64,000 nt of DNA. Source: Histomonas meleagridis 2922-C6/04-290x (Eukaryota; Protista; Parabasalia). How positions within the stretch are numbered: position 1 is the first letter of the stretch; every line of letters begins with the position of its first letter. A program made the translations under genes and the position numbers. This document shows, one piece after another, positions 1 through 64,000 of this stretch. The notes under the pieces were generated by a model, which was given only the letters and a program-made list of their open reading frames with translations, was not told the origin of the DNA and did not search any database. The stretch covers positions 744,001-808,000 of the forward strand of contig JAANOX010000205.1 in the NCBI GenBank assembly GCA_020184695.1. The letters are read 5' to 3'.

Positions 1-3000
1 CTCATTTCCAAGATTATCAGGTAACTCTAACCAATTCTCATCAAGGATACCAAAAGCATTACTCAGCCAAAACTTAAGCATTTTCATTATACACTTAGTT
101 ACTCTTTGATTAAATTTTTGAACAATTACTCTGACCTCATCACTTTGACTTTTGCTTGCAAGTATTAATGTTGTTAATAATCTTGCTGCAGAGAAGAATC
201 CTTGTGTATTATTAATATATTGATTCTCAAGTAACTTAATATGCTGGCTAACGGTCCCCCAAACCATCTGCGGTGTCAAAACCTTTGAATTCTTCAGAAT
301 TGTGAAGGAGAAATTGGCAAATTTAATTAGAGCATCGATTTTGGCATCATGCTGCTGATTGCTTATGATGGAAACGACTTGTTGAATCGTTTGGAAGGAG
401 GCAGCGACGTAGCCATGTGGTGAATAGCCTAATACTGTTCTAAATAATGAACTTAATGAAGGAGAAAAGAAAACAAGTTGTTGTGATTCATTTGGTAAAG
501 CAAAGTCAAATTTCCTTGTGTTCCCTGAGAGAATTCCTTTTAATAAATCGAGTGTATGGACAAAAACAGGATTTAGAACATGATATTTAAAATTACTTAA
601 ATTAATTTCTTTATGTGATTTTGTTCTTTCAGAATTACATCGTTCATTAATTAATAAAATGGCTGTTTGAGCCGCCGCAAATTTTTCTTTTTGGAATATT
701 GATAATGTATCTTTGGTACGATGTAACATTGCATTTGCAAGTTCTGCATTTCGAATTTCATTTTTGATTAAATCTGGACTACCTTTCTTTAATAAAAGTT
801 CTAAACCACGTTGGATATAAGGAATAAAATACATATCTGGTTTCTCACTTGAATTAAAAGCTTGTAAAAATTCGTCATTTTGTGTGTAAACCATTGAATT
901 TGCAAGATAATTCAAAATTCTATTCAATCTTGAAATAACCGGTGATTCAATATCACTATCGTCGAATCCAATTCCAATGGCCTCTTTGTAATTTGATAGG
1001 GCATATTGAAAAATTGAAATGGCGGTTTTTTCTTTAACGTCTGGTAATAAACTCGAAAATATTTGATCATTTAATTCGTTTGGTAATAAATACCAATCTT
1101 TTAATTCATTAATTTCACTATTTTTATAAAACGACAAATTATTTGCACCCTTAATAATTTTTGATCTAAAAGTAAATGGAATTTTTATATCAAATTTATC
1201 TAATGCACTTAACATTCCTGAAAGTAAATTCTTATTTTTACCATTAATATTATTAACTAAAAACTGAAATATAATTTGTAAGTTATCATTATTAATAATT
1301 CTTGAGAAGAAATTTTCTGTAATAATTGAACCGTTTTTAATCAAAAAGTTTGACAACGGAATTAACGGTTCCCAATTTTCAATTGAATCCGTTAAAATCA
1401 AAATGATTAATGGCAACAATTCATCATTCCACATTTCGATTGGTATGCAATTAATTAACAAAACGAATCTATCGAATTCATTTGGCGCGTTTAATTCTTT
1501 CCGTATTAGATGAATTATATTAATTTTTTCTTTATATTCATATAAAATATTTGCATATTGTATTAAGGATTGTATTAAAAATTCTTTTTTATTTGGAATA
1601 TCTAATTTATTTAATTCCAAAATGAATTTATGAACTAGTTTTGAATTTGCCATTGACAGTTTTGGTATTAAGTATTGAATTAAATTGACTTTAACCGAAA
1701 TCTGAACTTTATTTGAACCAATTATTTGAATTGAGCCGATCAATAATTGAGGGAACACGTGTTGAATTTTTTCAATGACGTATTGAATGTATTCCATTTG
1801 TTGTTCGAATTTTATGTATTTAATTGATGATATTAAATAAGTAATTAATGGATATGAATTATCATTAATACTAACTTTTTCCCAAATGTTAATTAAGAAT
1901 TGTTTTTTCGATAATTTACATTTCATTATTGATTTAATTATATAAATTAATTTTATAATTTGATTATTTGAATTATTGGAATTATTCGAATTGTTTTTAT
2001 TATTTTTATCATTCGGTACATCGGAATTACAAAGTTTATCAATGAAATTATTAATTTCATTATTAAATAATTGGAATAATTTATTATTATTAAAAATGGG
2101 CTTAATGAAATAAGGTATAAAAGTATGAATTATTGAATTTGAAGGTTCATTATTAATTAATTGTAATGATTTTATTATAAAGTTATAATATTTCTCGATG
2201 AATGCAATTGAACAATAATTTAATATAATGCATGATAAACTAAATGAAAATTTCGACTGAAGTTGTTCCAAAAATGTTTTTATTATGTTTTCGGTCAATA
2301 TTTCACAATGATTTTCTAAAAAATTAATGAAACAACGATCAATGAAATCATTAACTTGATATTTTAATGAAATTTTTATAACATCGAAAAATATCAAATG
2401 TAATTTATTTGATTGATCCAAATTAATAATATTTTCTTTTAAGAAATTTCCGGCGAATTTTACAACAATATTAATTTTTTGCTGATTAATAAATTGTTGA
2501 ATTGTTTTAACAAACAATGAGAAGATATCAAATGGTAACAATTGGATAAAATGTGGAAACTTCGAAATGATATTTATAATAATTTTATAATTCGGGAAAT
2601 TATCTTTTGTCGATGCGAGCTTTTCAATGAAGAATAATCGTATCGAGTCAATTGTATATGTTGAATAAGGTTGTTTTAAACTTGATATTATTTGATATGC
2701 GTATTTAAACAATGAATTTTCATTATAAAAATTCAACGACAAAATTAGTTGAACAATTTTATCATGAATTTGATATGGTAAAAGTTCTTTCTTTAATAAT
2801 GATATAGATAATTTTAAGCCTTGAATATTAGTATAAGGTTCATTCGATTCTAAACATGAAGGAATTAACATTATAATGATACTAATTATTGAAGATTCCA
2901 AATTATACTTTTTAATGATTACATTTATACATTTTAATGATATTATGTTTAAGTTTTCATTATTATTATCTCTTAATTTTTGTAATAATAAATTCCAAAT

Positions 3001-6000
3001 TTGTTTTAATATCGTTTCATCAAGTGGATATAATATTTGTAACAAATATTTCAAGATGAAACTATATAAGTTATTATCAGTCAAAATACTTTCTAAATAT
3101 TCAATATGAAATTCTTTATTAAAACTTTTGAATATTGTCTTAAATTTTGTACTTAAATTAGTTTTAATGAAATTAGGGAAATTTAATATTTGTAGAAAAT
3201 TGTTTATATTTGATATTGTCGGATATATTTTTATAGTATATAAATATAATGAAGTTGCTGCTTTTAATAAACCAAATTCTTGTTGCTCATGTGAAAAGTC
3301 ATGATTTTTAATATCTTTAAATATATTTAATAAGTCATCAAATTTCTTTCTAATTATTTCAAATATTTTCGAATCATTTGAAAACTTCTTTTTTTGTATT
3401 AATTTTTTAGTGATTTTAAATGTATCAATTGTTAAACAATTTAATTCGATTAAATGAAATTCTTCAATAAATATATCAACAAAAGGATTATAATCAAATA
3501 AATAATATAATAATTTATACCCATAAAAATAACCAGGTTTAGAATTCTTAAGTATATAAATTATTGTTTCTTTTGCTATTGGCGTCAAAATTTTCCGAAC
3601 TTTATTCGAAAAGTTCTGCAAAAACATTATATCATTATTACTAATTAATATATAAAAAGTTTGAAGTAATTTTTCAAAATATGTAAAATTACTATTTGGT
3701 ATTGTGGAGAAAAGTTCTCTTTTTACTAAATTATAATTTAAATAATATACAGTTGAGAAATGATGTAAAATGTTCATAATTTGGAAATATAATTCGAAAA
3801 TTTTTTCTTCTGTTTTAATGTTTTCGGCTAAATATATAATAAAATATTTAATTTCGGGATATATAAAAGTATTTGGTAAAAGTTTTGATAATGAATGAAA
3901 ATAAGGGAATTTTCTAATTACATCATTACGTAAAATTTCATGAAAATTATTACTATTATTTTTCTTAATATGTGCAGTATCAGCTATTTCTTTTATTATA
4001 TCTTTATTATTCTCATAATATTTGATGAATAACTTTAAACATTTCTCACTTTTATCTTTATAAACTGGAATACCTAAAGTAAATTGTATATATTTAAGAA
4101 ACATATCAGGGAAATGTGATAAATCTCTTAACAAATTAAATTTTGTTTTTAGAACCGAATATATGAAATTTAATACAATTAAACATATCATGTTTTGATA
4201 AGTTTGTAATTGTTTTTGATCTTGAATTTTTTGTTTCGGTGATAAGAAATTATTAATACGTTCAATTAATTCTTGTGTAATATTAATTTCATTTTGTATT
4301 CCACATAAAATACAACAACTTAATGATGTAATATATGTAGAATCATCATTAAAGTTAGGAATCTCATTAAATGGTAATTTAACATTAAGTAATTTCATTA
4401 CTTTTAAGATGTTAAAACGAATTTTCTTATTCCATGTTAATGTTAAATTATATAATTCGAAGTTTAATGTTTCTTTCTCATTTTGATCTAAATATTGTAT
4501 TGTATTCTTAAATAATTTATGGAATATTCGTTGAGATTGTTTATCGAAAATAAATGATTGATCTCCAAATGTTGGAATATGTATTAATCGTTGTAAATGT
4601 CGATATTTAATTAAATTAGGTTTATAATTAGAAATAATTGATAATCCATATAATAATGTTTCAAATTGATATGAATTATTTGGATCTAAATATATTTCAT
4701 CAGGTAAATTCGTAATTTCTTGATAATTTTGTATTAATTCTTTGGATTTCTTTATTACATATAATGAAACATTTGTTTTAGTTTGACATATAATTGTCAT
4801 TAAAATTGTGAAATAATTTTGGATATTATTTTCCAAAAATTTTTGTTGAATTTGTTCAAATAAATTTTTCGTTGATTTTCGGATTTCTTTAAATTTATAT
4901 AAATTCGTTAAAAGTGATATATATTTTAATAATAAAGAATATGAAAAACTTAAAATGTTTTCTTCTTTAAATATGATATCTAATAAATCTAAAAGAATTT
5001 TACCTTCGAATTTATCATCTTCCATATTTTTCTCGATCTCAATTAATAATTCATTTAAAGGAATACCATTTTTTAAGAAATATTCATTTTTCAAGTTGAT
5101 ATTATCATCGAGTAAATCATTATTAACATTATTAATATTATTTACGAAAAATTGCAAAGTATTTGGAACCAAATTTATAACTTTTAATGAAGTTTCTTTT
5201 GATGGATAATTAATTAATTGATAAAAATAATAAAAAAATGATTGATATTGATATAATTCACTTATACATGCTTTAGTTTGTAATATTTTATTAATGAAAT
5301 CCATTGCTAAATCAAATGAATGATTAATAATTTCATTATCATTACTTTTAATACATTCTTTTAATTCATCGTAATAAAAATCTTTTTGATTTGATTCAAT
5401 CAAATTATTTAAATATATCGATGAATATTTTAATCGTGCAGATGGATGTATATGATGATATTGAGTTTTAAATGCAATTCGTTGAGACTTATTAAAGTTT
5501 ATAATTTCTTCGTTTTGTTTTATATGGAAATCCAAATTCTTTAAAAATATATAATATAATTCAAATGATGACTTTTGTAATGTAATCCTTCGATATAAAC
5601 TTGAATAAATTGTTGCTAAAATTTTTGTTGAACATGATAATAATGAACCGAAAAAAGGCTCTTTAAAGTTTTGACTTAATGAATGTGGATTTACTAAATA
5701 TACCATCAAATAAAACCATTGTTGTAATAACAAAGATTTCGATTCATTCTTAGAGAAATTTAATGAAAGATTTGTGATGAAATAATTTTGCATTTCTGAT
5801 AATAACATATAATAGAAATTATTAGAATTCTCATCAGGTATCATTTGGATAAATAATGTCATGAAATAATATGTAACTTCTTGTTTTTCGATATATTTAA
5901 ATAACGTTTTAACAATTGCTTCAATTGTAATTTGTAATGATTTATCTTTGAAACTTGAAAATAATGATTTAATCATTGGTGGAAAATCAGATAATTTATT

Positions 6001-7455
6001 TATCGAATGTACTTTAGTTTGAATCGCTCCATTCTTTTGTAATAGTTTTATATCAACGCCAATATAATATTGAATATGCATTGACTTATATGTAAACTTG
6101 ATTAAAAACTTAATTAAACTATGTATTAATTCTTTAAACGCTGATATATCTAATGAATTAATTTCATTATTAGTCATTATTAAATTATTTAATACTTTAA
6201 TTAACTCAATACAAAAATTAAAATTTACTCGAATAGATGGTAATATACTTATATAAATTCGATAAAAATTATCAAACATTTGTTTGGATTCATTTTCATT
6301 ATTACAAATTATATATTCGAATTTTGTATATAATTTATTAGTGATCGCTGGTAAATCCCTTTTATCATTAGCTTGATCATTAAATGAAATTATTGAAGGT
6401 AAAACTTCATCAATTTCAGATTTAACGAATATATATTTTATTGAACGTATTATATGACAAAATTGTTGTAACGAAAATGAAAATCCATAAATACTATAAT
6501 AAAATTTCCAATTATGAAAATTAACAACAGTTTTACAAAACTCAGGAATCTCACCAATGATTTTCTTTATGGTCTCATTACCATATGTTAAGTTTAAACT
6601 ATGTGAAAAAATAAATGTTAACGCATGAAATGATTGTGAATCATTTTGGAATTTCTTGAAATTTGTTAAAATAAAATTTAACCACCATACTAAATAATAA
6701 CCACCACTAATGTCTTTGGTATAATTAGCTTTCTCTATAAGATATGAGAAAAATTCAATGTACTTGTTTTGGTTTCCTTGGTGATTGTCATGTGAACTGA
6801 AAAATTTTTTGATGTTATTAAAATATAATGAAACGCTATTAAATTCATATCTCATTAATATGGATTGAACTATGGATACAGTATTGTCATGTGGATTATT
6901 AGAAAGAAATGGTAAAATGTTTATAAGTAATGATAAGTTAGATTTGGAATTTTCTAATTTTGAAAGTTGATTATTAACAAAATTTTGACAGATGGTGGTA
7001 AGCTCGGGTAAATAAACATTGTTAAAACATTGGCATAATACTGAGGCACAATTGGCAAAACGTCGAGTATTAGAATCATTAGAAATGACTTTATCAATGC
7101 ATTGACTAAATATACCAATTAAATATTTGGCTTCTTTGATGGAACTACCTCTGCTTGCATGTAATAATGAAATAACTTGAAATAAGGGAGAATATGTTGT
7201 ATCAAATTGTAAACTTGAGGAAGGAATACTAGTTGGTGATAAAATATATATTAAAGAACACAAGATAAAACGAAAGCGATCCCATTCAAGATCACTGATA
7301 TTTTCCGAACGAATTTCTCCAAATGAAAATAATTGATTAAAAAATTGTGGATCTTGAGTTTCACCAAATTCAATAGATAATTCCTTCATCTTTTCTGATA
7401 TGGACTCAATATTAACAGGAACTTCCTTAAGCAGACCCGCAATTTCTTCCATCAT
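1..7455 (-). CDS. Very large hypothetical protein (>2,485 aa, 3' end outside window), probably alpha-solenoid/HEAT-like
   Basis: ATG at 7455 preceded by Inr-like TCACTTTT (7459-7466). Segments translated by hand (e.g. 7455-7000, 900-841, 540-1) are open in one frame. It is absent from the ORF track, consistent with a frame running off the window edge. Leu/Ile/Phe-rich helical composition; no motif recognised. Confidence 0.75.
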   Translation of the reverse strand, partial: MMEEIAGLLKEVPVNIESISEKMKELSIEFGETQDPQFFNQLFSFGEIRSENISDLEWDRFRFILCSLIYILSPTSIPSSSLQFDTTYSPLFQVISLLHASRGSSIKEAKYLIGIFSQCIDKVISNDSNTRRFANCASVLCQCFNNVYLPELTTICQNFVNNQLSKLENSKSNLSLLINILPFLSNNPHDNTVSIVQSILMRYEFNSVSLYFNNIKKFFSSHDNHQGNQNKYIEFFSYLIEKANYTKDISGGYYLVWWLNFILTNFKKFQNDSQSFHALTFIFSHSLNLTYGNETIKKIIGEIPEFCKTVVNFHNWKFYYSIYGFSFSLQQFCHIIRSIKYIFVKSEIDEVLPSIISFNDQANDKRDLPAITNKLYTKFEYIICNNENESKQMFDNFYRIYISILPSIRVNFNFCIELIKVLNNLIMTNNEINSLDISAFKELIHSLIKFLIKFTYKSMHIQYYIGVDIKLLQKNGAIQTKVHSINKLSDFPPMIKSLFSSFKDKSLQITIEAIVKTLFKYIEKQEVTYYFMTLFIQMIPDENSNNFYYMLLSEMQNYFITNLSLNFSKNESKSLLLQQWFYLMVYLVNPHSLSQNFKEPFFGSLLSCSTKILATIYSSLYRRITLQKSSFELYYIFLKNLDFHIKQNEEIINFNKSQRIAFKTQYHHIHPSARLKYSSIYLNNLIESNQKDFYYDELKECIKSNDNEIINHSFDLAMDFINKILQTKACISELYQYQSFFYYFYQLINYPSKETSLKVINLVPNTLQFFVNNINNVNNDLLDDNINLKNEYFLKNGIPLNELLIEIEKNMEDDKFEGKILLDLLDIIFKEENILSFSYSLLLKYISLLTNLYKFKEIRKSTKNLFEQIQQKFLENNIQNYFTILMTIICQTKTNVSLYVIKKSKELIQNYQEITNLPDEIYLDPNNSYQFETLLYGLSIISNYKPNLIKYRHLQRLIHIPTFGDQSFIFDKQSQRIFHKLFKNTIQYLDQNEKETLNFELYNLTLTWNKKIRFNILKVMKLLNVKLPFNEIPNFNDDSTYITSLSCCILCGIQNEINITQELIERINNFLSPKQKIQDQKQLQTYQNMICLIVLNFIYSVLKTKFNLLRDLSHFPDMFLKYIQFTLGIPVYKDKSEKCLKLFIKYYENNKDIIKEIADTAHIKKNNSNNFHEILRNDVIRKFPYFHSLSKLLPNTFIYPEIKYFIIYLAENIKTEEKIFELYFQIMNILHHFSTVYYLNYNLVKRELFSTIPNSNFTYFEKLLQTFYILISNNDIMFLQNFSNKVRKILTPIAKETIIYILKNSKPGYFYGYKLLYYLFDYNPFVDIFIEEFHLIELNCLTIDTFKITKKLIQKKKFSNDSKIFEIIRKKFDDLLNIFKDIKNHDFSHEQQEFGLLKAATSLYLYTIKIYPTISNINNFLQILNFPNFIKTNLSTKFKTIFKSFNKEFHIEYLESILTDNNLYSFILKYLLQILYPLDETILKQIWNLLLQKLRDNNNENLNIISLKCINVIIKKYNLESSIISIIIMLIPSCLESNEPYTNIQGLKLSISLLKKELLPYQIHDKIVQLILSLNFYNENSLFKYAYQIISSLKQPYSTYTIDSIRLFFIEKLASTKDNFPNYKIIINIISKFPHFIQLLPFDIFSLFVKTIQQFINQQKINIVVKFAGNFLKENIINLDQSNKLHLIFFDVIKISLKYQVNDFIDRCFINFLENHCEILTENIIKTFLEQLQSKFSFSLSCIILNYCSIAFIEKYYNFIIKSLQLINNEPSNSIIHTFIPYFIKPIFNNNKLFQLFNNEINNFIDKLCNSDVPNDKNNKNNSNNSNNSNNQIIKLIYIIKSIMKCKLSKKQFLINIWEKVSINDNSYPLITYLISSIKYIKFEQQMEYIQYVIEKIQHVFPQLLIGSIQIIGSNKVQISVKVNLIQYLIPKLSMANSKLVHKFILELNKLDIPNKKEFLIQSLIQYANILYEYKEKINIIHLIRKELNAPNEFDRFVLLINCIPIEMWNDELLPLIILILTDSIENWEPLIPLSNFLIKNGSIITENFFSRIINNDNLQIIFQFLVNNINGKNKNLLSGMLSALDKFDIKIPFTFRSKIIKGANNLSFYKNSEINELKDWYLLPNELNDQIFSSLLPDVKEKTAISIFQYALSNYKEAIGIGFDDSDIESPVISRLNRILNYLANSMVYTQNDEFLQAFNSSEKPDMYFIPYIQRGLELLLKKGSPDLIKNEIRNAELANAMLHRTKDTLSIFQKEKFAAAQTAILLINERCNSERTKSHKEINLSNFKYHVLNPVFVHTLDLLKGILSGNTRKFDFALPNESQQLVFFSPSLSSLFRTVLGYSPHGYVAASFQTIQQVVSIISNQQHDAKIDALIKFANFSFTILKNSKVLTPQMVWGTVSQHIKLLENQYINNTQGFFSAARLLTTLILASKSQSDEVRVIVQKFNQRVTKCIMKMLKFWLSNAFGILDENWLELPDNLGNE

Positions 7456-7458
7456 TAG

Positions 7459-7466
7459 AAAAGTGA
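7459..7466 (-). promoter_or_regulatory. Trichomonad initiator (Inr) element TCACTTTT
   Basis: TCAY-type Inr 3 nt upstream of the ATG at 7455. The same TCACTTTT precedes the AP-1 gamma gene (42057-42064), and TTCACTTT precedes the Rab ATG. Confidence 0.6.
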
Positions 7467-8424
7467 CGCATCCCGAACTCTATCGTTCAAAAGTCCAAAA
7501 TTTATTTATGTTCAAACTTTATTAAATAGCAGGATTTTATTGATATTTTTTTTTTCTGATAACAAAAGCTCGAATTAAGTTACAATTATATATTAATCAT
7601 ATTAAGAAACAAACATAATGATCATCATGTAAAGAAAAAAAATGAAATCATTGGAAAAATTACTAATTAATATGCATAGCTTATGAATGATAAAAAAATT
7701 GATTAGAAAAATTATGTTAAAAACTTTTGACTTTTGGTATTTATTAAGGAAGTTTAAACACTTTTAAATTTTTTCAACATTTGTTCATTTATTATGTTTT
7801 CATCAACAAATTACTCATAAAAAAATTTTTTGGATTGTTTAAATGTGAACATTTATTTTAATATTCGTTTCTGATTTATAATATATTTTTTCATAAGAAA
7901 ATTATTTTCCACCAAAATATTTCGTGTTTACTCTGATTTCTTCATGCTTTAACATAATCGATTACAAGCAAAGAAAAGATTTTAGTATTTCTCCTAAATG
8001 AAACAAATTTAAATATCAATTTAAACGACTATTTTCTTCAGTACAATACTTGATTTTACATCTTATATGTACACTCTCATTATATACAAACTAATTTTTA
8101 CTTTATCAACACAATATTCTTGTTACATCATTAAGAAGAGTTAAATTTTAATAAGTTAGTATATATCTCGCCTTATTTACTTTACATCAATGAAAAAACT
8201 TGAAATAAACTTTTATTCAACGATTTTGTGTATGAATTGTGTAGTAGAGTATTTTGAACTAATGATATTTTAATAATTACATTTTGATAAAAAAATAAAA
8301 TATTTACTTTTGTGCATTTTTATAGCAATTTACAGATATCGCAAAAATTCAAATACTTACAATTTCAGTGAACTTTTAAGGAATTCCTTAAAACACATGC
8401 ATGAGTATATGTATTTATTAAGAT

Positions 8425-10314
8425 TTATCCGAACATCCATTGTTCGAGATTTTTGTTTTGATTCATTACATTTGATCCAGATGTACCAATTAATATACCA
8501 CCTCTTGCTAACTTAATTTCAATCTTGTTTCCTCTGGCGATTTCAATTTCCAACTTTCCTTGGTCAACATTAATCATTGCAACATTAATTTCAATTTCCA
8601 TGTTTGGAAGCAAGACGCCATTATCTGGTAAAACTTTAACAGTTTCTTTGTCGTAGTTAATTTGCCATTGGGCCCAAGCTTTTGACGTATTGATAAGTTT
8701 GAAAGATTTTGGATTTGAATCCAAAATTATATTTTGGTTACTAACAGTACATGTTGGGATGAGCTGTTTTTGAAGTTCTGAAATCCTATTCTTGATAGCT
8801 TCCTTTAGATCCATTAATTTTTGAACATCAATATCTGGAATTATGAACTTATATCCACAAAGCACTGATCTATGATCACTAAACTTACAAACGCCTGATT
8901 TGTATGTTACACATTTTGGCATTGAAGGGAAATTTAATTGAATGTCAGGTTTTTGATCTAAAATTGGCGAAGCTGAAGTACCGATTGAAAGCCTCTTTCT
9001 TCCTCTGACTAGTAACACCCTATCAGTGTATGAAGGCACTCTGTGTTTTGGTGACGTGTCATAAACGTCGGATTCCTTATCAAATTTAAACGTTGGGAAG
9101 AACGTTATTTTCGGCTCCTTGAATCTTCTCAAAATCGGATCGTTATTCCTTGAAATTTGAAGCTGATCCCTCAAGTAAAGAGTGTCAGCATCCTTCTGGC
9201 TAATGAAGGATATACATTCTTCATATGTCATTTCTATTCGGTAGTTAAGATCTCCAATTATTGCCAAGAAATCAAAGTTCTTATCGGCAAGTTTCAAGAG
9301 ATTTCTTAATTGTTGATCTCGAGATTGCCAATTCTCTTGATGAGGAGAGAGATGACAACCCATGAAAGTGAACCTAGTACCTCCAATAGTGAAAGGGTAC
9401 ATAATGGCTCCTTTATTGGCAGCAAGTCCATGTGCTCCTAATCTGATAGTTTTAACATCACCGCAAACAGGCTCAGGACTTAAACCATTGCGCATAATTA
9501 ATGCAGTGTAAACACCACCTAAAGAAAGTTCCGATTTTAGGTGATAACCTCCAGTTTTCGAGAGTGTGATGCTAATAATTTTACTCCATAAATCTTTGAC
9601 TTTAGAAGATCCTTTAACAACAGATACAACACCCATGTCGATTTCTTCAAGTGCAATGAAAATGATATCTGTTGGTGAATCCCCAATTTGAAATGCATGA
9701 GATATCTCTTCAATGACAATGGGATGAGGTTTAACACTAGCAACATTCCAGGTAAGAAAAGCAACGCGGAGGATTCGTGGTTTGGTGACATATGAAGCGT
9801 TATTAAGAAGAACTTGTTTCTCCCATAAATCGTAATGTGTCTTACTAGTAAGAATTGGGGTGGCAAAGGCACGTCCTGGGGTAGCTGCCATGAAGTTTTC
9901 TCGAGAAATACTTTCAATTAAGTGATTTGGACATGAAATTGAATATAAATAAGCAGAATTAATCGAATATAACTGGTCACTTGTAACCTTCCCATTTTGA
10001 ATAAAATCTGATAGGTATGAAACCATTTGTTCTAATTGCTGTAGATTTGTGAAATTAAATACTACTTTGATATCTCCAAATTCTTTGAATGTCATATGTA
10101 AATGTTGAAAATTAAACTTTGCTTCAACATTATTGTTCAATGGAATAAATGCAAAAGTTATGTTGTTTTGTGATATTGAAAAGTAATTAATTGAATCATT
10201 ATTACGATCTTTGTATATAGATAACTTTAACATATAACTGTTCTGAATGAGGTTTGCTTCGCAAGAATACCAATTATCACATGAGTTCACAGCGTTTGTA
10301 ACAGGATCCACCAT
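8425..10314 (-). CDS. Inositol polyphosphate 5-phosphatase (INPP5B/OCRL-like) with C-terminal ASH/MSP-like region
   Basis: Motifs FLTWNV, GDLNYRI, PTFKFD...YD...RVPSYTDR, FSDHRSV. Confidence 0.9.
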   Translation of the reverse strand: MVDPVTNAVNSCDNWYSCEANLIQNSYMLKLSIYKDRNNDSINYFSISQNNITFAFIPLNNNVEAKFNFQHLHMTFKEFGDIKVVFNFTNLQQLEQMVSYLSDFIQNGKVTSDQLYSINSAYLYSISCPNHLIESISRENFMAATPGRAFATPILTSKTHYDLWEKQVLLNNASYVTKPRILRVAFLTWNVASVKPHPIVIEEISHAFQIGDSPTDIIFIALEEIDMGVVSVVKGSSKVKDLWSKIISITLSKTGGYHLKSELSLGGVYTALIMRNGLSPEPVCGDVKTIRLGAHGLAANKGAIMYPFTIGGTRFTFMGCHLSPHQENWQSRDQQLRNLLKLADKNFDFLAIIGDLNYRIEMTYEECISFISQKDADTLYLRDQLQISRNNDPILRRFKEPKITFFPTFKFDKESDVYDTSPKHRVPSYTDRVLLVRGRKRLSIGTSASPILDQKPDIQLNFPSMPKCVTYKSGVCKFSDHRSVLCGYKFIIPDIDVQKLMDLKEAIKNRISELQKQLIPTCTVSNQNIILDSNPKSFKLINTSKAWAQWQINYDKETVKVLPDNGVLLPNMEIEINVAMINVDQGKLEIEIARGNKIEIKLARGGILIGTSGSNVMNQNKNLEQWMFG

Positions 10315-10406
10315 TCTGTCAGTTTTCTATCGGCGCATAAACTTTCGTCTTACTTATACACAAATTTTATATATAAAGAAAGTAAAAAATTATCACTATA
10401 TTTTTA

Positions 10407-11336
10407 TTAAACAGATGAATATATTACAAGCATATCAGGCGCATGTTCGATGTCGCCATATTCAAAGCAATAGCTCACTGCAACAGCAAGAACATTACCA
10501 TCACTTGAAAAAGATAAAGAAGCAACAGACGTATTAAATGGCCTCCCCTCTTCATCTCCAAGTGATACCACCTTTACTTTACGCGACAAATCCCATATCG
10601 AAACAACTCCATCTGATCCGCCTGTAGCAAGGTGCCCTGTTCCAGGTTGGAACGCAAGTGAATTCACCGGAAACACAACTTTCGTATCATTTTCCGTCTT
10701 GGTATGTACGTGGAAACCAAACGTGTGACCATTCTGTTTACGTTCTCTAACCATTATTCTACCTTCATAAACGCCAATGGCAAACATATTCTCAGAAGCT
10801 GCTATACTTCTAGTTTGGTAATGAAATTGTGTTTCTCTATTTTCAACATTTCCGGTGTTTTGAGTATCAATAAATAAAAGGTTTTTGTCATTACACCCAC
10901 ATATAATTTGAGTTGGTGGTGCATATGCCATACACATTATTTTGAAATTTGTTGAATATTCATAAATGCAAACTTGTGAAAATGGATCCCATAACTTAAC
11001 TTTCCCATCCCACGACCCACTTGCCAGCATTTTGGAATTTGGAACGAATGAAAAGCATGAAATTGGTGCAGAATGATTTCCAAGAATATTTCCATTAATT
11101 GTGATTACGCCATCACTTCCGCCACTTGCGTATAGTTCTGAGCTTATCCACTCAAAGCAAAGTTGTGGACAGTTCAAAATAGTTTTATATTTTGATGTTC
11201 CATTTTGTGTCTCGAAAATTTCATTTGTGCCTGCCCATGTACTAATACCAACAAGTGAGGCATCCCAAGGATTCATTCTAACGCAAGAAATACCTGGATT
11301 ATCAGCAAGGTTTATTTCACATCTAATGTTGAACAT
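10407..11336 (-). CDS. BUB3: WD40 mitotic checkpoint protein Bub3 (Rae1/Bub3 family)
   Basis: ASGSWDGKVKLWD, FHVH...VFPVNSLAFQP, ATGGSDGVVSIWD, LAVAVSY. Confidence 0.75.
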   Translation of the reverse strand: MFNIRCEINLADNPGISCVRMNPWDASLVGISTWAGTNEIFETQNGTSKYKTILNCPQLCFEWISSELYASGGSDGVITINGNILGNHSAPISCFSFVPNSKMLASGSWDGKVKLWDPFSQVCIYEYSTNFKIMCMAYAPPTQIICGCNDKNLLFIDTQNTGNVENRETQFHYQTRSIAASENMFAIGVYEGRIMVRERKQNGHTFGFHVHTKTENDTKVVFPVNSLAFQPGTGHLATGGSDGVVSIWDLSRKVKVVSLGDEEGRPFNTSVASLSFSSDGNVLAVAVSYCFEYGDIEHAPDMLVIYSSV

Positions 11337-12009
11337 AATTATAAACGGTCATTTCAAAAAAAAAAGGAGAAAAATTCACTCATTGGATGTTTTATTAATT
11401 CCAAATTACATACAGCTCAAAAGGACTTCTGTTTTTTTATTATTTTAGTTGTGATTATAAAAGTTACATATTCATATCAAAATAAAAGTTTAATTGGATT
11501 TTCAAAAGAAACCATTTCGACTAACTGATAATAAAAAATAGTTACAACATTAAACTTAAAGAGATACAAAGTTATAAAAAATTTATCATTTTGTAAAGAT
11601 TGATCATTTAACAGAAATTGAAAATAAATAAAATGGAAAAAGTTAATGGACAAAAATATTGGTCATCCCAAAATTTTTCTTTATCTCTGCGTCAATTCCT
11701 TGCTCTAACAATCCACTAATTTTTGTGTTAAATTGAAAATCGATCGCGATCAGCCGATAATTGGAATAAAAACCGTTTGTGTCGTGATTTTTGGAACTAC
11801 TTTTTATAGAGCATTCAAAATTTCATAATGAATTGTGTAAGTCAAAACCTACAGGCCAATATGCCCCTCAAAAACATCACCTTTTGAAATTTGAGTTCCG
11901 GTGATTGCGTTATTTGAATTGAACGGATTTGATTGACTTTAAACCGCTAAAGCCACCAAGCTGCTTTTTGAACTGAAAATTGAAACAAAGTGTTCAGTTC
12001 ATTTAATTT

Positions 12010-12651
12010 ATGGCTTGCTGCAAAAACTTTGCAACCTTCCTCATAGTCATTGCAAACCTTGCAATTTTAATTGCAGTCGTTATCGCTGCTGTCATCATCT
12101 ACAGGAATGCAGATATCTCTCTTTGGGTTGATCTCATCAAATCAAACATTCCATTCATCTTCATCCTCGTCGTTGCTGCTTTCGCTGTTGTTTCATCAAT
12201 TATTGGTTTCCTCTTCTGGTGCTGCCACAAACACAAATGCTGGACAATCACATATCTCGTTCTCGTACTTATCGTTATCATCCTCGAAGTTGTTGCTGTT
12301 GTTTTAGCTTACTTATATCCAGATACAATCTTCAACCAAATTGAAGAAAACTGGGGTCAAGAAGGATTCCTCAATGCAACACAAATCTTTGAAGCCAGCT
12401 TCAAATGCTGTGGATTCAGATCATACAATAAACAAAACCACACTTATCAATGTGGATATGTTAACTACACTGGCAGCGAGAACGAAACATGCTACAACAA
12501 AATTAAGGATACAGTTAATGAAAACTTTGACAGCTTGAAGATCGCAGTTATCGTTTTAATTGTTCTCGAATTTATCCTCTTAATCTGCTCCATTGTTGTT
12601 TCTTGCAAGTGCAAGGGCAGCTCATCTGGTGGAATCACCAACTTCAAATAA
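12010..12651 (+). CDS. Tetraspanin
   Basis: Four hydrophobic segments, CCG motif in the large loop, Cys-rich termini. Confidence 0.9.
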   Translation: MACCKNFATFLIVIANLAILIAVVIAAVIIYRNADISLWVDLIKSNIPFIFILVVAAFAVVSSIIGFLFWCCHKHKCWTITYLVLVLIVIILEVVAVVLAYLYPDTIFNQIEENWGQEGFLNATQIFEASFKCCGFRSYNKQNHTYQCGYVNYTGSENETCYNKIKDTVNENFDSLKIAVIVLIVLEFILLICSIVVSCKCKGSSSGGITNFK

Positions 12652-12870
12652 ATTTTCCATCTGATTTAATTTACACTTTTTAAAAAGAAAATTTTTCTAT
12701 TTCTAAGCTTTATATCAACGGTGAATTTCCTCTTTTGTTGACCTTTTTCATCATAAAGTTATCTTTTTCTCGCGAATTCTTGTGTTGATTTGACTTTTCT
12801 GTTCTTTTCAGATAAAATTGTGACGAAAACAACGATGAAAAAATAAAATTAAAAAATTATTTGTTATTAT

Positions 12871-13590
12871 TTAGATCATTCTAAGGACGAGGGCGTCAAT
12901 TAAGTTTTCGCGGTTTCCAAAGTCTCCCCCTTCGACGTAGTGGCGTCTTGGCTGACGGAATCCACCTTTTGGTGTGTTAAGTTGGAATGGCCAAAGGAAC
13001 CTATTAGCAACTGTAAAGTTGGGTCCACAGGTATAGATTTCATGTGCGACATCTTCTACTGATTCAATACCAAACTTGCCTAATGTAGCATATACAATTT
13101 CATTTGTTGTAAGTGGAAGACGTTGGCCATTGACTGACGCAAATCCACGTTCGAAGATTAACTTACGAACAACTTCTGGTGATGGATAACCATAAGCAAC
13201 ATATGGTTCAACGCGTTTAAGCATTTCAATTGATGCCTTGTTAAGACGAACAAAGACAGCATTGAGTCTTTGACGAAGACGGAAAAGTTGGAGGATCTTT
13301 CTTGTTTGTGGTGCAATTCCATTAAGACCACGGATACGAATTACAAGAGCAACCTTTGCTTCAGCTGGAACATAGAAAGCGCCATCTGCAGCAGCTTTAT
13401 TTTTGGCTTCTATGATAGCCTTTTCATTAGCAAGAAGTTCTTGAGCATATTGCTTTGATCGTGCTAAGATACGTTCAGCGCGTTCTTTTGCTTCTTGTGC
13501 AAGAGCATCACGCTTCTTAGTGTATTCAGCAGATTCTTTTTGCTTACGCTCTTGGATTTTCCTTAGTGTTTCTGGTAATGGCTTCGACAT
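12871..13590 (-). CDS. RPL7: 60S ribosomal protein L7 (uL30)
   Basis: FYVPAEAKVALVIRIRG, LRLRQ, GGDFGNRE. True ATG at 13590 (the track start is an upstream alternative codon). Confidence 0.95.
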   Translation of the reverse strand: MSKPLPETLRKIQERKQKESAEYTKKRDALAQEAKERAERILARSKQYAQELLANEKAIIEAKNKAAADGAFYVPAEAKVALVIRIRGLNGIAPQTRKILQLFRLRQRLNAVFVRLNKASIEMLKRVEPYVAYGYPSPEVVRKLIFERGFASVNGQRLPLTTNEIVYATLGKFGIESVEDVAHEIYTCGPNFTVANRFLWPFQLNTPKGGFRQPRRHYVEGGDFGNRENLIDALVLRMI

Positions 13591-13595
13591 CAGTA

Positions 13596-13614
13596 AAAGG
13601 CCGACCAAAACCGC
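13596..13614 (-). promoter_or_regulatory. M3 (GCGGTT) + M5 (CCTTT) core promoter of RPL7
   Basis: Minus strand reads GCGGTTTTGGTCGGCCTTTTACTG-ATG; matches motifs described for T. vaginalis ribosomal-protein genes. Confidence 0.7.
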
Positions 13615-13687
13615 CTTGAGTACGTTAAAAAATGCTTTGAAAAAAAAAGATATTTATACTTTAATATTAACTATATTATGTGGACCT

Positions 13688-14215
13688 CTATTCGATTTGA
13701 TGATATTTCTCAAAAGCACCAACAACCGCCATACATTGATTTAATGGATTCAATGGATATTTCGAAAAACATGCGTGCGTATACTGTCCACGACTATCGT
13801 TGAGTGAAAGACAGAGAAGAACAGATTCATTTGCAATAGTATTTGGATCAATAACTTTATTTGCATGTGGAGATACTGTGAAACGACATTTGGGAATTCC
13901 TGTCATCGAATTTTTTATAGTTAACAGATTTGTTCTGCCTGATTTTACACCTTCACCTCTAAATAATTGCTTTAATGAATGACGAAAATCTTTTAATGAA
14001 GAAGAAACACTAAAAAGAGGTGAAACTTCTATAATTACTTCTTTGGCTTCAAGGTAGAAGCGTATTTTCCCGCATTGCCATAAACTTGTTTTATTCATGC
14101 TGTATAGAATTTCATGAGCAAAATCAAGTTGAGCCAAGTGAGGGAGTTTCCCGTCATCTGTAAGTGCTACGTCTGAAAGATCAATTGTTATATAAAGAAT
14201 TGATGGATTAGCCAT
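13688..14215 (-). CDS. EMG1: Divergent Emg1/Nep1-like SPOUT rRNA methyltransferase
   Basis: IRFYLEAKEVIIEVSP, LLTIKN and C-terminal FSKYPLN...C..VVGAFEK.HQI resemble Nep1; the RPDI motif is not recognisable. Confidence 0.55.
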   Translation of the reverse strand: MANPSILYITIDLSDVALTDDGKLPHLAQLDFAHEILYSMNKTSLWQCGKIRFYLEAKEVIIEVSPLFSVSSSLKDFRHSLKQLFRGEGVKSGRTNLLTIKNSMTGIPKCRFTVSPHANKVIDPNTIANESVLLCLSLNDSRGQYTHACFSKYPLNPLNQCMAVVGAFEKYHQIE

Positions 14216-14278
14216 TTGTTGGTGTCACTTTTGCCTTTGCCTTTGGCTGTTTAAGAAAAATAAACCATTGAAATCATA

Positions 14279-15154
14279 ATGCTTTCAGTTTTCATATTGC
14301 AATGCAGATTTATTCCAATGCAATGGGCTACAACACCAAATGCTAATGACACATTTCATAAATTTGCATGTAAAGGGTGGTCTTGTTTCCAAAATAGTTA
14401 TTTAAAACATCAAGAAGATGAATTTAATGAAATCATTGAAATGTTTCAAAATTATACAATTAACGAAACTTTCCCAGCCAAGCTATTTTCTCTTTTGGAT
14501 AGAGGTTATGAGCCAGCATATTGTGCAATTGGTCTATTCGAAATGATTGGATTTGGTTACTTTGAGAAAAACTTAACATCTTCCTATAACAACCTAATTG
14601 AAGGATCTAAAAAGGGTATGTGGTCATGTAATGAAGCTCTTTCATTCCATCCATTTGGAAATAAAAATTATACCAAAATTGCAGCTTCTCAAGGAGCAAT
14701 TTGGTCCATGTTCCGCTTATCCCTCGAAACTTCCAATGCAACTGAATCACTTGATCTTTTGATGCATCTTGCAACAATTTCATCATATTATTGGTGGAAA
14801 AGAAGACTTTCTGGACCTGAATATTCGGATGCAATATCAGTAATTTTAGGTCTTACTTATGGTGACAAAGCAAAAGCATGGAAAATTTTGGAAAGATTAA
14901 CTGATGAAGGAAATCTGCCATCAGCAATATGGAAAGCTGAAGGTTTGCGCACAGGTGAAATTGGAAGAGTCAATGTAACCGAGGCTATTGAGACGCTAAA
15001 ACCTTTTATATCAAGCTCACGATGGATGATTGATTTGAATGGAGCAATTAAGTCAAATGATAAATTTGACCTGAAAATGGTAATTGAAATTTCATCGCTT
15101 CTTGGGAACTCGAATGCGAAGGCTTTGTTATCTTTTCCTTATTTGTTTGAATAA
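14279..15154 (+). CDS. Secreted/ER protein with Sel1-like repeats
   Basis: Short hydrophobic N-terminus; A..G...A...LG-like helical repeats (GYEPAYCAIG, AASQGAIWSM, EGNLPSAIWKA). Confidence 0.45.
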   Translation: MLSVFILQCRFIPMQWATTPNANDTFHKFACKGWSCFQNSYLKHQEDEFNEIIEMFQNYTINETFPAKLFSLLDRGYEPAYCAIGLFEMIGFGYFEKNLTSSYNNLIEGSKKGMWSCNEALSFHPFGNKNYTKIAASQGAIWSMFRLSLETSNATESLDLLMHLATISSYYWWKRRLSGPEYSDAISVILGLTYGDKAKAWKILERLTDEGNLPSAIWKAEGLRTGEIGRVNVTEAIETLKPFISSSRWMIDLNGAIKSNDKFDLKMVIEISSLLGNSNAKALLSFPYLFE

Positions 15155-15327
15155 ATATTGTTTACATTCTACAACTACAATTGTTCAACTTTTAAAGAGA
15201 AAACAATTAATTAATGGAAATGATTTCTTTACAAATGGTTAACAAACGAAAAAAACAATTTTTGAAAAAAATTAAATGGTGAAAAAGAGAAATGATATTT
15301 GAAATATATGACATAAGTCAAAAGCAC

Positions 15328-15699
15328 TCATTCTAGTTCAGGAACGGGAATCCAAGAAATATTAAAATGCTCAAAGATATCAAATTTCTCTTTTGGATAT
15401 ATGAATTGTGGTTCAGCTGCTGACCCAAGTGATTCACCTCCTTCTGGTATTTCTTTTGGCGTAACGTATTCTAATGAAGCAAATTTAGTTGTTCCAGGAA
15501 GTTGGATGTGAATTCTTGAAGGATCATATTTAGGGATTGGTTCTTCATCATTAACTTCTACATCAATGTCAACGTCATCAATTTCGAACTTATGTTGTTT
15601 ATTCAACGCAGCAAGAGCCTTTTGATCTAACCAATTTTCCACCACTTTAAAAATGAGGTGCCCCACAAAGAAGAAAACATGTAAAACATCAGCAAACAT
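15328..15699 (-). CDS. Small hypothetical protein with hydrophobic N-terminus
   Basis: 123-aa ATG ORF with coding-like composition. Confidence 0.6.
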   Translation of the reverse strand: MFADVLHVFFFVGHLIFKVVENWLDQKALAALNKQHKFEIDDVDIDVEVNDEEPIPKYDPSRIHIQLPGTTKFASLEYVTPKEIPEGGESLGSAAEPQFIYPKEKFDIFEHFNISWIPVPELE

Positions 15700-15948
15700 G
15701 GAAATTTGTTTTGATCAATGTTTTTATTTATTCTCACTTGTATTTATTTTAAATTTTGAAATTCATGTTATAATTTAAATCAAAAAATATATTTAATACC
15801 CATGTATATTTTTTAACATATACTAAAAATGAATAATTAGAACTAAGTGGCTATTTGTTTAATTTCGAAAAAAGCAAAATCAAGATGCTTATTCATTTCT
15901 TTATTGCTCGTCTATATTTTCACTATGTTTGTTTGAGAAAAATGGGAA

Positions 15949-16566
15949 ATGTTCGAGGGCGAAACATCCTTTCCATCAATATTAAGTAAAATAATTTTGT
16001 TTTCAGAATTTATGACAATTGTTTTAGCTTCAGCGCAAGACCCAAACACTCAAATTTTAATACTTGATATACTTCAAACATTTTTCTGTTGGCCATCTAA
16101 ATTTCAGGGATTTCTTATTTTTGTTTTGACGTATTCTATGCGCAGTATTGAAAGAATATTGGGAACAACGTCTTTTCTGATATTTTTAATATACAATTTA
16201 ATTTGTTTTATTCCAGTGTTTTTATTGGTTATGCACTTTGAAGGAGCAACCCACCATTTCCCATTTTTGCTTTTTATCCCATTTTCTCTTTTCATTTATT
16301 CACTTTTCAATATACCCTCCACCTTCATTCATTTTCCCCTCACAGATAAAACTTTGGTGTGTATGATAATGTTCCTTTTTATTCTTCACCACATATTACC
16401 TTATGTATTAACTTTAATTTCTGTATCATTTGGAAACTTTTTTTGGAATATTGACCTATTCAAGATGCGTTTTTTGTTAACAGGACATAGGGAAAGATCT
16501 CAAACAGAATCACAAGAAAGACTTATAATTGATGATCAACATGATGAACAAGAAGCAGAGCCATAA
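15949..16566 (+). CDS. Multi-pass membrane protein, rhomboid-like/UBAC2-Der1-type fold (tentative)
   Basis: Several TM segments and a YSMRSIERILG (R..ER..G) motif. Confidence 0.45.
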   Translation: MFEGETSFPSILSKIILFSEFMTIVLASAQDPNTQILILDILQTFFCWPSKFQGFLIFVLTYSMRSIERILGTTSFLIFLIYNLICFIPVFLLVMHFEGATHHFPFLLFIPFSLFIYSLFNIPSTFIHFPLTDKTLVCMIMFLFILHHILPYVLTLISVSFGNFFWNIDLFKMRFLLTGHRERSQTESQERLIIDDQHDEQEAEP

Positions 16567-16794
16567 ATTTCCAAACAATTACTTCACCGAAAATAATCAA
16601 TTTAAATGCTTTGCTTGCATCAAAATTGATTTTTTTACGATTAGGTCAATCACTATTTTTTTTTTTAATTTATATAAAACTATACATTCTTTCATTTATT
16701 TTTTTTTGTGAATTTGAAACAAATATTCCAATGTTTGTCTCATTTTTTGGTATCTTTAAAGAGAAACAAATTTCAATAACTTATCTAAAAGTGT

Positions 16795-17469
16795 ATGAAA
16801 CGACCGTTAATATCCCAAGCGACCACAGATTTGATGGATTCTGATCTTCAATATTTTCTTTCTTTTAGTCAATATGTAGATGAAAATTTAATTAAAAACT
16901 TATCAAGTGAAAAAACAAAAGAATCATCTCAGCAAACAAAATCTAATAAAAAGAAACAAATCAAAGAAAAGAAGCCAAAGGAGCGCAAAATTAAAACAGT
17001 TACATTGGATGCTGCTGATATACCAATAGAACCTGAGGAAGAAAACAATAATCAACAAGAAGAACAGTCCGGATATTCAGAAAGTGAAACGGAAACTACA
17101 AAAGAATCATCTAAGCCACAATATCAATTTTCTAAACTTGATCTCCCGGTTCAAGTCAGTACTTCTATGAAGAAAGGCAAAAATAAATATCAAAAATTAA
17201 GAGAAGCCACAAAGCGTGAAAAACTAGAAGCTGCTGACCCTGAGGCTGCAGCATGGAACAAAGCTAAGATAGCAGCTGAAGGAGGAAAGGTTGATCCAAA
17301 TGCAGCACAAATTCGTAAGAGCATCAAGAAAGAAAAGAAGATGAAACAAAAGAAGTATGAAAAGAAGCTTGAAAGGGCCCAAAAGCTTGAGAAAATGGCT
17401 AATAATAAAAACAAACCAAAGGGAGGAAAGAAGAACAAACGTCCTTCATTTAACAAAAAACGCAAATAA
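16795..17469 (+). CDS. SURF6: SURF6/Rrp14-like nucleolar protein
   Basis: Lys-rich; AWNKAKIAAEGGKVD...IRKSIKKEKK resembles the SURF6 C-terminal core. Confidence 0.6.
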   Translation: MKRPLISQATTDLMDSDLQYFLSFSQYVDENLIKNLSSEKTKESSQQTKSNKKKQIKEKKPKERKIKTVTLDAADIPIEPEEENNNQQEEQSGYSESETETTKESSKPQYQFSKLDLPVQVSTSMKKGKNKYQKLREATKREKLEAADPEAAAWNKAKIAAEGGKVDPNAAQIRKSIKKEKKMKQKKYEKKLERAQKLEKMANNKNKPKGGKKNKRPSFNKKRK

Positions 17470-17744
17470 TGAAATAAATTCTCAGTGTACAAGTAAAATA
17501 ATTTTGTTGATGTTAGTGTTCTTCGATAAGATTTTAAAAACTGTAAAATGAGATATTAATTAAAGTTTGAAAACATTGCAATTTAAAAACTCAAATAAAT
17601 TTTTTGCCGAACATAAACATAAGGAGTAAGCTTAAATAAACTTGATATTGAAGTATTGATGATAAATTTTAAGGATGAAAAAATTCTTTGCTGAAACAAA
17701 ACCGTTTATTATAACCGTTTTATTTAACGTACAAGCTAACAAGA

Positions 17745-18875
17745 ATGGAAGAAGAGGAAGAAAACCAAATTTTTAATTTTAAAGAACCAAACCTCATGCA
17801 AAAAATCGAAAATGCGATAAAATATAGCTCATCAGATTCAAGTGATTCTTTTGATCATTCTTTTGAAAATACAACTTTGGCAAATGATTTCCCTGATTCA
17901 TTTGTTTTAGATAAAGAAATACAAGAAGAATCCTCTAATACAAGTGATATTTCGTATGAAGATTTCAAACATTTATATAATAAAATAATGCGACAAAAAA
18001 AATTAATAGAATATCACAAAAAGCATATTCAAATGGAATATGATTGGATACAAAAAGAAAAAGCAAGAATCGCAAAAATGAAAAAAGAAACAGAAAAACA
18101 AGTTAATGTAATTGAAAATTCAAATAAAGTTTGTGCAAATTGCCAACATCTCAAAGATGAATATGAACAAGAGAAAGCTCAATGGGCAATAGAAAAGAAA
18201 GAACTTCTCTTACGTATACAAGCACTTCAATCATTTCTTTCATCTGATCTTGAATCCAAGAAAGTAACCAAAACTTATGATGAGAATGCCAAAAGTTCAA
18301 AGAAGCATTATAAAACTAAATATGAAGTACACCAATTAAAGAAAGAAAAAAACCCTAAATCACAAAAAAAGATTCCACGCAAATCACCAATCAAATACCA
18401 AATAACTCCAATTGTTGATAATATTCCAAATGTTTATAATCATACAAAAAAGCAAAAGATAATATTTCCTATTGAAAAACAACATCTTGACTTCAAATTG
18501 AAACTTAATCAACCAACAACAGAAGAAATTAAGCCTAATGGTCAAATTGTTAGAAAGTATCGAAATGGAACAACAGAAATACAGTACAAAGATGGAACAA
18601 GAAAAGTCTGGTGTGGAAATGTTAATTATATTTTCTATACGAATGGAGATATCGAAAAAGAATTTGAAGATGGAGTTAAAAGTTACAAGTTCAAAGAAAC
18701 AGGTACTGTTGAAATATCAAATTTAAATAATTCCACAATTTATGTATTTTCAAATGGCCAAAAGGAGATGCACGATATGAATGGAGAAATATCAATTCAA
18801 TTTCCAAATGGTCATACTAAAATATTTAACCCATTATTTGATACAGATTCTTCTTCTGAAAAATCTATAGAATAA
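17745..18875 (+). CDS. Centriolar SAS-4/CPAP-like protein (coiled coil + Tcp10_C G-box)
   Basis: Repeated x-NG/DG beta-hairpins (KPNGQ, YRNGT, YKDGT, YTNGD, FSNGQ, FPNGH) after a coiled coil. Confidence 0.75.
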   Translation: MEEEEENQIFNFKEPNLMQKIENAIKYSSSDSSDSFDHSFENTTLANDFPDSFVLDKEIQEESSNTSDISYEDFKHLYNKIMRQKKLIEYHKKHIQMEYDWIQKEKARIAKMKKETEKQVNVIENSNKVCANCQHLKDEYEQEKAQWAIEKKELLLRIQALQSFLSSDLESKKVTKTYDENAKSSKKHYKTKYEVHQLKKEKNPKSQKKIPRKSPIKYQITPIVDNIPNVYNHTKKQKIIFPIEKQHLDFKLKLNQPTTEEIKPNGQIVRKYRNGTTEIQYKDGTRKVWCGNVNYIFYTNGDIEKEFEDGVKSYKFKETGTVEISNLNNSTIYVFSNGQKEMHDMNGEISIQFPNGHTKIFNPLFDTDSSSEKSIE

Positions 18876-18956
18876 TGAATTTAAATGTTTTTATTTCTTG
18901 GAAAAAATAAAATGTTTTTATTAACAGATAAATTTTTATTTTCATATAACATTTCT

Positions 18957-18985
18957 AACGGTTTTGACGGTTTGGTCCTGCCTTT
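18957..18985 (+). promoter_or_regulatory. M3 (ACGGTT x2) + M5 (CCTTT) core promoter of RPL8
   Basis: AACGGTTTTGACGGTTTGGTCCTGCCTTTTAGGA-ATG. Confidence 0.7.
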
Positions 18986-18990
18986 TAGGA

Positions 18991-19749
18991 ATGGGTCATA
19001 TCATCCGTGCACAACGTAAAGGTAATGGTAATGTTTTCCGTGCCCACACACACCACAGGAAAGGCGCTGCCAAGTTCATGCCATTAACAGCTGCTCAAAG
19101 ATCTGCTCAAATTGTTGGTGTTGTCAAAGACATCATCCACGATCCAGGAAGAGGTGCACCACTTGCCCAACTTGTTTTCCAAAAGTCTGGTAAAGCAGGT
19201 CTTGAAAGGCATCTTGTTATCGCTCCAGAAGGTATCCACACCGGTCAATTAATCCAAGTTGGTTCCACAGCCTCCCTTCATGTCGGTAACATTCTCCCAC
19301 TCGGCCAAATCCCAGAGGGTGCTGAAGTTTGCAATGTTGAACATCATCCAGGAGATGGCGGTCGTTATGGCCGTTGCTCAGGCGATTCATGCCGTGTCAT
19401 CACACACAATGATGATGGTTACACACGTGTCCAACTTCCATCCGGTCGTAAAGTCGTTGTTTCCAGCAACTGCCGCGCATATCTTGGAGTTGTATCTGGT
19501 GGTGGTCGTCTCGAAAAGCCACTCCTTAAGGCCGGTACAGTTGCCCACAAATACGCAGCCAAGAGGAAGGCATGGCCAGTTGTCCGTGGTACAGCAATGA
19601 ACCCAGTCGATCACCCATACGGTGGTGGTTCACATCAACACATCGGTAAGCCATCAACAGTCTCTCGTAACGCTCGTCCAGGTCAAAAGGTTGGTCTCGT
19701 TGCAGCTCGTCGTACTGGTCGCAGGAGGGGTACAATCTCAGTCGTCTAA
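18991..19749 (+). CDS. RPL8: 60S ribosomal protein L8 (uL2)
   Basis: [42 protein letters not shown] at 18991. Confidence 0.97.
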
Positions 19750-20030
19750 ACAACAAAGCAAATTTTTTAATATATATGTTATTTCATGGTGAAAAGTGAA
19801 AATTTTGGAAATCTTTATACACTGCTTAAGATCTATTGGTACGACTGGATGTTTTTGAAAAATAAAAAATATGCACAGGACGTGTCAAGATTGAGGTTCG
19901 TTATAATGTAGAACCAACACATATGGTTCGAAATCAATTTTGTAACAAGAAATTCATGTTTTTATGTGAGAAATTTAATAAACTTTTTGATAATGTAAAG
20001 CAGTGAAATTTCAAAAGTTTATTTTTTTAA

Positions 20031-22353
20031 ATGAATCAAAATCAAACAGCAACAACAAACCAGAAATCACAAAATGAATGGGAAACATTTGCAGAGCTCG
20101 AAAACATAATCTTTGGTTTGAATATAGATAATTTTGCTCAATCATCAAATTTTATTATCAGCAAATTTTGTAAAGAATATCCAATATCTTATGATATCAT
20201 TATATGCCGAATGATATATACATCTCTTCTGATTAATAGTAATAATTTTGATATATATTTGAGATTATTACAAGAAATTGAAAAATATGAAGAAAATAAT
20301 AAAATCAACTCAAAAATAATAAATTTATTTTCTCAATTTCTACTTAAAAAAAACACACAAGAATCATTTCATTTACTTAATTACATGATTGAGCATAATT
20401 TACTTGAATCAAAAATCATACAAAATATAAGTGAACCATTTTTTGTTCATATTAATCAAGATAAACCAGATAAATATGAATATTCATTTGATCAAGAAAA
20501 TATTGCTTATGAAGAACTATCAAAGAATGATTTTGCACTTCATAAGCAATTAATTGAAGAAGAACATAATCCGAATAAAATTGCAAAAATAATTCGAGAT
20601 GATGAAATCGAAAAACTTCAAGAAATGTCATCACAAACAAATTTTGATTTTACTCAAACAATTCCAAAATCAATTTATGAAAGATGTTCATTTATTAATC
20701 AAAAAAATGTTACATTAATTGATTATGCAGCATTTTTTGGATCAATTAAATGTTTTAAGTATTTACTTATGAATGGTGCAAATGTGGAATACACAGGTAA
20801 ATATGCAGTTGCAGGCGGAAATGAAGAAATCATTCATTTATGTGAACAAAATCATTCATCATTTGAAGATGCATATGAAACAGCAATTATGTTTCATCGA
20901 AATGAAATTTTTAAATATATTTATGAAAATAAAATTGAAGATATTAACATTTTAAAAAAATTAGGAAAAAAATGCGTTTCATGTTTTAATTATGAAATTT
21001 TTACATATTTAGAAAAAGAAGGAATGAAAATTAATGAAAATATCATTAACGAAGCAGCAAAAATTGGAAATATTTTTCTTGTAAAATATTTCATTAAAAA
21101 TAATCATCTTCCAGAAAATATTCTAGTTTTTGCTTCATTTTCAGGAAATATTGAACTTTTTACATACATTTTAAAGCAAGAAGGAATTGATTTTAATGCT
21201 AAAGATATTTATTTGTATTATTTAGAATTTATTTTAATAATTTAATATTACAAAATAATATTTGGAAATTATTTGAATTATTTAAAACAGCACTTATTTG
21301 TGCATCTGAAAATGGTCATACAGAAATAGTTAAATTACTTCTTGAACAAGAAGGAATTGATATTAATGCTAAAGGTATTTATTTGTTTTATTTGATATTT
21401 ATTTTAATAATTTTATATTCCAAAATAATATTTGGAAATTATTTAAATTATTTAAAACAGCACTTATTTGTGCATCTGAAAATGGTCATACAGAAATCGT
21501 TCAATTACTTCTTGAACAAGAAGGAATTGATATTAATGCTAAAGATAAAATTTATTTTAATAATTTGATATTTCAAAATAATATTTGGAAATCATTTAAA
21601 TTATTTCAAACAGCACTTATATTAGCATCTAGATATGGTCATACAGAAATCGTTCAATTACTTCTTGAACAAGAAGGAATTGATATTAATGCTAAAAATA
21701 TTTATTTGTTTTATTTAGAATTTATTTTAATAATTTTATATTCCAAAATAATATTTGGAAATTATTTATATTATTTTGGACAGCACTTATTTGTGCATCT
21801 GTAAAAGGTTATACAGAAATCGTTCAATTACTTCTTGAACAAGAAGGAATTGATATTAATGCTAAAAATATTTATTTGTTTTATTTGATATTTATTTTAA
21901 TAATTTTATATTCCAAAATAATATTTGGAAATTATTTATATTATTTAATAATGCACTTATGATTGCATCTTCAAATAGTCATACAGAAATCGTTCAATTA
22001 CTTCTTGAACAAGAAGGAATTGATATTAATGCTAAAAATATTTATTTGTATTATTTAGAATTTATTTTAATAATTTTATATTCCAAAATAATATTTGGAA
22101 ATTATTTGAATTATTTAAAACAGCACTTATTTGTGCATCTGAAAATGGTCATACAGAAATCGTTCAATTACTTCTTGAACAAGAAGGAATTGATATTAAT
22201 GCTAAAGATAAAATTTATTTTAATAATTTGATATTTCAAAATAATATTTGGAAATTATTTAAATTTTTCGAAACAGCATATGCATCTGCAAATAGGAGTG
22301 GTCACGATGAAATCGTTAAATTACTTTTAGAAAGGACATGCTCGACTAAATAA
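20031..22353 (+). CDS. DUF3447-ankyrin repeat protein, interrupted by 7 intron-like inserts
   Basis: N-terminal DUF3447-type region (TLIDYAAFFGSIKCFKYL, AVAGGNEEIIHLCEQ), then 90-nt ankyrin segments (TALICASENGHTEIVKLLLEQEGIDINAKD) separated by linkers. Removing 5x68 + 2x51 nt gives a 626-aa open frame ending at TAA 22351-22353. Exact junctions inferred. Confidence 0.7.
21207..22272 (+). repeat. Tandem array: 90-nt ankyrin segment + 80/63-nt AT-rich linker
   Basis: Linkers at 21207-21286, 21377-21456, 21547-21609 (63 nt), 21700-21779, 21870-21949, 22040-22119, 22210-22272 (63 nt). Confidence 0.9.
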
Positions 22354-23498
22354 ACGGCAACTTTTTCCTAATTTGCTACATTATTTCCTAATTTTTTATA
22401 AGGACTGTCCTTAATAATCTTTTTTTTTCAAAAGTGGTTCGATATAATTGAAGTCAAACACTGTCACGATTGTTATTCGAATGATAGCATGTAATTTACT
22501 ATTATTATATCTTGTATCATCAAAATTCTATAAATTTTATGAACATTATAATTAAAGTGATTAAAAAGAAAGAGGAATATTTAACATTGAATAGTATTTC
22601 AAAATATATTCTTTCAAAGTATGATGTGTATACAATAGACTCTGGAAAATCAACATTAAAAATTTTGTATAAATTACAAAATAAACTATCATTTAATCAT
22701 TACTATCTCATTTTATCTCTTGATCATTTTTTTGTATTTTTGTCTAATTTGTTTAAATTTTTAGTATGTATCTTATAATAGTTTTTGTGTTTTTAAATCT
22801 TGAGTTATATGCTATTACTTGGTTTAACTTTCTTGATTTGCACAACAACAATTCCAGTTTATGAAAAATATCCTTATGCTAAGATGTGTATTCTTTTTTC
22901 CCATCCAATGTTATTTTACTATTATTCTTTCAACAGATATGTGAATTTAAATATTACAAGTTTCCCCGAAGTAAATTAGTACTTGAATTCGTTTTTAAAT
23001 ATTTCAAAAGAAAGCAAAATGAGAAGATAATAAATAATTTTTATATGAAATTTTATATGAAAGCTATTTATAAAAAATTCAGTATAATTATAATATTATA
23101 ATTAAAAATTCAAAATTTCGTTTAGAAGAATTTAAAAATTATAAAAGATATAAAAGCAAAAATCGTGATTTGTTAAGGTTTTGATTCATTTTTTGCCATC
23201 GGCCGATAATAAAAGATAATTTATTTCTCAATTAGTTCAATAATTTCATAAATTTCAATCAACTTTTTTTATCTTATTTTGTCATTTGCATCTCATTTAT
23301 TCATTGTTTGGTTCTCTTTTATTCATTTCATAGGTTTTGACATTCTTTTTTTTTCCTCATTTTTTCACATCTTATTTGTTCATTGTTAAAACTCTTTTAC
23401 TCTTTTTTTTAAAATTTAGTTTTACATTTTGTAATCTTTATTCTCATAAAATATCAAGCCGAGTAATGATCAAATTTTTATAAGCTCATAAAAAATTT

Positions 23499-25660
23499 GG
23501 ATAATCGCTTAAATCTACCAACTTTTTAAATGACAAATATTCAATACTATATAAAAGATTTTCGAATAAAATTAAACTAAGTAGGCATATTTGAACTAAT
23601 ACCATCAATGTCCGACTATGACGATTATCAAACTCCTCCCTCTCTTCTTTCAGCTTTTAAAGATATAGATGGTGCCTTATTTCTGGATGTTCCTTCACTT
23701 ATTGCAAGAGTTCGAGAAGTTTCAGATCATTTTATATGTCGATTCGTTTCTCTCTCAACAGGAAATTCACGCTCACTACAGATCTTTTGTTGTCAACATA
23801 GAACCACAATTTATAATTGCAAAGCTTGTGTTAGATTCAGCTATTGTCAACAAACTAAAATTGCTACATTCCATTCATGTGATAATGTACACACGCACAC
23901 AATGGGAGCACTTGTACAACATCGCATTAGAAATCATTTAACAACTTCTCAAAAGGAGAGGATTAGATATGCTACAAGAATGGGAGTTTCTGCTTATACA
24001 CTAAGGATGCAGGAAAGATTGACTTGTACAAAAGACGTTCTATATTCTGCTCGGCGCAAAGAGATAGCAGAATTAAAAAACAATGAAATGAGCAATTTAT
24101 TCAATGAGATGTAAAATTGGAAAAATTGGTCTAATTTAATTAATGTAAATAAGGAGAATAAGATGGAGTCATGCTACGTTTTTCACGATCCAATTACTCA
24201 TTCGGATTATTCAAAAAATATTGGTATAATAGATGATACTTTTTGCACAAATTTTTTCGGAATGTAACTATTGGTTATCTTATCTGAAGATGAAAATGCA
24301 AGAAGTCAACTTCTTTCATTTTCAATTATATCATCGAGAACACTACTCTCTTTTGTAGATTATTTTACAATTGTTGAAGAAAAAGTTGGAGAAATACGTT
24401 TGTTTATTTGTGACAGAAACAAAACGCAAATACAAGCTTTAAAGACAGTATTTCCAAATTGTAAGATTATATTTTGTACTGTACATATTGGTCGTAATAT
24501 TCAGTCGAAGGTGGGAAATGAAATGTTTGATTTATATCAAAAGATGCGTTGTCTTGAAATCACTGAAGAAGAATTCTTGGAAGCATGTGAAAAACATATT
24601 CAGGAACATCCAAACCAAAAATCTCCAGGCTTCTCAAAAAACTGATACAAGAAAAGGAGCACTGGCTTCCCAGTATAATTTCTACTTATGGATATTGTGA
24701 TAACGTAACTACAAATAAGAATTGAGGGTTTCTTTGGTTCTTTGAAAAACTTAATAGAACACAAATTACAAACATTATCAAATCTTGTTAGAGCTTTATA
24801 TATTAGGGGTGAAAGGTTATTACTAACATCCATTAACGAAAAGAAAATTAGCTTATATGAGCAGTTAATAATTAATTTTAATGCCATGGAAAAAATTGAT
24901 TCTTATGCACAGACAATAATTCTATCAGTGTATATTGATTTACAAAAAATAGGTATACTTTCTATTAATTATTCAAACAATTGTTGCAAAAACCACCAAA
25001 TGTTTGGATTACCATGTCGTCATTTGATGCTTGAACGAATGTTAAAGGATGATTTTTTTTTGATAACTTTAAACGATATTCCAAATAGATGGCGGAGAAG
25101 CTTTGATAAACAACCAGATCAACCAAATAGTATTCAAACATTCAAAAAAGAAAAAGCTTTGAATAATGACTGGTCATTTAATGGATGTATTAATAAGTTT
25201 GAGAAGTATTTTAGTAACGCAAACAGATCGAATCGAATAAGAGGAATTCTGGATCAAACCATAAATGATCTTCATGCTATAGAACATGGTAATGAATCTG
25301 AAAATGACACAGATATATTACTTCCAGACAATCTGCTCTTACCAGGTGCACATTTCACTCATCCAAGGCAAAATGTTAAAAGACCTGGGCGAAACGAAAA
25401 CGAAAAAAATATGCGTGTAGCATATGCAATTCAACAGATCATACTGCACCAAGATGTTTCTATAATGTATTAAAGAGTTAAATTATATTAATAAAAATTG
25501 AATTCTTATTGTTATATTGTTCTGACTTATAAATATTTATTTTTATATATATTATAATACCAATGTTTTTATTTCTTGCTTTTGTTACTTTATTCAAAAA
25601 GCTTTTATAAAGTATTGAATATTTGTCATTCAAAAAGTTGGTAGATTTAAGCGATTATCC
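23499..25660 (+). mobile_element. Mutator-like DNA transposon (MULE), 2,162 bp, decayed
   Basis: 72-bp TIRs at 23499-23570 and 25589-25660 (GGATAATCGCTTAAATCTACC..., 4 mismatches). 9-bp TSD AAAAAATTT at 23490-23498 and 25661-25669. Confidence 0.92.
23608..25480 (+). pseudogene. MULE transposase pseudogene (DDE core, SWIM, C-terminal CCHC knuckle)
   Basis: IIDDTFCTNF, FICDR..TQIQAL..VFP...IFCTVHIGRNI, W...TTN..EGFFGSLK, SWIM-like GLPCRH, and CSICNSTDHTAPRC in a shifted frame. Premature stops at 24112 and 24265 plus frameshifts near 24620, 24716 and 25390. Confidence 0.85.
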
Positions 25661-25860
25661 AAAAAATTTCAAGGTGCATTGAAACATATTTCACTAAGTC
25701 TGTTGTCATAACCATCAAAAAATAAACAAACGTTCAAATTATTGAAACAACATAAAAGGAATTATTTAATATAATTATTGATAATTATCAGCAATATTTT
25801 GATAATAGCATTCATTTAATTACATAATGTATTATTTATTTTACTTATACACCAATTAAT

Positions 25861-27201
25861 TTATTTTGAGTTTTTTTTCTTCACAAAATATTTTACAACT
25901 GATATATCTGTGTTAACACCAAACTTCTTTGTTGGGTCGACCAGAATTCTCACGTTCACGTTATCCACGTCCTCCAACTTGTCATCCCCCACCAAATTAA
26001 CAAGTGCTTTTCTACTCACGCAATTGAATCCACGAGACAAGAACACTCCTTTCTCGGAGAAAATTGCAGAATTTGCTTTTCCACCGCAAATATTTGTAGC
26101 TCTTCTGAACGTTGTTGCGTTTACCTTAAAATGATGTTCGGATATCCACATAATTCCCAACAGCAAATAATAATCTGGCACTTCTCTTGTGAGCTCCAAC
26201 ATCGCAAACACTTTATGCATGAAATTATCATTATCTTTCCGACACTTAGTGCGAAGAAAATCGTTGTAGAACTTCTTAAAGCGAACAATGTAACACTTAC
26301 CAAAGATACCTCCGACGCCCAATGGCCGGATGTCAATGATGTTTTCTATCAGACGCTGCTCATAGACCAGGACAACGCTTCGTATGTTATCAGTACTGAG
26401 CCCTTCTAAATCATCTTCAAAAGGCAAACGATTATCCCGAAGATTTAAGAGTTGGTCCGGATAAAGCTGTTGGCGAATATTCGTGTTGATGGTAAACCTT
26501 TTCGAACCAAGCGCCTTCTTTTTCCGGTTCGATCGGTTGGGCAATGGAGCTTCCTCTTTGTCAATGTTCTTGAGGCTAAGCTTGAACATGGAATTGTTGG
26601 TGAGGTCAGCTTTGGAATCAATGATATCAAGAACAGGCTGCATCATCTTCCGCTGGAAATCGTTACATGGGTTTTGGGCCTTTTTGTTAGACATGTCAGA
26701 AAGGCCTTGGTAGGGGATGCAAAAGTTCGATGGAAGATTCCGAGAAGAGTCATCATCTGTTTGATTGGAGTTAACTTGCGGATCCTGGTCGGACTCCTCT
26801 TCTTCATGTAAATTATCTGTGATGTAAGGATCTTGATAATCTGAGGAATCGTCCTCGTGTTCCTGGTCGGAATAATCTTCAAAATATTGGAAATACGGCA
26901 TTGAATTCACACCAAACATGCTCATTTGTGGATTAAAACGCATTTGAGGATTAATGTTCATTGGAGGATTCATAATCATCTGTGGGTTAAAGTTCATTTG
27001 TGGATTCATCATCATTTGTGGATTTGGGTTTCCTCGAGGATTTACAGGCATTGGCGGAAAAAGGTTCAATCGTGGATGAACATTCATGTTCATTCTTTGA
27101 TTTATAGCCATTTGTGGGTTGAATGAATTCATTAGAGGATTGAAGTTCATTGTTTGATTCGCGGGTATTTGAGAATTAATATTCATTGGATAAAAATTCA
27201 T
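25861..27201 (-). CDS. Initiator-binding-domain (IBD)-like parabasalid transcription factor with N/P/Q/M-rich N-terminus
   Basis: C-terminal FMHKVFAMLEL...LLGIMWI...FKVN...IFSEKGVFLSRGF resembles the IBD fold family; N-terminal NPQM repeats. Confidence 0.55.
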   Translation of the reverse strand: MNFYPMNINSQIPANQTMNFNPLMNSFNPQMAINQRMNMNVHPRLNLFPPMPVNPRGNPNPQMMMNPQMNFNPQMIMNPPMNINPQMRFNPQMSMFGVNSMPYFQYFEDYSDQEHEDDSSDYQDPYITDNLHEEEESDQDPQVNSNQTDDDSSRNLPSNFCIPYQGLSDMSNKKAQNPCNDFQRKMMQPVLDIIDSKADLTNNSMFKLSLKNIDKEEAPLPNRSNRKKKALGSKRFTINTNIRQQLYPDQLLNLRDNRLPFEDDLEGLSTDNIRSVVLVYEQRLIENIIDIRPLGVGGIFGKCYIVRFKKFYNDFLRTKCRKDNDNFMHKVFAMLELTREVPDYYLLLGIMWISEHHFKVNATTFRRATNICGGKANSAIFSEKGVFLSRGFNCVSRKALVNLVGDDKLEDVDNVNVRILVDPTKKFGVNTDISVVKYFVKKKNSK

Positions 27202-27952
27202 TCTTTGATACCCTTTGTTGGCTTGGAAGGATTAAACTTTGTAGGACGTTAATTTTTCAGGAAAAAAAACGTTATTTACAGAATTTCAAATACAATTTTT
27301 TTGTAAACATTTTCCCAAATTGAATACTTAGTTCAAATGGAAAATGACAAATTCTATTCATAATCAAAGTCAAAAGTTCTCCAAAAATTAAAAAACAATA
27401 TGTTCTTCATAAATTAATTTTGCTCATAAACATTGATTTTCTAAGTGTTTTATTCAATTCTAAATTTCAAAATTAGCATTTCAAAATCAATACCGAATAT
27501 TTAAATCAAATTAGAACTAATTTTTGAAACTCAAATCAGATGGTATTATGTTTGATGGTGTTAAAAATTTAAATAAACTAAGCCATGTTAAGATTTTGAC
27601 AAAATAATCAAAAAAAGATGAATAATTAAGTGTCATTTTGAGACATAAATTTTTGATTGATATTTTCGATTTGTAATTTTTAAATGGAGCTAACAGATGT
27701 GCACTTGGTTTAAACGAAAGGAATATGTATGATGTTGAGTAATACTCTTTATTTGAAGTTAAAGATTAACCTAAAAATTTTGGCGTTTGCTCCAATGTGA
27801 TGCAATGATAGAACAAAAAGATGATTAAGCAATTGTTAGCAAATGCTCCAAATTTTCCAATATTTATGTTAAGGAATAATTTATAAAAGCAAGAACTAAT
27901 AAGATCAAATTTACAAATATCAAATAATCCAAAACCACATATTTTGGAATAA

Positions 27953-28420
27953 TTATTTTGGAAAATATCTGTCAATTGGTTTCTGTGAAAACACTCTGAA
28001 TTGCCCACCTTGTGGTGAAAAAAAAGAAATCGTTGCTGCAAATTTAACAATGCATGCCTCTCTGTTTAAATCATTCTGCATCATTAGGGGAAAGAAAAAT
28101 GACTTTGCGTCACCTATTGGTAAAGATTTCAAAGAAACTCTAGCTCTTCCTAAAGGTTTAATTCCAATTCTTCCGTCTCCAAATGTGCATAAAGTCACAT
28201 ATAAATAAGCCTTTGGAAGGTCATTATGTCCAAGTGACACACAAATTCTTGCAGGGTAATTCCAAACAGGATGTTTTAAATCATCTGCTTCAGGTGTTGA
28301 AAAAGGTTGTTGAGATCCATCTGCTCTAATAATCAACCAAAGCGGGAATTTCAATCCAGTCAAGTTTGGTGAAATTTCTGCTTCTTTAATGACGAGGTCA
28401 ACTATTAAAGCAGATTGCAT
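27953..28420 (-). CDS. C2-domain-like protein
   Basis: DLVIKEAE...STPEAD..HPVWN...LYVTL...LGRARVSLKSL. Likely ATG at 28420 (the longer track start overlaps BUD13). Confidence 0.6.
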   Translation of the reverse strand: MQSALIVDLVIKEAEISPNLTGLKFPLWLIIRADGSQQPFSTPEADDLKHPVWNYPARICVSLGHNDLPKAYLYVTLCTFGDGRIGIKPLGRARVSLKSLPIGDAKSFFFPLMMQNDLNREACIVKFAATISFFSPQGGQFRVFSQKPIDRYFPK

Positions 28421-28458
28421 GAAATTTGTGGCTGGATTAGAATTAACGGTTTCAATTA

Positions 28459-29070
28459 ATGAACCCTCTTGACAAATACACGAAAAAACACAATTCTCAT
28501 CATCGTAGTCGGCAATCAAACATGATGGTTGTTGATGACGATGTAGTTTCTGCTTATTCAAAAGAAGAAATAAATGCATTTCGCGGATTTACTAATATTG
28601 TTGGTTACGGTGAAGCAAAATTAGGAGGTTGGGATGGAGATGATGATGAAATCGGTATTCAGATACCAGCAATACAAACAAGAGAATCTATTTCTAGACA
28701 GTTTGATCCAAATCAAATCGTTAACGAAGAAGAAGATAATGAAGAAATTAAAAAATTTGGAGAAACAGGTGAGGCAAAATGGCTAGAATTTCAGAGAAAA
28801 CTTGAAGAATCAACATTAACCATCAGCGAGGATAAAGCAAAAAATCAATTCTTTATGGATGATCCTGTAATGATGGCAAAAAAGAACGAAATTTTATCAA
28901 AAAGGACTGACCAAATTCAAGGTCCTCCGAATAGATTTGGCATTAAACCAGGAATTTGGTGGGATGGAATTGACAGATCAAATGGATTCGAGAAGAAGAG
29001 ATTTGAGCGATTAAACCAACAAAAAGACTTAAAAGAAAGAGAATACAAGGAATCTGTATCAACCATGTAA
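28459..29070 (+). CDS. BUD13: Pre-mRNA splicing factor Bud13/Cwc26 (RES complex)
   Basis: [28 protein letters not shown] signature. Confidence 0.9.
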
Positions 29071-29439
29071 TAAAATTTTGTTTTTAGAATTAATAATTAT
29101 TTTTACACCTAAAGATATCTTTTTGATTTTAGTTGAAATTTGCTTTCAAATGAAGAAAATTTGAAATTCACATTAAGAAAATTTTTGAAGCATTTTTGTT
29201 ATTTCGTTAGTAAGATACTGCCTAATAGGGAAGTTTCTTTGATATATTATAAGCAACTTATTATTAATATTTTTACAAGAAACTTAATTGAGATTAATCA
29301 TATTTTCCAATATTTATTTAAAGAGATTAATAAAATAATTTTGATGTTTTATTCAAAATTAAAAAAAAAATTATGTTTTTTTAGAACAACAAAATTATTA
29401 TATATTTTTTAACTAAATTTTCTTCATTACCATTCTTTA

Positions 29440-30545
29440 AATATCCACTTGGCTATTTGTTTCAATTCCTTTAAAATTTGATTCTTCTTCACCTTTTCGC
29501 TGTTTTTTTTCTAATACAAATTAATGACATAGTAATTAAAAAACAATGGTAACACTACACTTGCAGCAACTCCAACGCCGATGTAAACATCCGTTTTATT
29601 GACGCTTTTTGCTTGATCGTTTCCAGGTATATAAAAATCGGTATAAGATGTGAAATAATTAGGATAAATTGTGGCAGTATAATCATAAGATATAATTGAT
29701 GTTTGGATATACGTAAATGTTGAATTAATTTCTGTTAAAATAAATGAATTTGTATATAAAGTGTAAATGTTTAATGATTGTGTATATGATAAAAAATATG
29801 AAGTAACAAATGAATGTGATAAAGAAATTGTATTTGTATTATATGAAGAAAATGTATTTGTTTCAGTTGATGTGAAAGTTTGTGTTGCCATTGGATTGCA
29901 TCCAGTAATTGTTTCTTTTGTTATATTTAAATCTCCAAAAGTGTTGTTTTGATAAGTTTTGTATACCATAACAGACTTTGCTTAAACACCACGAAAACAA
30001 TTAGCTCCAAAACTTGGAGAAGTTTTACCATAAAAATAAATACATTTTAGTGAATCTGGTATTTCAAATGTATTGAATACATGTGCACTTGAGTAACATA
30101 TTTGTAACATCTCTACCATATAAAATTCCATAAGAATCAGCATAATTGGTATTATCCTTGGAAACATTTATAAATTTAAGTCGGAAACAGCCAATAAAAG
30201 GAGTTGAATATATGTTGAAACTGTGCTTGAAAATGTAACATTTTGAAGTTCAAGACAACTCATAATCATTTAAGGTCAAATTGTTTGAACGCCCTCATCA
30301 AGAAAAACAGCTTTCAATTCCAGACACCTCATAAATGCACCATATCCAATTGTTGTAAGAGGATATTTAATTGTTAAATTTGTTAATTCAATACACTTTA
30401 TCTCATCCCCAAACGAAATATTTTAGGTTTAATACATGAATAAAATGCTCTTTTTCCAATAGAAGTAACTGAATTATCAATTACAACAGTAAGCAATGAT
30501 TTCTATTCACTAAAAGCTTTACTTGGAATTGTAGTTATTTCATCT
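29440..30545 (-). pseudogene. BspA-like leucine-rich-repeat surface protein pseudogene
   Basis: TpLRR remnants ITTIPSKAFSE*, VTSIGKRAFYSC, LTTIGYGAFMRC; S/T-x-T-F stalk; TM VYIGVGVAASVVL; multiple stops and frameshifts. Confidence 0.7.
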
Positions 30546-30928
30546 GAAATGACGATATGTTATGTTTTGCTTTTGTATTGTTGTGTATATATGAAAAGAA
30601 AGAAGACAAAAACTTGTATATTTGTTTCAAATGGCTTTTTTGGTTCAAGATAAAATCATTCTTGAAATAATGGTTGAAACTATATATCGGTAGACATAAA
30701 GAGTTTTTTTTGATCATTGAGAAATAGTTCAATATATAATTTGATTTCTAGGCAGCCGAGAACTTTTTTGATAAAATAAACTAAATTTCTTAAAGTTACT
30801 TTATTACACTTTTTTCATAATTTTACATGTAACAGCACTTGTGATGACTTTATGAATTAGATGCTTCCAAAGCTTTCATAATTTTTTCAAGAATTCGAAA
30901 TTCGCTTGGAATCTTCTATTTCAATTCC

Positions 30929-33614
30929 TTATGATTTAAGAAATAATTTACTTGTTTCTAAGTGACCATTTTCAGATACATTATTAATATCAATTCCTTT
31001 TTGTTCAAGAAGTAATTTAACTATTTCTGTATAACCTTTTTTAGATGCATACATAAGTGTCGTATTAAATAATATAAATAATTTCCAAATATTATTTTGA
31101 AATATAAAATTGTTAAAATAAATAATAAACAAAATAAATAAATATCTTTAGCATTAATATCAATTCCTTCTTGTTCAAGAAGTAATTTAACTATTTCTGT
31201 ATGACCATATGCAGATGCTTTCATAAGTGCTGTTTGAAATCATCTAAATAATTTCTAAATATTATTTCGAAATATAAAATTATTAAAATAAATAATAAAC
31301 AAAATAAATAAATATCTTTAGCATTAATATCAATTCCTTCTTGTTCAAGAAGTAATTTAACTATTTCTATATGACCTTTTAAAGATGCTCCAATAATTGC
31401 TGTTTCAAATAATTTAAATAATTTCCAAATATCATTTTGACACATCAAATAAATATAATAAATATAGAATATTACAAATAAAAATCATGTTCATTAACAT
31501 TTATAGATCCTTTTTTAAGAAGAAATTTGACTATATCAAGATATCCTTTCAAGGATGCTAAAATAAGTGCAGATTGAAATGTTTTTAACAATTTCCAAAT
31601 ACTATTTTGAAATACCAACATATTAAAATAAACTTTATTTTGAATAAATAAATACCTTTAACATTAACATCTACATCTTTTTGCTCGAGAAGTAATTTTG
31701 CGGTTTCTTTGTGATCATTTTCCAATGCAAATATAAGATTTGTGTTAAACATTATGAATATTTTCCATAAGCTTTTTAAAATCATTAAATTATTTATTTA
31801 AATATTGATATTATGAAATAAACACTTTTACTATTAATATAAATTCCATTTTGTTCAATAAGTAATTTAACAATGTCTATATAACCATTTTCAGATGCAA
31901 TGCTGAATGCTGTTTTAAAGAATTTAAACAATTTCCAAATGTATTTTTAAAACATCAAACTAAAAAAATAAAAATAATACAAAATAATTGAATATTTATA
32001 GTATTAATATTAAATCCTCCTCGTTCAATAAGTAATTTAATAACTTCAATATGATCGTTTTTAGAAGCTGCTATTAGTGCTATATCAAATATTAGAGATA
32101 ATTCCCAAATATTATTTAAAAATCCAAAATCATCAGAAAAAATTTTAATTAAAACAAATTAATGTTTTTAAGATTGAGATCAATTTTCTCTTGTTTCAGA
32201 AGTAATTTTACTATTTCACTATTTCCATTTTCAGATGCTCTAATAAGTGCTGTATTAAATATTTATATTATATTCCAAATATAATTTTAAATCATCAAAT
32301 TAATAAAACAAATTTTAAAAGTAATAAAAAAATATCTTTTTCATTAATATTAATATCTTTTTGTTCAAGAATATATTTTACTAGTTCTATATTATCAGAA
32401 CAAGAAGAAAACACTAAAATATCTTTTGGGATTCGATTATTTTCAATCAAATGTTTAACAAGATAAAAATTCCCAATTTTTGCTGTTTCATTTATAATAA
32501 AATTATCAATTTGATTTTCTTTTTCTATAAATGAAAAAATTTCATAATTTCCACTTTTAACACAAACATCAATTATTTTATTATAATTTTTATCTCCAAA
32601 TTCATTTGAAAAATGCATATAATTCATTACTTGTGATTGGTTTTCATCTTGAGAATCTTTATCATAAATGTATTTAAAGATATCATTTCGATGAAATTTA
32701 ATTGCGATTTCAAATAAATCGTCAAATGATGCATGATTTTGTTCACATAAATGAATAATCTCTAAGTTTCCACCTGCAATAGCATATTTTCCAATATCAT
32801 TTACATTAGCACCATTTATAAGTAAAAATTTAAAACATTTTATAGCAGAAAAAAATGCTGCATAATCAATTAATGTAACATTTCTTTGATTAATAAAATC
32901 ATATCTTTCATAAAGTGATGGTTCAATTATTTGATTAAAATCAAAATCATTTTGTGATGATATTTCTTGAAGCTTTTCTATTTCATCATTTCGAATTATT
33001 TTTACAATTTCATTTGGATTATGTCCTTCTTTAGTTAATTGCTTATGAAGTTCCCAATCATTCTTTGATAGTTCTTCATAATTTTTGAAAAAAGTATATT
33101 CAAATGGATCTGTAAAGGTTTGTTGTTTGTTTTCTTTTTCTGTTTTATAATGAGCAAAATATTTGGATTTAATATTTGATGTAATATTTTTATTTATTAA
33201 ATTTTCCATAATCATTCTTTCTATAAGAAAATATGCTTCTTGTGTTTCAAATTTAGAGATATATTTACCAAAGATATCAAATATTTTAATATTGTTAATA
33301 TTTAATTCTTCTTCTTTCGATTGAATTGATTTTAAAAATTTAAAATATAAATCGTAATCATTCCTTAAAGAAGAAAATGCTGAATATAATAATATACAAA
33401 TAGCAATATTAAATGAATACGTGAAATTAGGATCAAATAAATTCATCGCTTGGTGAATTGATATATTAAAATTTTCTTCATTTAGATTAAAAATTATTTG
33501 TTCAAGCTCAATTAAAAATTGCATAAAAATGGATTCACCTTTAGAGCTCTCTCCTTTACTTCCTAAAGAATTTTCTATCTGTGATGTACCCAATTTTGTT
33601 CCACTTTCACACAT
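30929..33614 (-). CDS. DUF3447-ankyrin repeat protein (paralog of 20031), interrupted by 8 intron-like inserts
   Basis: Same DUF3447 region (TLIDYAAFFSAIKCFKFL), then 90-nt ankyrin segments separated by eight 80-nt linkers. Removing 8x68 nt gives a 713-aa open frame ending at TAA 30931-30929. Confidence 0.7.
31064..32333 (-). repeat. Tandem array with exact 170-nt period (90-nt ankyrin segment + 80-nt linker)
   Basis: Linkers at 32333-32254, 32163-32084, 31993-31914, 31823-31744, 31653-31574, 31483-31404, 31313-31234, 31143-31064. Confidence 0.9.
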
Positions 33615-33850
33615 TTTGTAATAATAAACTTTTTGAATATTTTACAATAACGATATGAACGAATAATCAATATTTATTGGTTTTAAGTATGTAAAAGGAC
33701 GTAAGTTCGTATGAAGAATGCTTTTAATATGAATGTGTATCAAGTGATATATGTAGGAATATTATTTATTTTTAGTAAAAAAGAATTTGAATTTCAAAAT
33801 ATTTTTAATAAATACCCCCAATTCAATCTGATTTTATCTATTATCATCAC

Positions 33851-33940
33851 AACCATATTGAGCTTATGAATTATATTTTTGAACAAAACGGAATTGATGT
33901 TAGCAATTAATATTAATGAAATTTATTTGTATTATTTAAT
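33851..33940 (+). pseudogene. Relic of the same ankyrin family with the 5' part of a linker
   Basis: NHIELMNYIFEQNGIDVSN* followed by ATTTATTTGTATTATTTA (33921-33938), identical to the first 18 nt of the linker at 21207. Confidence 0.55.
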
Positions 33941-34242
33941 ATTGTTATCTAAGAACTCAATTTGTTGAAGGCGGCTCACCAATTTGAAATTTACATGTGT
34001 TGTAGATACAGAAAAATATAAATAAAATATTTAATTTCAAAAATTTAATAATTTATCAACTATCACTAAAAATGATGTCTCATATAATACTCAAACCAAC
34101 TGCTATTGTGATGTGTTTAAACAAAAATATGAAAAATTTGTCGAGAAAAAAGATTTCAATACTTTGCACAACATTTAAAAATAAATATGCAATTTATTTT
34201 GGTCAGATGGAAGTTTAGGAACCTTTTGTACAAAACCATATA

Positions 34243-34779
34243 ATGGGTTCGTTCTTGAGTTGTTTGTTTGTGAATAAAAAAGCGAAGATTATAATGTTAT
34301 CACTTCCTTATGCAGGAAAAACATCAATTTTATATAAACTTGCACTCGGCGATGTAATCAAAACAATTCCAACAATTGGGTCTAATAATGAGTCAATTAA
34401 TCACAAAGGCATTAACTTAGAAATTTGGGAGATTGGAGGGGAATGCAAAATTCCACCTCTTTGGCACAGATACATTCAATATTTACATCCAAACGGAATT
34501 ATATTTGTGGTGGATTCCCATGATCCTGGTCAAATTGATGAAGCACGCGAACATCTTTTTCGGTATATTTTAGAGAAAAAAGAATCAGAGAATTTGCCAT
34601 TGCTTATTTTTGCAAACAAACAAGATCTTCCAAACACAATTTCTCTGGATGAAATTGAGAGCAAGTTACTTCTCAACACAGTTAAAGATCGCCCATGGAA
34701 AATCCAAGCTACATCTGTATACAACGAAGATGCATTACGTGAAGGATTAGATTGGCTCGTTGAGCATATAAGTCAATAA
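34243..34779 (+). CDS. ADP-ribosylation factor family GTPase, divergent
   Basis: MG myristoylation start, AGKTSILYKL, TIPTIG, IFVVDS.D, FANKQDLP, W.IQATS. Confidence 0.9.
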   Translation: MGSFLSCLFVNKKAKIIMLSLPYAGKTSILYKLALGDVIKTIPTIGSNNESINHKGINLEIWEIGGECKIPPLWHRYIQYLHPNGIIFVVDSHDPGQIDEAREHLFRYILEKKESENLPLLIFANKQDLPNTISLDEIESKLLLNTVKDRPWKIQATSVYNEDALREGLDWLVEHISQ

Positions 34780-35269
34780 GGTTTGATAATGAAAAGCGCT
34801 TTTCATATATTATCTGTCACTAAATCATTATTATTTCCATAGTATTAAAGTCAAATAAGAATACAATTATCATTAATTATAACCTCAATATTGTGTAACT
34901 AATTGTGATTCATAATGTTAATTAATTGATTAAGTATGACATTAAATTCATTTTTGAATGTTTAATATCTTCGATATTTTATCGAGAAGCATACCGTCAA
35001 CATGTGGTAGTTCTTAGTGTTTTGAATTTGCCTCGTGTTCTAATGTTATCATGGTTACCACGTGGCATTTCGAAAAAATGGAATAGAAAAAGTGTAAACA
35101 ACCAAATTTGTTAAAATATTAACTATATTTTTTAATTGATATATTTTTGAGGTAATTTTCGCCAATTTCTTATATAACAATAAATCCGAAAAATATTTTA
35201 TAAGAAAAATTTTTTAACATATACATAATAGAAAACAAATATATCTATTTACTAACATAATTAAACATT

Positions 35270-36445
35270 TCAAATATTAAAATTATTTAACTGCTCCAAC
35301 ACTTCTGTATTCACGTTACTACTTATAGTGTAAGGCGTTTCTTGTTGGTAATTACTATCCTGAATACAAGTCAACGCCTGCAAATCCTTTTCTCCATTTT
35401 TCGCTCTCAGCACATTATTTAAGTCTGCGCTTTTCACGCATTTCACATTTATATATCTTACGTTAGCCAAATATAACAAATCCAAAAAGAACGAATACGA
35501 AAAAAAGTTCGAAATGATATATATCAATACCATTATCTTATTATTAAGCAACTTAAAGAAGAAGGAATTATTAATGTCATTAAATGTCATTATCATTTCC
35601 TTATCAAGTCGATTTATGTCCGTTTTGATTTTATAATTCGTTGTATTCGTTTTCGGATATTTGTTACGAAATTCGTCTTCTAATTCGTCACTTAATTTGT
35701 TCTCGTAAGAAATAATGGCAATGATCGGTACATTAGTTGGTAATATAATGATTGTGCCTTCTTCTTGCCACGAGTTATATTCAAGAAGACAAATTTCTTT
35801 GGGACAAAGTTTGGCAATTTTGCGTTCTTGAATTATGTGGAAATATGGAGGTGATGTACGTGAGTCAATGATATATTCTTGGAACTCGGATAAGGTGACA
35901 ACCTTACGTTGAAAGATATAATTGGTAAAATATGGAGCTTTGCCTCGTTTACAAAATGGAAATCGAATATATAGGCCATAAAGAAAAACTAAAAGCCACA
36001 GTGTTAAACTGGCTATAAAAAATGTCTTGGTGATGTTTTTAAGATTAATATAACAAATAATGCTTGATGCAAATATGCCAGATATTATATTGGTGATAAT
36101 GGAATAGATTGCATAATTGAAAATGCCTTGCGACTTCCCATTTTTAAGAATTTGTTGCTTTCGAAAACAATAATAAAATAATGATAAAATTGTTGGAATT
36201 AAAAAAATAAGTGAAACACAAACAATTAACATGGCAAGGCTTTCTGTACCATAACACCAGGTGGCAACCTGACCCGGATAACATATTGAATTATTATCAA
36301 TTGTTGTTCCATTGATCGATTTTTTTGAGTAATCAATACAAAGACCATTACATATATCAAACCCGCATGATATGTTGATTCCGCTTCTTGCAGTTTCATT
36401 GGTAATTATGGAATTCATGTCGAAGCTATAAGCCACGAGGGGCAA
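35270..36445 (-). CDS. Multi-pass membrane protein, TMEM151-like (tentative)
   Basis: Cys-rich N-terminus, three TM segments, YI..SRTSPP..H segment and C-terminal TM, as seen in TMEM151-like proteins. Confidence 0.45.
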   Translation of the reverse strand: MPLVAYSFDMNSIITNETARSGINISCGFDICNGLCIDYSKKSINGTTIDNNSICYPGQVATWCYGTESLAMLIVCVSLIFLIPTILSLFYYCFRKQQILKNGKSQGIFNYAIYSIITNIISGIFASSIICYINLKNITKTFFIASLTLWLLVFLYGLYIRFPFCKRGKAPYFTNYIFQRKVVTLSEFQEYIIDSRTSPPYFHIIQERKIAKLCPKEICLLEYNSWQEEGTIIILPTNVPIIAIISYENKLSDELEDEFRNKYPKTNTTNYKIKTDINRLDKEMIMTFNDINNSFFFKLLNNKIMVLIYIISNFFSYSFFLDLLYLANVRYINVKCVKSADLNNVLRAKNGEKDLQALTCIQDSNYQQETPYTISSNVNTEVLEQLNNFNI

Positions 36446-37437
36446 TACCTGATATTAAACGGTTTATGTCTGAAAATTGAATTTGAGAGGCAAAAGCCGT
36501 TATTCAACACAAAAAACCAATTCAATTAACACATTTTTTTGGCAGTATTCTAAAGTTCTCTTTTGGCAATGATTGGAGCTTGAAACAATTTCTTATCTAT
36601 TTCCCCTCAAACAATATGCAATACATTGCACCTTTAACACGCAATTAAAAATTTTTGGAATAACACCGCATTTATTCAAAATTGATTGTATAATTAACTC
36701 AAAAATGAAGTAATTCGATACAACTCAAAAAAAATGATTCATAATTGCGTGTTTATTATTAACAATAAAGAATTTTTAGTGATTAAAATTAATTTATGAA
36801 CTTTAAAAAAAAATAATATTGATAACTGTCACTACCAACCATACTATATCATTAGGATTATTAATTTCATTTGTTATCTTAGCAAATACTATTGGTATAG
36901 ATATTGAAGCAATTCTTTATATTATGTTTTTTTAAGATAAGCAAATATAAATCATATCAACCACACGCATTAAAATATGCAAACAACCATTTGATATCAG
37001 AATTTTTAACTTGTATAAGCTTAAACAGGGGAAAAAAATAATATTATGAAATTCGATGCACGTTTATTAAAAAACCGGTTATTTTTGCACAAATTTTTTT
37101 ATTCAAAATCCAATACCATTGTTTCATTAAACTTTAGTATGGTTACTGTGTCTTCCTTTCTAAACATTTATGTTATTTCTATCAATCTTTCAAATATAAT
37201 CACAAAAATTATTAAATTTCCAAATATTCTTTTATTATAAAGCATGACTATGTAGCGATTTAATTAAACAAAATGAAAATATTTCATATTTGTAATCTTG
37301 GAATAACCATCTGCAATTAAATTCTTCAATATCATTTTGTGAGCGCTTGGTGAAACATATTCAAATTTGACTATGAACTGGTAAATTGAGTAGAGCGTTT
37401 AAGAAAAATTGAATACTTTATACAAAAATTCTTTATC

Positions 37438-39315
37438 ATGTTTGTCAGGTATCTTGACAACGTTCACAACATATCAGATTATACAGTTAAAGAGGAAGTA
37501 GCAAGAACCAAAAACACTGTCTTTAAGGAATGTTATTATAGTCATCTTAGTGAGCCATTATTAATAAAAAAATTTAAAAAAGATCAGAAAAAATTATATC
37601 AAAATGAAATAAGTGCTTACAATAACGTTATGTCTAATGCTATTTTACCTATCAGAAGTATCTTTTCCACTGAAACAGAAGATTACATAGTTTATAAAAA
37701 CAGAAAGTTTAAGCAATTAGACAAATTAGTTAAAGAAAATCCTCTTTCATTTCAACTAATAGCAAAATTATCTCGACAATTTTATGAATTTTTAACACAA
37801 TGCAATAAACAAAATATCTTTTATCTTGAACCAGAGCCACTAAAAACCATAATGCTTGCGCCCGAAGAGCAGATAGTTATTGGTAGTTTCGAATCTGCTT
37901 CTATTGGTGGTTCTGAATCTGATTCAATATTTTATCAAATGGATAAAGGTACCAGTGGATATACTGACATGCTTACACTCGGGTGCTTTATACATTGTCT
38001 TTTCACAGGGAATTCACCACTTGATTATAATACTAAAACATTTAAAGTTGATTCTGAAATTCCAGATGAAGTTTATGACCTTTTAACCAATCTTCTTGCA
38101 ACTGATGTTGAACAAAGAAAACGTTTTTCGCCAAAGGAACATCCATTTTTATCGTATGCAGTTGAAATATCAATAGCCAAAAATTTCTTTTCTATTGATC
38201 ACGTGTTTGTAGATTGGAATGATGGGTTTAAAGCAGGCTTTTACAACTCTGAGATGACCTTTAAAGATGGGATTTCATTTGTATCTGATTCAACAGTCAT
38301 TACATTTAATGACAAAGAATTATGTTTCACATCTGAAGATCAAATTCTATGTCTTAAAGAAGGTGAGTTACAACTTGGATGTGAATATGCCACATATTGT
38401 CTTCGTGATAATTTAGTCTTAGGAAACACATCACAAGATGGTTCAATACAATTTACAAGTGAATCCTTTTATTACACACTCGGTAAGCAACGGGTCAAAA
38501 TTGCATCTGATGGCGTTACGACGTTTTATTCCAACAAGCCCGTTATTGACGACGATAAGCTCTTAACGGACTCCGCGGTCAAACTCAAAGTTTTACCAAA
38601 TGGAATTACGTCAACCATCAACCGAACCGATGTAACCATCTCTAAAAATGGTGTAAAGTTAATATTAGGTTCCTCCGAAATTATTCTTCAGCCACGTGGT
38701 GAATCGTTATATGTTATCTTTGGAACATGTTCAGTTTATTTATCAGCAAATGAATTTAATGTTCATATCGGAAATTACCAAATATCAGTCAATAAAGAAG
38801 GAGTATTAAATATAATATCAGATAAAACTATCTTTGTAGTAAATAATAAAGAAGTTTCAGTGACAAATAATGGACAACCATTTAATTTGAATAATTTCGG
38901 TGTTAAAGTCCCAAATATTAACATCAAATTACCAAAGGCTAAAATCCCAGTCCCGCCAAAGATGTTCGATTCCCCAAATCCTTCGCCTGCTTCACAACGA
39001 AAGTTTTCTATTGCGGACTATTTGTTCGAAGGCGAAGAAGTCATTTTGGAATCAAACATTTTGAAGAAAGCAATTTTTGCAAGTGATAAAATGATTGCGA
39101 TATTAACTTCATATAAAAGAATTATTGTTTTGAAGCAAGAGTATAAGGGATTTAAGAGCGAATTTAAGTTGCCGAATAGTTTCGGAACTAAAGTTTCTAA
39201 AACAAAGCTGGAAATTGATACAGTGAAAAAGAAGAAAATTTATAATTTCTTGGACGAAGAAACTGCAAAACAATGGGCTGAAAAAGTAAGCCAATTTAGT
39301 CAAAAGAAAAAATAA
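37438..39315 (+). CDS. Pseudokinase + beta-rich region + PDK1-type PH-like domain
   Basis: Kinase-fold remnants (LLIKKF, DMLTLGCFIHCLFTGNSP, LLATDVEQRK) without HRD/DFG; C-terminal EEVILES.ILKK...ILTSYKRII...YNFLDEETAKQWAEKV. Confidence 0.6.
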   Translation: MFVRYLDNVHNISDYTVKEEVARTKNTVFKECYYSHLSEPLLIKKFKKDQKKLYQNEISAYNNVMSNAILPIRSIFSTETEDYIVYKNRKFKQLDKLVKENPLSFQLIAKLSRQFYEFLTQCNKQNIFYLEPEPLKTIMLAPEEQIVIGSFESASIGGSESDSIFYQMDKGTSGYTDMLTLGCFIHCLFTGNSPLDYNTKTFKVDSEIPDEVYDLLTNLLATDVEQRKRFSPKEHPFLSYAVEISIAKNFFSIDHVFVDWNDGFKAGFYNSEMTFKDGISFVSDSTVITFNDKELCFTSEDQILCLKEGELQLGCEYATYCLRDNLVLGNTSQDGSIQFTSESFYYTLGKQRVKIASDGVTTFYSNKPVIDDDKLLTDSAVKLKVLPNGITSTINRTDVTISKNGVKLILGSSEIILQPRGESLYVIFGTCSVYLSANEFNVHIGNYQISVNKEGVLNIISDKTIFVVNNKEVSVTNNGQPFNLNNFGVKVPNINIKLPKAKIPVPPKMFDSPNPSPASQRKFSIADYLFEGEEVILESNILKKAIFASDKMIAILTSYKRIIVLKQEYKGFKSEFKLPNSFGTKVSKTKLEIDTVKKKKIYNFLDEETAKQWAEKVSQFSQKKK

Positions 39316-39769
39316 AATTTTGTTTTGTTTTGAATAAAGAAAATTAGAATATATTTTTTGAAGAAAATTATTATTTAAATCAATTTGAATAATTTTTAGT
39401 CAGATTTACACGATAGATTATAACGGTCGCATGTATAATATTTAATTAAATCTGATCTAAGAATTTTTGGATGAATTAAAATCAAAAAAATTTAAATTAT
39501 TCCATATTTATTTGATGGTGCTGAGATTCACGTCGCTCTCTTGTGTTTCGTGGTTTCATTTGGGAAGCCCAAATTTACCTCCGTTTCAAGAGATTTCGAA
39601 ATCTAATCACCAATTGGTGTGCTAAAAGTTTTAAGCACTGTTTCGAAATCTCGTGCACCTAATCTGACCTGGAGTCCTTAATGTTGAAGAGGAGAAGCGC
39701 TATTTCATGGAAATCAATTTATTTAAGAAAGTTTTTATTATGATATTTGTTTCGACTATTTATTTATAT

Positions 39770-42046
39770 TTAGTTAAATATATTGTTCACTTCGCCTGTT
39801 TCAACAATCGGCTGGCTTCCGTAGTTATATGACACTTGTACCTTCATCAGAAGCGGAACGTCACTTTGGGTGTATACCATAAGCTGCTGAAGTATTGGAC
39901 GGCCTCCGATTGCTTCAAGCGTTGTACTTGAAGGAGGCTGTGTCTGTATGAACCATCCAACAGGTGCTCCATATTTGACATTAAAGTTTGTAAGTGGCAT
40001 AGTCCCTAAGTTAAAGATCGAAGCTCTAAGTGCTATTTGCTTTGGATTTTGCGGGTTCTTTATGATCTCGAAATAGATTACGTAATCTGGTTTCCGCAGC
40101 CCTTCGATAGCGCCTTGGGGTGGCTTAATTTCAACTTTTTGTATGGGCTCTGGCGTCGTTTTGACATCAAAATCTGTCAGCTCATCAAGCAGTGACACTT
40201 TTTGCGTTTGATGCTGTTCATCGTTTTTAGTTTCTGTTGTGCTAAATAAGTCCAATAAGTCAACTTCGTCTTTATCATCGACTACAACATTATTCTTTTG
40301 GACGTTTCCGGCGTTTTCTTCATTCCGATCAAGAGGCGCTAAGATATCTTCTGAGAAATCTTTGAATCCTAAAATTTCATACATTTCTCCGGCTCTTTGT
40401 TGTACTTCTAAATCTTCTGATGGAATAAGTTGCTTTAGGAAGTTTCGAATTTCCGTCTTTTTATCAAATCTGACTGCTAATTTAGCAAGTGATGTTATTA
40501 ACATACTTTTTGTAATTGTTGTTGTTTGTGGCTGCATTATAATTTTCTTCATTAGTTCAAAAATATCATTTTCAAATTGATCCATAAATTCCCCAATAAC
40601 ATATGCACTCACTTGAACAAGAGTTTGATTATCACTAAAGTTTGTCATTGACCCGGCTAATTGCTGTACTGCATTCTTTTGCATCTCAGGTGTTTTAGAA
40701 ATTAATTTACAAAATGATACAACTAAATCATTTCCAACATAATTTCCATGTTCAATTAACAACAAATGTACAGTACTAAAATTCCATTCAGGGTTTGGTG
40801 AAAATCTTTGGATAGCTGCATATATTTTTGAAACAAGTTCAACTCTAAATTCTTTGTCTGCTAATTTCACATAATCAAGTACTTCTGGTATTAGAGTTTC
40901 GACATTATTTTCATCAACAAGTGCTGATATCACGTCCAAAGCTCTTCTTCTAATAGATGGGTCACCATTATTTAAACATCTGACAATTTGTGATTTATAC
41001 CTTTGTAATGCAACTGAATCTCCACTTGTTCGGCCAATTATTTCATTACCTGAATATAAAACTCTTGAGAAAATCGATAAAGCCGAGTAAATCACATTTG
41101 GGTCCTTCAATTTAAAAAGTCGGCCGACTTGTGAAAAAGCCAAACCGCGAAGCGACGGTTTGTTAGCAGTTGTTACAACCGCCATAACAGCTTGAAAAAG
41201 TAGTGCGCGACCGGTATTTTTTTTGGTATCGGCGCCGGTTATGATCGACTCCAAAACGGTGTCGAGATCGTCCGACTTTTTGTTAAGGAACGATAGGATG
41301 CTGAGGAGCCTCATCTGGAGAAATGGGTCATTAAAGAAATTGTATGAGAATTCTTTTGATGCTTTGGATCGGTTGAGTTGCTTGAGGATTTTTGTAAATG
41401 GTGAGCAATAACGACAGAAAAATGAACGGAAATTTGGACACGATCGAACTAATGCTTCCATAAGACAAATACCAGCAATAACTACCCCATGTGAGCCATT
41501 TTTGAGAAGTTTCCCGATAAGTGGTTTAAATGATTCTGCATGTTCTGGTAATTTTTGGATTATTCGTATTGCTGCCATGGCTGCACAACGAAGAACTCGG
41601 GAATTTTTGGAATTAAAGATTTTGATTACTTCTGGTACTACTGTTTGACATGTTAAAGAAGATCCAATATTTGCAATTAATGATAATGCAAGACATTGTA
41701 TGTTTCTATCTGTCGATTGTAAATCATTTCTAACTGTCTGTGTTAGTAATACTGATAATTCTGAATTTTCGTCGATCATTACAGCGCAAGCAATATATCC
41801 AAGTCTTTTATAACTAAATCTTTCATTTGTCATTAAAGTCAAAGGTTCCAATTGACCGAAAGACACATTTTCTCCTATTATATGTAAGAACAAAAGCTTT
41901 GCCACAACTCTTGGCATTAATGATGGATCATAATCTTTAATCAAAGATCTTAAATCAGCCATTTCGCTTCTAATCCTAAACTTTTCTTGTTCAGGGTTTT
42001 CAGCTAGTCTTACAGAAGATACGAAATCGAACAATTCCTGAGTCAT
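39770..42046 (-). CDS. AP1G1: AP-1 complex gamma adaptin
   Basis: Adaptin_N (KLLFLHIIG...FGQLE, YKRLGYIA, DPFLQMRLL, DPSIRRRALD, EVQQRA) plus gamma-ear domain. ATG at 42046 after Inr TCACTTTT. Confidence 0.92.
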   Translation of the reverse strand: MTQELFDFVSSVRLAENPEQEKFRIRSEMADLRSLIKDYDPSLMPRVVAKLLFLHIIGENVSFGQLEPLTLMTNERFSYKRLGYIACAVMIDENSELSVLLTQTVRNDLQSTDRNIQCLALSLIANIGSSLTCQTVVPEVIKIFNSKNSRVLRCAAMAAIRIIQKLPEHAESFKPLIGKLLKNGSHGVVIAGICLMEALVRSCPNFRSFFCRYCSPFTKILKQLNRSKASKEFSYNFFNDPFLQMRLLSILSFLNKKSDDLDTVLESIITGADTKKNTGRALLFQAVMAVVTTANKPSLRGLAFSQVGRLFKLKDPNVIYSALSIFSRVLYSGNEIIGRTSGDSVALQRYKSQIVRCLNNGDPSIRRRALDVISALVDENNVETLIPEVLDYVKLADKEFRVELVSKIYAAIQRFSPNPEWNFSTVHLLLIEHGNYVGNDLVVSFCKLISKTPEMQKNAVQQLAGSMTNFSDNQTLVQVSAYVIGEFMDQFENDIFELMKKIIMQPQTTTITKSMLITSLAKLAVRFDKKTEIRNFLKQLIPSEDLEVQQRAGEMYEILGFKDFSEDILAPLDRNEENAGNVQKNNVVVDDKDEVDLLDLFSTTETKNDEQHQTQKVSLLDELTDFDVKTTPEPIQKVEIKPPQGAIEGLRKPDYVIYFEIIKNPQNPKQIALRASIFNLGTMPLTNFNVKYGAPVGWFIQTQPPSSTTLEAIGGRPILQQLMVYTQSDVPLLMKVQVSYNYGSQPIVETGEVNNIFN

Positions 42047-42087
42047 AATAAACCGTAAAAGTGACACGATTTTTTTATTTATTTATT

Positions 42088-44302
42088 TTAAATTTTTTCT
42101 TTTAATAATAATTCCACGAACGAATTATTTTGTATATCATTATCAGCTTTCAATGATATATTTGTTGGTTTTATTGATTCCTCGAATACCTTTAATAAGT
42201 TATTTTTCTTAACTAATTGATTTTTATTATTTAAAACATCATTAGTTAAATTGTTCATAAACTTCATCATCAATTCCATTGGCTCTTTATGTTCTGCGCC
42301 AACGGATATATCGATTAAATCATACTCATTGAGCCTCGCAAGTAATGTCTTTTGGTTTTGCTTCTTGCTAAGCTCTTTCGATAAATTCACTTCTTTCTTG
42401 AACTTCGGATAGTCGTATAAACGTGGCGAAGTGAATCGCTCGAGCGAAACAAATGAATTATACACTTTCTCAAACACTTGTGGTGATGTAGGTAATGCTC
42501 CATCGATTCCGACTGATGACAATTTCGGATTCGATTGCATAAACTCTAAAAATGATAAAAGACCTTTGTCACCCATTTGTGTTCTTTCCATTGTTAATGT
42601 CGTTAATTGTGATTTTCCTTTTAAATCGTTAAAGAATTGCACTGCTGATTCTTTAAGTGGATTAGATGATCCGCATGATAATTCTAGACAGCTAAGTTTA
42701 GTTTCAATGATAAAGTTTGATAAACGCTTTAAGCATTCATCAATCCGTTTGTTAAAACAGCGTGATAAGTTAAGATAACGTAAATATTTTTGAGTTCGTA
42801 AAAAATTATATAATAATTCGCTGGTCTCTGGTGTTAATTCATTTCCGCAATAATTGAATTCGGTGAGGATCGGTAACGGGTTTTTGATGTCAAAACATTT
42901 CAACGTATCGTCCGGTGAACCGCTGGTGGCTAATTCAGACAAATTCAATGCAATCGGGTGTTTCCGTGGTTTAGAGAAAAGTGCCTTAAGTAAACTGCTG
43001 AGCGCTTCAATATTAATCTCAACCTTACTTAAATCAATATAATTAAGAGATTCTGGAAAGATTATGTCTGGATTAACTTGATCGAAAAAGCGTCCAGATG
43101 TAAGATATAATTGTTTTAAGGATTTAGTGCTGGGAAGAATTGATGAACAAATGGTAGATATATCAATAGATGCACGTGAAAGTGTTAAAGAACGAAGTTT
43201 AAAGGTGGAAAGGAATTCAGAAAGTTCTTGAATGTTGATCATATCGGCAGTTCCTTCTTCAAGTTTAAGATGAATTAATGTCGAAAAACAAGAAACTTCA
43301 TTTAAACACTTGTATAACATTTGAAAGTGTTGGGAAGTAAGTTTGGATCGACCAATACATAACGTTTTAATATGGCCTTCAAATTCTTTTAATCCATTTA
43401 AAACACCAAAAATTAGATTTGGCGCACAGTTTCTAAAGTTAATTTCAGTTATTTTGGACTTTTCAGTTGCTCTAAGATGGAATGGATCTGGTGGAGCGTC
43501 AACATAATTTTCAATAGTAATTCGACAAATTGAGTTAGATGAGGAAAATATTGTACTGAGAAATACGTTGAGCTTCTCAGGGCCAAAGTTATCAAGAATT
43601 AAGCCTTTGATGTCGGGTTCCATTGCAATAGCTTCCGCTATTTGTTTAGCAGAATTACCTACATAGAAGTTGGATGGCAAGGAAAGGTTGGGAGTGATGT
43701 GTTTATCCCATTGGGCGAGGAGCTGAAGGCATTGAAATGGGAATTTTGAGTCATCTCGACGTGTAAATGCACGATGTACAATAGCCATCATTCTTATTTG
43801 GAGTAAATTCATTGGACGCGTTCGAATGTCGATTCGTGGGATATCTTCAGGAGTGGGAAGAAAACGAATTTTACTGAGCATCTTGATATTCTCAAAGTAA
43901 TAACAACCATAAAGATATAAAACACGAATGAGAAGTTCTGTAACTGCATCGTCGTTTTTTATTGAGATGTTAGTTGCCGAAATCGCGAGTGCTAACGTAT
44001 GAGGTTTAATATAATTAACAATTGATAAATCTAAAATACTAAGCTTTGTCTCTAAAATTACTTTGGATGATGAGGTAAATTTAAAAATATAAAGCGCACC
44101 AAGAGTTAATACAAAAGTTCTTTCATCTCTTATACCATTAATTGTAACAGATTGAAATTCGGCTCCAAACAAAGGAAATTCATTTGCTCCCCAAGCAAAT
44201 TTAGTAACAAGTCTTTGAAGATAATTATTTGATAGACGATCGTATAATTTTGGAGGTTCCAATTTTTTTTGTGACAGATTTCCACTTTTTTGTAAAAGAC
44301 AT
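42088..44302 (-). CDS. CARMIL-like leucine-rich-repeat protein (start requires a +1 frame change)
   Basis: PH-like ERTFVLTLGALYIF then RI-type LRRs. The long frame has no ATG until about residue 158; an Inr-flanked ATG at 44302 is out of frame. Confidence 0.7.
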
Positions 44303-44318
44303 GTTATGTGAAAACACA

Positions 44319-44867
44319 ATGATCCCTTCCAGTTATCCTTCAGCAATTCGATCAATATTAGTTGCTAGTGGTTGTGATACTGCATTAGTTCCACCACCAA
44401 GAGAATATGAAACAACAGATAATCCAATTCCAATGGATGAAGCAATTTTTGAATATGATACAAGTAAATTATTTAATGCCGCTGGATTTTCCCCTGAAGC
44501 AACTTCAGAATTGGATAAGTATTGGCATGTTAGAAGATTTTACATGGGACAACTAAAAATTTTAAGTAGAAATGATAATGAAGATCCAACTTATGAAAAA
44601 ATCCAAACAACAGTGCAAGAAAGAAATATAGACAATGTCCTCGAAATGTTTCAGCAAAGACATCAATGGCTTGAAAATTCTTACAAATATAGAGCAGATT
44701 GTCATCCGTTATGTAAAATCCAAGATTGCCTAAACGAAGCAATATATGGATCTGAATATTGTATTAACCATTTAGATAATGACCCTAACCAAAACTTATT
44801 TAGAAAATGTGAAAAATGTAATCGAATGTATCCTGTTACAAGTAGTTGCTTCTTTTGTCGTGAATAA
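44319..44867 (+). CDS. Hypothetical protein with C-terminal zf-C3Hc3H-like (KANSL2/INO80D-type) zinc finger
   Basis: CKIQDC...GSEYCINHL..DPNQNLFRKC..C pattern; start codon uncertain (44301, 44319 or later). Confidence 0.55.
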   Translation: MIPSSYPSAIRSILVASGCDTALVPPPREYETTDNPIPMDEAIFEYDTSKLFNAAGFSPEATSELDKYWHVRRFYMGQLKILSRNDNEDPTYEKIQTTVQERNIDNVLEMFQQRHQWLENSYKYRADCHPLCKIQDCLNEAIYGSEYCINHLDNDPNQNLFRKCEKCNRMYPVTSSCFFCRE

Positions 44868-44975
44868 AAATATAAACACTATTTAGGAAAGTCTAATGTT
44901 TTTATTAAAATTCTTTAGCGATGTTATATGTTTTTTATACATTAATATATTTTTTCGATTTTTCTTCTTGAAGGA

Positions 44976-45140
44976 TTGACATTTAATGATGAAGCCATTA
45001 ATAAATCAGTTGAAATTGGTAATTTATGTCTTTCAGAACATATCCAACAAATTCCAAATGATGTTTTAGTTATTCATCAGCTTCTGGAAATATTGAACTT
45101 GTTAAGTATATTTTTGTACAAGAAATTGATATTAATGTGC
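44976..45140 (+). pseudogene. Frameshifted fragment of a DUF3447-ankyrin gene
   Basis: INKSVEIGNL...IPNDVLV then, in a shifted frame, SASGNIELVKYIFVQEIDIN; matches the segment preceding the first ankyrin repeat in both intact paralogs. Confidence 0.55.
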
Positions 45141-45226
45141 ATAGATGGTTTACTATTTTATAGTGCATAATTTGTTAACAGGTTAAAAAATAAACGGTTC
45201 CGATTATTTAAACGGTCTCTCGTTAA

Positions 45227-46804
45227 ATGACTAATTTCGGGATTATTTGCAGAGATTTAAAAGAATATCAAATACTAAATCCATTTATATCAAAAATTAC
45301 ACAATACTCAACAGTGTTTCCTTACGATGTCGTAAAATCAGCACTTTATACACCAATCCTTTCGAATACTAGAACTTTTCCATTTTTAGCAGTTGAGGTT
45401 GATATTTCTAAAGACGAACAAATTGATTTAAGTCACTATCTTTCAGCTGCTATTATTTTTTTTCGACCGAATCTAAATGATTTATTTGAATCAGCTTCAA
45501 ACGCTCTTCGTCAAATTAACAGATACCAAAACTTAAGGTTTTCTGCTTTATTGAACGATTTTTCCAAGTGGAATGAATTTGCAGAATTATGTGGTCATCC
45601 ACCAACGTTGTTTGTTTCACCAGAATTACCAAACAACATACTGGAATTATCTCTTTGGGGTTCAACTCATATCTTTTCAGTTAGTTTAAGTTCAAGTCAT
45701 TTTCTTCCTGATTTTACACTTCCAATTGATTTATCTCTTTTTATTAAAAACTTATTTGAGCGTTGTATTCCTGTTTTCCTCCCAGCATCTGTTCCTAACT
45801 TTCCAAATCTATTTGCTACAATTTATAGTGTAATGTCCGCAACAACCCCCACACCGTTTGTAGATATCTTTCGTCCTCCCATGGAAACAGTTACATGTGA
45901 TCTCCCTTCTTTATGCTATGAAGAATTTGAGGAAGATCAAGTCAAGTATGAAAAATATCAATTAGCAATTGAAAAAGCTATAAAATCTAAAGGTGATCCC
46001 TCCGCACTATTTGTTGCAGTTGTGGGAGCTGGAAGAGGTCCACTTGTCGATTGTGCTCTCAAAGCGGGAGCCGTTAACATCTTTGTAATTGAGAAAAACC
46101 GCTCTGTCTTTCAATTTCTTGAGATGAAAAAAACGGTTTCCTGGCCCGGTACGGTTCAACTTTTTTGCGGTGAAATGAGGAGCATCGAGTTACCGCATAA
46201 AGTTGATATATTAATTTCTGAACTACTTGGGGGATTCGGTGATAATGAGCTATGCCCTGAGTGTTTAGAAGGGTGTGAACGTTTCCTTAATAAGAATGCA
46301 ATTTCTGTTCCAAAAGAATATACATCTTTTTTAGTTCCATTGATGTCTCAACATTTATGGACTAAAGCTCTTTTCGAAATGAAGCAACAATCAATGCTCG
46401 TCATTCCATTGGCTGCTTCTGTTTTCATTTCTGAGCCTTCTTCTGTGTTTAAGTTTAGTCATCCAGGAAAAAACGAACTCTATCAAACAAAAATGATAAA
46501 GTTTAATCCGTCTCTGTTTAACGGAATGTGTAATGGCTTCGGTGGATGGTTTGAGGCAACACTTTTCGATGATGTTGTGATTTCGTCATCCCCAATTAAT
46601 GGAACACTGAAAATGATTTCGTGGATGCCGGTCTATTTCCCATTGGAACAAGCTGTGAACGTGAAAGAGGGAGAATGCATATCGATTATGTTTTCGAGAA
46701 AATCTGATGGAAATGCGGTGTGGTATGAATGGTCGATGGTAAGCCCAGAATATACATCAATAAGTAATGGTGGCGGAAGAATATTCTCATTTGGATTAAA
46801 ATAG
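45227..46804 (+). CDS. PRMT5: Protein arginine N-methyltransferase 5 (Skb1/Hsl7)
   Basis: YEEFEED.VKY..Y, VVGAGRGPLV, VDILISELLGGFGDNELCPECL, SWMPVYFPL, VWYEW. Confidence 0.92.
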   Translation: MTNFGIICRDLKEYQILNPFISKITQYSTVFPYDVVKSALYTPILSNTRTFPFLAVEVDISKDEQIDLSHYLSAAIIFFRPNLNDLFESASNALRQINRYQNLRFSALLNDFSKWNEFAELCGHPPTLFVSPELPNNILELSLWGSTHIFSVSLSSSHFLPDFTLPIDLSLFIKNLFERCIPVFLPASVPNFPNLFATIYSVMSATTPTPFVDIFRPPMETVTCDLPSLCYEEFEEDQVKYEKYQLAIEKAIKSKGDPSALFVAVVGAGRGPLVDCALKAGAVNIFVIEKNRSVFQFLEMKKTVSWPGTVQLFCGEMRSIELPHKVDILISELLGGFGDNELCPECLEGCERFLNKNAISVPKEYTSFLVPLMSQHLWTKALFEMKQQSMLVIPLAASVFISEPSSVFKFSHPGKNELYQTKMIKFNPSLFNGMCNGFGGWFEATLFDDVVISSSPINGTLKMISWMPVYFPLEQAVNVKEGECISIMFSRKSDGNAVWYEWSMVSPEYTSISNGGGRIFSFGLK

Positions 46805-47094
46805 AATTTATTTTTAGAAAATGTCATATATTATCAATAAACAGATATAATGAATCTAATAATGAATTCCATGTATGTTTTCTTGTAAATTTGAGAAATA
46901 ATTTCAAACTTTTTTGATGAATAAATTATCAGATTGATGAATTTCTATTTTCTTGCTTGTTTAAAATTAATATTAGATTTTGTAATTAGCATTTTTTAGA
47001 TAAGTAATGGAATAAAATATATCTACTTGTTAAACTCGTCTTTTGGTTTTGATTATAAGTAAAAAATTAATTAAACGTTCGTTCTTGCATCTGG

Positions 47095-48537
47095 ATGCTT
47101 TTGCCTTCGGCAATTTCGGCACCAAATCAAGAGAAAAAAATACCTATCACAGAAATACTTCTTCCGACTAGACAGAAAGGTAATTATCATATGGATTCTT
47201 TGGATGCTTTTTTAATTCTATTTTTTTTATTTATTGGCGTTTTAACAAGAATTATTCGTATTCATTTTCCAAATAAAATCACATATGAAGAAGAATCCAT
47301 TAGTACTTATCTTAATAATTATTACAAAAGAGAATATTTTTTTGATACGAATCCTCCACTAGGAAAGTTAATAGTTACTGGTGTTGCATACCTTAATGGG
47401 TATTACAAAGAGTTCAATCTCACACAAGAATCAAATTATTCATTTCCAATACATATTTCAATACGTTTATTTTCAGCAATTTTTTCTGGTTTATGCGTTC
47501 CGCTTTCATATGCTATTATGCGTGAAATTGGTTTAAGCTATTTTGGATCATCTCTAACCTCAATATATGTTGCATTGGATATCAGTCTTATTGTTGAGGG
47601 AAAGTTTACTGCTAAAAGTGGAATCAATCACTTCTTTGTACTCTTTGCCTTTTTTTCCATTTATATAAATGAGAAAATTTCCACAATTACATCTCTGATT
47701 TTTGAAGGCATCTGCTTTGGTCTTGCAGTTTCTATCGACTATAATGCTTGGAGTGTTGTCGTTGCAGGTGTAGCAAGGGAAATGATGTATATTACATCAA
47801 ATTCCTTGAGTAAATTTTCTCTTATTTCATCAACTTCAAGGATAATAGTGATTACCTCTGCAACAATCATAACACATTATTTAATTTTCTATATTCATCT
47901 CTGTTTACTTCCTTATCGTCCAACAGGATCAAATTATATCCCTTTTTACATGAATTCAACACTTGTTGACAAAGAAAAACCAGATTGGAATCAAAGAGGA
48001 TTTTTCCTATCATATTTATGGAGGATAACTTTTCTTATATTTGATATTATTATAAAAAAATTAATAACAAATAGAGCACATACTCAAGCTCCAACAGCTC
48101 GGAATATATTTCATTGGCTTTGTAGATTAGATACTGTTTTTATTGAAAAGAGCGTGATTGTTGCATACTTTCGAAGTTTTGTTTCATGGGGAGCGGTTAT
48201 GGCGGTTACAGTATTTAACGGTTATCTTGTCTTTCGAGGTAAATGCAGAATTAAAAGTGAAGTTGGAACACTTTTTGTTGCATCTGTCGCATCTCTTATT
48301 CTTCAAATTCTTTCTTTTAGAAATCCATCGCAAAGTAGTCGATCGATTGCATTCTATTTCAATCTGTTTCATATGAATTACTTTGTGCAGAAATATTTCA
48401 CCTCAAAAAAGAGAGGATTTATAACATCTTTTCTGATATTTGTGGCTGTTTTTAGTTATTTTTTATGGTATCCATTTGCTTATGGCATCGAAGTTAAAGA
48501 TATGCGTTTCTTAGGCATTTTGAACACTACCAAATAA
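47095..48537 (+). CDS. Dolichyl-phosphate-mannose protein O-mannosyltransferase (PMT)-like
   Basis: TR..RI.FP..I.YEE, YFFDTNPPLGKL, many TM segments; start may be 47191. Confidence 0.8.
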   Translation: MLLPSAISAPNQEKKIPITEILLPTRQKGNYHMDSLDAFLILFFLFIGVLTRIIRIHFPNKITYEEESISTYLNNYYKREYFFDTNPPLGKLIVTGVAYLNGYYKEFNLTQESNYSFPIHISIRLFSAIFSGLCVPLSYAIMREIGLSYFGSSLTSIYVALDISLIVEGKFTAKSGINHFFVLFAFFSIYINEKISTITSLIFEGICFGLAVSIDYNAWSVVVAGVAREMMYITSNSLSKFSLISSTSRIIVITSATIITHYLIFYIHLCLLPYRPTGSNYIPFYMNSTLVDKEKPDWNQRGFFLSYLWRITFLIFDIIIKKLITNRAHTQAPTARNIFHWLCRLDTVFIEKSVIVAYFRSFVSWGAVMAVTVFNGYLVFRGKCRIKSEVGTLFVASVASLILQILSFRNPSQSSRSIAFYFNLFHMNYFVQKYFTSKKRGFITSFLIFVAVFSYFLWYPFAYGIEVKDMRFLGILNTTK

Positions 48538-48860
48538 CAAACATTAAATATAGTCGCACATTTAGCAGTGGGTTTAATTTATTTATGTATGTTTATTAAT
48601 AAATTTTAATCAAATAATTTTTTTCTATGATGCGATTATGCGTAATATGATGCATGTTTTCATAGTTATCGTTCTAACCGCCAATTAAGCACGATAAGTA
48701 TTCAAAATTTGAATGAGTTGAAAAAAGATGTCACTTTTTTGACTAAGCATGGTTTACGATAAATCAAATTCAAAAAGTTAGTAAGAAAATTGACTTTTTC
48801 GATGTTTTTTCAATATATTCAAATGTGACAAAAGTTTATTTTGCACGCAAACATTTCCCG

Positions 48861-50174
48861 ATGTCTTCTGATGGGAAAGACTGTGGTCTTTATTGGAAAG
48901 GAACCCTTAAAAAGAAGACATTTCTAGGGATTTGGCAAACCTGTTTTTGTGAACTTCAACTCACCGAATTTTACATACGTAAAACAGAATCGACAGCTCA
49001 AATCAATAAAAGGATCCCTATGAATTCAGATACTATTGTTAATCTTATCGAAACAAATAATGGTCCCATTCTTACTGTTCAAGGAGCTGATAATGAAGTA
49101 ATTTATCTTAAAAGCGACAATGAAGAATCAATTTTTAAGTGGGTGATTGCACTTAGGTCAGCTACTTTTTACAATGCTAGTCTTGGAATCGAATCATTCA
49201 ATTTACTTAGGGTTATTGGAAGAGGATTTTATGGTAAAGTTACTCTTGTTTCAAAAAAGGATACGGGTGAACATTATGCACTTAAAACCATCCACAAAGC
49301 TCGTATTATCAAAGCGCGAAAGCTTCAAATCCCAATAACCGAATTAAACATACTCAAAAAGCTTCGGCATCCATTTATTGTCAACCTCAAATTTGCTTTC
49401 CAATCAGCCACCAAGTTTTATCTTGGTCTGGAATATGTTCCAGGCGGCGATCTCAAAACATTAATAACTCGCAATCGCGAGAGCCTCACACCTAACCTCA
49501 TTCGTCTTTACGTTGCTGAAGTTGCACTTGCTTTGAACCACATGCATAGTGTTGGTGTATTGTATCGCGATCTTAAACCAGAAAATCTTCTTATCAACAA
49601 TGATGGTCATTTAAAGGTCACTGATTTTGGGCTTTCTGAGGACGTTTCAGTTCTCAACTATAAATCTAGCGAGCTATGTGGTACTGCTGAATATGTTGCA
49701 CCAGAAGTAATCAAACGTGAACATTATTCATATGAAGTTGATTGGTGGGGACTTGGCATACTCACCTATGAGTTGTTTTTCGGTGTAACTCCTTTCTTTG
49801 CTCAAACAACAGAACTTATGTACCAAAGAATAGTTTCCAAAAAACCTCTATTCCCTATCGGCGCCGATAGTGACGTTGTATCGTTCGTGAAGTCACTTCT
49901 TAAAAAGGACCCTAAAAAAAGGGCAAATTTTGAGGAGCTAAAGGGGAAACCGTTTTGGGGTGGCCTTGACTTTGAAAAAGTGGCAAATAGAGAATATGTT
50001 CCTGACTTCATTCCTTTATTAGAAGGCCCTGATGACGTGAAATATTTCGATGAGGAATTCACTGATGAAAAACCATGCGATTCCCCAGCAACGCCAATTA
50101 TTGGGAGAAATGCTATGTTCACTGAATTTGATACAATTGAGGACTTAGGCGAGCACTGGTTCCAACAGAAATAA
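48861..50174 (+). CDS. PH-domain AGC protein kinase (Akt/PKB-like)
   Basis: N-terminal PH; IGRGFYGKV, YRDLKPEN, DFG, GTAEYVAPE; AGC C-terminal YFDEEFT. ATG at 48861. Confidence 0.92.
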   Translation: MSSDGKDCGLYWKGTLKKKTFLGIWQTCFCELQLTEFYIRKTESTAQINKRIPMNSDTIVNLIETNNGPILTVQGADNEVIYLKSDNEESIFKWVIALRSATFYNASLGIESFNLLRVIGRGFYGKVTLVSKKDTGEHYALKTIHKARIIKARKLQIPITELNILKKLRHPFIVNLKFAFQSATKFYLGLEYVPGGDLKTLITRNRESLTPNLIRLYVAEVALALNHMHSVGVLYRDLKPENLLINNDGHLKVTDFGLSEDVSVLNYKSSELCGTAEYVAPEVIKREHYSYEVDWWGLGILTYELFFGVTPFFAQTTELMYQRIVSKKPLFPIGADSDVVSFVKSLLKKDPKKRANFEELKGKPFWGGLDFEKVANREYVPDFIPLLEGPDDVKYFDEEFTDEKPCDSPATPIIGRNAMFTEFDTIEDLGEHWFQQK

Positions 50175-50699
50175 CATTTTTTCGCGACTGTGTATAAAAA
50201 TTAGTTGATATCTGTTACTTTTTTGTAATTTGTTTTAACTATGATCAAAAAATTATTTTTCAAATTCTGAATAATCATATTGAAGTTCTACAAAAGACTT
50301 TGCGAGATTACATTTGAAAATTCTTTCAGATAATGGTTTCGATATTTGGTTTATAAACATATGTTTTTTGATCGATGTTCATTCGAAATCTAAAAACGAA
50401 CGGTTGACAAAAAATTGGTTTACAGATGACTTAGCAAATATAAATTTATAATCCACATGCCATATCTAATGTTTAAAAAAATCAAATTTAAAGAGTGTTA
50501 TGCAAAATTTCTTCATAAGGAATCATATTTCATCTTAAACTTTAAACGATAAAAGTTTCTGTTGAAGCAAATAAAAGAACGTTCTTCCAAAAAAACCGAT
50601 TCAAATTTGAATGTGGTATAAAAAAAATTCCGAATCGAATTTTGATAGCGAAAATTCAGTATAACTGTAAAATCTCTGATTTCAAAATTTTTGGAAACA

Positions 50700-52307
50700 A
50701 TGTTTTTCTGGTGCTTGGTTACTTCTACAATACTTTTTCAGCAAACTTGCCAAGAGAACGAATACAGACTTAAGCCTAGCTTTAGGAAAGTTGCTACGGA
50801 AAAAAAGCTCATTTCAGATGCATTCCATCCTAATTCAAAATTAAAAACGCACAGCTCAGAACATGCGATTAAATTTCAAGTATTTCTAGATAAAACAGAT
50901 TATTTTGTGATATCTTCACCTTACTTTGAAGTTCAAAAACAAAACAATGTTACATCATCACAAAGAAAAATTCTATCATCCGATTTTTTTGAAGAAGGTG
51001 ACCTTGCAGGTATTACCGTCACTAATGCATCATCAACTGAGTTGTTAGAAAAGTATTTTAATATTCCGCATGTTTATACAGGCACTTCTTTTGAGCCACT
51101 TGATACTGAACAAAAAATTATGTTTCCAATTACTGATGAGAATCTAACATTTTCTATGTATTATCCTTACATCGAAAATATCTCTCGTGATGATGGTAAT
51201 TCGATGATTATATCTACAAGTAACCAAAAAACAGTTGAAGACCAAAAAAAGATTGATATATATTGTCAAGCAAATGTACAAGGAGGAACTTCAGTTTCAT
51301 TTAATTTGAAACATATAATGTCATCCATAGTATTATCTGTTACATTAGGTGATGGATTTACACCTGATCAAATTTCATCAGGTTGGACATTTTATTTATC
51401 AAATTTAAGACTTAATGGAACTTTTAATATTTATAGTGGATATGCAACAGCAGATTTGAACTCAGAACCAGTTACTGATTGGAATATCACAGATTTTGTT
51501 CAAACTAATGATGAAACAACAGGTAAAAGACAATATATATTATATTTATTTCCGCAAACATTAGAAAAAGGTTTAAATTTTTCGGCATGTTATAATGGAA
51601 AGTTTTACAATAAAACCATAAGTCTTTCTGAATTAAAAACCAATACAAGATATAATTTATCAACAGTATTGGATGAGTTTAATACATTAACATTTTCTGA
51701 ATCAAATACATATACTAATTCAAACACTTTTACAAATTCTCATACATTTAAAGAGTCAAATACTTTTACTAAATCAAATATTTTTACTGAGTCTTTTCCA
51801 AATGATGTTTCGATAACAAAAACTTTTATTTTGATTCATACATTACAAGATACTGTTACGTTCACTCAAACTTTATATCATTCGAAAATATTATCAATGA
51901 TATTAATTAATTCATCATATTTTTATACTTATTCAGAATTATTTTATTATAATTTTTCATTATTTCATTATTTAACTGAAACTGATATTTATTCACGTTC
52001 TTTTATGTATTATCAAACATCAGATTTAAATAATAATAATGAAGATGTTAACAATAAAGAAATGAATCTTACAATGATTATTGTTATTGTTTGTGTTTCA
52101 ATTATAATTATTGTTCTCATTATTTTATTTGTTATATTCTTGCGACGAAAACATAATATTCAAAAAGAAGATTTAACAGAAGAAGGAAATAAAGATGAAC
52201 AAGAAATCAACGCTAACACCAATATAACATCATATGAATATATTCCGACTGTTGAAGAAGATCCATTTGCTAAAGATTTTAAAGAAGATAATATGTTCAA
52301 AATATGA
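50700..52307 (+). CDS. Type I membrane surface protein with fimbrillin (Mfa_like_1)-like ectodomain, S/T-x-T-F stalk, TM and acidic tail
   Basis: Signal-like N-terminus; FEEGDLAGI, FSMYYPY, VSFNLKHIMSSI..TLGDGF, LFPQT, LKTNTRY; TM 52072-52140; tail EEDPFAKDFKE. Confidence 0.7.
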   Translation: MFFWCLVTSTILFQQTCQENEYRLKPSFRKVATEKKLISDAFHPNSKLKTHSSEHAIKFQVFLDKTDYFVISSPYFEVQKQNNVTSSQRKILSSDFFEEGDLAGITVTNASSTELLEKYFNIPHVYTGTSFEPLDTEQKIMFPITDENLTFSMYYPYIENISRDDGNSMIISTSNQKTVEDQKKIDIYCQANVQGGTSVSFNLKHIMSSIVLSVTLGDGFTPDQISSGWTFYLSNLRLNGTFNIYSGYATADLNSEPVTDWNITDFVQTNDETTGKRQYILYLFPQTLEKGLNFSACYNGKFYNKTISLSELKTNTRYNLSTVLDEFNTLTFSESNTYTNSNTFTNSHTFKESNTFTKSNIFTESFPNDVSITKTFILIHTLQDTVTFTQTLYHSKILSMILINSSYFYTYSELFYYNFSLFHYLTETDIYSRSFMYYQTSDLNNNNEDVNNKEMNLTMIIVIVCVSIIIIVLIILFVIFLRRKHNIQKEDLTEEGNKDEQEINANTNITSYEYIPTVEEDPFAKDFKEDNMFKI

Positions 52308-52643
52308 ATTTCATTCATGTTGAAGAGTATTTATTTAAATAAACTGTTTTTATTTGTTAATAATGTCTTTGAATTTGAAATAATTAGTTAAAAATACGAA
52401 AATAAATTTAAAATATATCATTCCCCATTGTTAAACAATTTATTAACATATTTTTTTTATACCAAATATTTTAAATGATTATCGTACACATTCTTAAATA
52501 GTATAAATACAAATTAACCAAATTCTACATTAAAATTATCCAAATATGAGATAAATTTTGATTAAAAAATAATTTAAAACATAAAATTTTTATATAGTAT
52601 ATAATAACAATAAATATATCAATAAAAAAGAACTTTTTTTTTG

Positions 52644-53738
52644 TTATTTCTCTGTTACATATTCATGGACATGTATATCCAAGTTTGCGGCAATTGTACT
52701 TATTTCCTGTTCGTTCGCGAGACATTTTAGCTTTGGTTCTCTGTATATATCACCTCTAATTTCGATCAGTGCCAATCTTTCCAGCTGTTGCACCTGTAAA
52801 TAAGCAGAATAATCGAAATCGATTTCGAAAAGATGACTATAAAAAAGTGCCTTTGATATAGCAAACACTCTTTCCAATGATACGTATTCATGATCTTCAA
52901 GAAGTTTTGTCGATCTTCTTTTCTTTTTTAATGATCTAGCAAATCTCATCAGATCAGATGTAGTTGAAGTTTTAGAAGCAATATAAACCGCAAGGAGAAT
53001 CACAGAAGCAACAGTAGACAACCCATCAATACGGCAAACCTTCTGAATGCGCATTGTGTCGAGACATTTAAGAATTTCTTTCCCTATCGTCTTTTGGGGC
53101 GCCCCAGAAACCGAATGACATATGAAAATGATGTCTCTGATGTCCTTTGTCATCGGCTCTGAAATGGTAATGATCTTGCGAACTAATACACCAAAGGACT
53201 CATCGTCTTCTTTGTTATAGGCAGAAAGAATAATTTGTTCAAGCTCAGGTTTATCATACGCAGGAAAGATAATGTTTGTAATTGAAAATGGATCAATTCT
53301 GAAGAAAGAGGGATTAACATGTGTAACAAAAATAAAAGTAAAATTTGTGAGAATGTGTGAATCAATTACAGCAATTGATTGTGCTAAAAGATCATTCGCA
53401 CCATCTTCAAGAAGATCAAAAGAATCAAAAACTATAATTGTTTCAACTTCATCATTAACATATTTGGTAATTTGTTGAAACGAAGAAATTTTCTTAATTT
53501 TTGTTTCTTCATCTGATAATTGTTGAACCATACTTGTCAATACATCTGAAATTGTATCGCCAGTATCACAATAGAGATGAACACATCTTGTTGTATCTTT
53601 CACTTGGTCAATAAGAAAGTTCACCGTTATTGTTTTTCCAGATGAAACAGGTCCTGATAAAAGAATTATTTTGCTCCCTGATTTTAAAGAGTATAAAAGC
53701 TTTGCGTATTGTTCTTGGCGACAAATTGGATGTTCCAT
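52644..53738 (-). CDS. ORC5: Origin recognition complex subunit 5
   Basis: AAA+ Walker A GPVSSGKT, Walker B VFDSFD, FPAY.K.EL, C-terminal SLERVFAI. Confidence 0.75.
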   Translation of the reverse strand: MEHPICRQEQYAKLLYSLKSGSKIILLSGPVSSGKTITVNFLIDQVKDTTRCVHLYCDTGDTISDVLTSMVQQLSDEETKIKKISSFQQITKYVNDEVETIIVFDSFDLLEDGANDLLAQSIAVIDSHILTNFTFIFVTHVNPSFFRIDPFSITNIIFPAYDKPELEQIILSAYNKEDDESFGVLVRKIITISEPMTKDIRDIIFICHSVSGAPQKTIGKEILKCLDTMRIQKVCRIDGLSTVASVILLAVYIASKTSTTSDLMRFARSLKKKRRSTKLLEDHEYVSLERVFAISKALFYSHLFEIDFDYSAYLQVQQLERLALIEIRGDIYREPKLKCLANEQEISTIAANLDIHVHEYVTEK

Positions 53739-53821
53739 GTTTGAGGAAATGTGACATGAAAACTCTGAGAACGACCGTTATCACTTGTGTTAATTTTTTA
53801 ACATAGTCTGTGAATTTGGAT

Positions 53822-53836
53822 GCGGTTTTGGCCTTT
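53822..53836 (+). promoter_or_regulatory. M3 (GCGGTT) + M5 (CCTTT) core promoter of RPL23A
   Basis: GCGGTTTTGGCCTTTCTTCAC-ATG. Confidence 0.7.
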
Positions 53837-53842
53837 CTTCAC

Positions 53843-54259
53843 ATGTCAGGCAAAGCAGAAGCCGCAGCAAAAGCAGCTGAACAAGGACAAAAAAAGCAAA
53901 TCAAGAAGACAAGGAATTTCAAGAAGTTCCAAAAGCCAAAAGCTACAATTCCAGCTAAGAAACCACAATATGAACATAAGGCTGTTCAACCAGTTTCTTT
54001 AAAGCGTAATGATTACAAGATCATCAAAGGCCCAGTTACATCAGATAAAGCTTCTCGTAAACTTGAAGATGAAAACACAATGACATTCTATGTCGATATC
54101 CGTGCTAAGAAACCAGAAATTGCTGCAGCCATCAATCGCCTTTATCATGTTAAACCAGTCAGTGTTAAGACATTGATCACACCCAAGTTCCTTAAGAAGG
54201 CTTATGTTCGTCTTCCAGAAGAAGTTGAAGCAATGAATCTTGCAAACGAAATGGCATAA
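53843..54259 (+). CDS. RPL23A: 60S ribosomal protein L23a (uL23)
   Basis: IIKGPVTSDKA..KLEDENTMTF.VD, KKAYVRL. ATG at 53843. Confidence 0.95.
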   Translation: MSGKAEAAAKAAEQGQKKQIKKTRNFKKFQKPKATIPAKKPQYEHKAVQPVSLKRNDYKIIKGPVTSDKASRKLEDENTMTFYVDIRAKKPEIAAAINRLYHVKPVSVKTLITPKFLKKAYVRLPEEVEAMNLANEMA

Positions 54260-54322
54260 ATTGTCACGTTAAATTTTACGTTTTATTTAATTACTTTCTC
54301 GGTGAATATGAAAAATTTAAAA

Positions 54323-54925
54323 TTAACCACAACATGACTTTTTACCCTGACCATTGGATTGCTTGATATCTACAGATTGTGTCTTGGTCGCTTTGTTTAT
54401 AATGTTACCTTTGTTTTGTATTAATTTGTTGAGAGCCATTTGGAACATTCGATCAATACCGGTTCCTTGAGAAGCACTAGTTTCGGCGTAAAGCGCAAAG
54501 TTATCAGTAGCTAATGAATTAGCTGTTTGAAATTCAATTACTCTACTATCTTCTAGATCTATTTTGTTACCGCAAATTATTATAACAATTTCATCTTCTA
54601 CGTTAGTATTAAGTTCTTTGATCCAATAGCTAACGGAATCATAACTTTCAGCTTTTGTAACATCAAAAACGATGATTGCAATCAAAGCACTTCTATAATA
54701 CATTGGTGCCAACCCTCTATAAACTTCTTGCCCAGCGGTATCCCAAATCAAAAGTTCTAGTTGTTGTCCTTCAATATTTACATCTTTTGTTACAAAAGCA
54801 GCACCAATTGTTGGATTAACATTTTCCTGAAATGTTCCTGAGACATACTTCGAGACAATACTCGTTTTTCCAACACCAGAATCGCCAAGAAGCACCAATT
54901 TCACTGCATTTCCGTCACCACTCAT
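54323..54925 (-). CDS. Rab family small GTPase (Rab5/21-like clade)
   Basis: GDSGVGKTS, PTIGAAF, WDTAGQE, GNKIDL, ETSA, C-terminal CCG. ATG at 54925. Confidence 0.95.
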   Translation of the reverse strand: MSGDGNAVKLVLLGDSGVGKTSIVSKYVSGTFQENVNPTIGAAFVTKDVNIEGQQLELLIWDTAGQEVYRGLAPMYYRSALIAIIVFDVTKAESYDSVSYWIKELNTNVEDEIVIIICGNKIDLEDSRVIEFQTANSLATDNFALYAETSASQGTGIDRMFQMALNKLIQNKGNIINKATKTQSVDIKQSNGQGKKSCCG

Positions 54926-55322
54926 TTGTAAAGTGAAAATGTATTTCAATGAAACCGCTGTCAATTGTGTTGTAATCTCATTCACAAACATTTCAACTGA
55001 TCTTCAACAAGAAAAAACTTCAAAACTCAATAATCATCAAAATTAAAATAACATTTTCTTAGAAAAACATTTTCCTTTTAAACTTCTTTAGTTGTAAATT
55101 AATTTCGATCATTAGAACTGTTTTGTTGTGTTCCATCATTTCGAATGTGACATTTGCCAATCAGAATAATCCATTGAATTCCGATAACTTTTTGTGTTCG
55201 TTGTGTAAAAAAATGCAAAACGATAATAAAATGTAATTTTACTTGTGCAGCCGCAACTTGAATGAGAAATATGCGAAAAAAGAGAAAACGTATTAACAGT
55301 TAACGTTTACATATAAGTGTGA

Positions 55323-58300
55323 TCACATTTTCATGAGCAAAGGCTTCAATTGTTCCGCTAATGCCTTTGCAACATCGTTACTCGTCAATAAGTTTTGGAT
55401 CTTATTCATCAAATCCGTTTCTTCTTTTGGTTTCTGTTGCATTTGTTGCTGCTGAATTGGTGGTGGAGGAGGTGGTGGTGGTCGAGGTCTTTGTTGTTGT
55501 TGTTGTTGTGGAGCTATTGTGAGTTGTGGTGGTGGCATTTGTGGTTGAGCCTTTCGATTTGTGCTTTTGTTACCGAAATATGGCGATGATCCTTGAACTG
55601 TTTCTTGGCCATTTAATCCACGTATATACTCGCAAAAGCAATCTCCATATCTTGCGATTTGAGTCTTTGTTAGCCCATTAATATTTTCAAGCTCTTTAAT
55701 ATTTTTTGGATTAATTGCAGCCATTTGTTTCAAAGCGTCCGTTGAAACTATACTATTTGGATCTGCTCCAATTTGGTCTGCGATTCTCTGTCTAATATTC
55801 AACAATTCCTTATAAGTATTATCATTTGACACCGAAACACCATTTTGTGAATCATTTTCGGGGTGCCTCAATTTTGACGTGTTGTTAACGTTCTCCACCA
55901 TCACTTTTGGAAACTCGTTCGAACGGATCAAACCAATATTTTTGCCCGCCCTTAAATAAACGATAGGCCCGTGAGCTGAGTGACGGTTTCCCTCTTCCAA
56001 AATTTCTTTTTCCAACAAAACCCTAATAATTCGATGAACGATGTCTTGGTTAATCCCTTTGAAGCAAGTTCCCATCCCATGTTCCGGTAATTTGTCATCA
56101 CCAGCTTTGACAATCTTTTGACTTTTTGAACCGGTGTAAACCGAAACGATATAAGAAACGGTTGGGTGAGGTGCCGATCGTCTTTTGATGTTGTTAACTA
56201 AAGAAGCTATGTTCTTAGCGTGCTGTGTGACATCTATCAAATTAATTGAATTATTCCTTCCTTCAATTTTTGAAAGGCAATTGTCACACATGCCATGGCA
56301 ATCATTTGGGTTAAAGTCTTCACCAAAATATTTCAATAAGTTCACCCGGCGACAAATGCTTTTCTCAATCCCATATTGTGTCATTGAAGATAACAATTCC
56401 ATTTCAATGTCAAGCCTTTGCTTCGCTTTGTATTCTGTCGTCTGCCATATTAACTTTGACACTTTTGACTTGTCGGAGATTTTAAACATCAAAGCGCAAC
56501 ATGACCTCTTGCCATCTCTCCCCGCACGTCCGCTTTCTTGGTAATATTCTTCTAAACTCTTCGGCATAGTATGATGTATTACATATCGGACATCTTCTTT
56601 ATCGATGCCCATACCGAATGCTAATGTTGCCACAATAACTTTCACTTGATTCGACATCCATTTTCTTTGGTTATCAGTTTTAACACTTGTGTTTAACTTC
56701 GCATGATAAGGCAAAGATTGTAGTCCATTATTACACAACCAGTCACTAATTCTTTCAGTTTCTTTCGTCTTAGTACAGAATATTAAACCAGTTTCATTTT
56801 CATAGTTATGTGACTTAATCCAATTTAATATTGTTTCACATTCCTTAATGAAGTTTCCTTCTTTTGAGATAACTTCATAAAACAAATTTGGCCTATTAAA
56901 TGACTGTTGGAATATCTTACAATTGGCAATCGATAATTCCTTAATAATGTCCGCTTTCACAGATGGTGTTGCAGTCGCAGTCAATGCCATTATCGAAATA
57001 TTTGGAAACGAACTCTTAATTATATTCAGCTGTGTATATTGAGGTCTAAAGTCATGTCCCCATTGAGATACGCAATGTGCTTCGTCAATAGCAAATCTAC
57101 AAATCATATTCTTATGATATAGTTCAGTGATAATACCAAACAAATGTTGACTTTGCGTAAGCTTTTCAGGTGTAATATATAGAAACAATATATTACCTTG
57201 TCGTAAATTGTTTGTAACTTCGAAATATTTCTTCTGCCCAGTGTCCGCTGATAAAAACTCAACGGATATCCCGAGCGCGCGTAACCCTCGAACTTGATCT
57301 TCAATTAATGCAATCAATGGAGAAACAACAATAGTAAGTTTTTGTTGTATGTAACCCGGCAATTGATAACATAAACTTTTCCCGCCGCCTGTCGGCATTA
57401 GCACAAAGACATCTTCGCCTTTTAGTGCTGCATCGATTGCTGACGCTTGAACGCCTCGGAATTGGCGATGATGGAATACGTTTTGGTTAACGGATGTGAT
57501 CTTTTCTAAAACATTCGGATCAATAGATGTCGTAGAAGATGGTACAAAAGTTTCAGTGATCTCTTCAAACGTTTCGTCAGGCGAATAATTGTAGTGCAAA
57601 TATTTCGCTGAGGCTGTGACCGGCGGTTTTTCATAGATTCGCGGTGAACTGTTCGATGGCTCGTCAATGAGTTGTGATGAGTAGTCATTGTATGAGGACT
57701 GGTTATATGCCGTTGGAAATGAATTACTTTGAGACGATGTGAAATCATTTTGATTATAATTATAATTTGATGATGGAAATGAATTACTTTGATATGAAGT
57801 AAAACTGTTTTGGCTGTATGTTGTGTTGCGTGCGCTGTAGTCCATCGACGCAATGTTTGAAACTCGATCAATTTTCGGATTTTGAATTTGACTTTCGATA
57901 TTGTCGATCCGTGACCATATTTGACTACGCCGTTGTTTGAGTTGACCGATTTCAATCGATTGTGGATTGGTTCGAAGAAGTTCGCCAATTTGATGTGATA
58001 TGTCATCAGATTCTTTATAAAGATTTTGTAAATCTTGATGCGTTGGTGGTGCCACATCCGGAATTCCTTCACTGATGTTGTCAAAATCAAAGTCAGAGTC
58101 ATCATCAAGAAAAGATAATATTTCACCTGGATTATCATTAGATTTATTGGGTGAATTTTTGGATGAATGAGCTTGCCTTGGTTGTATTGGTGGCATTGGC
58201 GGTATTTCTTGGAAGTTTTGGTGATTGGTATTATTTTGTCTTTGTTCAAATTTCTGATTCATATTAATTAAAAATGTATTAGAATAACTATTGTTCGGTC

Positions 58301-58466
58301 CTGAAGAAAGTTTTTGCGTATTTTCTTTTGCTATTTTACCAAAATCGATGGAATTAATTCCATTTACTGGTTCTTCAGCAAAACTATAAATAAATCCGGA
58401 TGGCTGTAAAGAATCATAGTTTCCAGTGATCTTTTTTTCCATCTCGGAAAAATTAGTAACTAACAT
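55323..58466 (-). CDS. RecQ: RecQ-family DNA helicase (BLM/Sgs1-like) with RQC and HRDC
   Basis: LMPTGGGKSLCYQLP, DEAHCVSQWGHDFRP, ATLAFGMGIDK, QESGRAGRDG, C..CDNC. Confidence 0.95.
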   Translation of the reverse strand: MLVTNFSEMEKKITGNYDSLQPSGFIYSFAEEPVNGINSIDFGKIAKENTQKLSSGPNNSYSNTFLINMNQKFEQRQNNTNHQNFQEIPPMPPIQPRQAHSSKNSPNKSNDNPGEILSFLDDDSDFDFDNISEGIPDVAPPTHQDLQNLYKESDDISHQIGELLRTNPQSIEIGQLKQRRSQIWSRIDNIESQIQNPKIDRVSNIASMDYSARNTTYSQNSFTSYQSNSFPSSNYNYNQNDFTSSQSNSFPTAYNQSSYNDYSSQLIDEPSNSSPRIYEKPPVTASAKYLHYNYSPDETFEEITETFVPSSTTSIDPNVLEKITSVNQNVFHHRQFRGVQASAIDAALKGEDVFVLMPTGGGKSLCYQLPGYIQQKLTIVVSPLIALIEDQVRGLRALGISVEFLSADTGQKKYFEVTNNLRQGNILFLYITPEKLTQSQHLFGIITELYHKNMICRFAIDEAHCVSQWGHDFRPQYTQLNIIKSSFPNISIMALTATATPSVKADIIKELSIANCKIFQQSFNRPNLFYEVISKEGNFIKECETILNWIKSHNYENETGLIFCTKTKETERISDWLCNNGLQSLPYHAKLNTSVKTDNQRKWMSNQVKVIVATLAFGMGIDKEDVRYVIHHTMPKSLEEYYQESGRAGRDGKRSCCALMFKISDKSKVSKLIWQTTEYKAKQRLDIEMELLSSMTQYGIEKSICRRVNLLKYFGEDFNPNDCHGMCDNCLSKIEGRNNSINLIDVTQHAKNIASLVNNIKRRSAPHPTVSYIVSVYTGSKSQKIVKAGDDKLPEHGMGTCFKGINQDIVHRIIRVLLEKEILEEGNRHSAHGPIVYLRAGKNIGLIRSNEFPKVMVENVNNTSKLRHPENDSQNGVSVSNDNTYKELLNIRQRIADQIGADPNSIVSTDALKQMAAINPKNIKELENINGLTKTQIARYGDCFCEYIRGLNGQETVQGSSPYFGNKSTNRKAQPQMPPPQLTIAPQQQQQQRPRPPPPPPPPIQQQQMQQKPKEETDLMNKIQNLLTSNDVAKALAEQLKPLLMKM

Positions 58467-59171
58467 TTATAATGAAATACTTCTTTGCTTTGATATTTTG
58501 GTTAATGATTTTGAAAAGTGACACTTCACTGATTCATTCACTTTCATAAAAAACGTTTATAAACGTTCGAAAGTTCGCAAACAAGAGCTTAGCACTTTTC
58601 TTGCCTAGATGTTTTCATTGCTTGACATTTATAAAAACTGATAATTTTCTTGTAGCTTTTATTATATATGAATATTTATATGTAGCACGTGTAGAGTCGA
58701 CCCCTTGTGTCGGTGCGAAATCCTCGAAAATTATTTTATAATGGCGTATACCTTATGTGCAATTTAGAAGGGTTCGGCAAAACAGGCCGTAGGCCTCATG
58801 TCGCAACCGCTGGAGCGAAAATAATTTAAGATTTTCGATGATAGGTGGCTCTTGCGATGAGTAAATCGGAGTAGGATTCCCATATCGTAGCGGTTTTTTG
58901 AAAGCCTTCTCAATCCAAAACGATCAATTTTAACACAGAAACGCACTGTTGTTATAAAAAGACAATAAGTATTCAATCCGTTCCTTATCCCCTGTGTAAG
59001 AACTGACCCTTTAGCAAATATTATCAATTTTTTGTACACGGTATTCAATGCTCACGACCTGCAGGCTGGAAAACAACAGATAAATTCAACTGTTTTTGAC
59101 CAGAAAAAATTGTAAATTTGAGAACAATTGAATACGTATTCAACCGAAATAGCAGAACACCTGTTCAAAAA

Positions 59172-62100
59172 ATGATTGCTGATCTTTTGCTTCTCCTGGT
59201 AAAATGCGCATCAAACAATATGCATATTTTCACAACCTCTTTAGGAAATATAACATTTGATGCAAATAAAAATAAAATACTTTCATCTAATAATCAATGG
59301 ACATATGTATTTTTTCCTAATTCACCGAATATTGAACATCTAAAAGATCACGGAATCAACATACAAAAAGGAATCGTGTATAAAAATGTTTATAAGCTTT
59401 ATTTAACAACAAAACAAATATCATTTTTGAAAAATAATGAAGCTCTTATTTCACTTGTTGATCCGAATAGCAAATTAATTGACATAAATAAGATTAGTAA
59501 TTCTAAGCAATTATTTGTGAAAGGAGAGTTTACTCAATTTTTACCAAAGAATACTGCCTTTTACATAATAATATCTTGCTCAGATGATCACCTCATTGTT
59601 GAAACTAAAGATCCCATAAAATCAGCCAAATATTTTAGTTCTTTACCTGAAGTTGAATTTGTTAATTCATATGAACCACCGACACCAGCTAATATTATTG
59701 CATCTGGATTTACACAAAAGAATACAGCTGATCTTATTACTGATACACATGGTAATATTATTGCACCACGATATCTTGAATCCAAAGGAATTACAGGTAA
59801 AAATCAAACAGTTGCATTACTTGATTATTCACTTGATTATTATCATTCACATTTTTATGATCCATCAGTAAATATGACTTTTAACGAATTTATACCAAAT
59901 CATCGAAAGATTTCATATTATTATAATTTTTATGATACTGAAGAATTATTGTATAAAAACTATATGCCAAACAAATCTCATGGTACACATGTATCAGGGA
60001 CTATAGCAGGAAAATCATTAAATGAAAATGATAAAATTAATTCATATAATGGCATCGCACCTGATTCTAAACTTATGTATTTAGGTTCATTTGATGAAAA
60101 CTTTAACAGACTTATGTCAAACACAAGTAAATTAATTGAAATAATTCAAACAGGTAATGTTCATATCTTTACTAATTCATGGGGTTCTCTTACACCATTG
60201 AATGACCGACAGTTGCAATATTTTTTTGATCAAATTATATATAGAAATAATGTTGGTGAAACTTGTCTAATACTTTTTTGTGCAGGTAATGAAGCAGGAA
60301 ATGGATTTTATACAATTCGTTCACCAGGAAATTCAAAAAATGTTTTAACTGTTGGTGCAGCATCAAAGGTTTTTGATTATCAAAACTTTAAATTCAGTGT
60401 TATAAATGAAGAAGGAAAACAAATACAAGTTCTTATACCATATCAACAACCTTACGCTATTCAAGACCTTGAATTAAAAGGCATGAAATTTTATTTATCA
60501 AATTGTTCTGATTTTAGTTTACCAAAGAAAAGTGGGAAATTTTTATATTTGGATATTAATGATTTAAATAAAATGAAAACTGATTCTTCTGAAGTAACAG
60601 CTCAATTACAAAATTATGTTATTTATGGATTTGTTTATGATATAAAAGCTGAAGAATATAATGACTTTAGTTCATATTTTTCTAATTTTTATCCTTCCCG
60701 AAAATTTGTGACAAATAATCCGACAATACTTAAATCAGATGTAGGAAAATATATTACAATAAATTATTCTTATGATTCAATTATAGGAAAACAAAATTCA
60801 CAAATTTCTAAATCATATTTTTCTTCAATAGGTCCAACACATTTTGGTGTAATTAAACCTGATATTATGGCACCAGGTTCATTTGTGATGAGTTCAAAAT
60901 CTAAACAAATAATTGATCCAAATCATGGTTCAAAAGATGAATATATAGATGATTTATATTATTTAGAAGGAACATCAATGGCTACACCAAATGCAGCAGG
61001 TGCTGCAGCATTAATTTCACAATATTTTGATGATTGTAAATATTTAAATGAGAAAGTTAATATTAATTCATTATTATTAAAATCACTTTTAATTGCTTCT
61101 GCTTCAAAATCTGATGGAAGTTATACTCCAGATAATTTTATGGGTCATGGATTAATAGATATATCAACTGTATTACCATTTGAAGATGATAATTTTGGTT
61201 TAAGATTTTCGAATATTGTTAAAATGTCAAAAGGTCAAATGCATCATAAAGGTAAAATTAAAATTACTAAGAATACATCATCTCTTAAAATTGTTTTATG
61301 TTCACATGATATACCTTTAAGTATTGAATCATTAATACCAATTTATTTTGATTTAGATTTAATAGCTATTTCACCAACTAAAAAAATATATGTTGGAAAT
61401 AATCGTATGAATGATACAGAACATTATACATTAAATGAAAAGATTATAATTCCAACAAAAGAATTAGAAATTGGTGAATATGAAATTCATGTAATATCAA
61501 ATATTGAAATTACTTCAACTATTCCATATATTATAACAACAATTGGGCCATTTGAACAAAATGATATAAATTCAAATCCGAAATATATTGAAATGCAAAA
61601 CACAAATGAATGTATATCAACAAAAAATTCAAATGGATGTAATGATGGAAAATTAATATGTAAAAATGGATTTACAGGACAATTATGTAATATTGAATTT
61701 CAAGAATTTCCTTCATATACAACAAGTTCATCAACAATTTTACCAGAAAATTCACAATTTATTATGCAACCAAATACATTAAAATTCTTTAAAGTATCAA
61801 AATATTCAAATTATGATGAATTATTAGTTGTGTTATTCACTAATCAATATAATAATCAATATTCATTACTATGGGAAATGGGAAAACCTGAAAATTATAT
61901 TCCATCATTATCACAAAATGTTTATAAATGTATAACATCAGATAAAGTATTAACAAATCAAAATATACCAATAATAATTAATGCTTCACAAGAAAATTAT
62001 TTCTTTATCTCAAATAATTATCCTTATTCTTCAACATTTTTTGCAGCTGTATTAAATAAGCCTAATGAAAATGATCCATTATGTTTCTGTGATAAGAATG

Positions 62101-62984
62101 ATTGTAGTAATAAAAATATCTGTAAATTACAAAATACTTATTCAACAAATTCTGCATTATATGGAATTTTTTATTATTGTTATGATAGAGTAATTTATAT
62201 TGATAAAAACATCGAAATACCTTCAATATATTTAAATGCAGAAATATTAACTTTGGATTTACTGAAAAATAATAATACGAATATAAAACATTTGATTACT
62301 TTTACTAATTGTATTTCTTCTAATATTTATAATTGTTATTATTTATCAATTAATAATTTAAGAATTAAATTTACTGAAACAAATCAAGTTTCAAGTAATG
62401 TAATTCATTTCGAATATTTAGAACTTAAAAATATTACTTTTGAAGATAATAATAAATTTGTTTTATCGATCAATAATTTAACGACTGATTACGAATCGTT
62501 TGATTCAAATATACAAATTACACAATCAATTAAAATGAATAATTCTGAAATTACAATTAAAACTATAAAGGTTTATAATAATTCAATTGATTTTGTTAAT
62601 TCTAATGATGAAATAAAGAAAATTAATTTAGTAGAAAATTTGAAAATTGAATTTTTTGTAATACATAATGATACTTTAATTAATATATTGAATGGTGAAA
62701 ATTATTCATTAAGTTTACCAAATAATATTCAAATTATTATTAATTTTCATGGAACAGTAAATTCAACTTATAATATTGATGAAAGTATTAAAGATAAAGT
62801 TACAATAATTGAAGATAAACATAAAAAAGGTTTAACAACATTGCATATTGTATTAATTGCTGTTGGTTCTGCTGTCGTTGTTATAGTTGTCATACTGGTG
62901 ATAATATTCTTTATAAAAAGAAAAAAGAAAAACTATGAAAGTATGATGTCAACAACTGACTTAATGCGTAAAGAATTAGTTTAA
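59172..62984 (+). CDS. Membrane-anchored subtilisin-like (S8) serine protease
   Basis: Catalytic D (LLDYSLD), H (HGTHVSGT), S (GTSMATP); EGF-like C..GFTGQLC; C-terminal TM. ATG at 59172 starts a short signal peptide. Confidence 0.92.
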   Translation: MIADLLLLLVKCASNNMHIFTTSLGNITFDANKNKILSSNNQWTYVFFPNSPNIEHLKDHGINIQKGIVYKNVYKLYLTTKQISFLKNNEALISLVDPNSKLIDINKISNSKQLFVKGEFTQFLPKNTAFYIIISCSDDHLIVETKDPIKSAKYFSSLPEVEFVNSYEPPTPANIIASGFTQKNTADLITDTHGNIIAPRYLESKGITGKNQTVALLDYSLDYYHSHFYDPSVNMTFNEFIPNHRKISYYYNFYDTEELLYKNYMPNKSHGTHVSGTIAGKSLNENDKINSYNGIAPDSKLMYLGSFDENFNRLMSNTSKLIEIIQTGNVHIFTNSWGSLTPLNDRQLQYFFDQIIYRNNVGETCLILFCAGNEAGNGFYTIRSPGNSKNVLTVGAASKVFDYQNFKFSVINEEGKQIQVLIPYQQPYAIQDLELKGMKFYLSNCSDFSLPKKSGKFLYLDINDLNKMKTDSSEVTAQLQNYVIYGFVYDIKAEEYNDFSSYFSNFYPSRKFVTNNPTILKSDVGKYITINYSYDSIIGKQNSQISKSYFSSIGPTHFGVIKPDIMAPGSFVMSSKSKQIIDPNHGSKDEYIDDLYYLEGTSMATPNAAGAAALISQYFDDCKYLNEKVNINSLLLKSLLIASASKSDGSYTPDNFMGHGLIDISTVLPFEDDNFGLRFSNIVKMSKGQMHHKGKIKITKNTSSLKIVLCSHDIPLSIESLIPIYFDLDLIAISPTKKIYVGNNRMNDTEHYTLNEKIIIPTKELEIGEYEIHVISNIEITSTIPYIITTIGPFEQNDINSNPKYIEMQNTNECISTKNSNGCNDGKLICKNGFTGQLCNIEFQEFPSYTTSSSTILPENSQFIMQPNTLKFFKVSKYSNYDELLVVLFTNQYNNQYSLLWEMGKPENYIPSLSQNVYKCITSDKVLTNQNIPIIINASQENYFFISNNYPYSSTFFAAVLNKPNENDPLCFCDKNDCSNKNICKLQNTYSTNSALYGIFYYCYDRVIYIDKNIEIPSIYLNAEILTLDLLKNNNTNIKHLITFTNCISSNIYNCYYLSINNLRIKFTETNQVSSNVIHFEYLELKNITFEDNNKFVLSINNLTTDYESFDSNIQITQSIKMNNSEITIKTIKVYNNSIDFVNSNDEIKKINLVENLKIEFFVIHNDTLINILNGENYSLSLPNNIQIIINFHGTVNSTYNIDESIKDKVTIIEDKHKKGLTTLHIVLIAVGSAVVVIVVILVIIFFIKRKKKNYESMMSTTDLMRKELV

Positions 62985-63256
62985 GTAAATTTTACATTAT
63001 TTCTTTTCGTAAATTTAAGTGTTTTACCTACTTTGAATTTTATATGATGATTGGTAACTAAAAAACTGTTAAAAAAATTTTCCGGTTTCGAGCTGTACAA
63101 AAAGTTAACTTAAATTGAATTTTTGAAGGCATTTCAAATGCTTCTGTTCATATTTCAGGCGCCAATTTCTGCAGAAAAATGTAAACGTGCCAAAATGAGG
63201 ACAATTTCAATACAACCGACGGCCCAGGTCGAAATTTGTGTAATCAATTATCGATA

Positions 63257-64000
63257 ATGCCTATAAAGACATCGCACTTTAAGGCAGTATTATTTCGAAA
63301 ATATATTATGATCAAACGTTCATGGAGATCCTTTATATTTACAATTGTTGCATGTATTGTAGCTTCTGCTTTAGCAATTGCTATTTATTATGCAATGGCT
63401 TATTTTATGCAACCTGGAACAAATAAAATTACGTTTGAAGATTTTGCACAAAATTCAAATTTTTTATTGTTTGTAGATGATGGTTCATTACCTGAATTTC
63501 CATATTTAAAACAATCTCTTATAAATCTTTATGAAAGAGAATTAGGCCAAACACCTGACAGCCTTACCTTTAATTCATCAGATGAATTAAATTCATGGGT
63601 TGTTCAACAAGAAACATCACTTCAACAACCTACATATATTCCAATGGGTGTACAATTTTACCAAACGCAAAACAACGCATTTGCTATGTCCACATGGTTT
63701 AACACGTCAGGTTATCATGAAACATCTGATCAATTTACAGTAGATTTTTTAGCCACCAAAGCAGTCTGGAATTATATTTACGGCGGGAACTTCACACTGA
63801 CCTTTACAGTATCAGCCAGCCGTAGTATTGAATATTATTTTGGGAATATCGGTCCGATCATATTAGTTGCAGGATTATATTCCATTATTCCATTAATCAT
63901 TACACAGCCTATCATTGATATTACGGGCGAAATTCGGTCATATATGGTTTCCTGTACACTAAAAATCTTTCCATATTGGCTCGGCACATTTCTCTTAGAC
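63257..64000 (+). CDS. ABC transporter (ABCA-like) N-terminal part, truncated by window edge
   Basis: MPIKTSHFKAVLFRKYIMIKRSW, TM1, ectodomain, then G..IRSYM..CTL..FPYWLGTFL.D; frame open to 64000. Confidence 0.75.
   Translation, partial: MPIKTSHFKAVLFRKYIMIKRSWRSFIFTIVACIVASALAIAIYYAMAYFMQPGTNKITFEDFAQNSNFLLFVDDGSLPEFPYLKQSLINLYERELGQTPDSLTFNSSDELNSWVVQQETSLQQPTYIPMGVQFYQTQNNAFAMSTWFNTSGYHETSDQFTVDFLATKAVWNYIYGGNFTLTFTVSASRSIEYYFGNIGPIILVAGLYSIIPLIITQPIIDITGEIRSYMVSCTLKIFPYWLGTFLLD

What the first reader, a model, noticed from the sequence alone, without database searches (positions are those of the whole stretch)
50700..52307. Protist surface protein built from a Bacteroidetes fimbrillin (type V pilin)-like domain
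Seen: an ordered motif series F.EGD.AGI / F..YYPY / NQ......DI / VSF.LKHIMS.I...LGDGF / L.PQT / L....RY. Established knowledge: this pattern is typical of Mfa_like_1 fimbrillin-family proteins of gut Bacteroidetes. Here it is fused to a parabasalid S/T-x-T-F stalk, a TM helix and an acidic DPF..DF tail, and has host-like AT content. Inference: a laterally acquired bacterial pilin fold redeployed as an adhesin or decoy, possibly engaging gut bacteria, their pili or mucus.
Basis: partly seen in the sequence, partly recalled or inferred. Interest (0 to 1): 0.75.

Follow-up and report, generated by a model that had tools for sequence, protein, structure and literature searches.

The report
Bacterial pilin head on Histomonas protein
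The poultry gut parasite Histomonas meleagridis has an intact, unannotated gene whose outer domain is a pilus-subunit fold taken from gut Bacteroides bacteria and mounted on the parasite's own membrane stalk, probably as a binding receptor, though its function and expression are not yet shown.

Summary
Window 50700-52307(+) is one intronless ORF of 535 codons.

- **Eukaryotic setting.** The genome is Histomonas meleagridis. The gene lies between ORC5 and an AGC kinase, has 27% GC, and is identical in a second assembly, where no gene is called at this position.
- **Bacterial relatives.** Nearly all relatives are Bacteroidales lipoproteins. The best one (38% identity) is 85% identical to a gene in a type V pilus locus of a chicken-caecum Bacteroides MAG.
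- **Lost pilin features.** The lipobox Cys and the C-terminal Trp strand are absent. An SNTFT hexapeptide stalk, a TM helix and an EEDPFxxDF tail take their place.
- **Other eukaryote-like members.** Two metagenomic proteins have the same head-to-stalk junction and group with it (UFBoot 94).

My reading is a laterally acquired pilin head used as a non-polymerising, endocytosis-coupled surface binder. Function is inferred, and RNA support is weak. First-stage readers flagged about ten similar loci on other pieces of this genome; I did not check them. I found no paper describing this.

The parts
50700..52307 (+). Whole CDS (535 codons plus stop) of the fimbrillin-headed type I membrane protein. 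It is not called as a gene in the public assembly.
   Evidence: It is 100% identical in L006 from GCA_020184695.1, where no gene is on record between ORC5 and the kinase.
50700..50753 (+). Short hydrophobic N-terminus (residues 1-18), inferred to be a eukaryotic signal peptide. It replaces the bacterial lipoprotein signal and lipobox.
   Evidence: Read directly from the sequence. The lipobox Cys is present in 73/73 bacterial rows of A1 and in none of the 3 eukaryote-like rows.
50754..50987 (+). N-terminal extension (residues 19-96), about 44 residues longer than in bacteria and poorly modelled. It holds the counterpart of the bacterial N-terminal strand and an RK dipeptide (residues 89-90, nt 50964-50969) close to the bacterial Arg cleavage column.
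   Evidence: pLDDT is below 50 for most of model residues 1-65. Alignment; column counts.
50988..51704 (+). Mfa_like_1 (PF13149) fimbrillin-like domain, residues 97-335. The two-sandwich pilin fold spans about residues 66-340 (nt 50895-51719) in the model.
51689..51793 (+). Stalk of about six 18-nt (hexapeptide S/T-N-T-F-T-x) tandem repeats. The first unit is modelled as the last beta-strand of the pilin fold, in the place of the bacterial C-terminal 'TI..W' strand.
   Evidence: TRF, period 18. (strand at model 311-319). (Trp present in 70/73 bacteria and absent in the eukaryote-like rows). The stalk is shared with P0001, P0002 and P0018.
51794..52073 (+). Aromatic and hydrophobic-rich juxtamembrane region (residues 366-458) with no recognised family.
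   Evidence: sequence. One search shows no Pfam domain there. P0018 has a comparable region.
52074..52142 (+). Single transmembrane helix (residues 459-481).
   Evidence: Hydropathy scan, mean Kyte-Doolittle up to 3.87.
52143..52307 (+). Acidic cytoplasmic tail (residues 482-535) with YEYI (YxxPhi, 512-515) and the invariant E-DPF..DF core (519-527, nt 52254-52280). The DNA coding for this core is multi-copy in the genome.
   Evidence: core invariant in three proteins, one of which carries an unrelated head. (depth 12,367 against about 499 in bin 52138-52328, and a joint landing exactly at 52254). The DxF, acidic-cluster and YxxPhi motif classes are those screened in trichomonad BspA/Pmp tails in PMC6701047.

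Best explanation
This is a Histomonas meleagridis gene for a type I membrane protein. Its ectodomain is a complete type V pilin-family fold (Pfam Mfa_like_1) that a Dientamoebidae-lineage parabasalid acquired by lateral transfer from a gut Bacteroidales bacterium. The most similar gene known today lies among tandem Mfa_like_1 genes next to an Mfa2-type anchor gene in a chicken-caecum Bacteroides.

In the protist, the parts that make a bacterial pilin polymerise were replaced:
- The lipoprotein signal became a eukaryotic signal peptide.
- The conserved C-terminal donor strand with its Trp was replaced, at one fixed junction, by the lineage's own SNTFT hexapeptide stalk, an aromatic juxtamembrane segment, a TM helix and an acidic tail.
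- The tail carries YxxPhi and E-DPF..DF motifs of the kind that adaptor (AP-2-type) machinery recognises.

I therefore read the protein as a monomeric binding head (adhesin or receptor) held away from the membrane, not as a pilus subunit. It would be recycled or taken up with its ligand by endocytosis or phagocytosis. Plausible ligands are caecal bacteria, which Histomonas eats and depends on, or host mucus and epithelium.

Shown here: domain identity, fold, genomic setting, architecture, loss of pilin hallmarks, and bacterial kinship. Inferred: surface location, binding, endocytic coupling, and that the gene is expressed under some condition.
For: **Identity.**
- PF13149 E 1.1e-26.
- PDB sequence hits 3ufi and 4k4k.
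- AF2 model pLDDT 78.5, with the core above 85.
- Foldseek top 32 matches are all Bacteroidales/Porphyromonas fimbrial proteins.

**Lateral origin.**
- The exhaustive HMMER search gave 230 hits. Of the 150 listed, 136 have a lipobox by pattern, 12 are fragments or variant signals, and only 2 look like protist proteins.
- The best hit, P0003 (115 bits against 81 for the next), sits on 50%-GC contigs.
- Its 85%-identical orthologue is in Candidatus Bacteroides intestinavium isolate ChiHecec1B25. All credible loci are Bacteroidales.
- That orthologue lies in the gene order Mfa2, Mfa_like_1, Mfa_like_1, Mfa_like_1.

**Eukaryotic residence.**
- The neighbours are PRMT5, PMT, an AGC kinase, ORC5, Rab, RecQ and adaptin.
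- Gene GC is 0.266 and GC3 is 0.157.
- The same ORF is present in JAANOX010000205.1, which is H. meleagridis according to PMC8529796.

**Single fusion.** The window protein, P0018 and P0005 share the head-to-stalk junction and form one group (UFBoot 94 / SH-aLRT 97, 96% of bootstrap trees).

**Loss of pilin hallmarks.** The lipobox Cys is present in 73/73 bacterial rows against 0/3 eukaryote-like rows. The C-terminal Trp is present in 70/73 against 0/3.

**Chassis.** The stalk, TM helix and E-DPF..DF tail are shared with P0002, which has an unrelated head, and the stalk is shared with the H. meleagridis 'bacterial Ig-like' protein P0001. There is precedent in trichomonad BspA/Pmp proteins, which combine a sticky bacterial-type head with a TMD and endocytic motifs (PMC6701047).

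**Intact ORF.** A 535-codon ORF in 27%-GC DNA has a chance probability of about 1e-20 by my own arithmetic from base composition.
Against: - **Expression is not demonstrated.** In three RNA-like runs the gene is covered only by patchy contigs at depth 2.5-4.5. The adjacent kinase reaches 80-180, and one intergenic piece (50262-50434) reaches 4.5 too.
- **No gene is called here** in the public assembly, so proteomic studies that used that annotation could not have seen the protein.
- **No binding, localisation or endocytosis data exist.**
- **The N-terminal 65 residues of the ectodomain are not confidently modelled**.
- **The donor cannot be placed on the tree.** The eukaryote-like group has long branches and its sister is unresolved, so long-branch attraction could inflate the single-origin signal.
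- **An RK dipeptide lies two columns from the bacterial Arg cleavage site**, so a proteolytic maturation step cannot be excluded.
Confidence: 0.62

Rival explanations
1. Silent relic. The gene was acquired and fused as described, but it is now an unexpressed, functionless paralogue on its way to decay. It would be one surplus copy of an expanded family.
For: - RNA depth is only 2.5-4.5 and patchy, similar to one intergenic piece.
- No gene is called here in the public assembly.
- First-stage notes suggest many paralogues elsewhere in the genome (unverified).
Against: - The 535-codon frame is uninterrupted in DNA with about 8% stop-codon probability per codon.
- The signal peptide, full fold, TM helix and invariant tail core are all intact.
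- Genic coverage in the RNA runs is more continuous than flanking intergenic coverage: about 62% of the gene against 36% upstream and 0% downstream in X4.
- The cultures behind those runs probably lack the caecal flora, so a conditional gene could be off. This last point is inference.
Confidence: 0.18
2. Active strand-exchange partner. The head keeps a working acceptor groove. After a protease removes the N-terminal strand near R89/K90, it captures the free C-terminal donor strands of Bacteroidales pilins, or of its own paralogues. That would tether prey bacteria by their pilus subunits, or build short polymers on the parasite surface.
For: - The complete two-domain pilin fold is retained, including the region that corresponds to the N-terminal strand (model 47-321 against chain 33-307).
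- A basic RK dipeptide lies two columns from the Arg/Lys that 69/73 bacterial relatives carry, and P0018 has it as well.
- Histomonas lives among Bacteroidales and feeds on bacteria (PMC8529796).
Against: - In the strictly aligned column the three eukaryote-like rows have I, L and T, and P0005 has no basic residue nearby.
- The N-terminal strand region is low-confidence.
- The protein's own donor strand and its Trp are gone.
- No pilus partner genes are nearby.
- No experiment bears on this reading.
Confidence: 0.06
3. Bacterial contamination or chimeric assembly. On this reading the ORF is really a bacterial gene stitched into the protist contig.
For: The head domain belongs to a bacterial family. 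H. meleagridis cultures contain bacteria (PMC8529796).
Against: - The gene is flanked on both sides by eukaryotic genes on a single contig.
- The locus is identical in a second assembly on a 1.0-Mb contig, and it lies within a 12,972-nt Logan contig of a DNA run at uniform depth.
- GC is 27% against 50% for the nearest bacterial gene.
- The same reading frame continues into a parabasalid stalk, TM helix and tail.
- There is no lipobox.
Confidence: 0.01

Closest known systems
Bacteroides Mfa_like_1 fimbrial proteins with solved structures (BACOVA_04980, PDB 3UFI; BACUNI_00621, PDB 4K4K; BF1861, PDB 3SY6)
   Different: The bacterial proteins are lipoproteins of about 300 aa, with a lipobox Cys, a conserved Arg after the N-terminal strand and a free C-terminal Trp strand. 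The Histomonas protein has none of these. It adds about 44 N-terminal residues, a repeat stalk, a TM helix and a cytoplasmic tail.
Fimbrillin of Candidatus Bacteroides intestinavium (chicken-caecum MAG; L007 1989-2930) and its metagenomic orthologue P0003
   Same: These are the nearest sequences found: 38% identity over 213 residues, E 9e-41 pairwise. P0003 scores 115 bits in the exhaustive search against 81 for the next hit. They share the motifs GFTP..I..GW.F, WNIT and Y.(L/M)YL(F/Y)PQTL. Both organisms live in the bird caecum.
   Different: The bacterial gene has 50% GC, encodes a lipoprotein and sits in a type V pilus locus next to an Mfa2-family anchor gene and two more Mfa_like_1 genes. 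The tree does not place it as sister to the eukaryote-like group.
Porphyromonas gingivalis type V pili (FimA, Mfa1-Mfa5)
   Different: The relationship is distant, at 6-10% identity. Those proteins polymerise by protease-mediated strand exchange after transport as lipoproteins (established knowledge). Here the lipobox and donor strand are absent and the protein is anchored by a C-terminal TM helix.
Trichomonad BspA-like and Pmp-like surface proteins (PMC6701047)
   Same: Same design: a bacterial-type 'sticky' N-terminal head, with the prokaryotic C-terminus replaced by a single eukaryotic TMD and a tail that has DxF, acidic-cluster and YxxPhi endocytic motifs.
   Different: The head is a type V pilin fold rather than leucine-rich repeats or Pmp repeats. 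The SNTFT stalk and the E-DPF..DF core appear specific to the Histomonas-like lineage.
H. meleagridis-specific 'bacterial Ig-like' membrane protein family (HOG02302 in PMC8529796; for example P0001)
   Same: Same SNTF(T/S) hexapeptide stalk: 44% identity over the stalk. The family was proposed as adhesion proteins, possibly for bacteria taken as food.
   Different: The head domain is different. P0001 has no Pfam hit and no PF13149 match.

Membership tests
Pfam PF13149 Mfa_like_1 (fimbrillin-like domain family) | Profile match above the curated gathering score | tested here: met
   94.8 bits against a cut-off of 27, E 1.1e-26, profile positions 8-241 of 246.
Type V pilin (FimA/Mfa1) superfamily | Two tandem transthyretin-like beta-sandwich domains | tested here: met
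Type V pilin (FimA/Mfa1) superfamily | Lipoprotein signal peptide with a lipobox cysteine | tested here: not met
   Cys is present in 73/73 bacterial rows of A1, and the window protein has H in that column. The N-terminus is a short hydrophobic eukaryote-type signal.
Type V pilin (FimA/Mfa1) superfamily | Conserved Arg/Lys after the N-terminal strand (site of protease maturation) | tested here: inconclusive
   R or K is present in 69/73 bacterial rows. The window protein has I in the aligned column, but it has RK (residues 89-90) two columns upstream, as does P0018. P0005 has none.
Type V pilin (FimA/Mfa1) superfamily | Free C-terminal donor strand with a conserved Trp | tested here: not met
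   Trp is present in 70/73 bacterial rows and absent in all three eukaryote-like rows. The strand position is taken by the first stalk repeat, and the chain continues to a TM helix.
Type V pilin (FimA/Mfa1) superfamily | Location in a fimbrial gene cluster (anchor, stalk and tip genes) | tested here: not met
   The neighbours are an AGC kinase and ORC5. The closest bacterial relative does lie in such a cluster.
Type V pilin (FimA/Mfa1) superfamily | Polymerisation into a pilus by strand exchange | not testable with these tools
   This needs biochemistry.
Parabasalid surface proteins with a bacterial-type head and an endocytic TM tail (BspA/Pmp-like design) | N-terminal signal, a single C-terminal TM helix, and a short cytoplasmic tail with DxF, acidic-cluster or YxxPhi motifs | tested here: met
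   TM helix at residues 459-481. The tail has YEYI, DPF, KDF and an acidic run. The core is invariant in P0018 and P0002. The motif classes are those in PMC6701047.
Parabasalid surface proteins with a bacterial-type head and an endocytic TM tail (BspA/Pmp-like design) | Cell-surface or endocytic localisation and an adhesion phenotype | not testable with these tools
   No localisation or binding data exist. The gene is absent from the annotation used in the proteomic studies.

The most novel reading that the evidence does not exclude
A eukaryote has kept a working type V pilin acceptor groove on its surface. After the N-terminal strand is removed near R89/K90, the Histomonas head would accept the C-terminal donor strands of Bacteroidales pilins, or of its own paralogues. 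The parasite would in effect plug into the bacterial pilus-assembly reaction, either to seize prey or symbiont bacteria or to build a pilus-like polymer on a eukaryotic membrane.
Probability: 0.05. Interest if true: 0.9.

Novelty: new variant of a known kind. Interest (0 to 1): 0.55.

Why it matters
Type V pili are regarded as a Bacteroidota speciality. In the searches I could run, this is the first eukaryotic, TM-anchored, non-lipoprotein version of the fold, and no paper in the searched library links fimbrillins with parabasalids.

It adds a new head to the known trichomonad habit of mounting bacterial adhesin modules on an endocytic membrane chassis.

The closest bacterial gene comes from a chicken-caecum Bacteroides, the same niche as the parasite. 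That gives a concrete, testable link between Histomonas and the caecal flora it depends on.

The gene is missing from the public annotation, so transcriptomic, proteomic and surfaceome studies of this poultry pathogen would have overlooked it, and possibly a whole paralogous family. It is a candidate surface antigen or adhesin worth re-annotating.

Tried and rejected
**Searches that found nothing useful**
- The word-index search with the full protein found only stalk and tail look-alikes, not the head.
- The search with a eukaryote-only profile returned only P0018.
- The JGI metagenome scan found no relative.
- P0003 alone found nothing in GTDB genomes. A tighter alignment, A5, succeeded.
- The profile search with A2 was dominated by bacterial hits and gave only one named protein.
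- The listing of cluster members gave almost no names.
- Rfam on 53700-54400 found nothing. That highly expressed region turned out to be a ribosomal protein L23 gene.
- The origin of the 'ONAT22-1' and 'BRZ' metagenomes could not be traced in papers.

**Analyses that stayed unresolved**
- Tree placement of the donor. The eukaryote-like group attaches by a long branch and its sister is unresolved. A very divergent paralogue (L007_dn) distorted the second tree.
- Copy number of the tail module cannot be read from summed contig depths.
- I could not fetch or verify the paralogues that first-stage readers noted on other pieces of the genome.

**Readings rejected**
- Contamination or chimeric assembly.
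- Transfer from eukaryote to bacterium, because the family is huge and sits in pilus operons in Bacteroidales.
- Convergence, because both profile and fold matches are far too strong.

**Operator conditions**
- Read laying was given 5,701 letters.
Full report
**The feature**

The finding sits on a single open reading frame, 50691..52307(+). Its first ATG is at 50700, which gives a 535-residue protein.

The match is not a chance pattern:
- Pfam-A gives PF13149 Mfa_like_1 at E 1.1e-26, 94.8 bits against a gathering score of 27, over residues 97-335 and nearly the whole profile.
- NCBIfam has nothing for the head.
- A sequence search of the PDB finds two Bacteroides 'putative cell adhesion' proteins: 3UFI at E 6e-10 and 4K4K at E 8.5e-7.
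- Language-model neighbours in the ESM Atlas are all Bacteroidota PF13149 clusters.

**Fold**

I built an AlphaFold2 model of residues 20-345 from a 76-row alignment. It has mean pLDDT 78.5 and pTM 0.76. The core (model residues about 80-320) is mostly above 85, and the first 65 or so residues are below 50.

- Foldseek against the PDB returns fimbrial proteins of Bacteroides, Parabacteroides and Porphyromonas for the best 32 matches. 3UFI leads at E 1.1e-17 with a target-normalised TM of 0.71.
- The aligned range is model 47-321 against chain 33-307, so the whole two-domain prepilin fold is represented.

**Organism and setting**

The neighbours are ordinary eukaryotic genes: PRMT5, a protein O-mannosyltransferase, an AGC kinase, ORC5, a Rab, a RecQ helicase and an adaptin.

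The ORC5 neighbour is found exactly on GCA_020184695.1, contig JAANOX010000205.1. JAANOX is one of the two Histomonas meleagridis assemblies of Palmieri et al. 2021 (PMC8529796). H. meleagridis is a parabasalid of the family Dientamoebidae.

In that assembly the ORF is 100% identical. No gene is on record between ORC5 and the kinase, so the gene is unannotated. This explains why neither protein database holds it.

The composition is host-like or more extreme: GC 0.266 and GC3 0.157, against 0.295 for the window.

Contamination is excluded by the flanks, by the second assembly, by a 12,972-nt DNA contig at uniform depth across the locus, and by the in-frame continuation into protist-type sequence.

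**Relatives**

An exhaustive HMMER pass over 1.84 billion representatives gave 230 hits at E <= 1e-3 and none closer than 38% identity.
- Of the 150 listed, 136 carry a signal peptide plus lipobox by a simple pattern, and 12 are fragments or variant signals.
- Only two are protist-like.
  - P0018 has 559 aa and lies on a 31%-GC metagenomic contig. It has the same head, SNTFT stalk, TM helix and EEDPFAADF tail.
  - P0005 is a truncated protein of 327 aa.
- All three score above the PF13149 threshold.

The best bacterial hit, P0003, scores 115 bits against 81 for the next. It comes from 50%-GC gut-metagenome contigs and is followed by another PF13149 gene.

A scan of GTDB species genomes with a tight alignment around P0003 found 52 loci, nearly all in Bacteroides, Prevotella/Segatella, Parabacteroides, Phocaeicola, Alistipes and Muribaculaceae. 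The best, at 85% identity to P0003, is in Candidatus Bacteroides intestinavium isolate ChiHecec1B25, a chicken-caecum MAG.

That gene is 38% identical to the Histomonas head over 213 residues. It lies in the order Mfa2-family anchor, Mfa_like_1, Mfa_like_1 (this gene), Mfa_like_1. By analogy with the P. gingivalis mfa operon, where the genes after the anchor encode tip or accessory subunits (established knowledge), the donor gene was plausibly an accessory or tip fimbrillin. This is inference.

**Phylogeny**

In a careful ML tree (76 rows, 309 columns, LG+C20 PMSF) the three eukaryote-like rows form one group. Support is UFBoot 94 and SH-aLRT 97, and the group appears in 96% of bootstrap trees. 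In a second tree with named genomes they fall inside Bacteroidales diversity, but with no resolved sister.

All three have long branches, so attraction is a concern. Independent support for a single origin comes from the identical head-to-stalk junction in all three.

**What changed in the protist**

Column counts on the 76-row alignment:

| Feature | Bacterial rows | Eukaryote-like rows |
|---|---|---|
| Lipobox Cys | 73/73 | 0/3 |
| Arg/Lys of the 'TRA' maturation site | 69/73 | I, L, T in the strict column |
| C-terminal Trp of the 'TI..W' strand | 70/73 | 0/3 |

At the maturation site, the window protein and P0018 do have an RK dipeptide two columns upstream.

The model places the first stalk repeat as the last strand of the fold.

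The stalk is an 18-nt tandem repeat at 51689-51793. It is shared with the H. meleagridis 'bacterial Ig-like' protein P0001 and with P0002, whose head is unrelated.

The TM helix is residues 459-481. The tail holds YEYI and an E-DPF..DF core that is invariant in the window protein, P0018 and P0002. The DNA for this core is multi-copy: many contigs pile up in bin 52138-52328, and a joint lands exactly at 52254.

Trichomonad BspA and Pmp proteins show the same logic. They have a bacterial-type head, with the prokaryotic C-terminus replaced by a TMD and a tail carrying DxF, acidic-cluster or YxxPhi motifs (PMC6701047).

**Expression**

Runs X4, X5 and X7 behave as RNA. One contig ends in poly(A) at 50217, just after the kinase stop, and the intergenic DNA is nearly bare.
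- The fimbrillin-like gene is covered only by separate 100%-identical contigs at depth 2.5-4.5, against 80-180 for the kinase.
- One intergenic piece reaches 4.5 too.
- Genic coverage is more continuous than flanking coverage.

This amounts to weak, inconclusive evidence of low transcription in culture.

**Interpretation**

The identity and the lateral origin of the head are very well supported (I put them at 0.9 or higher).

The most likely working model is a monomeric, membrane-anchored binding head on a stalk. It would be coupled by its tail to adaptor-mediated uptake and would serve attachment to caecal bacteria or host surfaces, or their capture. It is not a polymerising pilin, because the lipobox and donor strand are gone and no pilus partner genes are present.

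Rivals:
- A silent relic (0.18).
- A head that still performs strand exchange with bacterial pilins or paralogues (about 0.06, the most novel reading).
- An assembly artefact (0.01 or less).

**Novelty**

No paper in the searched library connects fimbrillins or PF13149 with parabasalids or Histomonas.
- The only 'fimbri' hits in Histomonas papers are fimbrin and E. coli type-1 fimbriae.
- The Histomonas genome paper mentions BspA-like and 'bacterial Ig-like' membrane families, but not this one.

I rate it as a new variant of a known kind. It is a clear PF13149 and type V pilin-fold member in a new architecture and a new domain of life. It is also a new head within the known parabasalid practice of borrowing bacterial adhesin modules.

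**Earlier notes of this scan**

First-stage readers flagged about ten similar 'fimbrillin-like domain on a protist chassis' loci on other pieces of the same genome. I could not fetch those pieces, so they remain unverified leads that point to a paralogous family.

**Operator conditions**

Noticed in passing
window 53843-54259 (+): RNA depth is very high here (up to about 74,000 against 20-180 for the neighbours) and no Rfam family matches. The public assembly calls a 138-aa Ribosomal_L23 gene at the matching place (L006 2480-2896), which explains the depth. The gene falls below the 150-aa ORF listing.
   Followed up: partly
window 50174-50217: An RNA contig of run X5 ends in a run of A at 50217, about 43 nt after the AGC-kinase stop codon. 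This is a likely poly(A) addition site, and it shows that runs X4, X5 and X7 are RNA.
   Followed up: partly
window 52254-52294: The DNA that codes the EEDPFAKDF tail core is shared at 95% identity or more with many other contigs of the same genome. Summed depth is about 12,400 against 500, and the downstream loose ends differ. A short conserved tail module recurs among surface-protein genes, which could reflect gene conversion or recent family expansion.
   Followed up: partly
window 50700-52307 / L006 4432-6048: No gene is on record for this 1.6-kb ORF in GCA_020184695.1, although both flanking genes are called. Other chassis genes in this genome may be unannotated as well.
   Followed up: partly
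L032, L035, L054 (match at 2001-2993): Mfa_like_1 genes in Parabacteroides sp. AM08-6, Phocaeicola vulgatus and Segatella copri are nearly identical (tree branch lengths about 0.003). This suggests recent transfer of fimbrillin genes between Bacteroidales genera.
   Followed up: no
L019, L020, L057: Relatives of the Bacteroides fimbrillin sit on contigs of MAGs labelled Acutalibacteraceae, Eggerthellaceae and Ruminococcus bicirculans. These are probably mis-binned Bacteroidales contigs rather than true Firmicutes or Actinobacteria genes.
   Followed up: no
window 21207-22272 and 31064-32333: First-stage notes on this window describe ankyrin repeats that are each split by intron-like inserts without GT-AG ends, and eight 80-nt linkers. 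I did not examine them.
   Followed up: no
P0002 (Logan contig, 893 aa): This protein has the same stalk (about 60 hexapeptide repeats), TM helix and EDDPFHDDF tail, but an unrelated Cys-rich head of about 400 aa with no Pfam match. The chassis therefore carries several different heads.
   Followed up: no
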